A DNA stretch of 64,000 bases from Lama guanicoe (GCA_013239625.1 MU053758.1:310001-374000), one strand, 5' to 3'; positions 1-64,000 are shown, numbered from the stretch's first letter. Translations and numbers: made by a program. The notes: generated by a model not told the origin, from the sequence alone.

Positions 1-344
1 ATGGTTTCATTTATGTAAGTTCAAAAATATGCAAAACTGAACAACATATTGTTCAGGGCTGCATCCCAAAGAGGTTAAACTTTAAAGAAAAGAGTGATAA
101 GCAAACTTCCAGAATGTGGTTAATTCTGGGAAGCAGCACAAAGGTGATGGTAGAGGGTCTCACAGGGTACTTCAAAGATGCTGGGAATGGATGTTCCAGT
201 TCCCATCTGAGTGGCAGCTACCCAAGTGGTTGTTTTGCTATTCTTGATACTGTACATGTACAGTTTCTATTATCTTCATTAAGAATAAATATTTCATAAT
301 AAACAGTAGTTGAAATAATAACATCTGGAAAATTGTTAATGATA

Positions 345-830
345 ACTTTTTTCTTCCAGTTTTATTGGGATATAATTGACATACACCACTGCATAAGTTT
401 AAGGTGTACAGCATAATGATTTGACTTACATACACCCTGAAATGATGACCACAGTAAATTTAGTGAACATCCATCATCTCGTATAGATACAGAATTAAAG
501 AAATAGAAAAAAATGGTTTTTGCTTGTGATGAGAACTCTTAGGCTTTACTCTCTTAACATGCATATGTAACATACAAAAATGTTAGTTACACTGATCATC
601 TTGTACATTACAGCTCTAGTACTTACTTATCTTGTAACTAGAAGTTTGTACCTTTTGACCACCTTCATCCAATTCTCCCTCCCCTTACCCCCCATGTCTA
701 GTAACCACAGTCTGATCTCTTTCTCTTTGAGTTTGTTTAAGGTATAATTGACCTACAACACTATGTTTTTCCCTGGTGCAGAACATAGTGATGTGATATT
801 TCTGTACATTACACATTGATCACCACTCCA
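345..830 (-). mobile_element. L1 3'-end fragment (L1MA9-like)
   Basis: T-rich tail followed by typical reverse L1 3'UTR motifs (ttattgggatataattgacatac...aagtttaaggtgtacagcataatgatttgac). Confidence 0.75.
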
Positions 831-2464
831 CTAACAATAACTTTGGTTTTGAGAATATTAGTAGATTTCACTCTGTTTTTCTCTCTTTCTCTCTCCCCAC
901 CTCATCTGTTTCTCTCTCTCTCTCAACTCTGCTATATTTTTCAAGATTTCTAGACTGTCTATTACATTTTTATAACAAACTTCTTTAAAAAGGCAAAATA
1001 GATATTCAAATTAATCATCCCAAAATACCTTTATAAGCCAAATAAGGAATAGCTTTGGATCATCTGCTGTTCCAAGATTTGATGTGCCCAGAAGTTCTTT
1101 TTCCATTAGCAACCGGGGTTGAGGGTTAACTGCAACTCACCCTGATCAATCACGGATGTGGCTTGACTTTAGCTAAAGGTCTGATTAATTATACATGTTT
1201 TCATAATAAACTGAGGCAGTATGTGCTGAAATTTAGGACTGGCTCGTGAACAACAGGAAGCAAGCACCCAGAGTCACACCTGCCCAGTCTGTCCTGGATC
1301 TTGCAGACATACTGCTCCTTTCAACATCCAGGCTTGAGTCCTATTCGTTTTCATTTGCATTCACTGGAAACCTCTAAGGGTGAAGCTTATTTCTTCCTTG
1401 TTAGTCTGGGAGTTTCTTGCTGTGGAATCATTTCCTTCAATACATTGGAAACCACAGGGCAGGATCCATGTTGCTTCCTTTCTCTAAGTGGGTGGTTTCA
1501 TTATTTTTACCACCTAAGATCTCCTTTGTTATTTCTCCATGAACCCAATGTTTTGACAAATGTTGCCTATCAAAAAATTTCATTGATCAAGTAGTAACAA
1601 ACATTGAGTGGCTAAGTAGACTTTCTACACAAGTGGCAAGAGGTTGTACTATTTCCACCCAAAGCAAAGGGACTTGGCATTGGAATTTACTCAAGCAGCA
1701 TTGTCTGGAAAAATGTCTGACTTGTGTTTGATGTCCTCCCTGGCTGAAAATAGCTCGTGGATAACACTTTATACCTTCCTTCCTTCTTTCTAAAAGCCCG
1801 GGGTCTGAGGACCCTAGAGTTTGAGAAACATTAGTCAAGACAAGCTTTCCCACTTCCAGCACTTTGCCTGGGAGGAGAGCAGAAGAAAGAAAAGTTGCAG
1901 AGAGAACATGTTAAAATGTGGTAAACACCTGAGGTATCATTGTTTCTATTCTATAGGTCAACTGTGCCACAGATAGGTAGCAAGACCTGGAGGATAACCC
2001 AAGTGTGCCTGGACCCCAAGCACTTGCACTTGCCATTATACAAGTGGAGCATTTAAAAATCCCAATGCAACCCACACGTATATCATAATTTATTTTGTGC
2101 AAAGGCATAAAGACAACTCAATGGAGAAGGATAATCTTTCCAACAAATGGTGCTAGAATAATTGAACATCTATATGCAAAAGAGAAAATAAGCATCTTTC
2201 CACACCCCATCACATATATAAAAATTAGCTCATTATATACCTAAGTATCATCATTTAGGTCATGTAATTCACTGTAAAACCCAGAACTATAAGACTACTA
2301 AGAGAAAATCTTTGTGACCTTGGATTAGGCAAAGATACCTTAGCTATGACACCAAAAGCAAAATTCATAAAGAGCCAAACTGGTAAAGTGGACTTCATCA
2401 ACGTTTTTTTAAAATTTCTGCTCCTCAAAAGATTCTGTTAAGAGAATGAAAAGACAAGCCACAG

Positions 2465-2981
2465 TGGTGTTCATTTTGTAATGTATAGAAATATCGAATC
2501 ACTATGTTGTACACCAGGAACAACACAGTGTTGTAAGTCAATTATACATCAAACAAACAAACAAATTCATAGAAAAAGATCAGATTTGTGGTTACCAACC
2601 AGAGTCAGAGAGGGGTTGGGGTTAGATGAAGGTGGTCAAAAGGTACAAACTTCTAGTTGTAAGATAAATAAGAATCAGGGATGTAACATACCATACAAGA
2701 TGATTACTATAATTAACACTACTGTATGTTATATATGAAAGTTGTTGAAAGAGTAACTCCTGAGAGTTCTCATCATAAGGAAAAATATTTTTATCTTTTT
2801 CTTTAATTTTGTATCTATATGATGCAATAGATGTTCACTAAATTTACTGTGGTAATCATTTCATGGTGTAGTGTAAAATTATTATGCTGTACACCTTAAA
2901 CTTACACAGTGCTGTATGTCAATTATACCTCAATAAATCTGGAAGAAAAAAATAAAACTAAAAATGCAAAAACATTTAAAA
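2465..2981 (+). mobile_element. Nested L1 3'-end insertion
   Basis: Perfect 16-bp TSD aaaagacaagccacag at 2449-2464 and 2982-2997; AATAAA and A-rich tail. Confidence 0.85.
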
Positions 2982-3365
2982 AAAAGACAAGCCACAGACT
3001 GGGAGAAAAATTTTTGTAAATCATATATCTGATAAGGACTTGTATCCAAAATATGTAAAGAACTCTCAAAACTCAATAACAAGAAAACAAACAACCCTCT
3101 CCCTGAAAATGGTCAAAAGATTTGAGGAGACATTTTGCCAAAGAAGATATACAGATGGCAAATAAGCCCATGAAAAGATACTCAACATCATTAGCCATCA
3201 GAGAAATGCAAATTAAAATCACAAGGAGATACCACTACATACCTACTAGAATGGCTAAAACTTAAAAGACTGACCATATCCAGTTTTGGCAAAACTGTGG
3301 AGGAACTGGAACTTTTATACAGCTGGTGGGAATGTAAAATGTTACAATCACCTCAAAAACAGCTT

Positions 3366-3460
3366 GGGGGTGAAGGATATAGCTCAGTGGTAGAGTACTT
3401 CCTTGGCAAGCAAAAGGTCCTGAGTTCAATCCCCAATACCTCCATTTAAAAAAGAAAAAG
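3366..3460 (+). mobile_element. tRNA-derived SINE (Vic-1-like)
   Basis: A-box tagctcagtggtagag, B-box gagttcaatcc, A tail. Confidence 0.85.
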
Positions 3461-4957
3461 TTTGGCAGATTCTTAAAAAGTTAAATATACCCCAATACTA
3501 GGTATTTATCCAAGAAAAATAAAAGCATATGTTCATACAAAGACTTGTCCATGAATGTTCTTCACAGGTTTCTTTGCAATAGCCAAAAACTGGAAACAAC
3601 CTAAATGTTCACCAATAGAGAAATAGATAAACGAAACTAATATATCCATATGATGGAAGACTATTACTCAGCAGTAAAAAAGACCGGACACCATGCCACA
3701 ATATAATTGAATCTCAAAATAAGTATGCTGAAGAAAAGAAGCCAGACAAAAAGGAGTACACCGTGTGTGATTCCATTCATATAAAATTCTGGAATATGCA
3801 AACTAACCTATGGTGACCAAAAGCAGATCAGGAGTCGGGAGGGGAGTAAGTAGGGAGAGAGGAGCTCAAGGAAGGTTTTGGAGACAGAAGGTATGTTATT
3901 ACCTTACTTGTAGTGATGATTTCATGGGAGAAGGCATAAGTCAAAATATCAAATTTTATACTTTAAATGAAATATGTGCAGTCCATGTGTCATTTACACC
4001 TCAACAATGCTGTTTTTAAAAATCTCAACACTGAGGAGGGGGTGGTGAATTGGAAAAATGAACATTTTCCATCATCGTAGTGAAGATAAGTTCAAGCAAG
4101 AATCATCAGAGGTTGTTAAATAAATCTGAGGGTGGGAGAAGTCTGATGTGGAGGGGGATACTTACGTTACCTTAAAGTGTTTCTCTGTAGATTGCTTATT
4201 AGTTAAAAGGAGAAATGCAGTAACTATACAGATATACAGTGGGAAAATCTGACAAAAATTTGGGTGATCAAAATTCTCATCAGTTATGAGAAAGTAGACA
4301 TCTGATTCCTCCAGATGTGATACCTTGAAAAGAACACACTCATTTTTCTAGAGCTCTGGTCAGGATGCATAACCTGAATCTAACCTGGAAGAAACATCAG
4401 ACAAAACCAAATGGGTAAACACTCTGTAGCATCACTGGTCTATGCTGTTAAAAATGTCGGGATCATAAAATACAAAGAAAAGCTGAGTAACTGACTAAAG
4501 AAAAATAAAGAGACATAATCATTAAATGTAATACATGATCCTGGACCTGATCTAGTAATGGGGGAGAAATAACCAAAAGGCCATTATTGGGATAATTGAA
4601 ATAATCTTAATTTGAACTATATATGCTTTGTATCAATGTTAAATGTCTTGAATTTCATAATTGTGTTTATTGTGGTTCCATAAGTGAATATCCTTGTTTG
4701 CAGGAAATATTAAGTGGTAAGGAAGTATGATGTACTCTCAAATGTTTCAACAATAGATAATAGAGTGATAGAACAAAAGTGGCAGAATGTTGAAAGTTGG
4801 TAAATCTGTGGGTATATTGGAGTTCTCTGAATTATTTTTGCAACTTCATTGTAGGTTTTTAATTAGTCCAAAATGAAAGGTTTTAAAAATCTCCAGACTA
4901 ATGACAGCAGTCTTTGGAATGACACTGAGGCATTGGGATTTTGAAAAGCTTTTCAGA

Positions 4958-5072
4958 CAGGGTTGCCAAATTTAGCAAAAAGCAGTACAGGAATTTCAGT
5001 TAAATTTGGATTTCAGAGAAACAACAATTTAAAATCATTTTTTAGTATAAGTATATCCCAGGCAGTATTTGC
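4958..5072. mobile_element. hAT MITE fragment (MER53-like)
   Basis: cagggttgccaaatttagc terminus and cagttaaatttggatttcaga...tttttagtataagtat core. Confidence 0.65.
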
Positions 5073-5113
5073 TACCTACCCAGCAAGTACCATCTTGGAA
5101 TGCAATCCATTCT

Positions 5114-5271
5114 TTTTTTTTTTTTTTTGCAGTATAGTCAGTTTACAATGTTGTGTTCATTTCTGATGTACAGCACAATTCTTTACTTATACGTGAATAT
5201 ACATTTATTCATTTTCATATTCTTTTTCACCATAAGCTACTAAAAGATTTTGAATATATTTCCTTGTGCTG
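5114..5271 (-). mobile_element. Young 5'-truncated L1 3' end
   Basis: Clean poly-T tail; perfect 18-bp TSD tggaatgcaatccattct at 5096-5113 and 5272-5289. Confidence 0.85.
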
Positions 5272-5516
5272 TGGAATGCAATCCATTCTGGTATCTATAC
5301 TCTACTGGTCTTTGTGGAACGTCAGAGAAATTAACTTGCTTTATCTGTCTTCAGTATCTAAAGTTATCTGTTTCTACTCTTCCAGAGATGGGCACTGAGA
5401 CAAAAATAAATAGATATTAAATGGCCAGAGTTTATGATAATGAAAAGAAATATTTAATGACTCTAGCATCCTCTATAATAATGACAATGATGGTCCACAT
5501 TTTTTAGTGTTGATTA

Positions 5517-5992
5517 TGTATAGGGTAGCCAGCCTCTAAGGTGTCTCCCCCTTGATCAGATATTCACAGCTTTGTGTAGCTCCTCCCACATTGTACCAGA
5601 GTTGGCCTGTGTGACCAACAGCATACTGCTGAAGTGATGGTATGTCACTTCTGGACTGAGGTTTTAAAAGACAGTTAGGCTTTTCTCTTAGGTACATGCC
5701 CTCGCTCTGGGGGAAGAAGCCAGTTTCATGAAGAGGGCTACATGGTGAGGAGCTAAAGCCTTCAGCCTTCAGTCATGGGAGTGAGCTTGGTAGGTGATCT
5801 ACAGCCTCGGATGAGTCTGAGGCTGCAGCTCTGCTGACATCTGATTTCAACTTCACGAGAGACCTTGAGCCAGAACTACGCAGCTAAGCTACGCAGATTC
5901 CCAATCCTCAGAAATTGTGAGAAGTAAATGTACATTGTTTTAAGCTGCTAAAATTTGGAGTAACTTGTTACACAGCAAAAGATAACAAATGT
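5517..5992 (+). mobile_element. MaLR solo LTR (MLT1-type)
   Basis: Ends ...gttttaagctgctaaaatttggagtaacttgttacacagcaaaagataac, typical of MLT1 LTRs. Confidence 0.75.
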
Positions 5993-8900
5993 GTCAAGAT
6001 ACGATGTAATATACAGTATCATCTAAGTATACATGCTTCCCAAATCAATTCTTTGAAGCAGAAACTATTACTGTCCCCATTTTATAGGAAGGTACACTAA
6101 AGTGCAGAAAGGGCATGTTGCTTCACTTCCCCCTACCAGGAAGCATAGGTGGATCTGTCTCCAAAGCCCTCACCCCTACTCGGGAGTTTCACAGCCTTCC
6201 ATATGCTAGGTGCTGAACTTTATTGTTTCATTTTATTTAATTCTCTTGTCACAGAGTGAGATAGGGGAGATCATTCCAGAGAAAACCACTAGCCAACACT
6301 GGCAAAAAGCCCTCAAATTAACAAGACACTTGCTTCACACTTGGGCAGATTTTGTTTTCTTATCCCCAATTTAGAGATGAGCAAGCTAAGGCTCTGAGTG
6401 GAAAAGGGCTTTTCCCAAAGCCAGACAACCCCCACCTCTTTCCCCAAGCAGAGTGGAGGGCAGGTGGAGCTGGGGCTTGAGTCCTTCTACTCCTCTCTCC
6501 CCACCCTGCCAGGCGACTCCCTAATCTAACTAATGAGGGGCATGTTTTCTGAAGTTGCAGAAGGCCCTCCCCAACCCACAGCACGAATGTGTGTGTATTG
6601 TGTTTGGGCAGAGTGGGGAGGCTCACTGGGGTCTCTGGAAACTCCTTCATCCTTCATGCCCTCTTGCAAGGAAGAGGAAGGGAAAGCCTTCCCTTCTCAC
6701 ACCCCCCTTTTCCTTCCCCTGGGATGTGCTCCCACCTGGGAGAGAGAGGGGCTCAGGAATGCTGCCCTCTCTGGGAGGGCCAGACCTTTGACCTTTTATC
6801 TAATCGCACTGCTGGTTCTTTCCCTCCCTGGAAGTGACAGCCCTGTGACCACCCCCTCCCAATTCTGACTCTTCACGGCTGTTTTCTCTCCTCCCATACA
6901 TTAGGATGCAGCAGCTACAAAGGACTGAGCTCTTTTCTTAATACATGAAAGTAGACCAATCAAACAACAAACAAACAAACAAGACAACCTTTGAACACAG
7001 CAAGAAAGATTGGGGTTGGAACTAAGAGAGGAGTTCCAAACTGTCCCCTGTAGCAGATGGTCAAGAGAGGCTATAGGTAGTATACACTTTCTTTAAGATC
7101 CTTCTAGAAAGTTTCTGTCTTGACCTGAAGTGGTACTGGGGACTGGCGTGAGCAAAAATGCCTGGGACTGTGACTGTGTTTGTGATGTGAAGGGGGTGGG
7201 GTGGAAAGCTGGAGGTTGTCCTTCTAGGAATCAGAATAGACCAGATGACTCAGCAAAGTTTGTCAGGGTTCCAGTCACCTCTGGTCTCCTCTTCAGAAGA
7301 AGAACAAAATCTGCCACCTGGTGTCAGAGAGATCAGAGAGGGATGTCTGCTTTCTGAGTCAGCCAGTGAGCCTGAAGACCAAGCGAATGTCTGAAACAAA
7401 GTCCTCGGCAGGGAGGCTGCAGCCAGCCTTCTGAGTCACCTTGGCCTGGCTTCGATGCTGGGCCTGGAATGTCTGTGGTGGCCCCGTGGGCCTAAGGGGA
7501 GTGGTGAGTCACCACGTGAACTGGAAGAACCAGCAAGCCCCAAGAGCTCTTCTCCTGTTCCAGTTCTTATCCTGGGACCTCGATTCAGACACCAGGAGGG
7601 TCTGGGAAGCAGGACCCTGCGTTCTCATGCAACAGAACCACCATCACTCCCTCCCCAAGCTGATTCCCTGACTTCCCTGACTCCTCAGACAGCCACAACC
7701 GGACAAACTTCACCTTCTGGATCCTCAGCTTCCAACCCATCCCGGCTGTCCTCTCTGATCTCTCATGTCCTAGAAATTCTCTGCAGTGGACTAAGTTTCT
7801 GTTCCCCCCTGAGCCTCACCTCCCCGCCCTAACCCCTGCACCACACTGGACTCTGCACACCAGGACGCTTGCCATCATGGCATCACCAGACTGGTTGCAT
7901 TGCCAGTGGGTTTATTGAACTATTTTGATTAAGTCCAGCAGGGCTTTCCGATCCCCAAAACTTCCTAAGGCCATCTTTCCCATTCCCTGACTTCCCAACA
8001 TGCCCTGTGGGGGGCCTGTGGGCTTGCATGGGAGCTTGGCATCTTCTCTGATCTCCTTCCCTGGCCCTCCCCACATCTGTCCCTCCCCCAGGGCCCAGGC
8101 CACGTTCTCCCTAATCTGTCTGCTGCTGGCCATGAGAGCCAAAAATCAAAGGGAAACTGGGAGGAGGACTGGGGAGAGGACCCTACCAAGAGGGGGTGGG
8201 GTAGGGACCAAAAGTACAGCCAGTTTTCAGAGCAGCTCAACCCCAAACCAATCTCCACAGCACCAGGCAGGGGCTCAGGGCTGCCAGGACCCATCCCAGA
8301 ACCTTCCTTGTCTCTGGTTTGGCATGAAGACTTGGTGGTCCCAGGGAATGATGTCACCCTTTTTGGAGATGCTGTGCTTCCAGCAGGGAGGCCCAGGTTT
8401 CGACATAAACCCTTCTGAGTCCATTTACCAGACTGCTCAACTGGACGCAGGATCATAAGCAGTCCCCATATCCCCTTTGGAGGCCAAGTTGAAACTGATG
8501 TCTAATCTCTGCCCATTGATAGCTAGGAGATGGGATTTGGAGCGCTTGCCCAGAGAGAAGTTTTTCTCTCTGGTGAAAACTGGGCGGTGGGTGGGCGAGG
8601 TTTCTAGGAAGCCGAGGTGAGCAGCCCTCCCAGTCCAGTTACCTCTCATCCCACACAAGCACTTAATTTCATGCTGGAGCTGCTCCCAGGCTGGGGAATT
8701 CACCTGGAAAGGAAAGTGGCCTTTATTTAGACAGAGCAGGAGCGGGGCTGCTTATGGTTCAAAGTACCCAGGGCGAGTGGAGAAGGCAGAGCCTGGGCAG
8801 GAGGCCTCGGGGTCTGCCCAATGTGCGTCTGTGCTCTGCCCCTTCCAGCTCGAGAGCGCCTGTGGACAGAGCCAGGCACTAAGTGCTCAGAGAGGGGCAA

Positions 8901-9589
8901 AGGGCGCCCCTCAAGGAGTTGCCAATCTGAGTTCCCACCCCTGACCTGGTCCCCTTGGTCTGATGAGGCATAGCTCGGCCTCAGGGGCCCCACTCTGATG
9001 GCAGAGACAGGAGCACATACTTCTTTCTTATAGGTGAGCAGGGCATCTGAGGAGAGAGGCTTGGGTTCCAGAAATCTTTCCAGTTAAACTCGTGGCTGGC
9101 CCACCTTCCTCTGAGTCCCCAGATGTAAATGTGCCTCTTTCCCACACTCTGTCCTGCCCTGAAGCAGGACAAAAGCTTGAGTGGATGTTCTCAGTTCACC
9201 AGCTACCACCAGGAAAACGCTATCTTTCATGTTCTCTCAACCCTCCACCCTCCCACTCTCCCACCCTTTCCCCAGCCAGTTGGACCTACCCCTAGATATC
9301 GAGATGGGGACACTGCCACTTAGACAAAGCCGCGGGCCACGGTGGCCCCACTCTCTCTAACCAGGACATCTAACGATCCATAGAACCTAATGTCTATGGG
9401 AGTGCCCCCTCCCCAGCTAGCGCCACACTACCTCAGCCTCCCTCACCAAGGGCACACTTTCCAACCAAGGGTACCCTTTCCAACCGAGGGCACTTCTAAA
9501 GGAAGTAGGGGAATCCTGGGGTCTGTGCCCAGTAGGGAGGAGTGGGATGAAGAAAGAGCGCACTTAAGTTACCCTACCCAAAGGCCAGC

Positions 9590-9780
9590 CCCAGACTGGA
9601 GATACACAAATGTTAATCACCCATTAACACAGTTCAGGTGGAAAGGGCAACTTTATTACGTGTAAAACGGACTTAATGTGGCGGGAGCTGTGGGCTTAAT
9701 TTCTTGAGATAAGATGCTTTTAGGCTAATCAGGAGGTCTATGATGCCTGGATATAAAGGAGCTAGGGCAGACTTTCTTGA
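9590..9780 (+). promoter_or_regulatory. GIP: GIP proximal promoter
   Basis: TATAAA 9752-9757, AGATAA 9707-9712, several TAAT/ATTA homeodomain cores (gttaatc, ccattaac, cttaat, gctaatc) directly upstream of exon 1. Confidence 0.8.
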
Positions 9781-10703
9781 GACAGGCTCTGGAGGACCAG
9801 AAGGGAGAAGGAGGAGATCCCTGCCCTATCCTTCTTCTGGGAGAGCCAGGAAGGAAGCTTGGTAAGAGAGCAGCTGGGACAGGGGTGGATGTAGACGAGA
9901 CACTGGGTGGGGTTGGGGAGGGGCAGTCCTCGGCACCCCTGAGACGTTCAGAAGCCTTACATCTCCCATTCTTTTCCTCTATATAGGAAATAAAAGCGGA
10001 TCCTTGAAGGCCCAGGTGACTAAGGCAGGAAGACGAGGTCTTGCAGCCCACACAAATCTAGGTCTAGCTTTGGTTTTCAGGGCTTGGGAAGAAGGTTCCT
10101 TACTGCTCTTCAGCTCTGCAAAGACAGCCAGATGAAACGTGGCAAACCCTTGGGAGAAGGGTTGGACCTTCCCTGAGTCGAGATAGTCAAGGATGAGAAG
10201 GGGAGAGCAAGATGGGATCTTTGCAGTTTTCACTTGGGGCAGGAGGGCTGTGATGATTTAGGTGACAGCCGACTTGAAAGCTGGAAGGCTGGCCCGCTGT
10301 GAACTACAGAGGGCTCTGAGGGGAGAATCTTGCCAAACCACATGCCTGTGATGTCTAGCCTGGGAGCCGGCAAGGGGGGCTGTCCAGGCCCTTCACTGCT
10401 TTCTTCTGGCAGGAAAGCAACCCCAATGCCCTCCTCTCACCCTGCTCAGACGCCACTTAAGAAACAAAAAATAAAAAGCAGGTTCACTCTTGGCCAGGCT
10501 CCATGTCCTTCTAGTTACTAACTCTAATGGCCAATACCCCTTCCATCCCCAGTGTTGCTCCAGCCTCTTCGTAAAGCTCCAACCCCCAGCGCACAGTGCT
10601 CCCCAGCTTTCGGACCCCGCATAGGCTCTGGGTCACCAGCATGAAGTGCTTCTGCCCCATCCTGGTCCTCTTCTCTCTTCTTTCAGGAAACAACCCTTAG
10701 ACG

Positions 10704-10789
10704 ATGGTGGCCATGAAGATCGTCTCTCTGCTGCTGGTGTCCCTGCTCCTGGCAGTGGGGCTAGGAGAGAGGGAAGAGGGTTCCTCCAG
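10704..10789 (+). CDS. GIP: Gastric inhibitory polypeptide, coding exon 1 (signal peptide)
   Basis: MVAMKIVSLLLVSLLLAVGLGEREEGSS(R); acceptor tttcag ends 10686, donor GT at 10790. Confidence 0.95.
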
Positions 10790-11923
10790 GTAGGGGTGAG
10801 AAAAAAGGTGTCAGATGTAGGGAAGAGGGCTGGGGGGATGACCGGGTTCTTGTTTTCAAGGGGGAGGCAAGAAAGGGAGGAATCCCAGGCCAAGAGGAAA
10901 GAAGCTTAAGGGAAAAAACCTGCTAGCAGTCTGAGTGCAGATGAGGATAGAATCGGAGAGTATTTTTTATGAGCTACTGTTGCAGCAGGAGAGACTGTGG
11001 TTAGATCTCTGGAAGGACTGCTCAACAGATGACAGCATCTCCCTTCCTAATGAAAGCCTTAACCATTCATTTCTGTGTGCATCTGATCAAATTCTGTAAC
11101 TGGCTTCCCGTGGGCTGGGCCCAGGGGACAAGCACAGAGAGTCATCCAGAGATGCTGCCTGCCCTCATGGAGCATATAGGCCCAAGGGGAAAACAAAGAA
11201 CCACCCAGGCCAGCTTCCAACTGTCACGGCTCTGTCTGTGTTTTGGAGGACCAAGAGAGACTAGTTTGAGTAAAGAATTGGGCCTTCTCAGATGCAAGAA
11301 CAAGCCATATGCCCCTGTCAATTTGGCTACAGGAATCTGAGGCACAGCCATCAGACATGTACAAGGAGAGACACCATCACACAGAAGTTAAGGAACAGAG
11401 ACCTGGGCCCAGACTACCTGTGGGTAGACCCCCGGTCACATTATGCTGTGTGCTAAATGAATCTCTCTCCACCTTGGTTTCCTCATTCACCAAAAGGGGA
11501 TAGAAATAGTGTCTCCCTCCTAGTGGTGGTGTGCAGATTTAATGAGTTTATGCATTAAAGGGCTGCTAAAGGACGACGCGGAGTAAGTGCTGTTATGTAA
11601 GAGCGCACTAATGTTCGTATCCTGGGAACCCAAGGACTGAGTCGGGTCGGGCTGGGGCAAGAGAAGTAAAGGAGCCTTGATCCTTCTTTGCCCAGAAGCC
11701 AGAGCCTCACACACTGAGGATGCAGGAAGTGGGCCCTTGAGCTGAGGATACAGTCCGAGGAGCTTGATGCATGGACAAGAGGGTGTCTCCATAAAAACTG
11801 ACTCTCAAGAAATGAGCTGGTTCCTTTTCAAATGTCATCCTCCTGTCAGTGACAATCATTTATCCCCACACTCTCTGTTCCTACTGTCCTGGTTTCCTTC
11901 TCTCTCCCCTCCCTGCTCCTCAG

Positions 11924-12070
11924 ATTCCAAACTAAGGCCAGTGGCATCCAACCTCGAGGCCCCAGGTATGCCGAGGGGACTTTCATCAGTGACTACAGTA
12001 TCGCCATGGACAAGATCCGCCAACAAGACTTTGTGAACTGGCTGCTGGCGCAGAAGGGGAAGAAGGGCGA
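11924..12070 (+). CDS. GIP: GIP coding exon 2 (start of mature hormone, Tyr1 at 11967)
   Basis: FQTKASGIQPRGPR-YAEGTFISDYSIAMDKIRQQDFVNWLLAQKGKKG; ctcag acceptor, gtgagt donor. Confidence 0.98.
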
Positions 12071-12602
12071 GTGAGTCATGACACACGCCCCCTCCTGCTC
12101 CCCGGGCCCTAAGTGATGCACAACGCCAGGTGGCGCCTTTCACTTAGGTGACGATGGGAAGCCGGACAGCAGGGTGGCCCTGCCCAGACCCTGGATCAGG
12201 CAACAATCCAGTCTGGGGTTGGGAGTAGGGCAATTTCCCAATCCTTTTCTTCTAAGGGGAGGAGTCGGGGAAGACGTGTGGGGCTCACAGAGAATCCCTG
12301 GGGGCCTGGGGATGAGGGGAGGAGCTGACCTGCTGCCAATGGCATTTGGTGGTGGCCACTTCAGACTTTGGAAACAGTAAACTCCATGTTTTCCTTCTCT
12401 TTGCCAAGTCTCTTTCCCTGCTCTCGCTGTTTGGTCAGCAAGGTAGATTCTGAAAAGCTGCTGCTGATGAGCAGTGAGGAGGTTGAGTGGAGAAAGAGCT
12501 CTGCTCCTTGGATTGAGGTACCAAAAGACTGGAGCTTCTTTGGACTGGAGGACATCTGGAGTCTTCCGAGCCCCACCCGCTCCCTAATCTTTATTTTACC
12601 AG

Positions 12603-12674
12603 CTGGAAACACAACATCACCCAGAGGGAGGCCCATCAATCTAACAGGAAGGAGGAGGCGAGGGAGCAGCAGGG
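12603..12674 (+). CDS. GIP: GIP coding exon 3 (end of GIP1-42, start of C-peptide)
   Basis: (D)WKHNITQ-REAHQSNRKEEAREQQ(G); accag acceptor, gtgagt donor. Confidence 0.95.
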
Positions 12675-13371
12675 GTGAGTCAGCTTATAGGGGAAGGGGT
12701 GGGGGTGGGGCCTCCTGACCCACCCCCACCACACTGTTCCGTCTCCCAGACTCCGGAGCCCTGCAATTCCCAGATAAGCATCCCCTTCTGAAACTCAGAT
12801 TTCAAAGAGGGGTCTTCACTGGACCCCTGGAGGTCAGCGCAGGCCTAAGGGAGAAGCTTGGGGGAATGGAGGCAGGGTTTTGGGGCCAGAGTTTCTAAGA
12901 CTGATGACTTAGTGTAGAGTCAAGGAGCAGGGTGCAAAAGAGACCTCAGAAACTGGCTTCTCCACTTATGCCTGCCAAACTTTGGGAAGGCTGTTTGTGG
13001 AACAGGGACCCTCTCAAGTCCAGTCCCCTCAGATCAGTTACCCCATCTCTGTAGGAAGGTGAGGAATCAATGAATAGTCCCCAGGTAATCTCTTGGGATT
13101 TTAGAATGCATTCTGGGACACTGGTAGAGTTGGATGGGTGGGCTGTCTCTCACCAGAATTGTCTTTGCTTGTGTTGAAGAGCCTCTATTCCCTGGCAGAC
13201 AGATCTGGGTGGAGCTTTGGAAGCTGAGATAACTAGAGGCAGCTGTGTTGACTCGTACCCCTCACCCCCGCCCCACCCAGTCCCACCACCTTGGAGTCCC
13301 AGGCCCTATATTTACTCTCTCTGGGTGGGGCCCAGGCTAAAACAGCCTGCCTGAGGCTTCCTCCTTTGCAG

Positions 13372-13473
13372 CTCCCTCCCCAAGAACCCCAGTGATGAAG
13401 AATTGCTAAAGGACTTACTGCTTCAAGAGCTGCTGGCCTGGATGGTGGATCAGAGGGAGCTCTGCAGGCTCAG
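13372..13473 (+). CDS. GIP: GIP coding exon 4
   Basis: SLPKNPSDEELLKDLLLQELLAWMVDQRELCRL(R); ttgcag acceptor, gtggg donor. Confidence 0.95.
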
Positions 13474-14373
13474 GTGGGAGTCTGATGGCTTTAGGGGTCT
13501 TCCATAGTGGTTGTGAGCTTGAACTTGGAGGTCACAAATGGGTTCAGATCTTCACCCCAACACATGCTGACACATTACTTAGACTCTCTGAACCTTGGGG
13601 ATTTCATGAAAATCAGGGCTATTTAAACCACTTCATGGGATGATAGGGCTTAAATAAGAGAATGCAGGGAAAGGGCTGAGAGCAACGTCTGCGGAGTTTG
13701 TATTGGTGACCAGCATTATTACCACTTGCACTTCCTCAGTCTCCTCCAGGTGAGATGTTGCTCTCACCTCCCCTGCCCACTTGAGCTGAACTGCCCAACC
13801 AGTCCTCAGCTCTCCCTCTGTACCCTTGTGCCACAGCACCTCCTCAGTGATGGAACCCTTAGAGTGAGAGGCATGTTGCCCTTCCCTGTGGCTGCTGCTG
13901 GTCTCAGTGGTCCTTGAATCCACCTCATCAACTAGGAAATCTTTCTATCTGCTTTGTCCCAGAAGCAAGGGATGGCTCAATATCATGGAGAGACCTATCC
14001 AGCTGAAGGGTGGGACAAGACACTCATTTAAGACGTAGACACTGAGGCATGGAAACCACAACATATTCAGATTTTGATGCTGGGAAGTTGAGGGGTTGAG
14101 GGAACAAATCTGGGATGGCTTCCTGTAAGAGGGTTAGAAGGAAGAGAGGAATATGACCAGAACAATGGAGAAGAGAGTATGACAAAATCTCCCTAGGAAC
14201 GTGGGTGGTGATAGTCTCTGTTCTTCTTTGAATCATTTTGATTACGTACAACTGAAAAGGTAATTTGGAGATAGGAGCAGCTGAACTATGGCTGGGTGCC
14301 AGGATAAATTTACTTTGCTGACTCCAAGCTGATACTGACCCTCCTCTCCACCACTCCTCTCCTCTTTCCACAG

Positions 14374-14383
14374 GTTTCAGTGA
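14374..14383 (+). CDS. GIP: GIP last coding exon
   Basis: ccacag|G TTT CAG TGA; long pyrimidine tract upstream and AATAAA ~110 nt downstream. Confidence 0.9.
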
Positions 14384-14599
14384 CTCTGACCGAACCCAGC
14401 TCAGGACTGGACTCTGCCCTTCCCTTACACAGCTCCCATCTCAGTTCCACTCCACGATACCCAAAAGAAGCCAAACTAAATTTAAGCTGAAATAAATCTC
14501 TGCACCCATTGTCGAAACCTATTCACTTGTCTAATAGAGCACTAACTGTATGTTTGTGTGTATGCGCACCACCCAGTGAAAAGGAGATATGGCTCTTGC

Positions 14600-15260
14600 C
14601 CATCTGTTAGTTCATCCTTTATTTCCACAAACACTTACTGGAAACTTAACACAGGCAGGGACTATGCTGAACACTGAGTACACAGCAGTGATGAAAACAG
14701 ACACAGTCCTTGTCCCCAAGGGGTTTACAGTCCAGTGGTGGAGACAGACCTCAATCTTGAAACACACAAACACATGAATAATCACATAACATGAGAAGTT
14801 ATGTGAAGAAAGACTAGAGGGCTATGAGAGAGGACAGAGAAGCCTTATGTAGATGGAGTGGGAAGTCAGGAGGGCCTCTCTGAGAAAATGATATTCAAGC
14901 TGAGTGAGATCGGAAGGATAAAATGGCCAAAGGGTGAGGGGAACCTTAATCATATTAGCCAGAGTTATTGTTCCACAGCAAAATGGGCAACGGAGACAAG
15001 AGCCCAAGTGGAGACAAGATCCCAAGTAGAGACAGAGCAGGTGGGCAGAGGCAAGGTCTCGAAGGCCATGGTAAAGCTTTGGGATTTTATTCTCAGTACA
15101 AGGGCAAGTCCTTGAAGGATTTTAAGCAGGGGCAGCTCAGAGAAGATCTATTCATGTACCCAAATAATCACACTGATGACAGTGAGAATTATATGGAGAT
15201 GAAGAGGTATGAAAGTGGAAGAGGCCCTTGCAGAATTACAGATTTCACACTAGGCAGATG
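14600..15260. mobile_element. L2 fragment
   Basis: ttcatcctttatttccacaaacacttactg...cagtccttgtccccaaggggtttacagtccagtgg motifs. Confidence 0.6.
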
Positions 15261-16139
15261 GCACTGAGGGGGAAGGGAAGTGGGCAAACTCAGTTTGTCC
15301 GAAAGTCAATATCTCTGTCTTTGGGTGTTTAAAGGCTTTTCCTCCTCAGCGTGCTGCCTTCTTCCAATGCTCTGCACCTACAGGAGGCAAACCTGTCTCT
15401 CCTTCCCCCTTAGTTTGGGTTATCTTTACCTAGACTGTCCCCTCCCCACTCCCCTTGATCTAGTCATATTTTAGCAGACCAGAGTCAACATACCTAGACG
15501 CAAATCACTCTCTAGTTCTGTGACTTGGGAAGTTAGTTCCTCTCTCTGAAGCTCAGTTTTCAGTCTGTAAAAAGATAAAAAATCCTCACAGGATTGAAGT
15601 AAGTATTAAGATAATGCCTGGTACAAGGTAAGTGGTCAATAAAAAGTTAACTTTTGTTATTATTAGTATTATTTATACACCTGAATCTCAATTTAAAGAC
15701 ACAGGGGTATTATTCCTTTAAAACCAGGGAGTGGCATGCTGGACTGGCTGAAGGGCTGGGCCAAGAACCTAAAGGAGCAAAGTGGGGAGGGTGTAAAACA
15801 ATGGTGAGGACTGGACTGTGAAAATGGACTGGACAAGACGCGCTCCCCTAAAGGCATTCTAATGACCAGATGAAACGCTCCTGAGAACCGAATTTGCCGA
15901 GGGCTGCCAGTCTGCATCTCTTCCAGCTCTAACATTTTGGGTTTCCTCTCCTCTACACCTCTAGAGTTCTAAGAGGGTGTACCACATATTTAGAGCGTGG
16001 CTTTGCTCAGAGGATATATTTTAATGATTTTCCATGATAGAACTGATTGCACTGGGAAGAAGTTCAGATCTGTATTTCTGAAGTCTTGGGTGTATCTGAG
16101 ACTCAGTGAATCAGCAAGCGTTATTTAAAAAAACTTTGA

Positions 16140-16237
16140 GAGGGGAGGGTATACCTCAGTGGTAGAGTGCATGCCTAGCATGCACAAGGTCCTAGGTTCC
16201 ATCAGCACTATCTGCATTAAATAAATAAATAAATAGA

Positions 16238-16280
<43 letters not shown>

Positions 16281-16368
16281 ATATCCTCCCCCACCAAAAA
16301 AAAAAAAAAGATAATAATTTTTTTCATCTTCAACAGCACTATCTGCATTAAATAAATAAATAAATAGA

Positions 16369-16411
<43 letters not shown>

Positions 16412-16440
16412 ATATCCTCCCCCACCAAAAAAAAAAAAGA
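16140..16440 (+). mobile_element. Vic-1-like SINE with duplicated (TAAA)n tail
   Basis: Head ggggagggtatacctcagtggtagagtgcatgcctagc; tail block occurs twice. Confidence 0.85.
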
Positions 16441-16762
16441 GAACAATTTTGTACAACCTCTCACTATGGGCCAGGCATTGTGCTCAGGACTTTCTAAACA
16501 TGTTTTTTCAACTCTTGACTTTTAAAAACTTTTTTTGGTTTTTGTTCAAATGCATAAACATTGTTAAAAAAATCATGGCGATCTCATTTAAAACCTCATC
16601 ACAATCCTTTAAGATCATGATAATCTAATAGTTGCTAACTGTGCACGACACTGCCTCCATGAGGCAGAGAATTAAAAGCCCATGCTCTTAGCCACCTTGC
16701 CACAAGGCCAGTGACTCACTAGTTACTTAAAGCAAGTGAGAGCATCTGTGATGTTCAGCATT

Positions 16763-16975
16763 CAATGGTGCTCTGAAGCAGAGTGCTCCTGAATGCCATT
16801 GTGAAATTGTCAGGAATGTTGTGAGCAGGTTGTAAAACCACTGATAGCCTGACACAATAGCTCGAAAGGCCATGGTTGGAGTATTTACACCCTGGAAATT
16901 GGCAAATGTTATAAATCAGAGCACCTCCCGCCCAGCCTGGAGAGGTGATTGTTAAACATTTACCAGCACACTACA
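16763..16975. mobile_element. hAT MITE (MER63-like)
   Basis: Terminus ttgttaaacatttaccagcacactac and internal gtatttacaccctggaaattggcaaatg. Confidence 0.55.
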
Positions 16976-18639
16976 GGTCAGTATACTTTCTCTTAAATTA
17001 TAGGGGAGAACAAATGTGTCTGAATAAGGGAATAAGCATGTCTGCTTGAAGGTGGTAACGAGGTTTATTAAGGGCCATGTGCCTCAGGGAGTTGAGCAGG
17101 TATGTGTGCATTTGAGGGATGAACAGTCAAATCTGAGGTCATGAGTGTGAGTGAGGGACAGTGTATACCTTAACGGATCATACACTAAGTCAAAGAGTGA
17201 GAAATGAAGCAGGTGTGTCTAGATGGTGTCAGTGAGTACCTACGGGACTGAGTTTTTGTGTTAGAGAGTGGTGTAGTGAGAATATGTAAATGTGAGTTCA
17301 GCATGTATGAGAGGATGTCAGATGTACGTGTTGGAGGGGACAAATCTGTGTCTGAGGAAGTAAGTTTGTGTCTAAGGGGGCTTATGTTATCTGAGTTTAG
17401 TGTCTGAGGGTATCTTTGAGAGTGAATCTGAAGGTACAATTCTGAAAGCCTGAATAACTGTTTTAGCCTTGGTCCTCACATCCAGTAACATTAGATTTTG
17501 CTTCAGAAAACAGAAAAACACAAAATAACAGTGCTAAATATCTTTAGCAAGATAGAGCACTATTTCTCTTTCTTGTAAATATCCAGAGGCAGGCAGCCCA
17601 GGGCTAGTATGACATCTCTGCTCCATGAAATCTTCAGGGTCCCCGACTCACCAGGTTCACAGCTCTATCATCTCTCAAGGCCCAAAATGACAATTAAACT
17701 ATCTCGCCACCAATATTTGCTCTTTTTATCCTTTTACCTTAAGTCTCTCTGGTAACATTATTCACATTTATGGTTTCTCCTTGATCTGTAGCCCAGCACA
17801 GCTCTTTCTGTAGAACTTCATACCAGTACATCTAAATGACAATTAACCATCTCTTCTGTGATGTCCCACAAACCTCAATTTCAACATTTTCCAAAACCAC
17901 TCTTAATTATTTCCCCAATTTCTTCCTGTGGTCTCTTCCCATCCCTGTCTTTGAATGGCACTACCTTTTTGCCCAAGCCAGGAAACTGAGCATCCTGATA
18001 ACTTTTCCCACCCATTCTGCCCTTATCTTATCAGCTTTACCATTCCACCTTCTTAATGTGTCCTGAATCAGTTGCATTCTCTCTATCCTTACTGACACTG
18101 TCTTAGTTCTGGCCCTCATCATTTCTACTTTGGATTGCTACAACTGACTTAAAATTAAGTCACCTATTTTCCTATGGCAAAAACTTGATATTATTGCTCC
18201 CTGACTCTAGAAACCTCCATTTGCTCCTTTTTTGTTAGACTCAACAATGCTATGGAAATCACCTATGGAGCTTCCTAAACACACAGATTACTAATTCCAC
18301 CCTAGATTTGATGAATAACAAACATCGCTGATATTTATTTACATGCCAGGGATCAAACTAAATGCTTTGTTGTATATTTTCTGACTTAATCCTCACAACA
18401 ACTTCATGAGTTATCACGAGGTATTACCCTTTCACAACTGTAGAAAGTGGAACACAAGAGATTAAGGAATTTGTCTTAAGTTACTGGACCATATGTCGTG
18501 GACGCGAGCTATGGAGCCAGGCAATCTAACCCCAAAGGCCAAATTCTCAACTGTAAGGCCTTCCCCAGTCAGAAGCTTTGCGTGTGATTCCTACAGGTAA
18601 GCTTCATTAGAGTGGAACGGATTCTGTTTTATGCTCAAT

Positions 18640-19200
18640 ATGGAACCCTCCGCGGCCAACTCGGCGCGTGGCACGCTGTAGACAGCCAGTGAGCAGTGGC
18701 AGACCTCCGGTCGGAGGCTGCGATGGCGGTGGGGGGACAGTCACGGAAAGCTGAGAGGGTCCGACCCGTTCACGTGGGTCTAAAGCACCGGGTCGCATCA
18801 AGTTTTGCGGACCGTTGCCGGAGTGAGAGGCGGAGCCGCCAGGCCCCTGGCAGTGGGCGATGTCACCCCGCGGCCGGAAGTCGGAGAGAAACTTCCGGCG
18901 CGCGGAGATGACGCACGGCCCGCGCTTCCGCGTTGGGGAGCCGGCGGCTGATACCGGGACGCGAAGACCCGGGGCCCCGGCAGCGGGGCGGCCTGCGGGC
19001 CAGGGCGGGGATGCACCGCCGCGGGGTGGGAGCCGGCGCTATCGCCAAGAAGAAGCTTGCCGAGGTGAGGGGAAGGAGGCGGACCCACAGCCACCCCTGA
19101 CCCGCGAGAGACAGAAGTCTTCCCGAGCACAGCCCTGTACCTTCACATCGCCTCCCAACAGAATCTGACGCGGGCTTCTCGGGTCCCGGGGAACTGAACT
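18640..19200 (+). promoter_or_regulatory. SNF8: SNF8 CpG-island promoter
   Basis: CpG-dense; ETS motifs CCGGAAGT 18874-18881 and ACTTCCGG 18891-18898; CRE-like TGACGCA ~18909. Confidence 0.85.
19011..19064 (+). CDS. SNF8: SNF8 exon 1
   Basis: MHRRGVGAGAIAKKKLAE|gtgagg. Confidence 0.97.
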
Positions 19201-19428
19201 GCTCCAGCTTCCGGTGGACTGGAATGTCAGCATCCGCAGATCCACTAGCCCTTTCCCCTACTTCCCCAAATTTGATTACAGACGAATCGTCTATCCTACT
19301 TCCTCACCCCCTCGCCCTAAGAAAACCACCTGAGAGACCCTCCTCTTTTCATACTTCTGAGGAGGCAGTACAAGTGGGAGCCCCCAGCACCCACTCTCTC
19401 AACTCATGCTGGTCTCTTTGTCTGACAG

Positions 19429-19479
19429 GCAAAGTATAAGGAGCGAGGGACTGTCTTGGCTGAGGACCAGCTGGCCCAG
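19429..19479 (+). CDS. SNF8: SNF8 exon 2
   Basis: AKYKERGTVLAEDQLAQ; acag acceptor, gtgagt donor. Confidence 0.97.
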
Positions 19480-20589
19480 GTGAGTGAGTTGGAGGGCTCC
19501 AGGCAGCATGGGAGACCCGATAAGGCTGGGAAGGACACCTTTCATATAACTTCGATTGTTTGGATCGAACTGAAAATAGGGTAGCTGGCAAATCCCCATT
19601 TCTGGGCTGCTCAGATCTTTTAGGTGATTTGCTAATAACAGTGATCGCTAACGTCTTTGATTAGGTGCTTGTGCGTCCCAGGCACATGTCCATTTTCTTT
19701 ACATACACTGTCTTGTTCATTCCTCCTGACAATTCTATCAGGAAGGAACTCTGTTCCTCCTAGTATAGAATGGAAAGCACTGAGGTGTTAAGTCCTTTAT
19801 CCAAGGTTACATGGGTAGTAAGTGGTAGAGTTGTTTGATTTGGGTCATTTGGGTTTTTACTTTAAATGCCTAAGAATAACATGTAAATACTGTCTTACCT
19901 GCGGTACCTACCGCTACCACCATCACATCTCTGTGCATACCAGAGGCGTGTGTGAGTGATGGGGGTGTGGCTTCTGCTAAGTTTCCTTCTCTAACACTTC
20001 CCTTTTCTGTACATGTCCTGTCTTTACTCAGTTATTTTGACTGGTGAAGAAGAAGAGAAGGCCGTGAGGCTAGGAAATGGGCACTTGAAAGATAGTAGAC
20101 ACAGACTGTGCTCTTAAAAAGCTCCCACTCGTAAGAGGAGATAACATGCAGGAATCAACTGGAAGTGGTGATTATAGTAATGTGTGAATTTCCCATACGT
20201 AGCAAATGAGGAGATGTTGGGCCAGGAGTGGGTTGAAAATAGGCTTTGTTAATTAGGGAAAGAGGAGTGATACAAATAGGAAGTCAGAATGTTCCCCAAA
20301 CCAAAATTATTTGGCTTTGGAATGTAATCTGGTAGACTCACACCCCTCCCTCAGAGATTCTGTATATGGGGTTTATCCCCAAGGAGGTCCATAACTCAAA
20401 GATTAAACAACCACTGCACACCTAATTCACATCAAGCTTCTTTTCTTTCCCATCTAGCCTTTCTGTCAGTGGCTGAAGACTTCCCACCCTGTGAATGCTG
20501 CATTTCCTCATTTTTAAGGCAAAATGGATTATTAGGTGCACCTTCAATTCAATAACCTTTTTTTCTGGGAAAAAAGCAGCCCTTCCAAT

Positions 20590-20850
20590 AAAATGAATAT
20601 AGCTAACACTACTGTATGTTATTTATGAAAGTTGTTAAGACAGTAAATCCTAAGAGTTCTCATCACAAGGAGAAAAATTTTTTTCTGTTTCTTTACTGTG
20701 TCTATGTGAGATGATGGATGCAAATCAAATCATTGTGCTACACACCTTAAACTTACACAGTGCTGCATGTCAGTTACATCTCAGTAATACTGGAAGAAAA
20801 TGAATAAATAAAACAAAAATTGTAAAAAAAAAAAAAGAACAAAGAAAGAA
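20590..20850 (+). mobile_element. L1 3'-end fragment in SNF8 intron 2
   Basis: Similar to the L1 3'UTR at ~2700-2950; A-rich tail; imperfect TSD aaaaaaagca. Confidence 0.75.
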
Positions 20851-21140
20851 AAAAAGCACCACAATAGATGTGCACGTTTATTGTTAGATGCATCTTGACT
20901 TCAGAACAGGAACACATAAAAGAATGTGTATCTTAGAATTAAAGAAACAATATAGCATCTCATTTCTGGTGATAGCAGAACTCTGAAGGTGAGACAGGGA
21001 TAAAAAGAGAGGGAACAGTAAACAGCATAATAGTAGGCCTGAAGGAGACAGGTTATTTCAGCCTTTGCCCTGCCACTGGCCCAGGGACCTATTATCACCT
21101 GGTTGGGTTACCCCTAACCTCCGCCTTGTTCATCCTGCAG

Positions 21141-21279
21141 ATGTCGAAGCAGTTGGACATGTTCAAGACCAACCTGGAGGAATTCGCCAGCAAGCATAAG
21201 CAGGAGATCCGGAAGAATCCCGAGTTTCGAGTGCAGTTCCAGGACATGTGTGCCACCATTGGGGTGGATCCTCTGGCCT
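21141..21279 (+). CDS. SNF8: SNF8 exon 3
   Basis: MSKQLDMFKTNLEEFASKHKQEIRKNPEFRVQFQDMCATIGVDPLA; gtaagg donor. Confidence 0.97.
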
Positions 21280-22392
21280 GTAAGGAGTTGTCTGTAGGGG
21301 TCCAGTGTTCTCCTAGGGTTTCTAAGGGACAGAAGCTCACCCAATTGTCATCATGACTTTTGGGACATCTACAAGGGCCTATAGGGAGCTCCAGAGGATG
21401 TTGCCTTTAGGGAGTACCTAGCAGGTTGGCTGAGTGCCCAGTTTGATGGGAAAGATGGAGAGGTTGGAGGGTAGGCTGAGTAGCTGGTGTAAATGATCTT
21501 CCCTGGAATGATCTGCTGTGGAATTTTTTATGGCTTTTTTTCCTCTTTGTTTAAAAAACAATTTTTAGTTTTAATAAAGGTAGTATGCGACCAGGCCGTC
21601 CATCAACAAAGGTGAAAAAAGAAAAGGAGGAAATAGAAGTCCCCTGACTCTGTCCCATAATTGCAGAGATAAAGTACTGTTAACAGTTTAAGGTATATCT
21701 TTCAAGACACCTTCATCATATTTATTAACTTTTTTTTTTACATATATGGGATTATGCTGTAATTACTACTTTATAACCTACATTTTTTACTCAATAAAAT
21801 ATCTTCAGTGGATTTTTGAATGCCAGGTCTGTGTATTCTTTCTCTTAGCCTTGTCCAGACCATATGTCCCACTATGTTTCACTGCATTCTTTGGGAAAGG
21901 AAACTCATTTTTATAGGCTCCTGAGCCAGAGCTAGCAGCTAAATAGAAATGCCTTTTAGACTGCCCACCTTTAGAACTGTCTGAACCTGTTCTTTAGTGG
22001 GAGTCACCAAGAGTCAGATTGTGTTGAGGATCCTGAGTAGTAAGTGGAGCAGAAGGACTTCAAGCTAGGTGGGAAGACTTCTCATAGGATAGATATTTTT
22101 TCTTTTAAACACTATTTAATCATTTTCTATTTATAAAATTAATTTGTTCATATCCAGTTTTGTGATTGCACACTAAATGCATCAAGATATGTGAATGACA
22201 GTTCTTTAAAATGGTGCATAATTTGATATTTTAAGCTCTAGATTTAAAAAATGTAATAATTTCTGCCTGGAATTTCTTTCTGAAGGTCACTGTTAGGTTG
22301 GACAGTATGAACTAGTAAAGATGTTTTCATCTTGCTTTGAAAGTAAAGATGTAACTAATGAATAACCTAGCTTTTGTTTTTCTGTCTTTTAG

Positions 22393-22497
22393 CTGGGAAA
22401 GGATTTTGGTCTGAGATGCTAGGCGTGGGAGACTTCTATTACGAGCTGGGTGTCCAGATTATCGAAGTGTGCCTGGCCCTGAAACACCGGAATGGAG
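22393..22497 (+). CDS. SNF8: SNF8 exon 4
   Basis: (S)[34 protein letters not shown]. Confidence 0.97.
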
Positions 22498-23114
22498 GTG
22501 AGGGTGCCTAGGTCCTGTGGACTGGGCTTTGGGCTTCTCTGAGAGGGAGAAAACCCTGAAAGGTAGCCTTTTCTGTCCTGAAATCTGCAGGCCAATAAGG
22601 TCCTGAGAAGCATCTTAGTGCTTCCTGCAGTTGAATCCATGGCCAGTCTCCATGGCCAAGGGTAAATGGAATTACCCAAATATTTACCTCTGTTCTCCAA
22701 AGATCTTTGGCCAGGAAGGTTTAGCTTGAAGTTGTTACAGAACATGTAGGGAGGTAGGGAATAGACCTTTTCCCCTGATAGATGATGTGTCTGGGTTATA
22801 ATTTTCTCATTAGTTAGTAACGGTAGGCCTGCCCTGCTTCTCCAGGATGTGGTGATGCCTACTGAACCTCTGTGTTCCCCAAAATGTGACCTTCAAAATG
22901 GTCATCCAGTGGTGTCATCTTAAGTAAGCACATTGAACGGTCTGTATTGAAGTTAATAAAACTTAAAACCAGTTATAAATCATTGGTTATAGACACAGCC
23001 TTGGTATCAAGAGAGCATTTATAGTTTTTTTAGAAATGATGTTGCCTTCGTGTTGTTTTTTTTTTAGCCATAAAGGTAATCCTTCAACTGCTTTCTGTGC
23101 CCCCTCTCCAATAG

Positions 23115-23187
23115 GTCTGATAACTCTGGAGGAACTACATCAACAGGTGCTGAAAGGGAGGGGCAAATTCGCCCAGGATGTCAGCCA
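23115..23187 (+). CDS. SNF8: SNF8 exon 5
   Basis: (G)LITLEELHQQVLKGRGKFAQDVS. Confidence 0.97.
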
Positions 23188-23498
23188 GTAGGTCTTGCCT
23201 TCCAACCCCTTGGAGTCTAGAAAGGTCTTTAAAAATCAAATGGAAATCTTTTCTCCTTACTGCTTGTACATCTAGGCTGGTTTAGGAATCATTTTTATTC
23301 CTCTTTATGATCATTAAAAATGTTATTTTAGAAAACTGAAAATAGGGAGATATTTAAAAAAAGATCCACTTATTATTTCTCAACTCAGAGATTACAACAT
23401 TTTGGTAGATTTCCATCTAAGGATATTTTTCATGCATAAATATATATATATATTTTTTTTTAACATACTTGGGGCTGTGTATAATCTTAATACCATTT

Positions 23499-23613
23499 GT
23501 CTGTCTTTTTTTGGTTTATTTATTTATTTAATTTTAGAGGAGGTACTGGGGATTGAACCCAGGACCTCATGCAAGCTAAGCATGTGCTTTAGCACTTGAG
23601 CTATATCCTCCCC
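23499..23613 (-). mobile_element. Vic-1-like SINE in SNF8 intron 5
   Basis: Reverse A/B boxes; imperfect TSD taatcttaataccattt / taatcttgacactgttt. Confidence 0.85.
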
Positions 23614-24259
23614 TAATCTTGACACTGTTTGAGGTTAAGGAGATTAGGGCAGGCACTGAGAAAGGCTGAGGGAGGGAGTTGGGCTTTGAAGATGGGGTGT
23701 AAATTGACCCGGTTCACCAGCGTTTATGTGTGATTCCACTTTGAGAAAAGGTAAAAAAGGCTATTAGTATGTGGGCTGGATGTGTGATCTCCACATTTTA
23801 TGGGTTTTCTTCTTCCCTAATTTCAGTTAGTTGTCAACTAAGAAATCAGAAAATCTGGCACTACTGGGCCTGAATTTCCACAAGGCAATAATCAGCTGGG
23901 TTACCCCCTTTCAAATGGATAAACATTCTCTATTTTACCGTAGTTCTTACTACTGCCTCTTGTCTCTTAAGTTCAGCTCATTCATTCACATTTCGTGATG
24001 GCTTCCTGTAAGCATATTTTTTTACCTCTGTCTTGTGTTGGAATGGTTTGCAGAGTGGAGGGCCTGACTCTTACACTATCTTCCTTGAATGTTCAAGCAC
24101 CATTTGGTGCACTTTAACCCCGCCTTTTTACTGATGCAGTTAAATGTTGTGCAGCCTTTTGAGTCTTCCATCAGGGTGTCCTGCCCAGAGAAAGCTGAAA
24201 CTGCATTGTTGCTAGGTCTGGTCTGCCTTGGGTCTTTAAGCAGCTCTTCCTCACTTCAG

Positions 24260-24401
24260 AGACGACCTGATCAGGGCCATCAAGAAACTAAAAGCACTTG
24301 GCACTGGCTTCGGCATCATCCCTGTGGGCGGCACTTACCTCATTCAGTCTGTTCCAGCTGAGCTCAATATGGATCACACTGTGGTGCTGCAGCTGGCAGA
24401 G
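24260..24401 (+). CDS. SNF8: SNF8 exon 6
   Basis: (Q)DDLIRAIKKLKALGTGFGIIPVGGTYLIQSVPAELNMDHTVVLQLAE. Confidence 0.97.
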
Positions 24402-25288
24402 GTACGGGGGTGCCTTCTCAGAGAGTGAGTGTGTGTGCGCACGTGCACATTAAGAGAGCCTGGAAGGGGATTCTGGAGCAGCTCTGATCTCCCCCCTTCA
24501 CTCAGGTCTTGTGGTGAAACTGTCTAATGGACGCACTCCTCAGACCTGTGCTTATTTAGCAGACGTTTATTGAGCAGCTACAGTGCAGAGCACTGGGCCA
24601 GGCTGTGGGGCAGATAAAGGTGGGTGCCATGTAGATCCTGCTCTCTAGGAGCTTACAGTCTAGTGGAGTAGACAGACATGCAGACAACTAACTGTATTTC
24701 CTTGGTGGACAGATTCTTAAACTACTTTATGGAAATCTTCAAAACAAATGTTTACTCTTGTTTGCCCCCCCGTTTCTCAGTAATGCATTAAGCACCATCA
24801 TCTTCCCCCGATCATGTTTTAAGGGAAGACATGTTCAGTTTTCTGAATTCTGTAATATAGATTAAAACTAAAGGAGGGAGGGGGCTTTTCTTGATTGGGG
24901 AATGGTTCGGGTGAGGCAGGACAAGGGCTGAATATTTAAATATTTGAGATTATGAACAGCTGATGATGATGATCATTCCTTCCTATCAGTTAATCATTCT
25001 GAATCTTTCTTTGTCATACTTTAGAATTCTCTGAGAAAGTCTCTATTAATATTTTAGTGCCAGGGACTCCACTTTTTAAGACTTAACCCCTCAACGTATC
25101 TCTATCACCCTGAAAGTCACTTTTCTCTTGTTCTCTCTCTGCCAGAACCTGTAAACATTCTTTTTCTGTGCTCTCTTAGGCTTCACCCAAGGGCAATTCC
25201 CCCTTCTGTCTGGATAAACTGATTGTCCCTGGGAAGATGCTGGTTCTAAGCACACTCTTAACTCACTCCCCATTCCTCCTTCCTTCAG

Positions 25289-25363
25289 AAAAATGGCTAC
25301 GTGACTGTCAGTGATATCAAAGCCAGTCTTAAATGGGAGACCGAGCGAGCGCGGCAAGTACTG
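25289..25363 (+). CDS. SNF8: SNF8 exon 7
   Basis: KNGYVTVSDIKASLKWETERARQVL. Confidence 0.97.
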
Positions 25364-26408
25364 GTAGGTGACTTTTGAGATGGCCCAGAAAAGACGGGCC
25401 CCAGATGGGAGGAGGTGGGTTGACAGGTACCACACAGACAGGGGCTTCAGCCTCTCTTTACTGACTTGCCTTGAAGGCTGCTGCTGCCACCCTAGAAGTG
25501 ACCCCAGCATTTCTCTGGAGATGGCACTGAGAGGTAGAACTCAAGCAAGGCAGGCTTCCCACCCTGGCACATGGGCATGACCAGGCTGCCACTGCCGCTG
25601 AGGAGCCCCAGCACCTCTCTCCTGACCTGTAGGGCCTGGTCAGATGGTTAATATGGTTTGTACTGGAAGTAACACTGTTAGCACAGCATGAAGGGAATCA
25701 TTAACTACTAATGATAATTACATATCTACAATTATATACTATTATCTTGCACATTATATATAGTTTTATATATACACAGATTTCATAGTACTAATGAAAG
25801 GCTGATGTTGTGAAGGGGGAGTAGCATGAACATGTAGGGGGCCCTGGCTTTCAATACCTTCTTCCTTACCCGGGCAGTTAAACTATAAACTTCTGTGAAG
25901 TGGGGATAACATAAACATTTGTTTGATGGTATTGAGCAGAACCAACCCATCTGGAGCATACTTCCAGCTGTAGGAACTGTGAGTCCATTGATTAATATGG
26001 CCCTTCCATTAACTTCTCCAAGGTTTTCCCACATCTGCCCGTTACCCAGTTAAGTTAACTGAAAGATAGTGATCTCCTTTTGGCTTCGGGGAATGGAGTT
26101 AGTGATTTGCTCAAGGCCATACAGCAAATATTTCTGTAGCCCTACCTTCCTTCCACAGAATTCCACTTGTCATTACCCTCTTTCACAGCAACACAAGTTA
26201 AGCAACTTGGTGGCATTTTTCACACCTCAGGCAAAGATCAAGGCTAAACAGATCATTCCAGTTTGGTTGTGTAAATATGTGAAGGCACTCGTGTAGATTT
26301 AGTTCAAAAACCCCACTGAAGCCAAAATTGGGTTTGGAGATTGTTTATCTGCCCTACTTTGTGGGAATGCCCCCTTCTCAATTGACGTTTCCTTCCTTTT
26401 CCTGCCAG

Positions 26409-26546
26409 GAACACCTGCTGAAGGAAGGGCTGGCGTGGCTGGACCTGCAGGCCCCAGGGGAGGCCCACTACTGGCTGCCAGCTCTCTTCACTGACCTCTA
26501 CTCCCAGGAGATTACAGCTGAGGAGGCCAGAGAAGCCCTCCCCTGA
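26409..26546 (+). CDS. SNF8: SNF8 exon 8 (last)
   Basis: EHLLKEGLAWLDLQAPGEAHYWLPALFTDLYSQEITAEEAREALP*. Confidence 0.97.
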   Translation, partial: EHLLKEGLAWLDLQAPGEAHYWLPALFTDLYSQEITAEEAREALP

Positions 26547-29500
26547 CGAAATGTGGAAGGGGGCACGGCAGCAGGCAGGGAGAAGAGGGAGGAGCTGGTG
26601 GTGAATAAAACCTGGACAACTCTTTTAAAAAAAGACAAAAAACCAAAAAAAATTCCAAGTTTTTTTCTTCCCCCAATATTCTTCATCCATTATTTTATTT
26701 TTTTAAAGTGCCTTCACATTGCATCTTTATTGGAGAAAACCTTGTTTATCCATTAAGGATAACCTGAGTAACACAGATAACAGCAAGCACATATAAAATG
26801 ACTTTTGCACAGGTCATCTACAAGTTCATGGTAGAGCTGGGCCTAGGATGAAGGCCATCTGTCTCCTGGCCAGTCTAGTCTCTATAACCCCGAGACATAA
26901 AATTAGAGCTTCTGTAAATTCAGACCTCTTCCTTATAAAGTATTCTTTATCTCAAATGAGCAGACCCTAATGGACCTGTAAATAATATTCACTTTTTCAG
27001 TCTCTTCTAGCTTTCTCTGTAGAGGTTCCAGGTTATGGCAGATTCAGCTATGAGTGTGAAGGAAATAGAGGTTAATGTTAAATGGTGATTAGAGAAAACA
27101 ATAGAATTGAGGGGAATCAGCCAATAGTGGATGTAGTATCGTTTCTCAAGTTCCTCACTAGCTTTCCCTCCCATAATGATCACCAGGTCCCTCTAACCTT
27201 CGTGGTGGGAAAAGGAATCATTTATTAACACCTACCCTACACCCAGTCTTATATACACCTTATTTATTCCTCATAGCAACCTTAAAAGGTTAAGTAGGTA
27301 TCCTAACTTTGTAGGAGAGGAATCTAATTTGCCTGGGGCCACCAGCTTAAGAAACAGAGCCAAAGCTAGAGTCGAGGTCCATTAACCCCAGAGTGCAGTT
27401 TCCCGTATCTAGCTTTGCACGGCACAGGTAGGTCGTTTTATAATTTCTTCCTACACACATGGTCGGCCAAGAGGAAAAGCCTGTTCCAGAAACCAGAAAA
27501 CAAGTTTTCCAAAGCAAGTACAGAAGGTACTGATGAGCTGCAAGTGAAACCCAGTCTTAAGTCTGAATTCTAAATTCCTAAGAAGGGCTGGTTTAGTACC
27601 AGAAAGCTGAAAACCCAACGGTTTGGATTATTCATACGAAGACACCTCCAAGGGGATAGTCTAAGCCCATCGCTACCTCTGCCCATCCTTGCAGGACATG
27701 CTCACTTGCCAGTTTCTGAACAAGTATTTCTTTGGAAGGAACCAAGGCAAAGATGGCATGCCTCTCCTTGACTGCCAAGGCCTCAAAACAGGACCGACCC
27801 TATTTCTGACTGATGGGGAGCTCCTGTTGCCGTAACCCTGCTTCTACCCGCGTGATGTAACACAGGTTTTCAGCTTCCACTGAGCACTATCTTTATCCCT
27901 GACAGTTTCAGGCCTAAGTGAGAGGTGTGTTTGTCATGATCCCATTCTTCCTTTTACACAAACCCTCCCACACCCACAAGCGCTTCCTCCTTCTGCCAAA
28001 ACAAACTTTATTGCACCAAAAAGAAAAAAAAAACTTCATTTATGTACAGTCAGATATAAAGACATCTCTTTGACTCCTGTGCATATATTTCCTCAACTCA
28101 AGATTAGGGCGTAAAAGTCAGGCTAGTATGCCAGACATGCTCTGCCCATGGCAGGGCCAGGAGAGGATTGTCACTTGAAAGTGGGAACACTTAAATGGAT
28201 GACAGACAACACTGGACCAACTGACCAAGGGCATTATTTTAAGCCCTGTACTAGCTCTGGGAATGGAAGAGGGAAACTGGAAGCAGGGTTCCTTCCTGAG
28301 TCTCCTTGTGAAGAGACCCAGCCTTCAGGTATCCAAGCTGAACTTCCACCCCACAAGCCCACTTTCTGTCCAGTTTCTTCACTTCCTGCTCTCCCAAGTA
28401 GGACATTCTCCTTTGTGCCCAACCCCCTTCCCAACTCCCCCAGTAAGTCCCATGATCCACAAGGCAGAGGCCTCCCATAGCAGCGAGCAGAGCAGGTACA
28501 AGTTATCTTCTCCCTCACATGTAGCTGGATACCGACTGAGGCCCTGCGTCAGGGGGATCACCAACACCCCACCGGGAGCCCTAACAGTAAGAATCCGGAA
28601 AGCATGGGAGAACACATCAAAAGGGGAAGGATGGATTCCCTCGATGCCCAGTATCACAGGGCACCTAAAGCACATTTTTCTGAGCCAACCAGCTAAAGGA
28701 TCACTGCAGCTAAATAGAGAGAAGCAACACAGCCAAACACCCATCAGAGCCAGTGACAAAGAGCAGCTGGGAGGGGCGGGGGAGGGGCAGGGAGGGAAGG
28801 GGAGGGGTCTTCAGAGTCCCAGCCCCGATCCCCTCTGCCATTGGCTACCCTTGCTCCCTACAGCTCCCCGGGCTTTGAAGCGAGAACTGCAGGCTGAGGT
28901 GAAAATACACAAGGACAGCCAAACACAACACAATAGGACTAGCATCCGTCGCCCCCTGCGCCCCACCCCCAGGAGGAATACCCTCATTGTGACTAGTATT
29001 TATGAAAATCTGTAAGATACTATTCTACATAGTGGCTCTAATCCCACACACGCAGCAGCTGCCTGTGTTGGAAACTTTTCAAATCGGTGATTTGGGGAAC
29101 AAACGGCATTTTCAGCTTCTTATGGTGCCTGTGCAGGCTTTACCAAGACCTTGGTTCAGTCCCAGTCACACTTACCTTCTGTCATAAATCTAGAAATGGG
29201 TGTGGGGATGGGGGGCAGAGGAGAAAGGTGCTCAGGTGCTAGGTAAAGCTTACTCATCAGCAGCCTAGACGTCACCACTGTTCCTTCTCTTTGGTCTGTC
29301 TAGAACAGTGATTATAAATTAGGAAAAACAAAATTATGCTGGCCCATGGGAAATAATGGGAGAACAGAGGCAGGGAGGAAAAGGGCATTGGGAAGCCCTG
29401 CTTCAAGACTGAAGACAGACAGACAGACAACCACCCAGACTGCATTAAGTGTCACAGACAGCCCCCCCACCCCAAGCTCCCTTCCAGATATCCCCATAAA

Positions 29501-29867
29501 TCACTTGGGCACACTCCCTCTTGGAACTGCAATTCCTGTCTCCCACCTATCCCTAAGGAGCTGGCCCTGTGGAGAGGTGTGTTGGTTGTTGTTTTTGCCA
29601 GAGGCCCTCGCCCTAGGTGCTCCTGCATAGGTACCTTGGCCCCTGATGTGGGATGAACATAGCCCCAGATGCTCGAGAGCCAAGGAGGTCATTTTGGGAA
29701 CAGCCTCCCCACTCCCACGCCCTGGGATCCGAGCTTGCTTGGTTCTTGCCATCTTGCAGGATGACGTCACATTTGGAGGGAGATACACAGTGCCTCTCCA
29801 TCCCTGGGGTGGGGGGAAGGGACTTTGCTGGGACTCTCGAGTAGGGGAGGGGAGAGGGGAGCAGGGT

Positions 29868-30038
29868 CTAAACCCTCAGGCTCCCGTGCAGGTCTGTCTC
29901 TGTCCCAGACGAGCTGCTATCAGAGTCCATTTCGGCGTTCTCATTATGGAGCCTCTCCAGCACTTTCTGACGAATCAGTCCCAGGCGCATCAAGAGGGAC
30001 TGGTAGTCAAAGTGGCCCCGCTTCTCTCCAAAAGGGTC
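29868..30038 (-). CDS. UBE2Z: UBE2Z exon 7 (last)
   Basis: [56 protein letters not shown]. Confidence 0.97.
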
Positions 30039-31349
30039 CTGTGGGAGAAACGAGACAAGCGGGAAGGAAGATTCAAGTCTGGGTGGCTCACCCCAGAGAG
30101 CGCAGCTTTAGGTCCATGTGAATCACATGCTCAACATCTGAGCACGGGAACAGAGGTGGGCACACCAGACAGTCCCGAACGGCAGACATCATCGTCCTCG
30201 CTAGGACTCTCAGGGCACGTTCACCACCCCAGATAGGTCTGGCCTGGGCCAACATGAAAATGTGCTTACTCAAAAGCACGCCAATATGCAGAAGGAGAAC
30301 ATAGTAAAGGGGAGATAAACAGGGAAGAGAAATTCAGGACCAGAACCGTAATCATTAGGAGTATCTGTGTTTTCAATTAACCTCATACAAACTATACAAA
30401 GGAAAAATTATACTTCATTCCCTATACTCAAAAAGGGTAACTTGCTTTCTAAGGTCACAGGTAGGTCTATAAACTCAAGGGTTCTGACTTCTGGATAAGC
30501 ACCTGCACTCTTCTGAAGTCAAAGATCTCCAACCATTATATAGGAAGGGGTTAATTGTCCTATAGTCTCAAAAATAACTACGGGTGGAGTGGAGAATATA
30601 AAAAAAAGAAATTTAAAAATAAGGATTCCGGCAGCAAAGGAGCAGGGCCAGCATTCAAACACGTGGAGCCCTCTTTCCTTGGCAGTTACAAAAAGGTACA
30701 CGATTTCTCTCTCATATTCTGCCCCCTTCCACACTTCTGCCTACACGTTACTCTCATGATCAGGGGCCCAGTGGACGTTAAGCCACAGTTACAGGAGGGT
30801 TCTCAACTAGTCACTTATATTTGAGCGTATTTACAATTTGGTTTAATAAGAACCTCTTCCTTTAAACAAGCCTAAATTCTGCATTCTTACTGAAAGTGGA
30901 AGCACATTTCCCCAGCAGAGTCAGAGAATGAACAACTGGTTTCCATCCTTGGAACAGGAAATCTTTCAAGAATAATTGCATACCCAATGTTTCCCTAAGT
31001 GTTCTTTCTCTTAGCACCCCTCCAAGCTAGAGATGGAATTCCAATAGATGACCCTTATAATCCCTAAGTTCTAAATGTTCTTGATTTGAAAAGACTACTG
31101 ACCAAGAAGGGAAGGAGTTCCAGGCCAGGCAGCAGGATGATTCAGATTCTACTCATGAGCACCTACTTTACGCCAGGAACTTAGAACCAACTCCATATGA
31201 CTTCAGTCTCCTCTCTGGACCTCAGCTACTCAAATGCACCAGGTTCCTTTCGGCTCTGAATTCTATGAGAGATGTGGATGTCACCCTTGTGGGGGGATTT
31301 ACATGGTCTGTTGTAAGGCCTCTGGAGTCAGCAACAGGAGCTGTGTTAC

Positions 31350-31440
31350 CTGCATAGTCTGGCCTTGAAGGTGCAGGCGATCTTTGCAGGCTACCTCATA
31401 GAAGTCATAATACTCCAGGAAGGACTTCTCCATCACCCCT
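31350..31440 (-). CDS. UBE2Z: UBE2Z exon 6
   Basis: [30 protein letters not shown]. Confidence 0.97.
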
Positions 31441-32138
31441 CTGGAAAACAAGCAGAGAAGCTTAAGTTAGGAACAAGAGGGGAATAGGTCACCCTTTCAC
31501 CATTTAACCTTAATGCCAAATTAAACAGCTAGAGTCCCCAAGCCCAGATTTGGTTTCCTACAAAGATCTTTCAATGGAAAATGGAAAAAGGAACAGCTGA
31601 CCACCTAGGGTTGATTTCCCTTATACTCTAGGAGTTATAAAATGAGAGTGACTATTAATACGAATCACTTGAACCCCAATTTCAACTCAAGATTTGCTCA
31701 GTCTCATCTGTTTTCCATAGGCCATACCTAATCCCAAATCTTACTCAAAATTCTCCTAGAAAAGTTTCATGAACTCTTGGTACATCTAGTTTTAACATCT
31801 AGAAATAAACCTGAACACTAAGAAGCGGGTTTATTATGAAGTCCTCTACACCTCATTTGGCTGTATAAGAGGTCCTCACAAAAATGGAGGCTCCCTGAGG
31901 GCGTGGACGATGTCTTTCCCATCAGGCTTGGCACTCTCCAAGAACTAAGAAGCTCTTGAACTTCTCTCGGGTAACCCTCAGCCACTTGCTCTTTAAAAGC
32001 AGGAACCATATCTTTCCCCTTTCTCTATCTCCCTCTGGTGCCCAACACCGGACTTTGCCCCAAAGGTTCTCCAAGGTACAAACAAGCTAAATCTCCATAA
32101 AGTATACCAAGTACCAGGCAGGCTCTCTTGACACATAC

Positions 32139-32251
32139 CGTAGAGGTTCAGGGCAGGGACACTTTCCTTCCATCATGTCACAGACCGCCACTCTGATGGT
32201 CTCATGCCGAATACATTCATTGTAATTTTTGCTGTCTCCTGGATGTCTCTC
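32139..32251 (-). CDS. UBE2Z: UBE2Z exon 5
   Basis: [37 protein letters not shown](R). Confidence 0.97.
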
Positions 32252-33646
32252 CTACAATGTGACAGATACAATAGTATCCAAGTACAAAATTTAGGTAAAA
32301 AGAAAAACCAATGGGAAGAGACTTCAGGATGAGTACGGGGTATGTGACCCAAGCAAATGAGCTAAGGGCATACCTTTCCCACTGTATGACAGATCCATAA
32401 GGAGCAACTAAGCCCTTGAGACCATTCACCTCCCCCACATGCATACCAATACCCATCCTCGTTATGGGTCATTTTATCTATAAGCAGCAAATCAGATACA
32501 TCAAATTTCCCGAAGCCTGAAATGAAAGGCCTCGCAGGTAAGGATTAAGCGGGAAATAATCGTATGTAAGAACGATGGTAGAACAAAAAGGCACACATGA
32601 CGTTAAGAGTCTCAGTCTGAAAAACCTATAGCTATCAGGATGCTTCCTGGTTAACTCCTTTACATTTCTGTAGGGTTCCACCATCACTGAATTAATTACT
32701 ATAAATCTATCAGAAGTAGAACTTGACATTTCCAAAAGAGTAACTCTGAACTTGGTCTGGAAAGCTGATATGAAAGCGTGGGCATGAACAGAAGAGAGCA
32801 TGGCCTCCCACCCTCTAACTCCTCCTCTGCTCCTCCTCCTACCACCAACCCCAGTCAATCAGAGCCTTGGCTCTATCAAAACATGTGAATAGGAAAGATA
32901 TACATGGCTTTAGCCTACCACCATGGTTCCCAATGTGCACCACAGCGAAATCACAGGGGCACTGTGGGATACTGTAAACTTTTTGAGGAAAACCACAGTA
33001 TTCAATACCCGTCAAACACCACGCGAACTACTAGATTGAGACAGGTAGTTCAGTTTTAACATTAAAACGCATTATAATCCTTTCGATGACATACTTTTTT
33101 TTGAAGCTGGATTTTCAGTCACTACTTTGATAAGCAGCAAGTAGCATATGAAAATGGGGGGACAGAAATGAGGGTGGTGACTCTGATCTGAGCTTAAAAG
33201 TTGTGTGGCACAGAACAGGTATAAATGTACTATTTTTTGTTTTTAAATATCCTATTTTTTAAATCACTGTAGTTATTTAAGAAAGAAGTAAGTTGTTTGG
33301 ACCTAACTACTTAACAAATGGAACAGTATGGCATTTCTTTCTGCCTGGGGAACTGAGAAAAAGTACCAAGACAAAAGGGTGCCGTGACAGAAGAACGTTT
33401 GAGAATTTTAAGAATAAAAGTCACATCGCTTGAATTTCCAAACAAGACCTAAAAAATCAGCTCGTTGGTTAGCCAATGAGGTCCATTTCCATTTCTACCT
33501 ACTCCTGAAATCATACACACTATTTGTTGGAAAGGATGGTGTAGGGAATTATTTTTGTTCATTCTTAAAGGCTATTTCCCTTTGTTTAGGCATACAGACG
33601 AATCATCAGTGTTCATTATCTCATATAGTTTCAAAATGAATTAAGC

Positions 33647-34038
33647 ATCAGAAAGATAAAGAAAAATACCATATGATATCACTCAGATGTGGAATGTAAA
33701 AAGAAAAACGACCAACGAACTTATTTACGAAACAGAAACAAACTCACAGACATAGAAAACAAACTTAATAGTCACCATGGGTGAAAGCGGCTGGGAAGGG
33801 ATAAATTGGGAGTTCAAGATTTGCAGATACTAATTACTATATATGAAATAGATAAACAAGTTCAGACTGTACAGCACAGGGAACTATATTCAGTATCTTG
33901 TAGTAACTTACAGTGAAAAAGAACATGAAAACGAATATATGTATGTTCATGTATGACTGAAGTATTGTGCTGTACACCAGAAACTGACACAACATTGTAA
34001 ACTGACTATACTTCAATAAAAATATTTAAACAAACAAA
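33647..34038 (+). mobile_element. 5'-truncated L1 3' end in UBE2Z intron 4
   Basis: Perfect 15-bp TSD caaaatgaattaagc at 33632-33646 and 34039-34053; AATAAA plus tail. Confidence 0.9.
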
Positions 34039-34833
34039 CAAAATGAATTAAGCTGTTTTGATCACCTAAACTGAATTATTATTTTTGGGGAATATCACTG
34101 GAACTCTTTTCCTGTGCTCATGAGTAATTCTGGAAGGGGCTTAGAACAGTGGAAGATTTGGGGCTCCTGGGACTACATCCTGATCTGTGTCCTTGTGAAT
34201 GGTCCTCTCTGAGCCACTATTACCTCACTGGAAAATAGGGATAATAATTATTGACTTCACAGACTTAGTATGAGGATTAAATGAGAAATTATATATATAA
34301 GAGCTTGGCAGTGGCTGGCATATAGTATACTCTTGGAAAATATGAGTTTCCTCCACTTTCTCTTTGGCAGCACTGACTAAAATATTCTTGCCCAAGCCAG
34401 TGACTGCTCCTTTGGCTCTGCAGGTAACAGTACTTTGTAACTCCAGAAACAAGTCTGGCTCAGCAGCCACTAGAGAGCACCTTAAAGGGACAGTGGAGAA
34501 TGGAGGCATCCAGAAGAACCCACTGGCTGCAAGAGCCCCCAAAATAGTCTCGGGATTAATTTCCAAATGACTCCACTGATTTCCAGATGGTAGATTAATC
34601 CAAGTCAAATGGAAATAACTTGACAATGTTACTGTAACTTAATAAGGGCGAAAAAAAAATCACTATTATGGAGCAGGCATGCCAGATCCTTTTTTCTCCA
34701 ACAGTGATGAGTTTAATACATGGGGCTGAGCCAGATGAAAAACCAAAACCAAAACCTAAATGCTCAAGTAGACTTTTCAGATCTCTTAAAACCCAATATT
34801 CCACACCCCAGAGTTGGGCCCACCTGGTCTTAC

Positions 34834-34945
34834 CTGCTCAAAGCCAGGCTCATTGTGATAGGGGTTCTCAGTCATCAGGGACTGGATGGAGATGAGCACG
34901 GAAGAGATGCTCTGGGCTGGGCTCCAGGCAGGGCCAGTCCACGTA
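34834..34945 (-). CDS. UBE2Z: UBE2Z exon 4
   Basis: [37 protein letters not shown]. Confidence 0.97.
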
Positions 34946-37254
34946 CTGCAAAACACATCAGAGGAAAGAGAAGACCGTGAAGCACAGAGATGGGAAAGGC
35001 CAGTGCACAAGTACCCTGGGGCCTGGCAGCACCATCATAAGTGACTCAACATTTCACTTTCACTATTAGTACTCTGGAATTTCCCAGCCTGTCTCACCCC
35101 CATTCACCAGAAATCAGTCAACTGCCTTAATCCTCATATCAAAGACAAAAGAAAGAGGGTAAAGTAAGCCAGGTAACTTTGTAGGGATTTTCTTTGGGCT
35201 AGGAAAGAAACAGTAGCCAGGGAAGGTTCCCTTCATCAAAATAAAACAAATAAGGTAAGAAAACAGCTCCAAAGGCAGTCTACACATTAACCTCTATGGA
35301 TCTCAAAGACCTTACTTATTTCTTTATGGGTGGTGATGGAGTCAGTGAGGAGAGAGAAGTTGAGCACACAGGCCCAGGAGGGACTGAAGCCATCTGGTTA
35401 GAGGCCATGTGCTGGGGCTGATGACTGGGGATCCAGTTCTCTATCAAGCCCCCAAAGAGTATAAGTTCTCTGAAGAGTACACAACTCTGCCAAAGGACAG
35501 GAAAGGAATAAGGCTCTTCCACACTGTGGAGGATCTGAAAATGATATATGAAGAACATTTTGAACAACAGAGAAATACCAAAATTGCTCCTCTCTTTCAT
35601 AAACCTGATGGAGTACTGGGAGGAAGAAGGAAGCTTGGACATTAATGACATTTATTTTTAGCTCAATTAGTTGAAGAAATGACACCTGAGCTGGAAGCTA
35701 AATACAACATGAGCCAGGACTGGTTTGTTCAGGTTAACTGGCCACTTCCCTTTTCTGCTGGACTTGAGGAAAAGCCACTAAGTGATGGGGAGCAGTAACT
35801 TCCTCAGAGCTTGCTCTTCAGTGCCTCTCCACCTTTCTTCTCAGCTTCGCTCCCCCAGGAACCCTACACCTTGGGTTCTCTAAAGCGTCATGTATTTGGA
35901 GACTGAAGTCAATAGGGTAAACTTTCATTCAATTTCTCTGTAAGTCAGCCCAGTATTTTTTCCTAGGTAGGGAGGAAAGGAATGAGGCTAATGAGTATAG
36001 TCAACTAAGAACACATAGGAATTTTCTACTCTGATTCTCCACGGCAAACTTTCCAGAAGTAGCTTCTCCTTTTCCAACCAACACTTCTGCCACTTACACC
36101 CACAAACCCCTGTTTCTACTGTGAATTGATGTTTGCTCAAAAGTTTTATACTGGCCTAATGAAAGAAAATTTAATACAAAAACACTTTCATGAACAAGTT
36201 TCATAGTGAAGCAACAACTAAATTTCCTTACCACGGTGGGTTATACACATCACTCTCTTTACTAGCATGGCAATTCTATACCCTAAGGAAATAAAAACTT
36301 CTTTTAAGGACAACTTCCTTTAAAGGACTTCCTCACTGCTGTTTGTAATCACAGACCATATCCTTGGATCTCAGAGAATTTGGGTGGGGTAGGGAGGGGG
36401 AACAGTGTAGAGGAAAGAAGTTTGTTTCAGCTGCCTTTCCCTCACAAAAACCTGGAAGTGTATTGGATTGGAGGAAGAAAGAAACAGGATAACCAGTTTG
36501 GGCAACTTTTTAAACTCCAACTTTTACTTGTTCTCTGCCCCAGGGAAATTCAGATCACACTAAAAAGACCAGTCTGGAATATGCTAGAAGTTATTTCCAG
36601 AATGTTTAACCCCCAAAGGCAGTTAAAAGGGAATGGACAAGAACTACTTGAAGCAAAATCTCGGTAGCACCCAGAAACAAAAATGCACTTGAAACTTTTG
36701 TTTCATATCTGATGTGACTTCTAACCTCAAGACATTTTTCATTCAGTTGTTAAAATATCATAATCATCATCATCACCACCACCGCCTCCAAAGCCACTCA
36801 TGAGAGACTCAGAAATAAGACACTCACAATCCTGAATAGCACAGGATCTGCAGCCTTTCTCAACCTGCTCCGGAGAGAATTAAGCCCTGATGCCCTAAAG
36901 GAGTGGTTCTCCAACTGGAGTTTGCACCAGAACCCCTAGATTGCTGGGCTGCCTCCAGAGTTTCTGATGTAAGAACTCCAGGGTGAGGCACCAGAATCCG
37001 CACAGCTGTAAGTGATCCAGTGCTTCTGTGACATTCGGTGAACCACTTCACTAAGGCATCCGTTGTACGGAGTGAATTAACTTCTCTTTTTTGCATTTAG
37101 AATGGTACTACTCAAGTACCCTCCTGGGGAGAATTGAGGAAATAGTCACTCCAATCATTTTCTGTGTTCAGATGAGGAACCCTGGTTGATAAAGGCTGGC
37201 CTAGAGTAATTATTTGCTAACAACCAACTTGGCCACTTAGAAGTCTCCTCTTAC

Positions 37255-37442
37255 CCTAGAATACTCAAGCAGACTTTCCCATTGCGGTAGAAGTTGGGGT
37301 TAAACCTCACTGTGTTATTGCCCGTTGTCATCAGTTTGACCCGAGGTGGGTGGATGGGATAGTCGGGCGGACACCGAAACACGAACAGGAAGAAACCCCC
37401 TTCATAAGGAGTGTCAAATGGGCCTGTGATCAATGCATGAAT
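37255..37442 (-). CDS. UBE2Z: UBE2Z exon 3 (UBC core with catalytic Cys)
   Basis: [62 protein letters not shown](G). Confidence 0.98.
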
Positions 37443-39035
37443 CTGCAAAATAAAACCCCATCTCAAAATTGTGAGGTGATGTCCCATCCCAAACCCTCCT
37501 GGCTTCCACTTGCTACCCACGCCAGCAGCAGGACCTTCGTCTATATCCGTATCATATCCTCTCTATGCAGAATGAATAGTGTGTACTCATTCATACTAAC
37601 AAATATGTTTGGAATTCTAAGAAATCTCATTACAATGGAGTGGCATCTTACTCAGGAGTTACATTCTAACCTTAGAGCCCAAGGTAAAAATTGAACCTAG
37701 CCAAAACCACCCTTGAGTGCCCCTTAAAATTCCCTTAAAGCATGTTTTTTTTTTCGTTCGGACTTTCCTGATCAGTATTATGTGTAACAAATGGATAGAA
37801 CACCAATGTGCAAAACATAATATGTATCTGTAAGATATTATCTTAGCACGTTTAATTTTAAGAAATTAATACCTACAACTAGTGAGTACATTTGTTTGGA
37901 TCTGCCTAGGTGAAACATGCATATGATGCAACTCCACCCTCCATCCATGTGACACAAGGGGAGAAAGATGAATGAAAAAGAGGAAAGGGATTGGAGGCCA
38001 CCACACCAGTGCCAATCACAGTGCAGAGCTAAGGGTTGTAATGGAGGCCTAGGGTATCTGCTTCCTCCGTAGAGGATCAAACCTACTGTGGAGGATGTGG
38101 CTCAGGCAGCATCCAGCTGTGTCAAAGATGCAAAGAAAAATGGGGAAACTCAGGGTCCACTCGGAGCCACAGATCATCCCCAGAACTTTCCCCAACACTG
38201 TAGGTTAATTAAAAAGAAAAAAATCAGCAGCACTTAAAACAGAATGTTAAATTCTCTTCCTCCGGCTGTGATTATTGAACAAGGTTTTTCTTCCAGAAGA
38301 GAGGAAAACCTTAACTGACTCAGTTGTATTTCTTCTTTTACAAAGGCTCCTAGGCACTTAAGTCTGCTCTGAATTTAAACAGCAAGAGGGAAAAGGACCT
38401 GCAATCCAATGTCTCAGCCTACAGTCCCTACCGTGCCCTGGTGGCCCTGTGTTATCTTTTAGCCTCCAGTCGTTTGGAACAGCAAGCTCAAATGGTATCA
38501 ACATGACATCAGTTCTAGGACCCCAGGGACTAGCATATTAACACTGACACTTGACTAAGGACAAGATGTCTCAGAAAAAACATTTCCAATGAGATAAAAA
38601 GAAAAAATCAATTTAAAGGGAAACCTATTCAAAACAAAATAGATATACAAACAATTCCAAATGTGAATTTTTACTGTAAGAAATTTGAAACTATGTTTTC
38701 ATTTAAACAACACTAGATTTAGGTAATCTGACTTCTTCACAACATCAGTTTAAGTGAAAGTAGAGCATTCAATGACAGAGAAGTCTAGGTAATCTATGCC
38801 AGAGGAATTTAAGCTTTCTCTGTGTTTGTGTGTGGACAAGAGAGGAGTGGTCTTTGGGGTGGAAGGGATATTCCAAAGCAATCAGTAAGGACAGGAGCCT
38901 TAACAAAGCCCTATAACTATAAACACTGCTCACTCAAGCCTGCTCCATCCCCAACCTTCTTGGCTTCTGATTTACAGCACCACACTTAAAGGTCAAGAGC
39001 GGAAGGATGGGGGAAGAGTTGGGTAGCACAATGAA

Positions 39036-39150
39036 TAGGGTGACCATATAATTTATCATCCAAACTGGAGCATTTCTGAGAGTGAAAGAATGCTGGGACA
39101 ATAGAAACATACTGGGATTTCCCAAGCCAACCAGGACCTTATGGCACCCC
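39036..39150. mobile_element. hAT MITE (MER81-like)
   Basis: tagggtgaccatataatttatcatccaaac...tatggcaccc inverted termini. Confidence 0.65.
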
Positions 39151-39340
39151 AAAAAGAGACACATGTTCAAGGCTCTGTTCCACTTCACTGTCTGACCTTG
39201 GGCAAGCCAATTACTCTCTTGGGATTTTGATTTCTTCATCTATGTAATAAGAGATGTGAGCTGGATAATCTCTTTTAGGCTCTTCCAACTTTATGGGCCC
39301 GATTTCCCAATAACCCTCCAAACCCCACCAAGTTACATAC

Positions 39341-39413
39341 CTTAGTCATGTCAACAGTATCAGGTACAACGAACATTCCTGGAGGAGGCTCCTTATAAAT
39401 GGACATGATATCC
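39341..39413 (-). CDS. UBE2Z: UBE2Z exon 2
   Basis: [24 protein letters not shown]. Confidence 0.97.
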
Positions 39414-40281
39414 CTGTATAACACCAAGAGGAAGTGGGGGAGGGAGTGAGGGAGAGGAGAAAAGAGGGGAATCCCTTGAGCAAAGCAGTTCTTATCACCT
39501 CAACAAGGCCAGGGTTCGAGAAAGTGGTGCTTGGTACCACAAATGTTTGCACTGTCTTGCTGGCTGAGAAATCTCAGCTGAGTACTTGTCAGGCAAGCAG
39601 AGAGCAAATTATTATCAAAGGCGCATTGTTTCCTCAGGGGGAGGGTTTGGAAAGGAGAGTGGAAATCAGAGATCCCAACAGCATCAGATGTCACCCTGGA
39701 AAAGCCACATCCCATTTACTCTCATTTCCTCCCACATGGCAATTCATTCACTCCCCACCTCCGAGATTCCCAGGTACTACGGCTGAATGCTAAATGAAGG
39801 TTTTTCAGTAACTGGGAAGGCATAATCAACTCCACTAAAAAACTAATTCCATAAACTACACAGTGGACTGTTGTTGGCATGGGGATTATATGAAGCAAGT
39901 GAGCTAGCAGGAAGCAATAATGGTCTTCTTGCCCAGGGGACTAAAAGGGTAGAGATCTCTTCAGGTTAGGGAGAGGACCCTCTGAAACTGCTGAGAATCT
40001 CACATCTGGAAGAGGACATGTACTACTATACACTACTTCTATAGAAGATGAGAGGATTGCTAGGTTTGCTAGGAGACTGCTCATAAATTAGTTGTGAGCA
40101 GTTATCTATAGGAACACATTCTAGGTGGGAAATCTAGGGATTTGCTAGGGTACACAGGGACATTAAAAAAAAGTGCAAATAAATGACAGGAGACAAAAAC
40201 AAGTACTGGCAAAACTCAGAGGTATGTTAGAACTGGAAGGCTGAAATGGCCGAAGGAGTACAAGAGTTAAGGAGTGTTGAG

Positions 40282-40451
40282 CTGCCTTCCAGACGGCCCG
40301 CACTGTCTATGGAGTGTGTATCTACCTTTACTTTAAACTAAGCACCCAACCCTGCACCTCGTGGCCTCTCTGGCCATCTGAAACAGCCTGCACTCTGTCT
40401 ACGGGGTGTGCATCTCTGAATAAATCTACTTTTACTCAAAAAAAAAAAAAA
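40282..40451 (+). mobile_element. Polyadenylated ERV-LTR-like fragment inserted with TSD
   Basis: AATAAA 40419-40424, A14 tail, TSD gagtgttgag / gagtgctgag. Confidence 0.65.
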
Positions 40452-41149
40452 GAGTGCTGAGTTTCTTAAGTTAGAGGCGGCAACCTTGATGGAGTTGGCC
40501 AACTGCATCAGGCCCTGGGCCAGGTGCTTTACACACAGTATGCTGTTTAATTTTTATCACAACCTTGAAAGGTAGGTGGAAATACCTGAAAGAACTTGGA
40601 ATGTGGGGAATGTGATTACCTAGATGAGGATGACTGTGATGGGAGGCATGGGGAGAGAGTCTGGTCATCAGCAAACAGGTTTCAGTATTAACAGCAACTA
40701 AAAAGCATTCTTTTCTCCTATGTAATAGGTTCTGTGCATAGCATTTTCGCAAAAACATTATCTACTAAATGATATGATCTAAGATCAGTCACCCAAGAAA
40801 TAAGCACAGAAAGGACTTGGGCCTTTGTTCCTATATTTGAACTGGGTATACTTGCTTCAGAAAGTAAACCACATGACCCGGAGGAAAGAATACAGAAAAG
40901 AAAGTCTTGAGTGGGACACTACAAGCCAAAGAGACTGGGAGGGTGAGAGGAGGAAGCCTGAGTTCCTGGAACAGGTGTGAGAGTGGACAGCTTTGGGGTT
41001 CTGGAAAAGTGCTTCAAGGAAGGCTGCAGGCATGTGAGGGAAGCGACTTGGACTTGGGGAAGGGACTTTGTGGAGGGGACTTGAGACGGGGAAGAAAAAG
41101 CCAGGCTGGCCTGGAGTCTCAGGCTGAGCAAAGCAAGCTGTGCGTGTTA

Positions 41150-42200
41150 CTAACGGGGCTCAGGAGACGACGCAGGGGACCGCTGGGTGGGGCCTCCGGG
41201 CAGCATTTTGCAAGGCTGGGGTGGGGAAGGGGGGAGAGGGGCGGCGCAGAGGGCGGGAAGGGGTGTTACTGAAGCGCGGAAGGGTCGGGTTTCGGGCGGG
41301 AGGTATGGGGGAGGGTGTCCGGACTGGAGACAGAGGGCTCACCGGAGGTGGCCGAGGGGCGGGGTCGGACCTGGGCACTCGAGGAGGGGCTTGGTGCGTG
41401 TGGGGCTGGGGGCGGGGGAAGAGGACTTGGATCCCGACGCTCCGGGCTGGCGAGACGTGGGCCCAGGAGCTGGGCCGCGGCGAGGGCAGCGCGGAGGCAG
41501 CGGGGCGGTGGTAGTGGGTAAGGGTGGGGGGCGGGGAAGGTCGAGCCCCGGAGCTCGGGGCTGGGGGAGGAAAAACCCCGGCTCACCGCTTGATCCGGAG
41601 GAGACACTGCGGCGCGGTTCGCTCGCCGTCCCAGTCAGAGCTGAGCGTGGGGTCCCAGTGGCTAAGCAGCGCGGCCCCATGGGCAGCGGCCGAGGGCGGG
41701 AGCCCGGGCAGCGGAGCCAGGCCGCTCCCCGGCCCCCCGGCCCCGCCCGCCGCCGCCGCCGCCGCCCACACATCCGGCAGGAAAGGCGGCCCGAACCCGC
41801 CGCCGCTGCCGCTAACGCCAACAACACCAGCGACGCCGCTCGCCCCAGGGCCCGCCGCCCCGGCGCCCGCCGTGGCCGTCGCCGCCTCCTCAGTCGGACT
41901 CTCCGCCATCGCGCCTTCGCTTCCGGGACTGCTCGGCAGCACGTCCGCCGACCAGAGCGGCCGCTGCTCCCTCCCGCTCCCGCACCACCGAGAGCCGGGC
42001 CAGAGTGTCCCCACCCTCGGCTTCCACGGCCCGGGCGGCGCTGGCTCCGCCCACCCCCGCCCCGACCAGCGAGAGGCGCTCTGCAAGAGCGTCCACTCCA
42101 CGGTCCTCCAGGGCGGGCGGGGGTCGGAGCTCGCCGGCCAAGCGAGGGTTCTGGGCCTGCGCGGCTCCCGCGCTCTGCGGGAGGAGGTTCCGAGGCGTGT
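41150..42200. promoter_or_regulatory. UBE2Z: UBE2Z CpG island/promoter
   Basis: Very high GC and CpG content around exon 1; GC boxes ~42045-42125; ETS-like CCGGAAG just upstream of the ATG on the minus strand. Confidence 0.85.
41587..41909 (-). CDS. UBE2Z: UBE2Z exon 1 coding part
   Basis: [22 protein letters not shown]...[17 protein letters not shown](R)|GTGAGC. Confidence 0.96.
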
Positions 42201-42999
42201 GTGGACATCTAGGTATAGTTGAGAGCCCAGTTCCAAGGATTATTTTATTTTCAAGTGTTGAAAGGGGAGGAGGGTAAGACCATTTCCCCCGTTTAGGGGA
42301 GTGACCCTCAGACATGCCGAAGAGGTGGGACTGGGGATCCAGCTTCCTAGTAGGGAGGCGGTGAGTAGAGGAGTTGACTCCGTTAGAGCCCTTCTTGTCC
42401 GGAAGACTGATTTATCCTTCCTCCCTGCACCCTCACCCACGGAGGGCAGACAGCAAGAGGAAGGAAGAAATCAGAACCTACGAGTGAAGAACTATCTCGT
42501 TTTAGAGTTTATTCAATATATATTTATAAAGGGCATGCTAAATGCCAGGCACTGTTGCTAGGCGTTGCCATAGGAATAATGAACCAGACCTAAAGAAGCT
42601 TGGTAAAAAGAAATCAAGCCTCCTAACTCCAAGCTCAGTATTTCTTCCCACAAGTCCTTGGATATGCAGGAATCAAGGGGCTGTGAGTTTAAATCCTGGG
42701 AGGATTCCTCAGGATTTTACTGAGATATGTAAGATGAAAAAGAATACTATGGACTAAGAAAAACAAGCCTTCAATAAAGAAGACTTTCCCTTTTCTCGCT
42801 AGCTAGAGTACAGGCTCATAATCTAACACTCCCAGCAGAACCTGGGGCAGCACTCAGTAACCAAACACACTGATTATTTCTGCAGCAAAGCATATGAATA
42901 TTCATACTAATGTGGGTACATTTATGAATATTCGTACTAATAGCCTCACTTTGGATTATATTTTGTAGCCAAATTTGCTTTTAAAAAAAAGAAGTCCTG

Positions 43000-43134
43000 G
43001 GGGATGATACAGCTCAGTAGTAGAGTGCATGCCTAGCGTGCATGAGGTTCTGGGTTCAATTCCCAGTACCTCTACTAAATAAATAAACCTAATTACCTCC
43101 CTCCATTAAAAATAAAAAATAAAAATAAAAAGAA
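43000..43134 (+). mobile_element. Vic-1-like SINE
   Basis: A/B boxes; TSD aaaaaagaagtcctg on both sides. Confidence 0.88.
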
Positions 43135-43297
43135 TTTTAAAAAAGAAGTCCTGTTTTCACAGTTTTGTGAATTTTCCAACAATGGAATGTAGGGTTGAAT
43201 GATAATGGCCAGCATTTATTGAGAGCTAAAATACTGGGGTTTTTCAGTTAACACTCATTGAGTGCCTAATATGTACCAGGCATTATGTAATGTATAC

Positions 43298-43371
43298 TTT
43301 TTTTTTTTAAAGGGAGGTACTAGGGATTGAACCCAGGATGCACCCTACCACTGAGCTATACCCTACCCCCT
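43298..43371 (-). mobile_element. Internally deleted Vic-1-like SINE
   Basis: gggattgaacccagg joined almost directly to ctaccactgagctataccc. Confidence 0.75.
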
Positions 43372-45476
43372 ACTTTGTCTTATTTAGTCCTTTCTACAAC
43401 CTTGTGAAGTAAGTACTATTATTTGTCTGTTTTGACAGATGCAAAAAGAGAGGCTTACAGAGGTTTGGTCACTTACACATGGGTCATACTGAGAGCAAGA
43501 CAAATCTGTGTCAGAGAAAACGTTCTGACCACTATGTGATACAGTCACAGCTTGGAACTCTCCCTGACTTACCACATTTTACCTTGTATAAATTATGGTC
43601 ATTTGGTACCTGTTGCTCCCTCCTCATACCACCCCACACCCCCACCGTTCTTAGCACTCTAGGTATGGATCCAGCACAGGGCCTGACACAGCTTATTAGA
43701 TACTTAACATGAAGCAAAATGAATCAATATAATATTTTATACAGATCTCATGTTTTGTTGTGTTTTACCACTCTATAATAAAGATGCCCAAATATTTCTG
43801 AAAGGAGATGCAAGAAACCGGCAACAGTGGTTGCCTCAATGGTTTGGTTGTAGACAAGATGGGCCAAAGAGTGTGTGTGTGTGTGTATACACAAACATAC
43901 ACATCTACCTTTATACCTTTTAAATGTTGTGCTGTGCACCAACTGCCTATTTGAACTATATATTTCATTCATTTTTAAAGGATTCCAGAATTTTGCTGGG
44001 GTATTTACTTAATAAGATGCTCAAAAGTCAACTCACTGGATAACCTCACACAAAGAAAAACACTACTCCGTAGCTTCTCCATGGCTACAGACCACAGAGG
44101 CCCAAAGGTGGCCCATGGGGTGAGAGGATTCCTCATGGGTCCCCACCTTACTACTGGACCACTATTTTCAAGTACAAGGTCTGTTAGTAATATGACAATG
44201 TGCAAAAACCACTTACCTTAAATCCAGAAGAAAGGTTCAACCTTTGATCTGTATCACTCTGCAAATATCCTTTTTGAGCCTACTCCTGCATCATAGGATA
44301 GTGATAATTACTACCTCTCAGGATTTTTCTGAGGATTAAGTGTGGCATTTCTAGAAATGTTCTGTAAAGTGGCAAGGAATGCCCAGATAATTGTCACCTC
44401 ACTTGCCCATTGTGCCTTCTCTCCTCCAGGCCTATGTTCACATTCTCTACCTGGAATACCCTTTCCCTTTAGTCTATTAGGGGAAATCCTAGTTGTTTAA
44501 ACTCTCTGAGCCTCTATTCCTCTATTAGGAACATTAGTAAAATAACAGTAGCCATAAAAAAGAGATAATGTGATTATGAATGTGCACAATATGTGGCCAG
44601 AGTAAATATTCAATAATTACTAACCCTTATTATTATTATTATTCATCTTCAAGGCTGGCTGGAATATTACTTTCTCTGCTAAACCTTAACACCTCTAGGC
44701 ATATTATTAATTACTCATTTTTAATTACTCCATCCTCTGGAATAATTCATACCTTTATTATAGCACACACTACTTTTTATTTGAGTGGTTTGGTTACTCA
44801 TCTGTCTCGCTACTACATATGACGTCTCTAGGGCAGTAAGCGTGGAGCACCAGTCTTGTATCTCTGGGATCTGACATTGACTGAGTACTGCAGAAATGGT
44901 AAACAGAATGGAAATGAAGACATGGTAGCCAGTGGCCCTTCCCCTGGCCATGGGTCTTCAAGATTTCACCTCCTCCTCTTTTCTTTCCAAAGAGCCAAAC
45001 TTGTACAAAGAAAAGTCAAAGCCTGAAGGGCTGCAGCTGCTTAAAGGACCAGTTCCCCAGCTCCCAAGGAAACTGGCAGTGCTTAGTCCTGTGCTCACTG
45101 ACTTCTTCAAGGCAACACCTGGCTGCTTTTCCCTGGCAGCTTCTCCTCTGGAGCCACTCCCATGCCTTCTGGGGATGGATGACACAACTGAATGGTCTTC
45201 CTGCAGGAATTTGGATCCAAGCCTCTCCTCCCCAGCGCACTGGACTTCCCTGCATTGAGCCATCTCTTAGTGTAACAAAGTTCAGTAGCACCTCGCTCAT
45301 GGCTCCCGGCAAGCACTCATGCCCAAGGACAGAGGCCAGCAAGTATCCTGGAGTTCAGGTCACTGCTGTGCCTCAACCCTCTCTAAAAAGATACATTGTG
45401 AAGATCCTTCTCCCTTTCCCCAAGGACCTGTGTCCCACTGCCCTCTGAAGCAATCCTTCCCCTCCAGGACCTAGCC

Positions 45477-45575
45477 TTTTTTTAATGAAGGTACTGAGGA
45501 TTAAACCTAGGACCTCATGCTTAGTGTATGCTAAGCACATGCTCTACCACTGAGCTATACCCCCTAACTCCTGTC
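45477..45575 (-). mobile_element. Vic-1-like SINE
   Basis: Reverse A/B boxes; TSD cctagcc(t/a)ttt. Confidence 0.8.
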
Positions 45576-46672
45576 CTAGCCATTTGTCTTGGGCTCAATG
45601 CCAAGGAAAGATGGAGTTCCCATCTAGGTCATAAATTGGGGACTAAAAGGAAAAATCATAACTTGAACTGTTTTGAGGCTTCTGATTTTAAGATCTATAT
45701 TTTTAAATTTAATAATACATGCATTATGTTATCTCATTATACACCTCCCATTAATATCTTATACTACATATATCTCATTAATACTGTACATGTATACATT
45801 GCATATATCATTATTTGCCTATATTTACCTGTATTCTTATTTCGTTGTCACAACAACCATGAATTGTTCTCATCCCCATTTCAGTGATGAGGACATCAAG
45901 GCTGAGAGGAGATAATTAATTTCCCAGTTAGGAAGTAGCAGGGCTGAGATTTGCATTCCCCTCTAACTCCCAAGTCAATGCTCTTTGCCACCATGCTGCA
46001 CTCTTGAGGCAGTAGTGATGTCTTGTGGTCACCCTTCTTAGAGTATAATGAAAACAATGGACCCTCTCTCAAGAACAATGCACCTCTGCATCCACTCACA
46101 AACATTTTGCACTAAGCAAAATGACTCCACCCATGGGCCACAGACCTTAGTTTAAAAAACCTCAGTGGTAATGGACTAATTGCCTGGTTGGAGGTGAGAG
46201 AGTATTCTCCATTGATTCTCTAAGGCTCCATGGGCCCACCAATCACACTCCCAACCTTGCTGATTATGATTTGTAAGTCCGACAATTCTAAAGCTATTTG
46301 GAGCCCATGATGAAGGGAAATTCTTACCAGCCCCTTGGCCAAAAATAGGCTCCTGGAGTTTCACAGGAAATAAAAGACAACCATCTTCCCTGGGGGCTGC
46401 TCCTTGATTATCTCCAGAGGGCAGAGGCCTGGAGGGGATGCCAGCCTGACACTCGTAAAGGTTGCTGCATTCTACTTGCGTAACAACATTACCAGTTAAT
46501 CCATTGCAGCCTTGGTGATTTAAGCTGCCCTTTTAACCTCAGTCAGTTCTTTCTCTTTGGCCCTGAGTTTCCTGGGCTCTGCTTCAGGTTCTGTCACTGG
46601 TTTGCTGTAGACAATCTTGAGTGTTACTTAAGGTGAAGAGGCTAAGAGGACAAGCAGCAGATCATGGTAGAC

Positions 46673-46906
46673 CAGCAATTCTCAAATGGGAGTGATTTTT
46701 TTTTTCTTTATTTTTTGCCCTGCAGCTAGGAGACATTTGTCAATATCTGACATTTGGCAGTTGGTTGTTACAACTGGGGGAGAGGTTGGTACCGGCATCC
46801 AGTGGGTAGAGGCCAAAGATGTTGCTAAACATCATCATACAACGCATGGGATGGCCCACAGCAATGAATTAGCTGCTCACAAATGTGCCAAGGGTGAGAA
46901 ATCCTG
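46673..46906. mobile_element. MER20-like hAT element
   Basis: ggcatccagtgggtagaggccaaagatgttgctaaacatc core; cag...ctg termini. Confidence 0.75.
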
Positions 46907-48546
46907 TGGTAGAAGACCATGATGAATGTTAGATGGACTTGGATTGAAATCGCTGGCCTGCTGTATGATCTTGAGTAAGTCACTGAACCCTAGATGAGGC
47001 GGCACAGTGATTAGAAAATGGGTTTGGAGTTTGAATCCCAGCTTTACTAACCAGCTGTATGACCTTCACAGGATTCCTCACGTCTGAGACTCCCTTGTTT
47101 CCTTACTTACAGAATGACTTATTTCATAGGGATGTTAGAAGTTATTCACTGAAAATACTTACCACCGCACCTGACATAGGAGTGCTCAAGTGTTAGCTGA
47201 TATTCTAACCAACATTGGCTTTTCCTCTTCTACAGCACGTAGCTTTTGTATCCACATAGTCAACAATTTATGGCATTGTTCAGTATTGTTTCCACTCTGT
47301 TGGTTTCTTAGCATTTCCCAAGACTCCTAGGAGGATGCTTAACACCTAAATACCTGTATGACTGTCTTTAAATTGCATATAAATTGAATCCATTCTTTTT
47401 GACTCACATATTTTGGTGTTTTAACCCTTTTTGCTAGCTACCCGTCAGCTGGAAGGTGTTAACACTAATTAGGAATGTTCTTGGTCTCACTAGTCAGTTT
47501 TGCAGTAAGTTGAGGTATAAGGTTTTCAAAAAATGGGTGCCACTTATGTTATTACTCCTTTTGAAACCACCCAATTTGGGGCAGACAATATCTACCAGCA
47601 CCTAAGTTCATTCTGTGGATATATCAGCTTAGCTTTCTCTTACCTGGGTCTTCAGTTCCACTGTAGCCAAGTTGGGGGCACCTGCTGGGCACAGACTGAG
47701 ACCACAAGGAAGATGCTGTGTGGAGCTCTCTGAACAACTTGTTAGTTGGTTCACCCCTCAAAACACCCTTTTCATCCTTATCAAAGATAGGGATAAAAGA
47801 CTGTAAAGCCCCCACGAACCGAGACCGTGTCCCTTATCTGCTTTACTCAAGCACGTTTAGGCGCTCTAAGAAAGGCCAGCTGGGAACAAAAAATGAAACT
47901 TACAAGTGGGGCTAAGTGCAGGCAGATGGAGGCTCCCTCCACCTCTAACGTGCTATACAACTTCTTTGGGATGAAGTTTCCCTATCTGTGCTACCTCAAC
48001 TGTGTGGCCAAAACGAAAACAGATGGGACAGCACAGCAGGTAAAGGTTTAAAGCCGGCCTGAGGGGGGAGTCCTCAGTTCTGCCACTTACCAGTCTGTGA
48101 TGTTGGACAAGTTATTTTGCTTCCTTAAGCATCAGTCCCCTCATTTGCAAAACAGGTATAATCATTGTGCTTATAATTCATAGGGTTGTTGAGATAACAA
48201 ATGTAAAACACTGGGTACAGAGCTTGGTGCAAATTAAGCCCCTCAAATATTTTCCAAATTATCACACCAATAATATTACACAAATCCATGCTCCCCCAGG
48301 AGATGTTCTTAGTCACACCAGTGCTGCTTCTCACTCCTGAGGAGACCCTAATCACCAATGGCTGACCCAATCCCACTTCCCTTGTCCCGCCTTTCCATGA
48401 AGGCCTTACCCAAGGGCAAAGGACAGAGGCGCAGGCATATGGGTTTAGAGAAACGTCGTGTTTAATGGTAAAGCTTAGCCCACTCCAGCACCGGGCATGG
48501 CCTGGGGTCGAAGCAGCAGGGATGGGTAGGCGACTTCCATGGAGCC

Positions 48547-48661
48547 TCACATGGCGAAAAGGATGAGGAAGGCAACCATCAAACAGAAGAGCCCCATGGC
48601 CTCAGACAGGGCAAAGCCCAGAATGGCATAGGAGAAGAGCTGCTGCTTCAGAGACGGGTTC
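48547..48661 (-). CDS. ATP5MC1: ATP synthase Fo subunit c isoform 1, last exon
   Basis: [37 protein letters not shown]. Confidence 0.98.
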
Positions 48662-49004
48662 CTGCCGGGGAGAGACCGAAGCTAGTCCAAGAGAAGGAAG
48701 GGGTGAGGGCATGGGTCATGGGTGGTGGTGATGGAGGATGCAAGCAGGTTAAGTGAATGGGGAGTGCTGAAACTGGGAGAGGGCTTAGCTTGCATATATC
48801 GTGGGGACTGGACAGACAAGCAGAGTACCAACATGGTGAGTTTAAATGAGCCAGGCTGGAAACATTTATTTAAATTCTGATTCAGAGGCCACTGGAAAAA
48901 AACAGGTAGATGAAATCAACTCAAAGCTAGAAGGATCTCTGCTGAGGCTTCCTCCAAATAGGGTGAAATTTACAGTAGGAGATGCTTGAGGCCACCCCAA
49001 CTTA

Positions 49005-49184
<180 letters not shown>

Positions 49185-49541
49185 CTAGAAGGAGGGGTAG
49201 AGAGGGAAGGAGAGAAAGAGAGAGAGGAAGGGAGATAGTGAGGCACAAGGACAGGTAACTGACTCCACCCCCCATCCCACCCACCTGAGCCCTGAAATTG
49301 TTGGCAAATTGCTTAGGAAGTGCGGAACGCTCAGACTGCAGAGCATGCTGGGAATTAGTCTTAGGGGTCCATTTCCAGATAGGGCTAGGGAAACTTCACT
49401 TTTCCAAGAACCTCACCTACTCAGAACTATTAAAGCACCACAGATTCTCTAACACTCCTCCCACTTTGGCCCAAAGGCAACTCAACTTACTTAAAGTTCC
49501 CCAGTCTAGGGAAATTCTTAAGAGGACCCATTCTCCATTAC

Positions 49542-49619
49542 CTGTTCAGATGGGATCTCTGGCCTACTCAGGAAGGAGGCAGACACAGGCCTGATTAGAC
49601 CCCTGGTACAAGAGCGGAT
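49542..49619 (-). CDS. ATP5MC1: ATP5MC1 coding exon 2
   Basis: [26 protein letters not shown]. Confidence 0.96.
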
Positions 49620-50139
49620 CTATAAAATCAGAAAGACACACTCCCCTAAATCAGGCAAGAAAAAAAAAACCCTTCAAACAAACCAAAAAGCCCTAAGTGC
49701 TGAGCTTCTGTGAAAAATAACTACAAATATTATAAATAAAACAAGCCTACTCTGTTTCAAGGTCAGTTAATGTAGTCCTATGTGTACCAGTCAGGCCTGC
49801 ACCAGAGACAGCTGTCCTGAGACCCTGGTGTAGTCAGCAGTAGCAACCTTCCCATTTAAAACTGAGTGATAAAATTCACTTCCATGGGCACAGCCCTTAT
49901 CAGTAATTCAGAATGGAACAAAACCCCACACTAACATCAAACCAAGTACAGGAAAGAAGGTTTATATCCAGATCACCAAAGAAATCAGAAGGGGAAAATA
50001 TTATTATGCTAAAATGTAGTCACTGTTACACATTCTGAATGGAGTGGGTCAGCAAGTCAGCTGAGGCTCCTGAAACAACCACCTAAGCAGAGACTCCTGT
50101 AAGGAGGCTTTCTTGCGCTATTTCAAGAAATATAATTTT

Positions 50140-50251
50140 GCAGTCCTAATACAGATGCATGGATTCCACCTCGCAGGGTGCAGCCTGGGCATCAGGATTT
50201 TTAAAAGCTCCCTAGGTGATTCCAATGTGCAGCCAAATTTGAGAATCACTG
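50140..50251. mobile_element. MER5-like hAT fragment in ATP5MC1 intron
   Basis: ttttaaaagctccctaggtgattccaatgtgcagccaaatttgagaatcactg. Confidence 0.65.
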
Positions 50252-50480
50252 TTTCAGTGGACTGTCCAGCTATGGCCAAGCCAGACTAGGGGTAAAGGTC
50301 AGATCCAGACTCTCAACACATTCCAAAGCCAAGATAGATTGATTTACAGGCCCAAGTAATCAGAGGTTAACTGCATCACATCCAACAGCTTCCCTAAAGG
50401 GGCAACATCATCAGGATGCCAAGCTCCTCTCAATTCATTCATTAAACAATGAAGTCTCCCACCCCGGAGGAGCAGCTTAC

Positions 50481-50519
50481 CAGAGCAGGAGGAATGAGTA
50501 GCGCCCTGGTGGTCTGCAT
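50481..50519 (-). CDS. ATP5MC1: ATP5MC1 coding exon 1
   Basis: ctgcag|ACTGAAAAA ATG; MQTTRALLIPPAL|GTAAG. Confidence 0.95.
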
Positions 50520-50999
50520 TTTTTCAGTCTGCAGAAGAAAAAAAAAAAATCCATTGACAGCCTGGTTGTTTGCTTATAGTGACGACCTTCGGTCGTCCCC
50601 TTCACCCGGCCTGTCGTCCCCGGACCACGCTCTTCCTCGAACCGTGCCCCAGATGAGGAGAACATTAGAGGTCAGAGGGACAGCGCGAACTCCCGGTCCA
50701 CCACTTTTAGAGCGACAGGTCTGCAAAGGAAGGTCATGGAGATCGAAAGTAGAGGAAGGAGACCCGAGCCCCAGGAGGGAAATGTTGCCCAAAGAGAATG
50801 GTCTCGCGGGAAGACTGGAGGCAGAAACTAGGCAGGTGCCGCTCAGGCTCCTGCCCATTTTACACAGCTGTCCACGGCCTGCTGGGACAGTTAATCGATC
50901 ATTACCGTTGGTAATTAACATTGTTAAGGCTATAGACCCCCATCGCCTTTCCCGGCCCGAGGGGCAAATGCCCCTCCACATAACCCTGCCGCTTGATGG

Positions 51000-51730
51000 C
51001 TTTCGGCCCCAAGTCACCTGCACTCCCACTGCCCTGCTGCCCCTGCTAGGACCACAGCGCTCGCCCGGCTCAAGGTGACTGACTCACCTCCCGGCTTTAG
51101 CCCTAGGACTCAGAGCTCAGCTACCCGACCCACGTGTCCGGGGCTCCCCCAACTCTCATTGGCCGCAATCCCCCACGCCTTCATTGGTTAACACCCTCAA
51201 GTCCTCCTTTCTTAGTGGTTTTCCGCAGCTTCTTCCTTTCTCTCCACAGGAGCTTCGTGGCAGTTCCCGCCTCCATGCGGGTAAAGGCGGGGTTTTTCTC
51301 CGAGATCTGGCTTCCGATTGGTCAATCCCTGAAGTGTTCGACCATAGAGTCGGCTGGACTCAGAGGTTCCGTAACATCCCGCACAAAATGGCGGCCAAGG
51401 TGGAAAGCTGCAGAAAAAGGCGTGGGAGAATATGACCGGACGCCTTCCGCAGAAAGACACATGACCTTGGACCTTAGCCTTCATTCGAGCGCTCGAGCCT
51501 TGAGGCGCGTTGCATGTTGGGATTTGTAGGCTGGTCAGCCCCCTCAGTTTCCGCGCCCCGCCCCATTCCCGGACGGCAGAGATCCCGCGAGATGTTCTTC
51601 CCGAGGCTGGGAGAGCCAACGCCTTTGGAGCAATTCGCGCCCTAGTGATTCGAAGAAGTGTAGCGTCCGCTGAGGAGCTTAAAGATCGATTGCCGGCTCG
51701 GAACTTCGCTAGTGGGCGAACGCGCTTATG
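51000..51730. promoter_or_regulatory. ATP5MC1: ATP5MC1 CpG-rich promoter
   Basis: Three CCAAT boxes on the minus strand (ATTGG at 51158, 51183, 51317), E-box CACGTG 51131-51136, YY1 motif AAAATGGCGGC 51385-51395, ERR-type TGACCTTG 51462-51469. Confidence 0.8.
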
Positions 51731-52323
51731 TGGACCTTTGCTGGTGTTGAGCAGTCATGTACTAGCAACCAGTTGGTTTCTGTTTTTTAAAAAAAAAAAT
51801 TTCGTGTTGTGACAACATTCTAAGGATAAAACACTTAATACCCTCATAGAGAACCGACCAAAGGATAGGAACAGGTAGTTCACTGAAGAAGAAATATAAA
51901 TGGAAGGAAAGAATGTTCTGCTTCACTATTCAAAGAAATAGAAGTTTAAACTGAACATTTCACATTTATCGAAAGAACACAGTTCTTTTTATTAATGTGA
52001 GCCAGGCACTTCTGTACTGCTGATGAGAGTATGAGTTGGAGCTTTTCTTGAAAGCAGTTTGGCATTGCTGACTGAAAGGCTTTGAATGGTCCATCCTGTT
52101 TGACCCAGAAATTCTTGAGGAATTGGGAGCCTTTAAACTCTCCATCCTCTTTGACGCAGAATATCACAGAAATCTATCCTGGAGAAAAAAAATCAGAAAT
52201 GCAAAGATTTTCTTCAAAGGATGTACCTTGCAGAGTTTATCAAAATTGGAAACAAGTAAATGATAGTTAAGTAATTTATGATAATTTCACTTGATGAAAT
52301 AAGCAGACATTTTAAATCATCTC

Positions 52324-53082
52324 TTTTGTTTGTTTGTTTTTCAGCTTAAGTAATAAAAATTTATTAAGAATTCCTGGAATGATGGTTGTCATCTCCCAGC
52401 CTCGAGGGAAGAACCAACACTAGAAAATCACCGAGACATCACACACTATCCCAACACCCCTGGCCAACATAAGGGAGGTTAGTCATTTCTCTGAAAATGA
52501 GTCAGTTGTCATTTATTCAAAAAGAGTTGGAGGGCAGATGCAGAGGGGACCATCACATGATACTGAGGCAGCATGAGGGTGTACTAAACCCCAAACTGCC
52601 TCCTCAAAAACCAGAAGAGAAAGAGATCCACTTCTCTGTGAGTTGAGTTCTTGATCACCAGGCTCAATGATTACCCTTGATGTAGCTATCACTTTGAGGT
52701 GAAACTTTCTCATGAAGTGAAATTTTTATGCTGTCGGTTCAGTACAAGCTTGTCAGCGGTGAGATAGAAAGGATTCTGTGATGGAGTGATTATCTTGTAG
52801 ATGTTCTGGGCTGCCCGGATCTTGTGCTATTTTGATGTAGCCAGAGTTCTTGCCTAGTGCTTCTCTGAGGCAAGTATGGTGGGGTAAAGGGTTCACCCAA
52901 GGTCAAGTCTCAATCCCTGGCCTCATCCTTACTCCCCTCACCCCAGCCCTCCTCTGGAGTGTCAGATATAAGATTGCATTCAGGAGGCTTGTGTCTGGCC
53001 CTATTTTGGTCCCTACCTGTGAACTTCCCTGCAGGCAGCTGCCAGGAACAGGAGGAAGCTTTAGAAACTGAGGCAAGTCCAG
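52324..53082 (-). pseudogene. 5'-truncated PHB2 (prohibitin-2) retrocopy, frameshifted, with 3'UTR and degraded poly(A)
   Basis: Minus strand 52869-52664 reads LREALGKNSGYIK/(frameshift)[36 protein letters not shown]...SDSYIKGNH*. This matches the PHB2 C-terminus ([62 protein letters not shown]). AATAAA at 52360-52365, A-rich tail 52324-52341, imperfect TSD (52313-52325 / 53083-53095). Confidence 0.9.
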
Positions 53083-56000
53083 TAAAGCCATGTTTCAGGA
53101 GTATTTTATACTGAGAAAAATTTCATGATGTAAGGCAAATTTTAAAGATGGAAATGCAGAACTGTGTAGTATTGTGAAAAAAATGGAAAAAAGATGAAAA
53201 GAAAATAAAACAGTATTAATAGTCAATTCTAGATGGTGTAATAAGATTAATTTATATTTTTATGAGCATGTATTAAATGTATAATAGAAATATATTAACA
53301 TTTATGCTAATCTGGAAAGTCAAGACTCTGGACTCTTAGAAAAAATATAAGATTGAGACTTCAGATATCCTGCCAAAATTGTATAATGGAAAGAATGTGG
53401 AGTTTTGAAATCATGAAGACTTGAGTTCCTATCCTGGCTCTACCATATAACTGGATATGTGTATCTGAGCAGATTACCAAATCTCTTTTGACTTTAGCGC
53501 AGAAAGTTACCATTTATCGAGGACTTATCACATGGCAAGCATTGTGTTAGGTTCATTCACCTGTAATAGGATTTAATCCTTACAAAAATCCTTTAAGTGG
53601 GTATTAGTATCCCCATTTTACAGATTTCTCCATGTTACAGAACATCTTTTTTCAAGTTTGGCATATTTGGTAAGAAGTGAAATCAGTATTTGAACCGAGG
53701 TAGGTCTGGGTCCAAAGCATTTAACCATTAGCTCTTGAGCCTCCCTAAAACTGGAGAACCTATAAAACAAGGTTAATACTACTTACCTTATAGAAATATG
53801 AGATAAAATAAATGCCAGGCGTAGGTCAGTGTTTGGTGAATATTCCCTGCCTGTTACTACTCTAGGACAGGTTATATTTTCATGGGGGTCATCCCTAACT
53901 TTGTCTCCACATATTAATTTTTTTTTCATAAACAGATTTATCACACAGCTCTACTCATAGCACACGTTCAAAATTGTCAAGTTTATCCTATGACCTGCTG
54001 GAAATCAGGCAGTTCAGTGCCATGTTTAGAATGTGGATTTTGGAGTTAAATAAGCAGGATTCAGATCCTAGCACTGCTACTTACTGTTGTGTGATTTGGG
54101 GCAAGACTCAACCTCTCTAAGGCTCTGTTGTCATCTATAAATGGGAGATAACTCTTTGTCAACAGTATTGTTAAGAGTAATTGAGCTAGTACATGTGGAG
54201 GTGCTCCTTTAATTATTGAAGTAAAAGGTGCTGGTAAACTAGGAGAGGATGTGGGAAGTGGAAGGTAGTTGGGAAACCTCAAATCCAGATCTGACATCTT
54301 GGGGGTTGTACCAGCTGTCTTGGAGAGGCCCAAAAACTTCTGTAGGAACTCTGAGAGGATTTCTGAGTAGGCAGAAAAGCTTTTGATGAAGGTGACAAAG
54401 GGTAAACTTGTGGGTAATAAGCCATCAGGTCCCTCTTTCCAAAGGCATTTCTGACTGTCTTTAAAACCCACCTCTTCCACCCAGAGTCTCATTTCACATC
54501 TTCACTTCCTTTGAGCCCAGTTCTTCACTCTTCCTTTAGAAGTTCATTTCTGAGCACTTAACAGCTCCAAGCACCGCACTTGGTGCTGGAAGTACACAGA
54601 TGAATAAAACCAGTTTTCACACTAAAGAAACTCAAAATTAGCAAGAAAATAAATAGGTAAATAAATGCTTAAAGCTATTACCTTAATAAGCACAACAAGA
54701 AAACTACCTGCAAAATACAAAGAAGGGAGGGACTAAGTCCACCTGGAGAGAAACAAGGAAGGTCTTTTTGAAAAGAAGAAAAAGATTTCTGGGCTGAGTT
54801 TTGAGGATAAACATATGTTGGCTAGATAGATCAAGGGAGAGAGTGACAATGGAAGACACTCTTCCAGGCAGAGTGAACAGTATGTGTAAAAACACAGGAA
54901 AGTTTGGTATGCCCAATCTTAGACCAGTCAGTCATGGCCAGGGGACAGCTGCATTATGACTGCCACATTTCCATTTCTGGCAATATGGCCAGACCAAGTA
55001 TTCTGAAAATCCTCTGCCACACACCTAAAAAGTTACATAAAATATAACAAGTATATTTTTAAATGCAGAGCCTTGTTTTTGACAGCTAAAAGAAAATGTA
55101 TTCTATATTATATCCGAATTACCAATTTCCCACAGTCTGAAAAAATACCTCCTTTGCCAAATGACCCAGCTGGTGATGATATATTCTGTAACAACAATAC
55201 TAACAAATATAAAAGGAGAGTTTCTTTGGCGGGGGTAAGGAGAGAGATGATTCATGGTGATAAATGCTAGCTTTTAAATGCATAGCTGAGCTCACAAGAA
55301 AGTAAGGCGAGTCCTTAGGGACCTAAAACAAAGAGAGAACATAAAACCAAGGCATTAAACATGTAATATTAAACTGAAGCCGCCATGGCTGGGAATATAG
55401 TGGGATAGAGATAGGGGTATCAGTCACAGAAATTAAGTGACTTGAGTTTTAATCCCCTGTAGGGAGAGAAGGGTTTGGAATCTGTATAAGATAAGGAGTT
55501 AGAATTGAAATTTCCAAATAAAGCTAAGGTCCTCAAAAGGCTACACCTTTTGAAGGATGGACTTCAGATGTGGACTACCATTCACAGGGAGGTAAGAAGG
55601 AAGCTTGTCTGCCTATTCTTGGGTCTGGGTGGGGACAAAAAACTTTCCTGAGAATTTATAATGACAAGATTATACTTTATGTTGAATTCAAATCTATACC
55701 CTGCGTCCAGGAATGTCCAAGCTAAGGAATTGACATTAAAAGTGGTTCTAGGCTGGGGATGTCCCTGGGACAAAACAATGTAAAACTCCTCTGGGCCCAT
55801 GCAGAATTCCCACAGTAACTGAAAAGTGATCTTCACAAAGAAACAATCCACAATGAGCAAGGATCAGCAAACATAACAAAAAGCAAGAATTTCTGGTAAC
55901 ACAATGTTCAGAAGGCAACTCAGCTTACAGGAGATAGTAAAATATTGTGATTAAGAGTATGGACTTTAAAGCCAGACTGCCAGTATTCTAGTCCAGGCAT

Positions 56001-56689
56001 TCTACTTACTGTCCAGGTGATCTTGGGCAAGTTGATTAATTTCTCTTTCCACCACTTCCTTTCACAGGGTTGTCATGAGGATTAAACAAATTAGTATCTA
56101 TAAAGTAACCAGACATAGTGTCACAGATGTGTTTATTGTTATTTAAAACTAAGTATGTTTACAAAGACATAAAGAAAAAAATCAAGATGGTATAAAAAAG
56201 AACTTGCAGATTTGAAAAAGAAATAAATGGAACTTTAAAGAATGAAAAGCATAGTAATTAAAATTAAGAAAAAACTTAATGGATAGGCTAAAAAAGAGAT
56301 TAATGGCAGTTGAAGTTCAGCTGAAAATAGGTCTGAGAAAATTATTCAGGTTCAAATACAAAGAAATAAAAGATCAAAAGTATGAAAAGGAGGTTAAGGG
56401 ACATGGAAGGCAGAATGAGAGCTAACATACATCTGATTAGTATATTAGAAGGAGAGAATAGAGAAAATGGGAAAGAGTCAGTATTTGGAAATATAATGGC
56501 TGAGAAATTTACAGACTGTTGAAAGACACGAATCCTTTGGTTTAGGAATCTCAACAAATCCCAAGTACAACAGTTATATAGAAAAAGAAAAATCCACTAC
56601 TATTCCCATTTTAGTCAAACTGCAGACCACTCTACAAAGAGAAGATACTAAAAGCTACCACAGAGAAAAAACAATTTATCTACAATGGA

Positions 56690-57575
56690 AAGTTTCACTG
56701 AGAAGGTAACATTTGAACAAAGACTTGAAGGAGAGGTGGTAAGGCATAAGGATATCTGGGGAGAACATATTCCAGGCAGAAAGAACAGCAAATACAAAGG
56801 TCCTGTGGCAAAAGCCTGATTAACATATTCTAGGAATAGGGATAGACCAGTTTGGACAGAGAGGAGGGAGCAAGAGGGCGTATCATTGGAGCTGAAGTCA
56901 GACAGATAATGGTGGTAGGAATAGGGGTGGGAGAGGAGGCCTTGTAAATGTTAGCTTTATACGAATTTTGGCTTTTACTCTGAGTGAAATCATGACCCAT
57001 TAGAGAGTTTTGAGTAGAGAAGTGACATAGTCTGACTTATGTTCTAAAAGTATAACTCTGAGAATTGAGTATTGAGGCAGAGGTAGGGAGATGGGGGACA
57101 AACAGCGATGCCAACTGGTGGTTATTGTAATAACTTAGATGAGAGATAGTGTGGCTTTGCCAACATGGTAGCAGTGGAAGTGGTAAGAAATTATAGGATT
57201 CTGGTTTTAATTTGAAGGTAGAGACAACATAACCACTATGAATGAATGACAAGGATAAGCGAATGAGAGGAATTAAAGATGACTTCAAGGCTTCTAGCTT
57301 GAATAGCTGGAATAATGGAGTTGCCATTAACTGAGATAAAGTTTGACCATGATTACAGCAAGGTTTTTTTTTTTTCTTGGAAAGTGGGATTAAGATTTCA
57401 ATTTTATCATATTAAGTTTGAGATGACTGTTATACATTTCAAGTGAGGGACAACATTTAGGCATTTGAATATATGAGTGTGGGGTCTAGGAGAAATCTGG
57501 GCTCAAAATATGTATTTGGGAATCATCAGTACATAGTTGGCATTTAACATCCTGAGACTAGATGAGATCATCAAA
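56690..57575. mobile_element. L2 fragment
   Basis: ctgagaaggtaacatttgaacaaagacttgaagg...ttttggcttttactctgagtgaaat...gagactagatgagatcatcaa motifs. Confidence 0.75.
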
Positions 57576-58432
57576 GAGTGTATCACACCTAGGCATATTG
57601 TAGCCAAACTGTCAAAAGACAAAGATGAAGAGAGAGACTTCAAAGCAGCAAGAGAAAAGTGACTCATCATGGACAAGGAATCCTCAATAAGATTAACAGC
57701 TGATTTCTCACCATAAACTATGGAGGCCAGAAGTTAGTGGGAGATCACGTTTAAAGCGCTGAAAGAAAAGGACTGTCAACCAAGAACTCTATATCTAGCA
57801 AAAATATCCTTCAAAGGCCATAGGAGAAATTAAGACACTCCCAGATAAATAAAGACTGAGAAAATTCATCACTACAGAATTGCCCTACAAGAAATACTAA
57901 AGGGAAGTTCTTCATGCTGAAATGATAGGGCCCTAGACAGTAATTCAAATCCACATGAAGAAATAAAGAGCATTACAAAAGTAAATAGATAGGTAAATAT
58001 AAAAGACAATATAAATGTATTTTTTAATAATTCTTCTCTTCTACCTGACTTAATAGACAATTACATACTAACCATTAAATACAAAATAGATAAACAAGTT
58101 CCTTCTGTATAGCATGGGAACTACATTCAATATCTTGTAGTAACCTACAATGAAAAAGAATATGAAAATGAATATATGTGTTTATATGTATGACTGAAAC
58201 ATTATGCTGTACACCAGAAGTTGACACATTGTAAACGGACTATACTGCAATTAAAAAAAGAGAAAAAGAGACAGTTACATAAAACAATAATTATAAAGTT
58301 GTGTTAATAGGGTCCTTAATATCTAAAAATGTAGTTTATAAGACAGTAATAATAGAAAGGAGAGGGGAAGGCGTTAAGCTATCCTGGAGTAAAGTTTTTG
58401 TATACTATCAAAATTAAGTTAGTATTAATCTG

Positions 58433-58531
58433 GGGGTGGAGGATATAGCTCAGTGGTAGAGTGTGTACTCAGTGTGCACAAGGTTCTGGGTTCAATCCCC
58501 AGTGCCCCCATTAAGGGGAAAAGAAAAAAAG
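58433..58531 (+). mobile_element. Vic-1-like SINE nested in L1
   Basis: Perfect 16-bp TSD agttagtattaatctg at 58417-58432 and 58532-58547. Confidence 0.9.
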
Positions 58532-58891
58532 AGTTAGTATTAATCTGAACCACTTTATTTTAAGTTGAGATGTTAATTATAATCTTCAGGATAACCATTA
58601 AGAAAGTAACTTTTTAAAATACAGTAAAAGAAACAACAAGAGAGTTAAAATGACATACTAGAAACATCTATTTGACACAAGGGAAGAAATTCACAAATAT
58701 GTGGGAATTAGAAAATATGTCCCTGAATAATTAATGAGTCAAACAGGAAGCCTCAATGAAAATTAGAAAACACTTTGAGATAACTGAAAACAAAAACACA
58801 ATGTACCAAACGTCATAGGATGCAGCTAAAGCTGTACTTAGAAGTAATTTTATAGCTATAAATACCTATATTAAAAAATAAGGAAGATCTC

Positions 58892-59052
58892 GGGGTGAGG
58901 GTATAGCTCTGTGGTTAGAGTACATGCTTAGCATGCATAAGGTCCTGGGTTCAATCCCCAGTACCTTCATTACAATAACTAAGTAAATAAATAAACCTAA
59001 TTACCCCCCAAACAAACAAACAAACCAAAAAACCCCCAAACAAACAAAAAAA
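58892..59052 (+). mobile_element. Vic-1-like SINE nested in L1
   Basis: A/B boxes, (caaa)n tail, TSD ggaaga(t/c)ctc. Confidence 0.88.
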
Positions 59053-62000
59053 GGGAAGACCTCAAATCAACAACACAATCTACTTCAAGAAACTAGAAAA
59101 AGAAGAGAAAACTAAACCCAGAGCAAGCAGAAGAAAGGAAATAATAAAGATAGCATGGAAATAAATGAAACAGAATAGATGATAGAGAAAATCAACAAAA
59201 CTAAAAGTTAATTCTTTGAAAAATTAACAATATTGACAAACCTTTAGGTAGACTAACCAAGAAAAACAGAAGACAAATTGCTAAAATCAGGAATGAAAGA
59301 GGAAATGTCACTATTGGCCTCACAGAAATAAAATGGATTATAAGGGAATACTATGAACAATTATATGCCAATAAATTAGATAACTTAGATGACATGGACA
59401 AATTCCTAGAAAGACACAAACTACTGAAACTGACTCAAAAAGAAATAGAAAATCTCAACAGACTTATAACAAGTAAAGAGATTGAATTAGTAATTTTTAA
59501 AAAGTCCCAAAAAGGAAAACCCAGGCCCGGGTGGCTTCACTAGTGAATTCTACCAAACATTTAAAAAACTAATATCAATCCTTCACAAACTCTTACAAAA
59601 GATAGAAGAGAAGGGAACATTTCTCAACTCATTCTATGGGACCTGCATTACCGTGATACCAAAACCAGATAATGACATCACAAGAAAACTACAGACCAGT
59701 ATCTTTTATGAATATGGATGCAAGGGCCTTCAACAAAATACCATCAAATCAAATACAGCAACACATAAAAAGGATTATATGCCATGACTGAATGGGATTT
59801 ATCCTAGGAAAGCAAGGTTGGTTTAACATACAAAAACAATTTTTTAAACATTTTTTATTGAGTTATAGTCATTTTACAATGTTGTGTCAAACACACAAAA
59901 ACAATTAATGCAATACAACATACTAATAGAATAAAGAACAAAATCCACATGACCATGTCAATAGATGCAGAAAAAGCATTTGACAAAGTCCAACATCCTT
60001 TCATGATAAAAAATTCAATAAACTGGGAATAGAAGGGAACTTCCTCAACTTGATAAATGCTGTCTATTAAAAACCCACTGCTAACATCATACTTAATGGT
60101 GAAAGACTGGATACTTTCCCCCTAAGAGCAGGAACAAGACAAAGATTTCTGCTTTTACTGCTTCTAGTCAACATTGTATTGGAGGGTCTAGCCAATGTAC
60201 CAAAATTAGAAATGAAAAAGAAATAAAAGACATCTGTATTAGAAAGGAAGAAATAAAACCATACCGATTTGCAGATGACATGATCTTGTATATAGAAATT
60301 CCTAAGGAATTCTCCCAAATCTATTAGAACTAATAAACAGGTTCAGCATGTGGCAGAACTCAAGATCAATACGCAGAACTCAAGATCAATACACAGAAAT
60401 CAACTGTATTTCTGTATAGTAGCAACGAACGACCCAAAAGGAAATTAAGAAAACAGTTTGATTTACAATAGCATTAAAGAAAATAAAATTATCAGAAATT
60501 AATTTAGTAAAATAAGTATAAGACTTGTACACTAAAAAGTATAAATATCATTGAAAGAAATTAAAGAAGACATCCCAGGTTCATAGATTGGAAGACTTAA
60601 CTTTGTTAAAATGACGATGCTCCCCAAACTGATCTACACATTCAGTGCAATCTCTATCAAAATCCCAGCTGACTTCTTTACAGAAATTGAAGAGCTGATG
60701 CTAAAAATCATATGAAAATCCAGGTTCCCAGAACAGCAAAAACAGTCTTGAAAAAGAAGAACAAAGTCTGAGACTCTCACCTGCCAATTTCAAAACTTCT
60801 ACAAACTACAGTGATCAAGACAGCGTGGTACTAGCATAAGGTTAGACAATAGATCAATGTAATTATTGAATCTGGAAATAAATCCTTATTGTAGTAAACT
60901 CATTTTCAACAAGAGTTCTAAGACAACTCAGTGGGAAGTGTGGGAAGAATACTAGTGTCAACAAATGGTTCTGGGAAATTGGATATCCACATGCGAAAGA
61001 ATGAAGTTGAGCCCCTGCCTCACACCATGTACAAAAATTAATTCAAAATGGATGACAGACCTAAATATGAGAGTTAAAACTATAATACTTTAGAAGAAAA
61101 AGAGATGTAAATCTTCATGACCTTGGCTTAGAGACTATTTTTTTAAGATATGACACCAAAAGCACAAGTAACAAAAAAATAAGATAAACTCGACATGATC
61201 AACATTAAAAACTTTTGTTTTTTGAAGGATACCTTCAAGTTTGTGAGAGGACAGCCCACAGAATGCAAGAAAACTTTGCAAATCATATATTTGATGAGAC
61301 ATACCTAGGATATATGAAGAATTTTTACAACTTAACAATAAAAAATCAAATAGCCAATTTTAAAATGGGCAAAGGATCTGAAGGGACATTTCTCCAAAGA
61401 AGATATTCAAATGGCCAATAAGCTCATGAAAAGATGTTCAGTCATTTGCCATTAATTGAAATACAAATCAAAACTGCAATGAGATACCACTTTATACCCA
61501 CTATGATGGGCATACTCAGGAAGACAAAAAAATAACAAGTGTTGGTGAAGATATGGAGAATTCAGAACCCTCAGCGCATCCCTCATGCACTGCTGGTAGG
61601 AATATAAAATGGTGCAGCCACTTTGGAAAATAGTTTGGCAGTTTCTCAAAGCATAGAATTACCATATGACCTAGCAATTCCACTTTAGTATATATCCAGA
61701 AATGAAAGAGAAATCAGAATGTATGTCACTACCTAGAGATTATGATACTAAGTGAAGTAAGTCAGACAGAGAAAGACAAATATCATTTGATATCACTTAT
61801 ATGTGGAATCTCAAAAAATGATGCAAATGAGCTTATTTACAAAACAGAAAAAGAAAACAGACATAGAAAACAAACTTATGGTTACCAAAGGGGAAAGCTG
61901 GGGGAGGGATAAACTGGGAGTTTGAGATTAGCAGATACAAACTACTATATACAGAGTAGATAAACAACAACTTGTAATAACCTGTAATGAAAAGAGTATG

Positions 62001-64000
62001 AAAAAGTATATATGTGTAACTGAATCAATTTGCTGTACAGAAGAAACCAATGCAACATTGTAAATCAGCTATACTTTGAATAAATAAATTTAAAGTGTAT
62101 GTCCATAGAAAAACTTGTGCACAAATGTTTATGGCAGCTTATTCATCCTAGCCCCAAAGTGGAAACACCCCAAATTTCCATCAACTGATGAATGGTTAAA
62201 TAAAGCATAGCGTACCCATACAGTGGAATATTAGTTGGTTATAAAAAGGAATGAAGTACTGATAAATTTTACAACATTGAATTAACTTGAAAACATTATG
62301 CTTAGTGACAGAAGCCAGGCACAAAAGTCATATATTATGTGATTCTATTTATATAGAATGTGTCTAGAATAGGCAAATATATAGACAGAAAGTAGATTAG
62401 TGGTTGCCAGGGGCTGGGCTGAAGGAGGAGTGATTGCTAACAGGGTATGGGGTTTCTTCTAAAAGTGATGAAAATGTTCCAAACTTGATTGTGGTGCTGA
62501 TTGCCCAACTCTGTGAATAAACTAAAAACCGTTGAATTGCATGCTTTGAATGGGTAAATTGTATCGTTACATGAATTATGAAAAAATTTACAGAGATTTA
62601 AAACTACATATTTTAGGTTGCACAACTATGTGAATGTACTTAATGCCACTGGTTTGTACGTCTAAAAATCGTTAAAATTGTAAACTTTGTTATGTACATT
62701 TTACCACAATTTTAATACTGTATGTGTATCACAGAACACACACAGATACACAAACTACAGTAGGAGAAAATATATCCAAGTGATATGTAAGTACTTTTTA
62801 ATGGCGTATCACAACTTCTAGCCAGAGAGAGAGGAACTGAATGATCTGAAAAATGTATCTTTGAACAATGGTTTCCTCTGGGTTTTTAGGTTACAAGGTA
62901 ACAGATGCCTTAATTAATCTATTTTTTACTTTTTTGCATTTTCTAAATTGTATATAATGAACATACATTACATTTACTTTGACAAATCAATTATATAAAT
63001 TAACAATAAAAAGATACCTTTTGGTTCAAGGTTATAAAAAGAATGAGTGTAGAGAGAGAAGTCTAAGGAGGGAGGTTTAGGCACCCCAATATGAAGAGAT
63101 CAGGGAAATGAGAGGAGCAAGCAAAGGAGTCTTAGAAGGAATGGCTAGTGAAATAGGGGGATAGTTAAGGCAAAGTGGGGTCTTGAATGTAAAACGAAGA
63201 AAGTGTTTCAAGGAAGGAGTGACCAACTGTCTCTACTGCTGCTGAGAGATCAATCAGATGAGAACTAGACTTGACTTCTGAATTTAGCCATCTGGAGGTC
63301 ATTGGTGAACTTAACAAGAGTCATTTTGTGGATTGGTAGGAGTGAAAGATGAATAGAGTGTATTTAAGAACATAGTTACTTGCCACCATTTTAAGTGGCT
63401 GTTTAATGAAAACTTACTTTGGAAATTGGTAATTAAAATAAATAAGCATTTGTCTTGCCTTTCGAGTGGGAACTGCAGTTTAGAATAATCAAGTAGATTG
63501 AGTTGATAATGAAAAACCTTCTGGAGTAATCTAGAATTTCAACATCATCATTCTGCAAACCCTATGAGATTATTCAGTCAAAGATTATGAATTGGTTTAG
63601 AACCATCAGGAGGAGCAGATAGGGAACTGGACATCATGTAGTGCCAGAGTAACAGCACGCAGGTTACTTTCTAGTTACAATTTATAATAAAGAGATTAGG
63701 CTGTCCCTACCCTGAACCAGTGTCCAATAGTGCTGTCACATCAGTATCACCAGATATTGTGTTTTATGATGAGATGCAATATGAAATATACATCATTTAT
63801 CATAAATTTACTCAAAGTCATTTACCTGGAAACCATTAAGCCTTTAGATCTAACTTTCAGTTTATAAGAAATTCAAAAGATAGAGGAACAAATAAAACAA
63901 TACCACGAGGGAGCAACCAGACAAACACAGAACGTAGGACATCTGGATTAATGCCTTTCATAAGTTAGTGTCATGAAAAAGGCGATTGTGACCAGATGCA

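Follow-up and report, generated by a model that had tools for sequence, protein, structure and literature searches.

The closest described relatives of the element analysed here are the Type-3 snoRNA retroposons (snoRTs), which were defined in 2006 (Weber 2006, PLoS Genet 2:e205; PMC1687206). In these elements, an entire or partial sno/scaRNA is followed by the whole downstream part of the intron, by processed exons, and by an A-rich tail. The template proposed for them is a pre-mRNA that was cut and trimmed back to the snoRNP, and whose 3′ part was spliced and polyadenylated. Thirty of the 42 human RPL10 pseudogenes, for example, are reported to be of Type 3, 18 with the entire snoRNA and 12 with part of it (PMC1687206). 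Many Type-3 elements had earlier been annotated as plain processed pseudogenes, their intronic part having been overlooked. The precedent consists mainly of H/ACA snoRNAs, and neither U89 nor SCARNA12 is mentioned in the main text of that report (PMC1687206).

RNAs that keep a snoRNA have also been described. SnoRNA-retaining transcripts are cytoplasmic and have variable 5′ ends, and there are, in addition, polyadenylated RNAs whose 5′ end is formed by a snoRNA (PMC11028025). More generally, semi-processed retrocopies are known (PMC3449122, PMC5470649). As for the gene concerned here, PHB2 is listed with an AT-AC U12 intron whose conservation extends from fly to human (Table 2 of Lin et al., PMC2831892, where this intron bears the number 5), and "the minor intron of PHB2" is named elsewhere too (PMC8034651). 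Human scaRNA12 is located in intron 6 of PHB2 (PMC12995542). It is described as a 270-nt C/D and H/ACA RNA acting as the guide for pseudouridine 46 of U5 snRNA (PMC10618143). Among the literature matches listed, no paper was found that brings SCARNA12/U89 and a minor intron together.

The window analysed here, a stretch of 64,000 nucleotides from Lama guanicoe, holds on its minus strand an old, dead retrocopy of the 3′ end of PHB2, a pseudogene presumably without present function. The PHB2-derived stretch runs from 53082 to 52344, as delimited by alignment to the parental gene in the same genome. Its template was a polyadenylated PHB2 RNA from which introns 7 and 8 had been spliced out and in which intron 6 was still present.

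When the assembly (2.05 Gb) was searched with the 759-nt finding, seven places were matched: the retrocopy itself, two blocks on contig C2396, and four further PHB2 retrocopies (C8898, C3031, C4172, and C3616). The 20 kb of C2396 that were examined carry an intact PHB2, with nine open coding exons that read from MAQNLKDLAGRL... to ...SLIKGKK. The sixth intron of this gene, counted from the ATG exon, is 417 nt long (minus strand, C2396:5074011-5074427; L008:8011-8427). It follows ...GCCAGGATG (AARM), with the boundary GCCAGGATG|ATATCCTTCTGC at gene position 11574, and its 5′ splice site reads /ATATCCTT. Near the other end lies the TCCTTAAC-like branch site CCCTTAAC, then 14 nt that end in CAC|CTC, the terminal dinucleotide being AC; exon 7 opens with CTC GGA GAA GCT (LGEA). 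U12 introns are marked by consensus motifs at the 5′ splice site and at the branch site, and by these signals the intron before the LGEA exon would unambiguously be classed as a textbook AT-AC U12 intron.

The same intron holds a snoU89 (SCARNA12) match in Rfam, with 240.1 bits over all 270 model positions, which extends from position 67 to position 321 of the 417-nt intron. In this genome, SCARNA12/U89 is hosted by the very intron of PHB2 that is of the AT-AC U12 type. Since U5 snRNA is common to both spliceosomes, this arrangement means that a U5 guide RNA is released from a minor-spliceosome intron. Beyond the gene, at ~1.2-1.7 kb from the PHB2 poly(A) site and on the opposite strand, Rfam also marks two precursors of the mir-8/mir-200 family (L008:4771-4841 and 5187-5259, plus strand; 63.5 and 53 bits). 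Their position fits conserved synteny with the miR-200c/141 locus, and a neighbourhood of this kind has been reported for human PHB2 (PMC4727242). With its nine open exons, U89 in intron 6, and the mir-200-family pair, the PHB2 gene on C2396 is the genuine parental locus.

The retrocopy matches this gene with E-values of 7e-61, 1e-56, and 3e-14 in BLAST. The matches on the minus strand of C2396 cover positions 1-290 (78% identity) and 387-739 (73%) of the 759-nt query from the finding. BLAST and a single local alignment agree on one collinear block, which comprises the last 218 nt of parental intron 6 and then exons 7, 8, and 9 (Table 1). The copy is on contig C1600 and the parent on C2396, so that the copy occupies a new genomic location. 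No further PHB2 pieces were found in the 64-kb window, where all three matches are the retrocopy's own blocks.

Table 1. Parts of the PHB2 retrocopy, from the single local alignment to a reference built from parental PHB2 segments; coordinates are those of the retrocopy in the window, and lengths are parental
Feature	Window coordinates	Strand	Identity to parent	K2P	Parental length	Remarks
Intron 6 part, whole	53082-52870	-	79.4%	0.245	218 nt	
SCARNA12/U89 3′ portion	52960..53082	-			~122 of 255 nt	Inside the retained intron piece
Retained-intron remainder downstream of scaRNA	52870..52959	-	82.8% over 87 columns			Ends at 3′ splice site; collinear with parental 11895-11990
Exon 7 equivalent	52791..52869	-	84.6% over 78 columns	0.175	78 nt	1-nt insertion in copy
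Exon 8 equivalent	52692..52790	-	81.8% over 77 columns	0.209	77 nt	
Exon 9 equivalent	52344..52691	-	77.6% over 331 columns	0.275	335 nt	Last codons, stop, and 3′UTR with AATAAA; ends at parental cleavage site
Poly(A) tail remnant, A-rich (tgaaaaacaaacaaacaaaagag)	52321..52343	-				23 nt; directly past parental cleavage site

Most of what a sequence-only reading had proposed for this stretch agrees with the parental gene. It had seen a minus-strand PHB2 retrocopy, and 53082-52344 is collinear with PHB2 of the same genome. It had placed the end of coding similarity at the LGEA-equivalent codon 52869, and the PHB2 coding match begins exactly there, CTC being the Leu of LGEA. The ~210 nt of non-coding sequence noted beyond this junction proved to be 213 nt (53082-52870); in this genome they match the PHB2 locus alone, where they are collinear with the 3′ portion of the intron that precedes the LGEA exon. 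The junction itself reads ...CCCTTTACCCCACCATACTTGC|CTC, as quoted. It had also been guessed that the terminal GC of the copied intron (52871-52870) was a decayed AC; the parental intron does end in AC, and the branch motif is likewise decayed, to CCCTTTAC (CCTTTAC, 52890-52884) from CCTTAAC in the parent. The suggested intron type, AT-AC/U12, was found in the parent, and the literature describes orthologues in the same way (PMC2831892, PMC8034651). The hosting of SCARNA12/U89 by the retained intron formed no part of that earlier reading.

The remaining features of the copy are those of a spliced and polyadenylated RNA, as the sequence-only reading had also held in pointing to a poly(A) remnant, an AATAAA, and a 3′UTR. 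The AATAAA lies at 52365-52360, and the A-rich tail begins 16 nt after it. Similarity to the parent stops at 52344, beyond which the parental locus continues into unrelated sequence. As predicted, neither of the downstream introns is present at the exon joints, and two of the three introns spanned have thus been removed in the copy. Intron 7 (370 nt, GT-AG) is missing with a gap-free exon 7/8 joint, and intron 8 (711 nt, GT-AG) is missing with an exon 8/9 joint that is exact within a few nt. The offset of a few nt at the latter is due to an 18-nt tandem duplication in the copy together with a 6-nt difference in the present-day parent. The duplication (52710-52727, minus strand) consists of two copies of a ...GAGAGTTTCAC-like unit within the exon 8 equivalent and arose after insertion. 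Translation from 52869 gives a frameshifted, stop-interrupted PHB2 C-terminus.

In the present-day parent, the exon 9 acceptor reads ...tttccacag|TGACAGC (L008 ~6775-6790; gene positions 13215-13235). Three of the other retrocopies (C8898, C3031, and C4172) record about six extra bases, GGGAAG-like (Gly-Ser), at the exon 8/9 joint. These extra bases reflect either a 6-nt in-frame deletion near the C-terminus in the PHB2 of this lineage or an assembly error.

Within the retained intron piece, the Rfam match to U89 (RF01294) extends over 52960-53232 on the minus strand and reaches 48.1 bits, against a cut-off of 44. Real U89 homology is confined to 53082-52960, which corresponds to model positions ~135/148-270 and is 77.0% identical to parental 11773-11894 over 122 columns. 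The 5′ half of the match is a forced full-length alignment on the AT-rich flank; GC content is 0.26 in the 300 nt upstream of the copy and 0.54 in the intron-derived part. The fragment keeps the H/ACA 3′ hairpin, the ACA box, the 3′ strand of the terminal stem, and the D box (CTGA). It is devoid of the C box and the 5′ hairpin, and many pairs in the remainder are broken. In its present state, it is predicted to be a non-functional scaRNA fragment. Because the fragment scores above the Rfam cut-off, automatic annotation would miscall a SCARNA12 gene at 52960-53232. A search of the whole genome with the U89 family gave three places, namely the parent, the copy, and one sub-threshold match. The last of these (C2396:4717617-4717862, plus strand, L017; 35.6 bits, cut-off 44) is ~356 kb from PHB2 and may be a related composite scaRNA.

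The copy starts just ahead of the H/ACA 3′ hairpin, 3 nt before its first paired base. Its 5′ limit, 53082, is set by alignment to the parent; the U89 consensus of Rfam, which is matched weakly beyond this point, would allow a limit as far as 53091-53098, 9-16 nt further upstream.

In the order of its parts, the copy is like the Type-3 snoRTs. Downstream of the scaRNA, the 96 parental nt that separate U89 from the 3′ splice site are all matched collinearly by 52959-52870. On the 5′ side, the copy begins at about model position 135-148 of 270 and is thus a truncated version. As it begins inside the scaRNA, it consists of part of the scaRNA, followed by all of the intron beyond it, the processed 3′ exons, and poly(A). 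By structure, the element would be filed as a 5′-truncated Type-3 scaRNA retroposon of SCARNA12/PHB2. A Type-3-like build has been known since 2006, and the present element is a further case of it, from SCARNA12/PHB2. Unlike the snoRTs of Weber, however, the PHB2 copy has an AT-AC U12 host intron, and the RNA in question is a composite C/D-H/ACA scaRNA. It also differs from a full Type-3 snoRT in that it is truncated within the scaRNA, without the diagnostic mature 5′ end, and in that no significant target-site duplication (TSD) was found.

Other known systems resemble the copy in part. The snoRNA-retaining, SPA, and cSPA RNAs are polyadenylated, keep the snoRNA intron, are bound by snoRNP proteins, and are partly cytoplasmic, which is the type of template that the copy needs; nevertheless, they are described from human cells and for other host genes (PMC11028025). 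The rodent preproinsulin I gene (Soares 1985, as cited in PMC3449122 and PMC5470649) likewise derives from a partly spliced pre-mRNA in which one intron was kept and others were lost. It is, however, functional, having kept a 5′UTR intron and a promoter, whereas the PHB2 copy is a truncated pseudogene that keeps just the 3′ half of the intron. The persistence of a minor intron from whose sides the neighbouring major introns are gone has been observed in RNA as well (Niemela et al. 2014, PMC4066798), although the RNA in that study is nuclear, targeted by the exosome, and from cultured cells, and no link to retroposition is made.

The remaining PHB2 retrocopies of the genome offer an internal comparison. 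The ordinary processed pseudogenes (C3031, C4172, C8898, and C3616) have the same parent, are 5′-truncated, and are missing introns 7 and 8, as is the copy in the window. Elsewhere in the genome, the intron-derived part matches the PHB2 locus only. A query made of parental exon 6, intron 6, and exon 7 returned three places, all accounted for by the parent, the retrocopy, and C3031. Two of the five PHB2 retrocopies reach the exon 6/7 joint. Whereas the copy in the window keeps intron 6, the U12 intron has been precisely removed from C3031, which reads ...GCCAGGATA|CTCGGGGAAGCT at this joint.

Divergence of the retrocopy from its parent is ~20-28%. By part, K2P is 0.278 for U89, 0.200 for the rest of the intron, 0.197 for the coding sequence, and 0.282 for the 3′UTR, which alone shows 77.3% identity over 300 columns. 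The parts have diverged to a similar degree (K2P 0.20-0.28), as fits a single event. The mammalian substitution rate is ~2.2e-9 per site per year. With both copies drifting at this rate, the insertion would be roughly 45-65 million years old, and older if the parent has been constrained.

The imperfect TSD proposed by the sequence-only reading was not above chance. Between the flanks, the best local alignment had a score of 17, whereas shuffled sequences averaged 13.9 (sd 2.4); of 2000 shuffles, 13.8% attained that score, and the pair that gave it lies away from the edges of the insertion. A 14-nt TSD may have decayed at ~25% divergence. The suggestion that the flanks belong to an old L1 fragment likewise gained no support. 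For each flank, the sole place found in the genome was the window itself (1 of 1), and when the flanks were compared with the window by sensitive BLAST, only weak, short matches appeared. Six of six read-through frames in the flanks were without Pfam families. No Pfam family was found in nine long open frames from other parts of the window either, and no host gene was identified.

The stretch that holds the copy was found in 20 runs with five organism labels from seven studies, at 0.90-0.96 of sampled words. Contigs from three of four runs span 51800-52373, across the 3′ junction, without difference; on 52374-53600 little but short stray pieces fell, a gap that carries no weight because records are removed by a filter, and one run yielded no long piece. 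The stretch is real DNA and no assembly quirk. No empty insertion site was seen among these near-identical runs, which are too close to date the insertion. Two other regions of the window stand out by their composition or their open frames. Positions 50450-51800, at 0.5-1.9 kb from the retrocopy tail, are GC-rich (0.54-0.60, against 0.31-0.40 around them), and each strand has open frames there, 169-210 aa in length, with no Pfam families in the three that were searched; the region may represent a CpG island or a further insert. Positions 41154-42280, ~1.1 kb, have several open frames, the longest of 352 aa, distributed over both strands, with no Pfam families in the two that were searched.

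As to why intron 6 was kept, it is moderately probable that the template was linked to the scaRNA and that the anatomy is that of a 5′-truncated Type-3 sno/scaRNA retroposon. The copy would have been made tens of millions of years ago, in the germline or in an early embryo, by target-primed reverse transcription of the LINE-1 type. Intron 6 would be present mainly because it bore the scaRNA. The template may have been a host transcript bound by scaRNP, either intron-retaining or trimmed at its 5′ side and without a 5′ splice site, as for Type-3 snoRTs; alternatively, it may have been a snoRNA-retaining or SPA-like RNA. The 5′ end of the copy could then reflect either arrest of the reverse transcriptase or a template RNA that ended close to the base of the H/ACA 3′ hairpin. 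A contribution from slow U12 splicing is possible, but not required.

The sequence-only reading had taken the locus for a fossil of rate-limiting U12 splicing. The part of this claim that stands is the polyadenylated RNA with the U12 intron kept and the downstream introns out; the cause is confounded by the presence of SCARNA12/U89 in the same intron, so that retention is not creditable specifically to slow U12 splicing. Stated in full, the alternative is that slow splicing by the minor spliceosome left the U12 intron in a spliced, polyadenylated mRNA, which was copied by LINE-1 up to a stop set by chance, the scaRNA being incidental. This is possible but on the whole unlikely. In its favour, the retained intron is an unambiguous AT-AC U12 intron, and it lies upstream of two removed introns of U2 type, against a simple 5′-to-3′ order of removal. 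It has also been reported that U12 introns are retained about 2-fold more than their neighbours, although the unspliced U12 transcripts of the same report are nuclear and degraded by the exosome (PMC4066798). A stop by chance poses little difficulty, as 5′ truncation is the rule among PHB2 retrocopies (five of five, by BLAST extents), which makes a chance truncation inside the scaRNA plausible; a plain intron-retaining mRNA truncated in this way would fit the sequence equally well.

Nevertheless, only one of the three spanned introns was kept, which leaves a 1 in 3 chance of its being the U12 one, and a single copy therefore lends little statistical weight to slow U12 splicing as the cause. 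The one other retrocopy at the exon 6/7 joint, C3031, is spliced there. Moreover, the intron is also the scaRNA host, and snoRNA host introns have a strong precedent for this exact structure (PMC1687206). No report tying U12 retention to retrocopies was found in literature searches; in the portions available, Baertsch 2008 contains no mention of "U12", and Olthof 2019 none of snoRNA or PHB2. The link to the scaRNA thus has stronger precedent than U12 kinetics. The two causes are not mutually exclusive, and one copy cannot separate them, nor can sequence alone decide. Perhaps slow minor splicing and scaRNP assembly act together, SCARNA12 lying in a U12 intron, so that PHB2 regularly yields a stable, polyadenylated, partly cytoplasmic RNA with intron 6 that is open to LINE-1; in that case, U12 introns would more generally be over-represented among the introns kept in retrocopies. 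This combination is a speculative one, to which only a low probability is given.

Much less probable still is a template that began inside intron 6, by an intronic start or by independent transcription near the scaRNA, with the intron piece as its first exon. The copy does begin within the intron, with nothing of PHB2 upstream, and levels of scaRNA12 and PHB2 were uncorrelated in two human studies (PMC10618143, PMC12995542). However, transcription would hardly be expected to start in the middle of a scaRNA, truncation at the 5′ side is a simpler account, and human scaRNA12 has been expressed from its intron when this was placed between the splice sites of a vector (PMC12995542). A partial duplication of PHB2 at the DNA level with later loss of two introns, or an assembly artefact, is very improbable: the lack of a significant TSD would suit the former, but two introns are missing at exon joints, an A-rich tail follows AATAAA by 16 nt, at the cleavage site, copy and parent are on different contigs, and the presence of the stretch in 20 runs from seven studies speaks against an artefact. 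Hardly any credence goes, likewise, to a lariat-3′-exon intermediate left after step 1 of U12 splicing, polyadenylated and spliced downstream, which also leaves the 3′ end of the intron joined to exon 7 but would have required the reverse transcriptase to cross the 2′-5′ branch, as the copy runs 190 nt upstream of the branch-site motif.

As a single locus, this decayed pseudogene matters little. What appears to be a "U12 intron fossil" has, however, a better-precedented account, in which the intron is there as a scaRNA host. Consequently, surveys that read minor-intron kinetics from retrocopies must exclude or model the host introns of sno/scaRNAs. A guide RNA for U5 snRNA within a minor-spliceosome intron is, in addition, a natural test case for the interplay of snoRNP assembly with U12 splicing. 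If U12 splicing and scaRNP assembly did act jointly, pseudogenes would preserve a usable record of how minor introns were retained in the germline.
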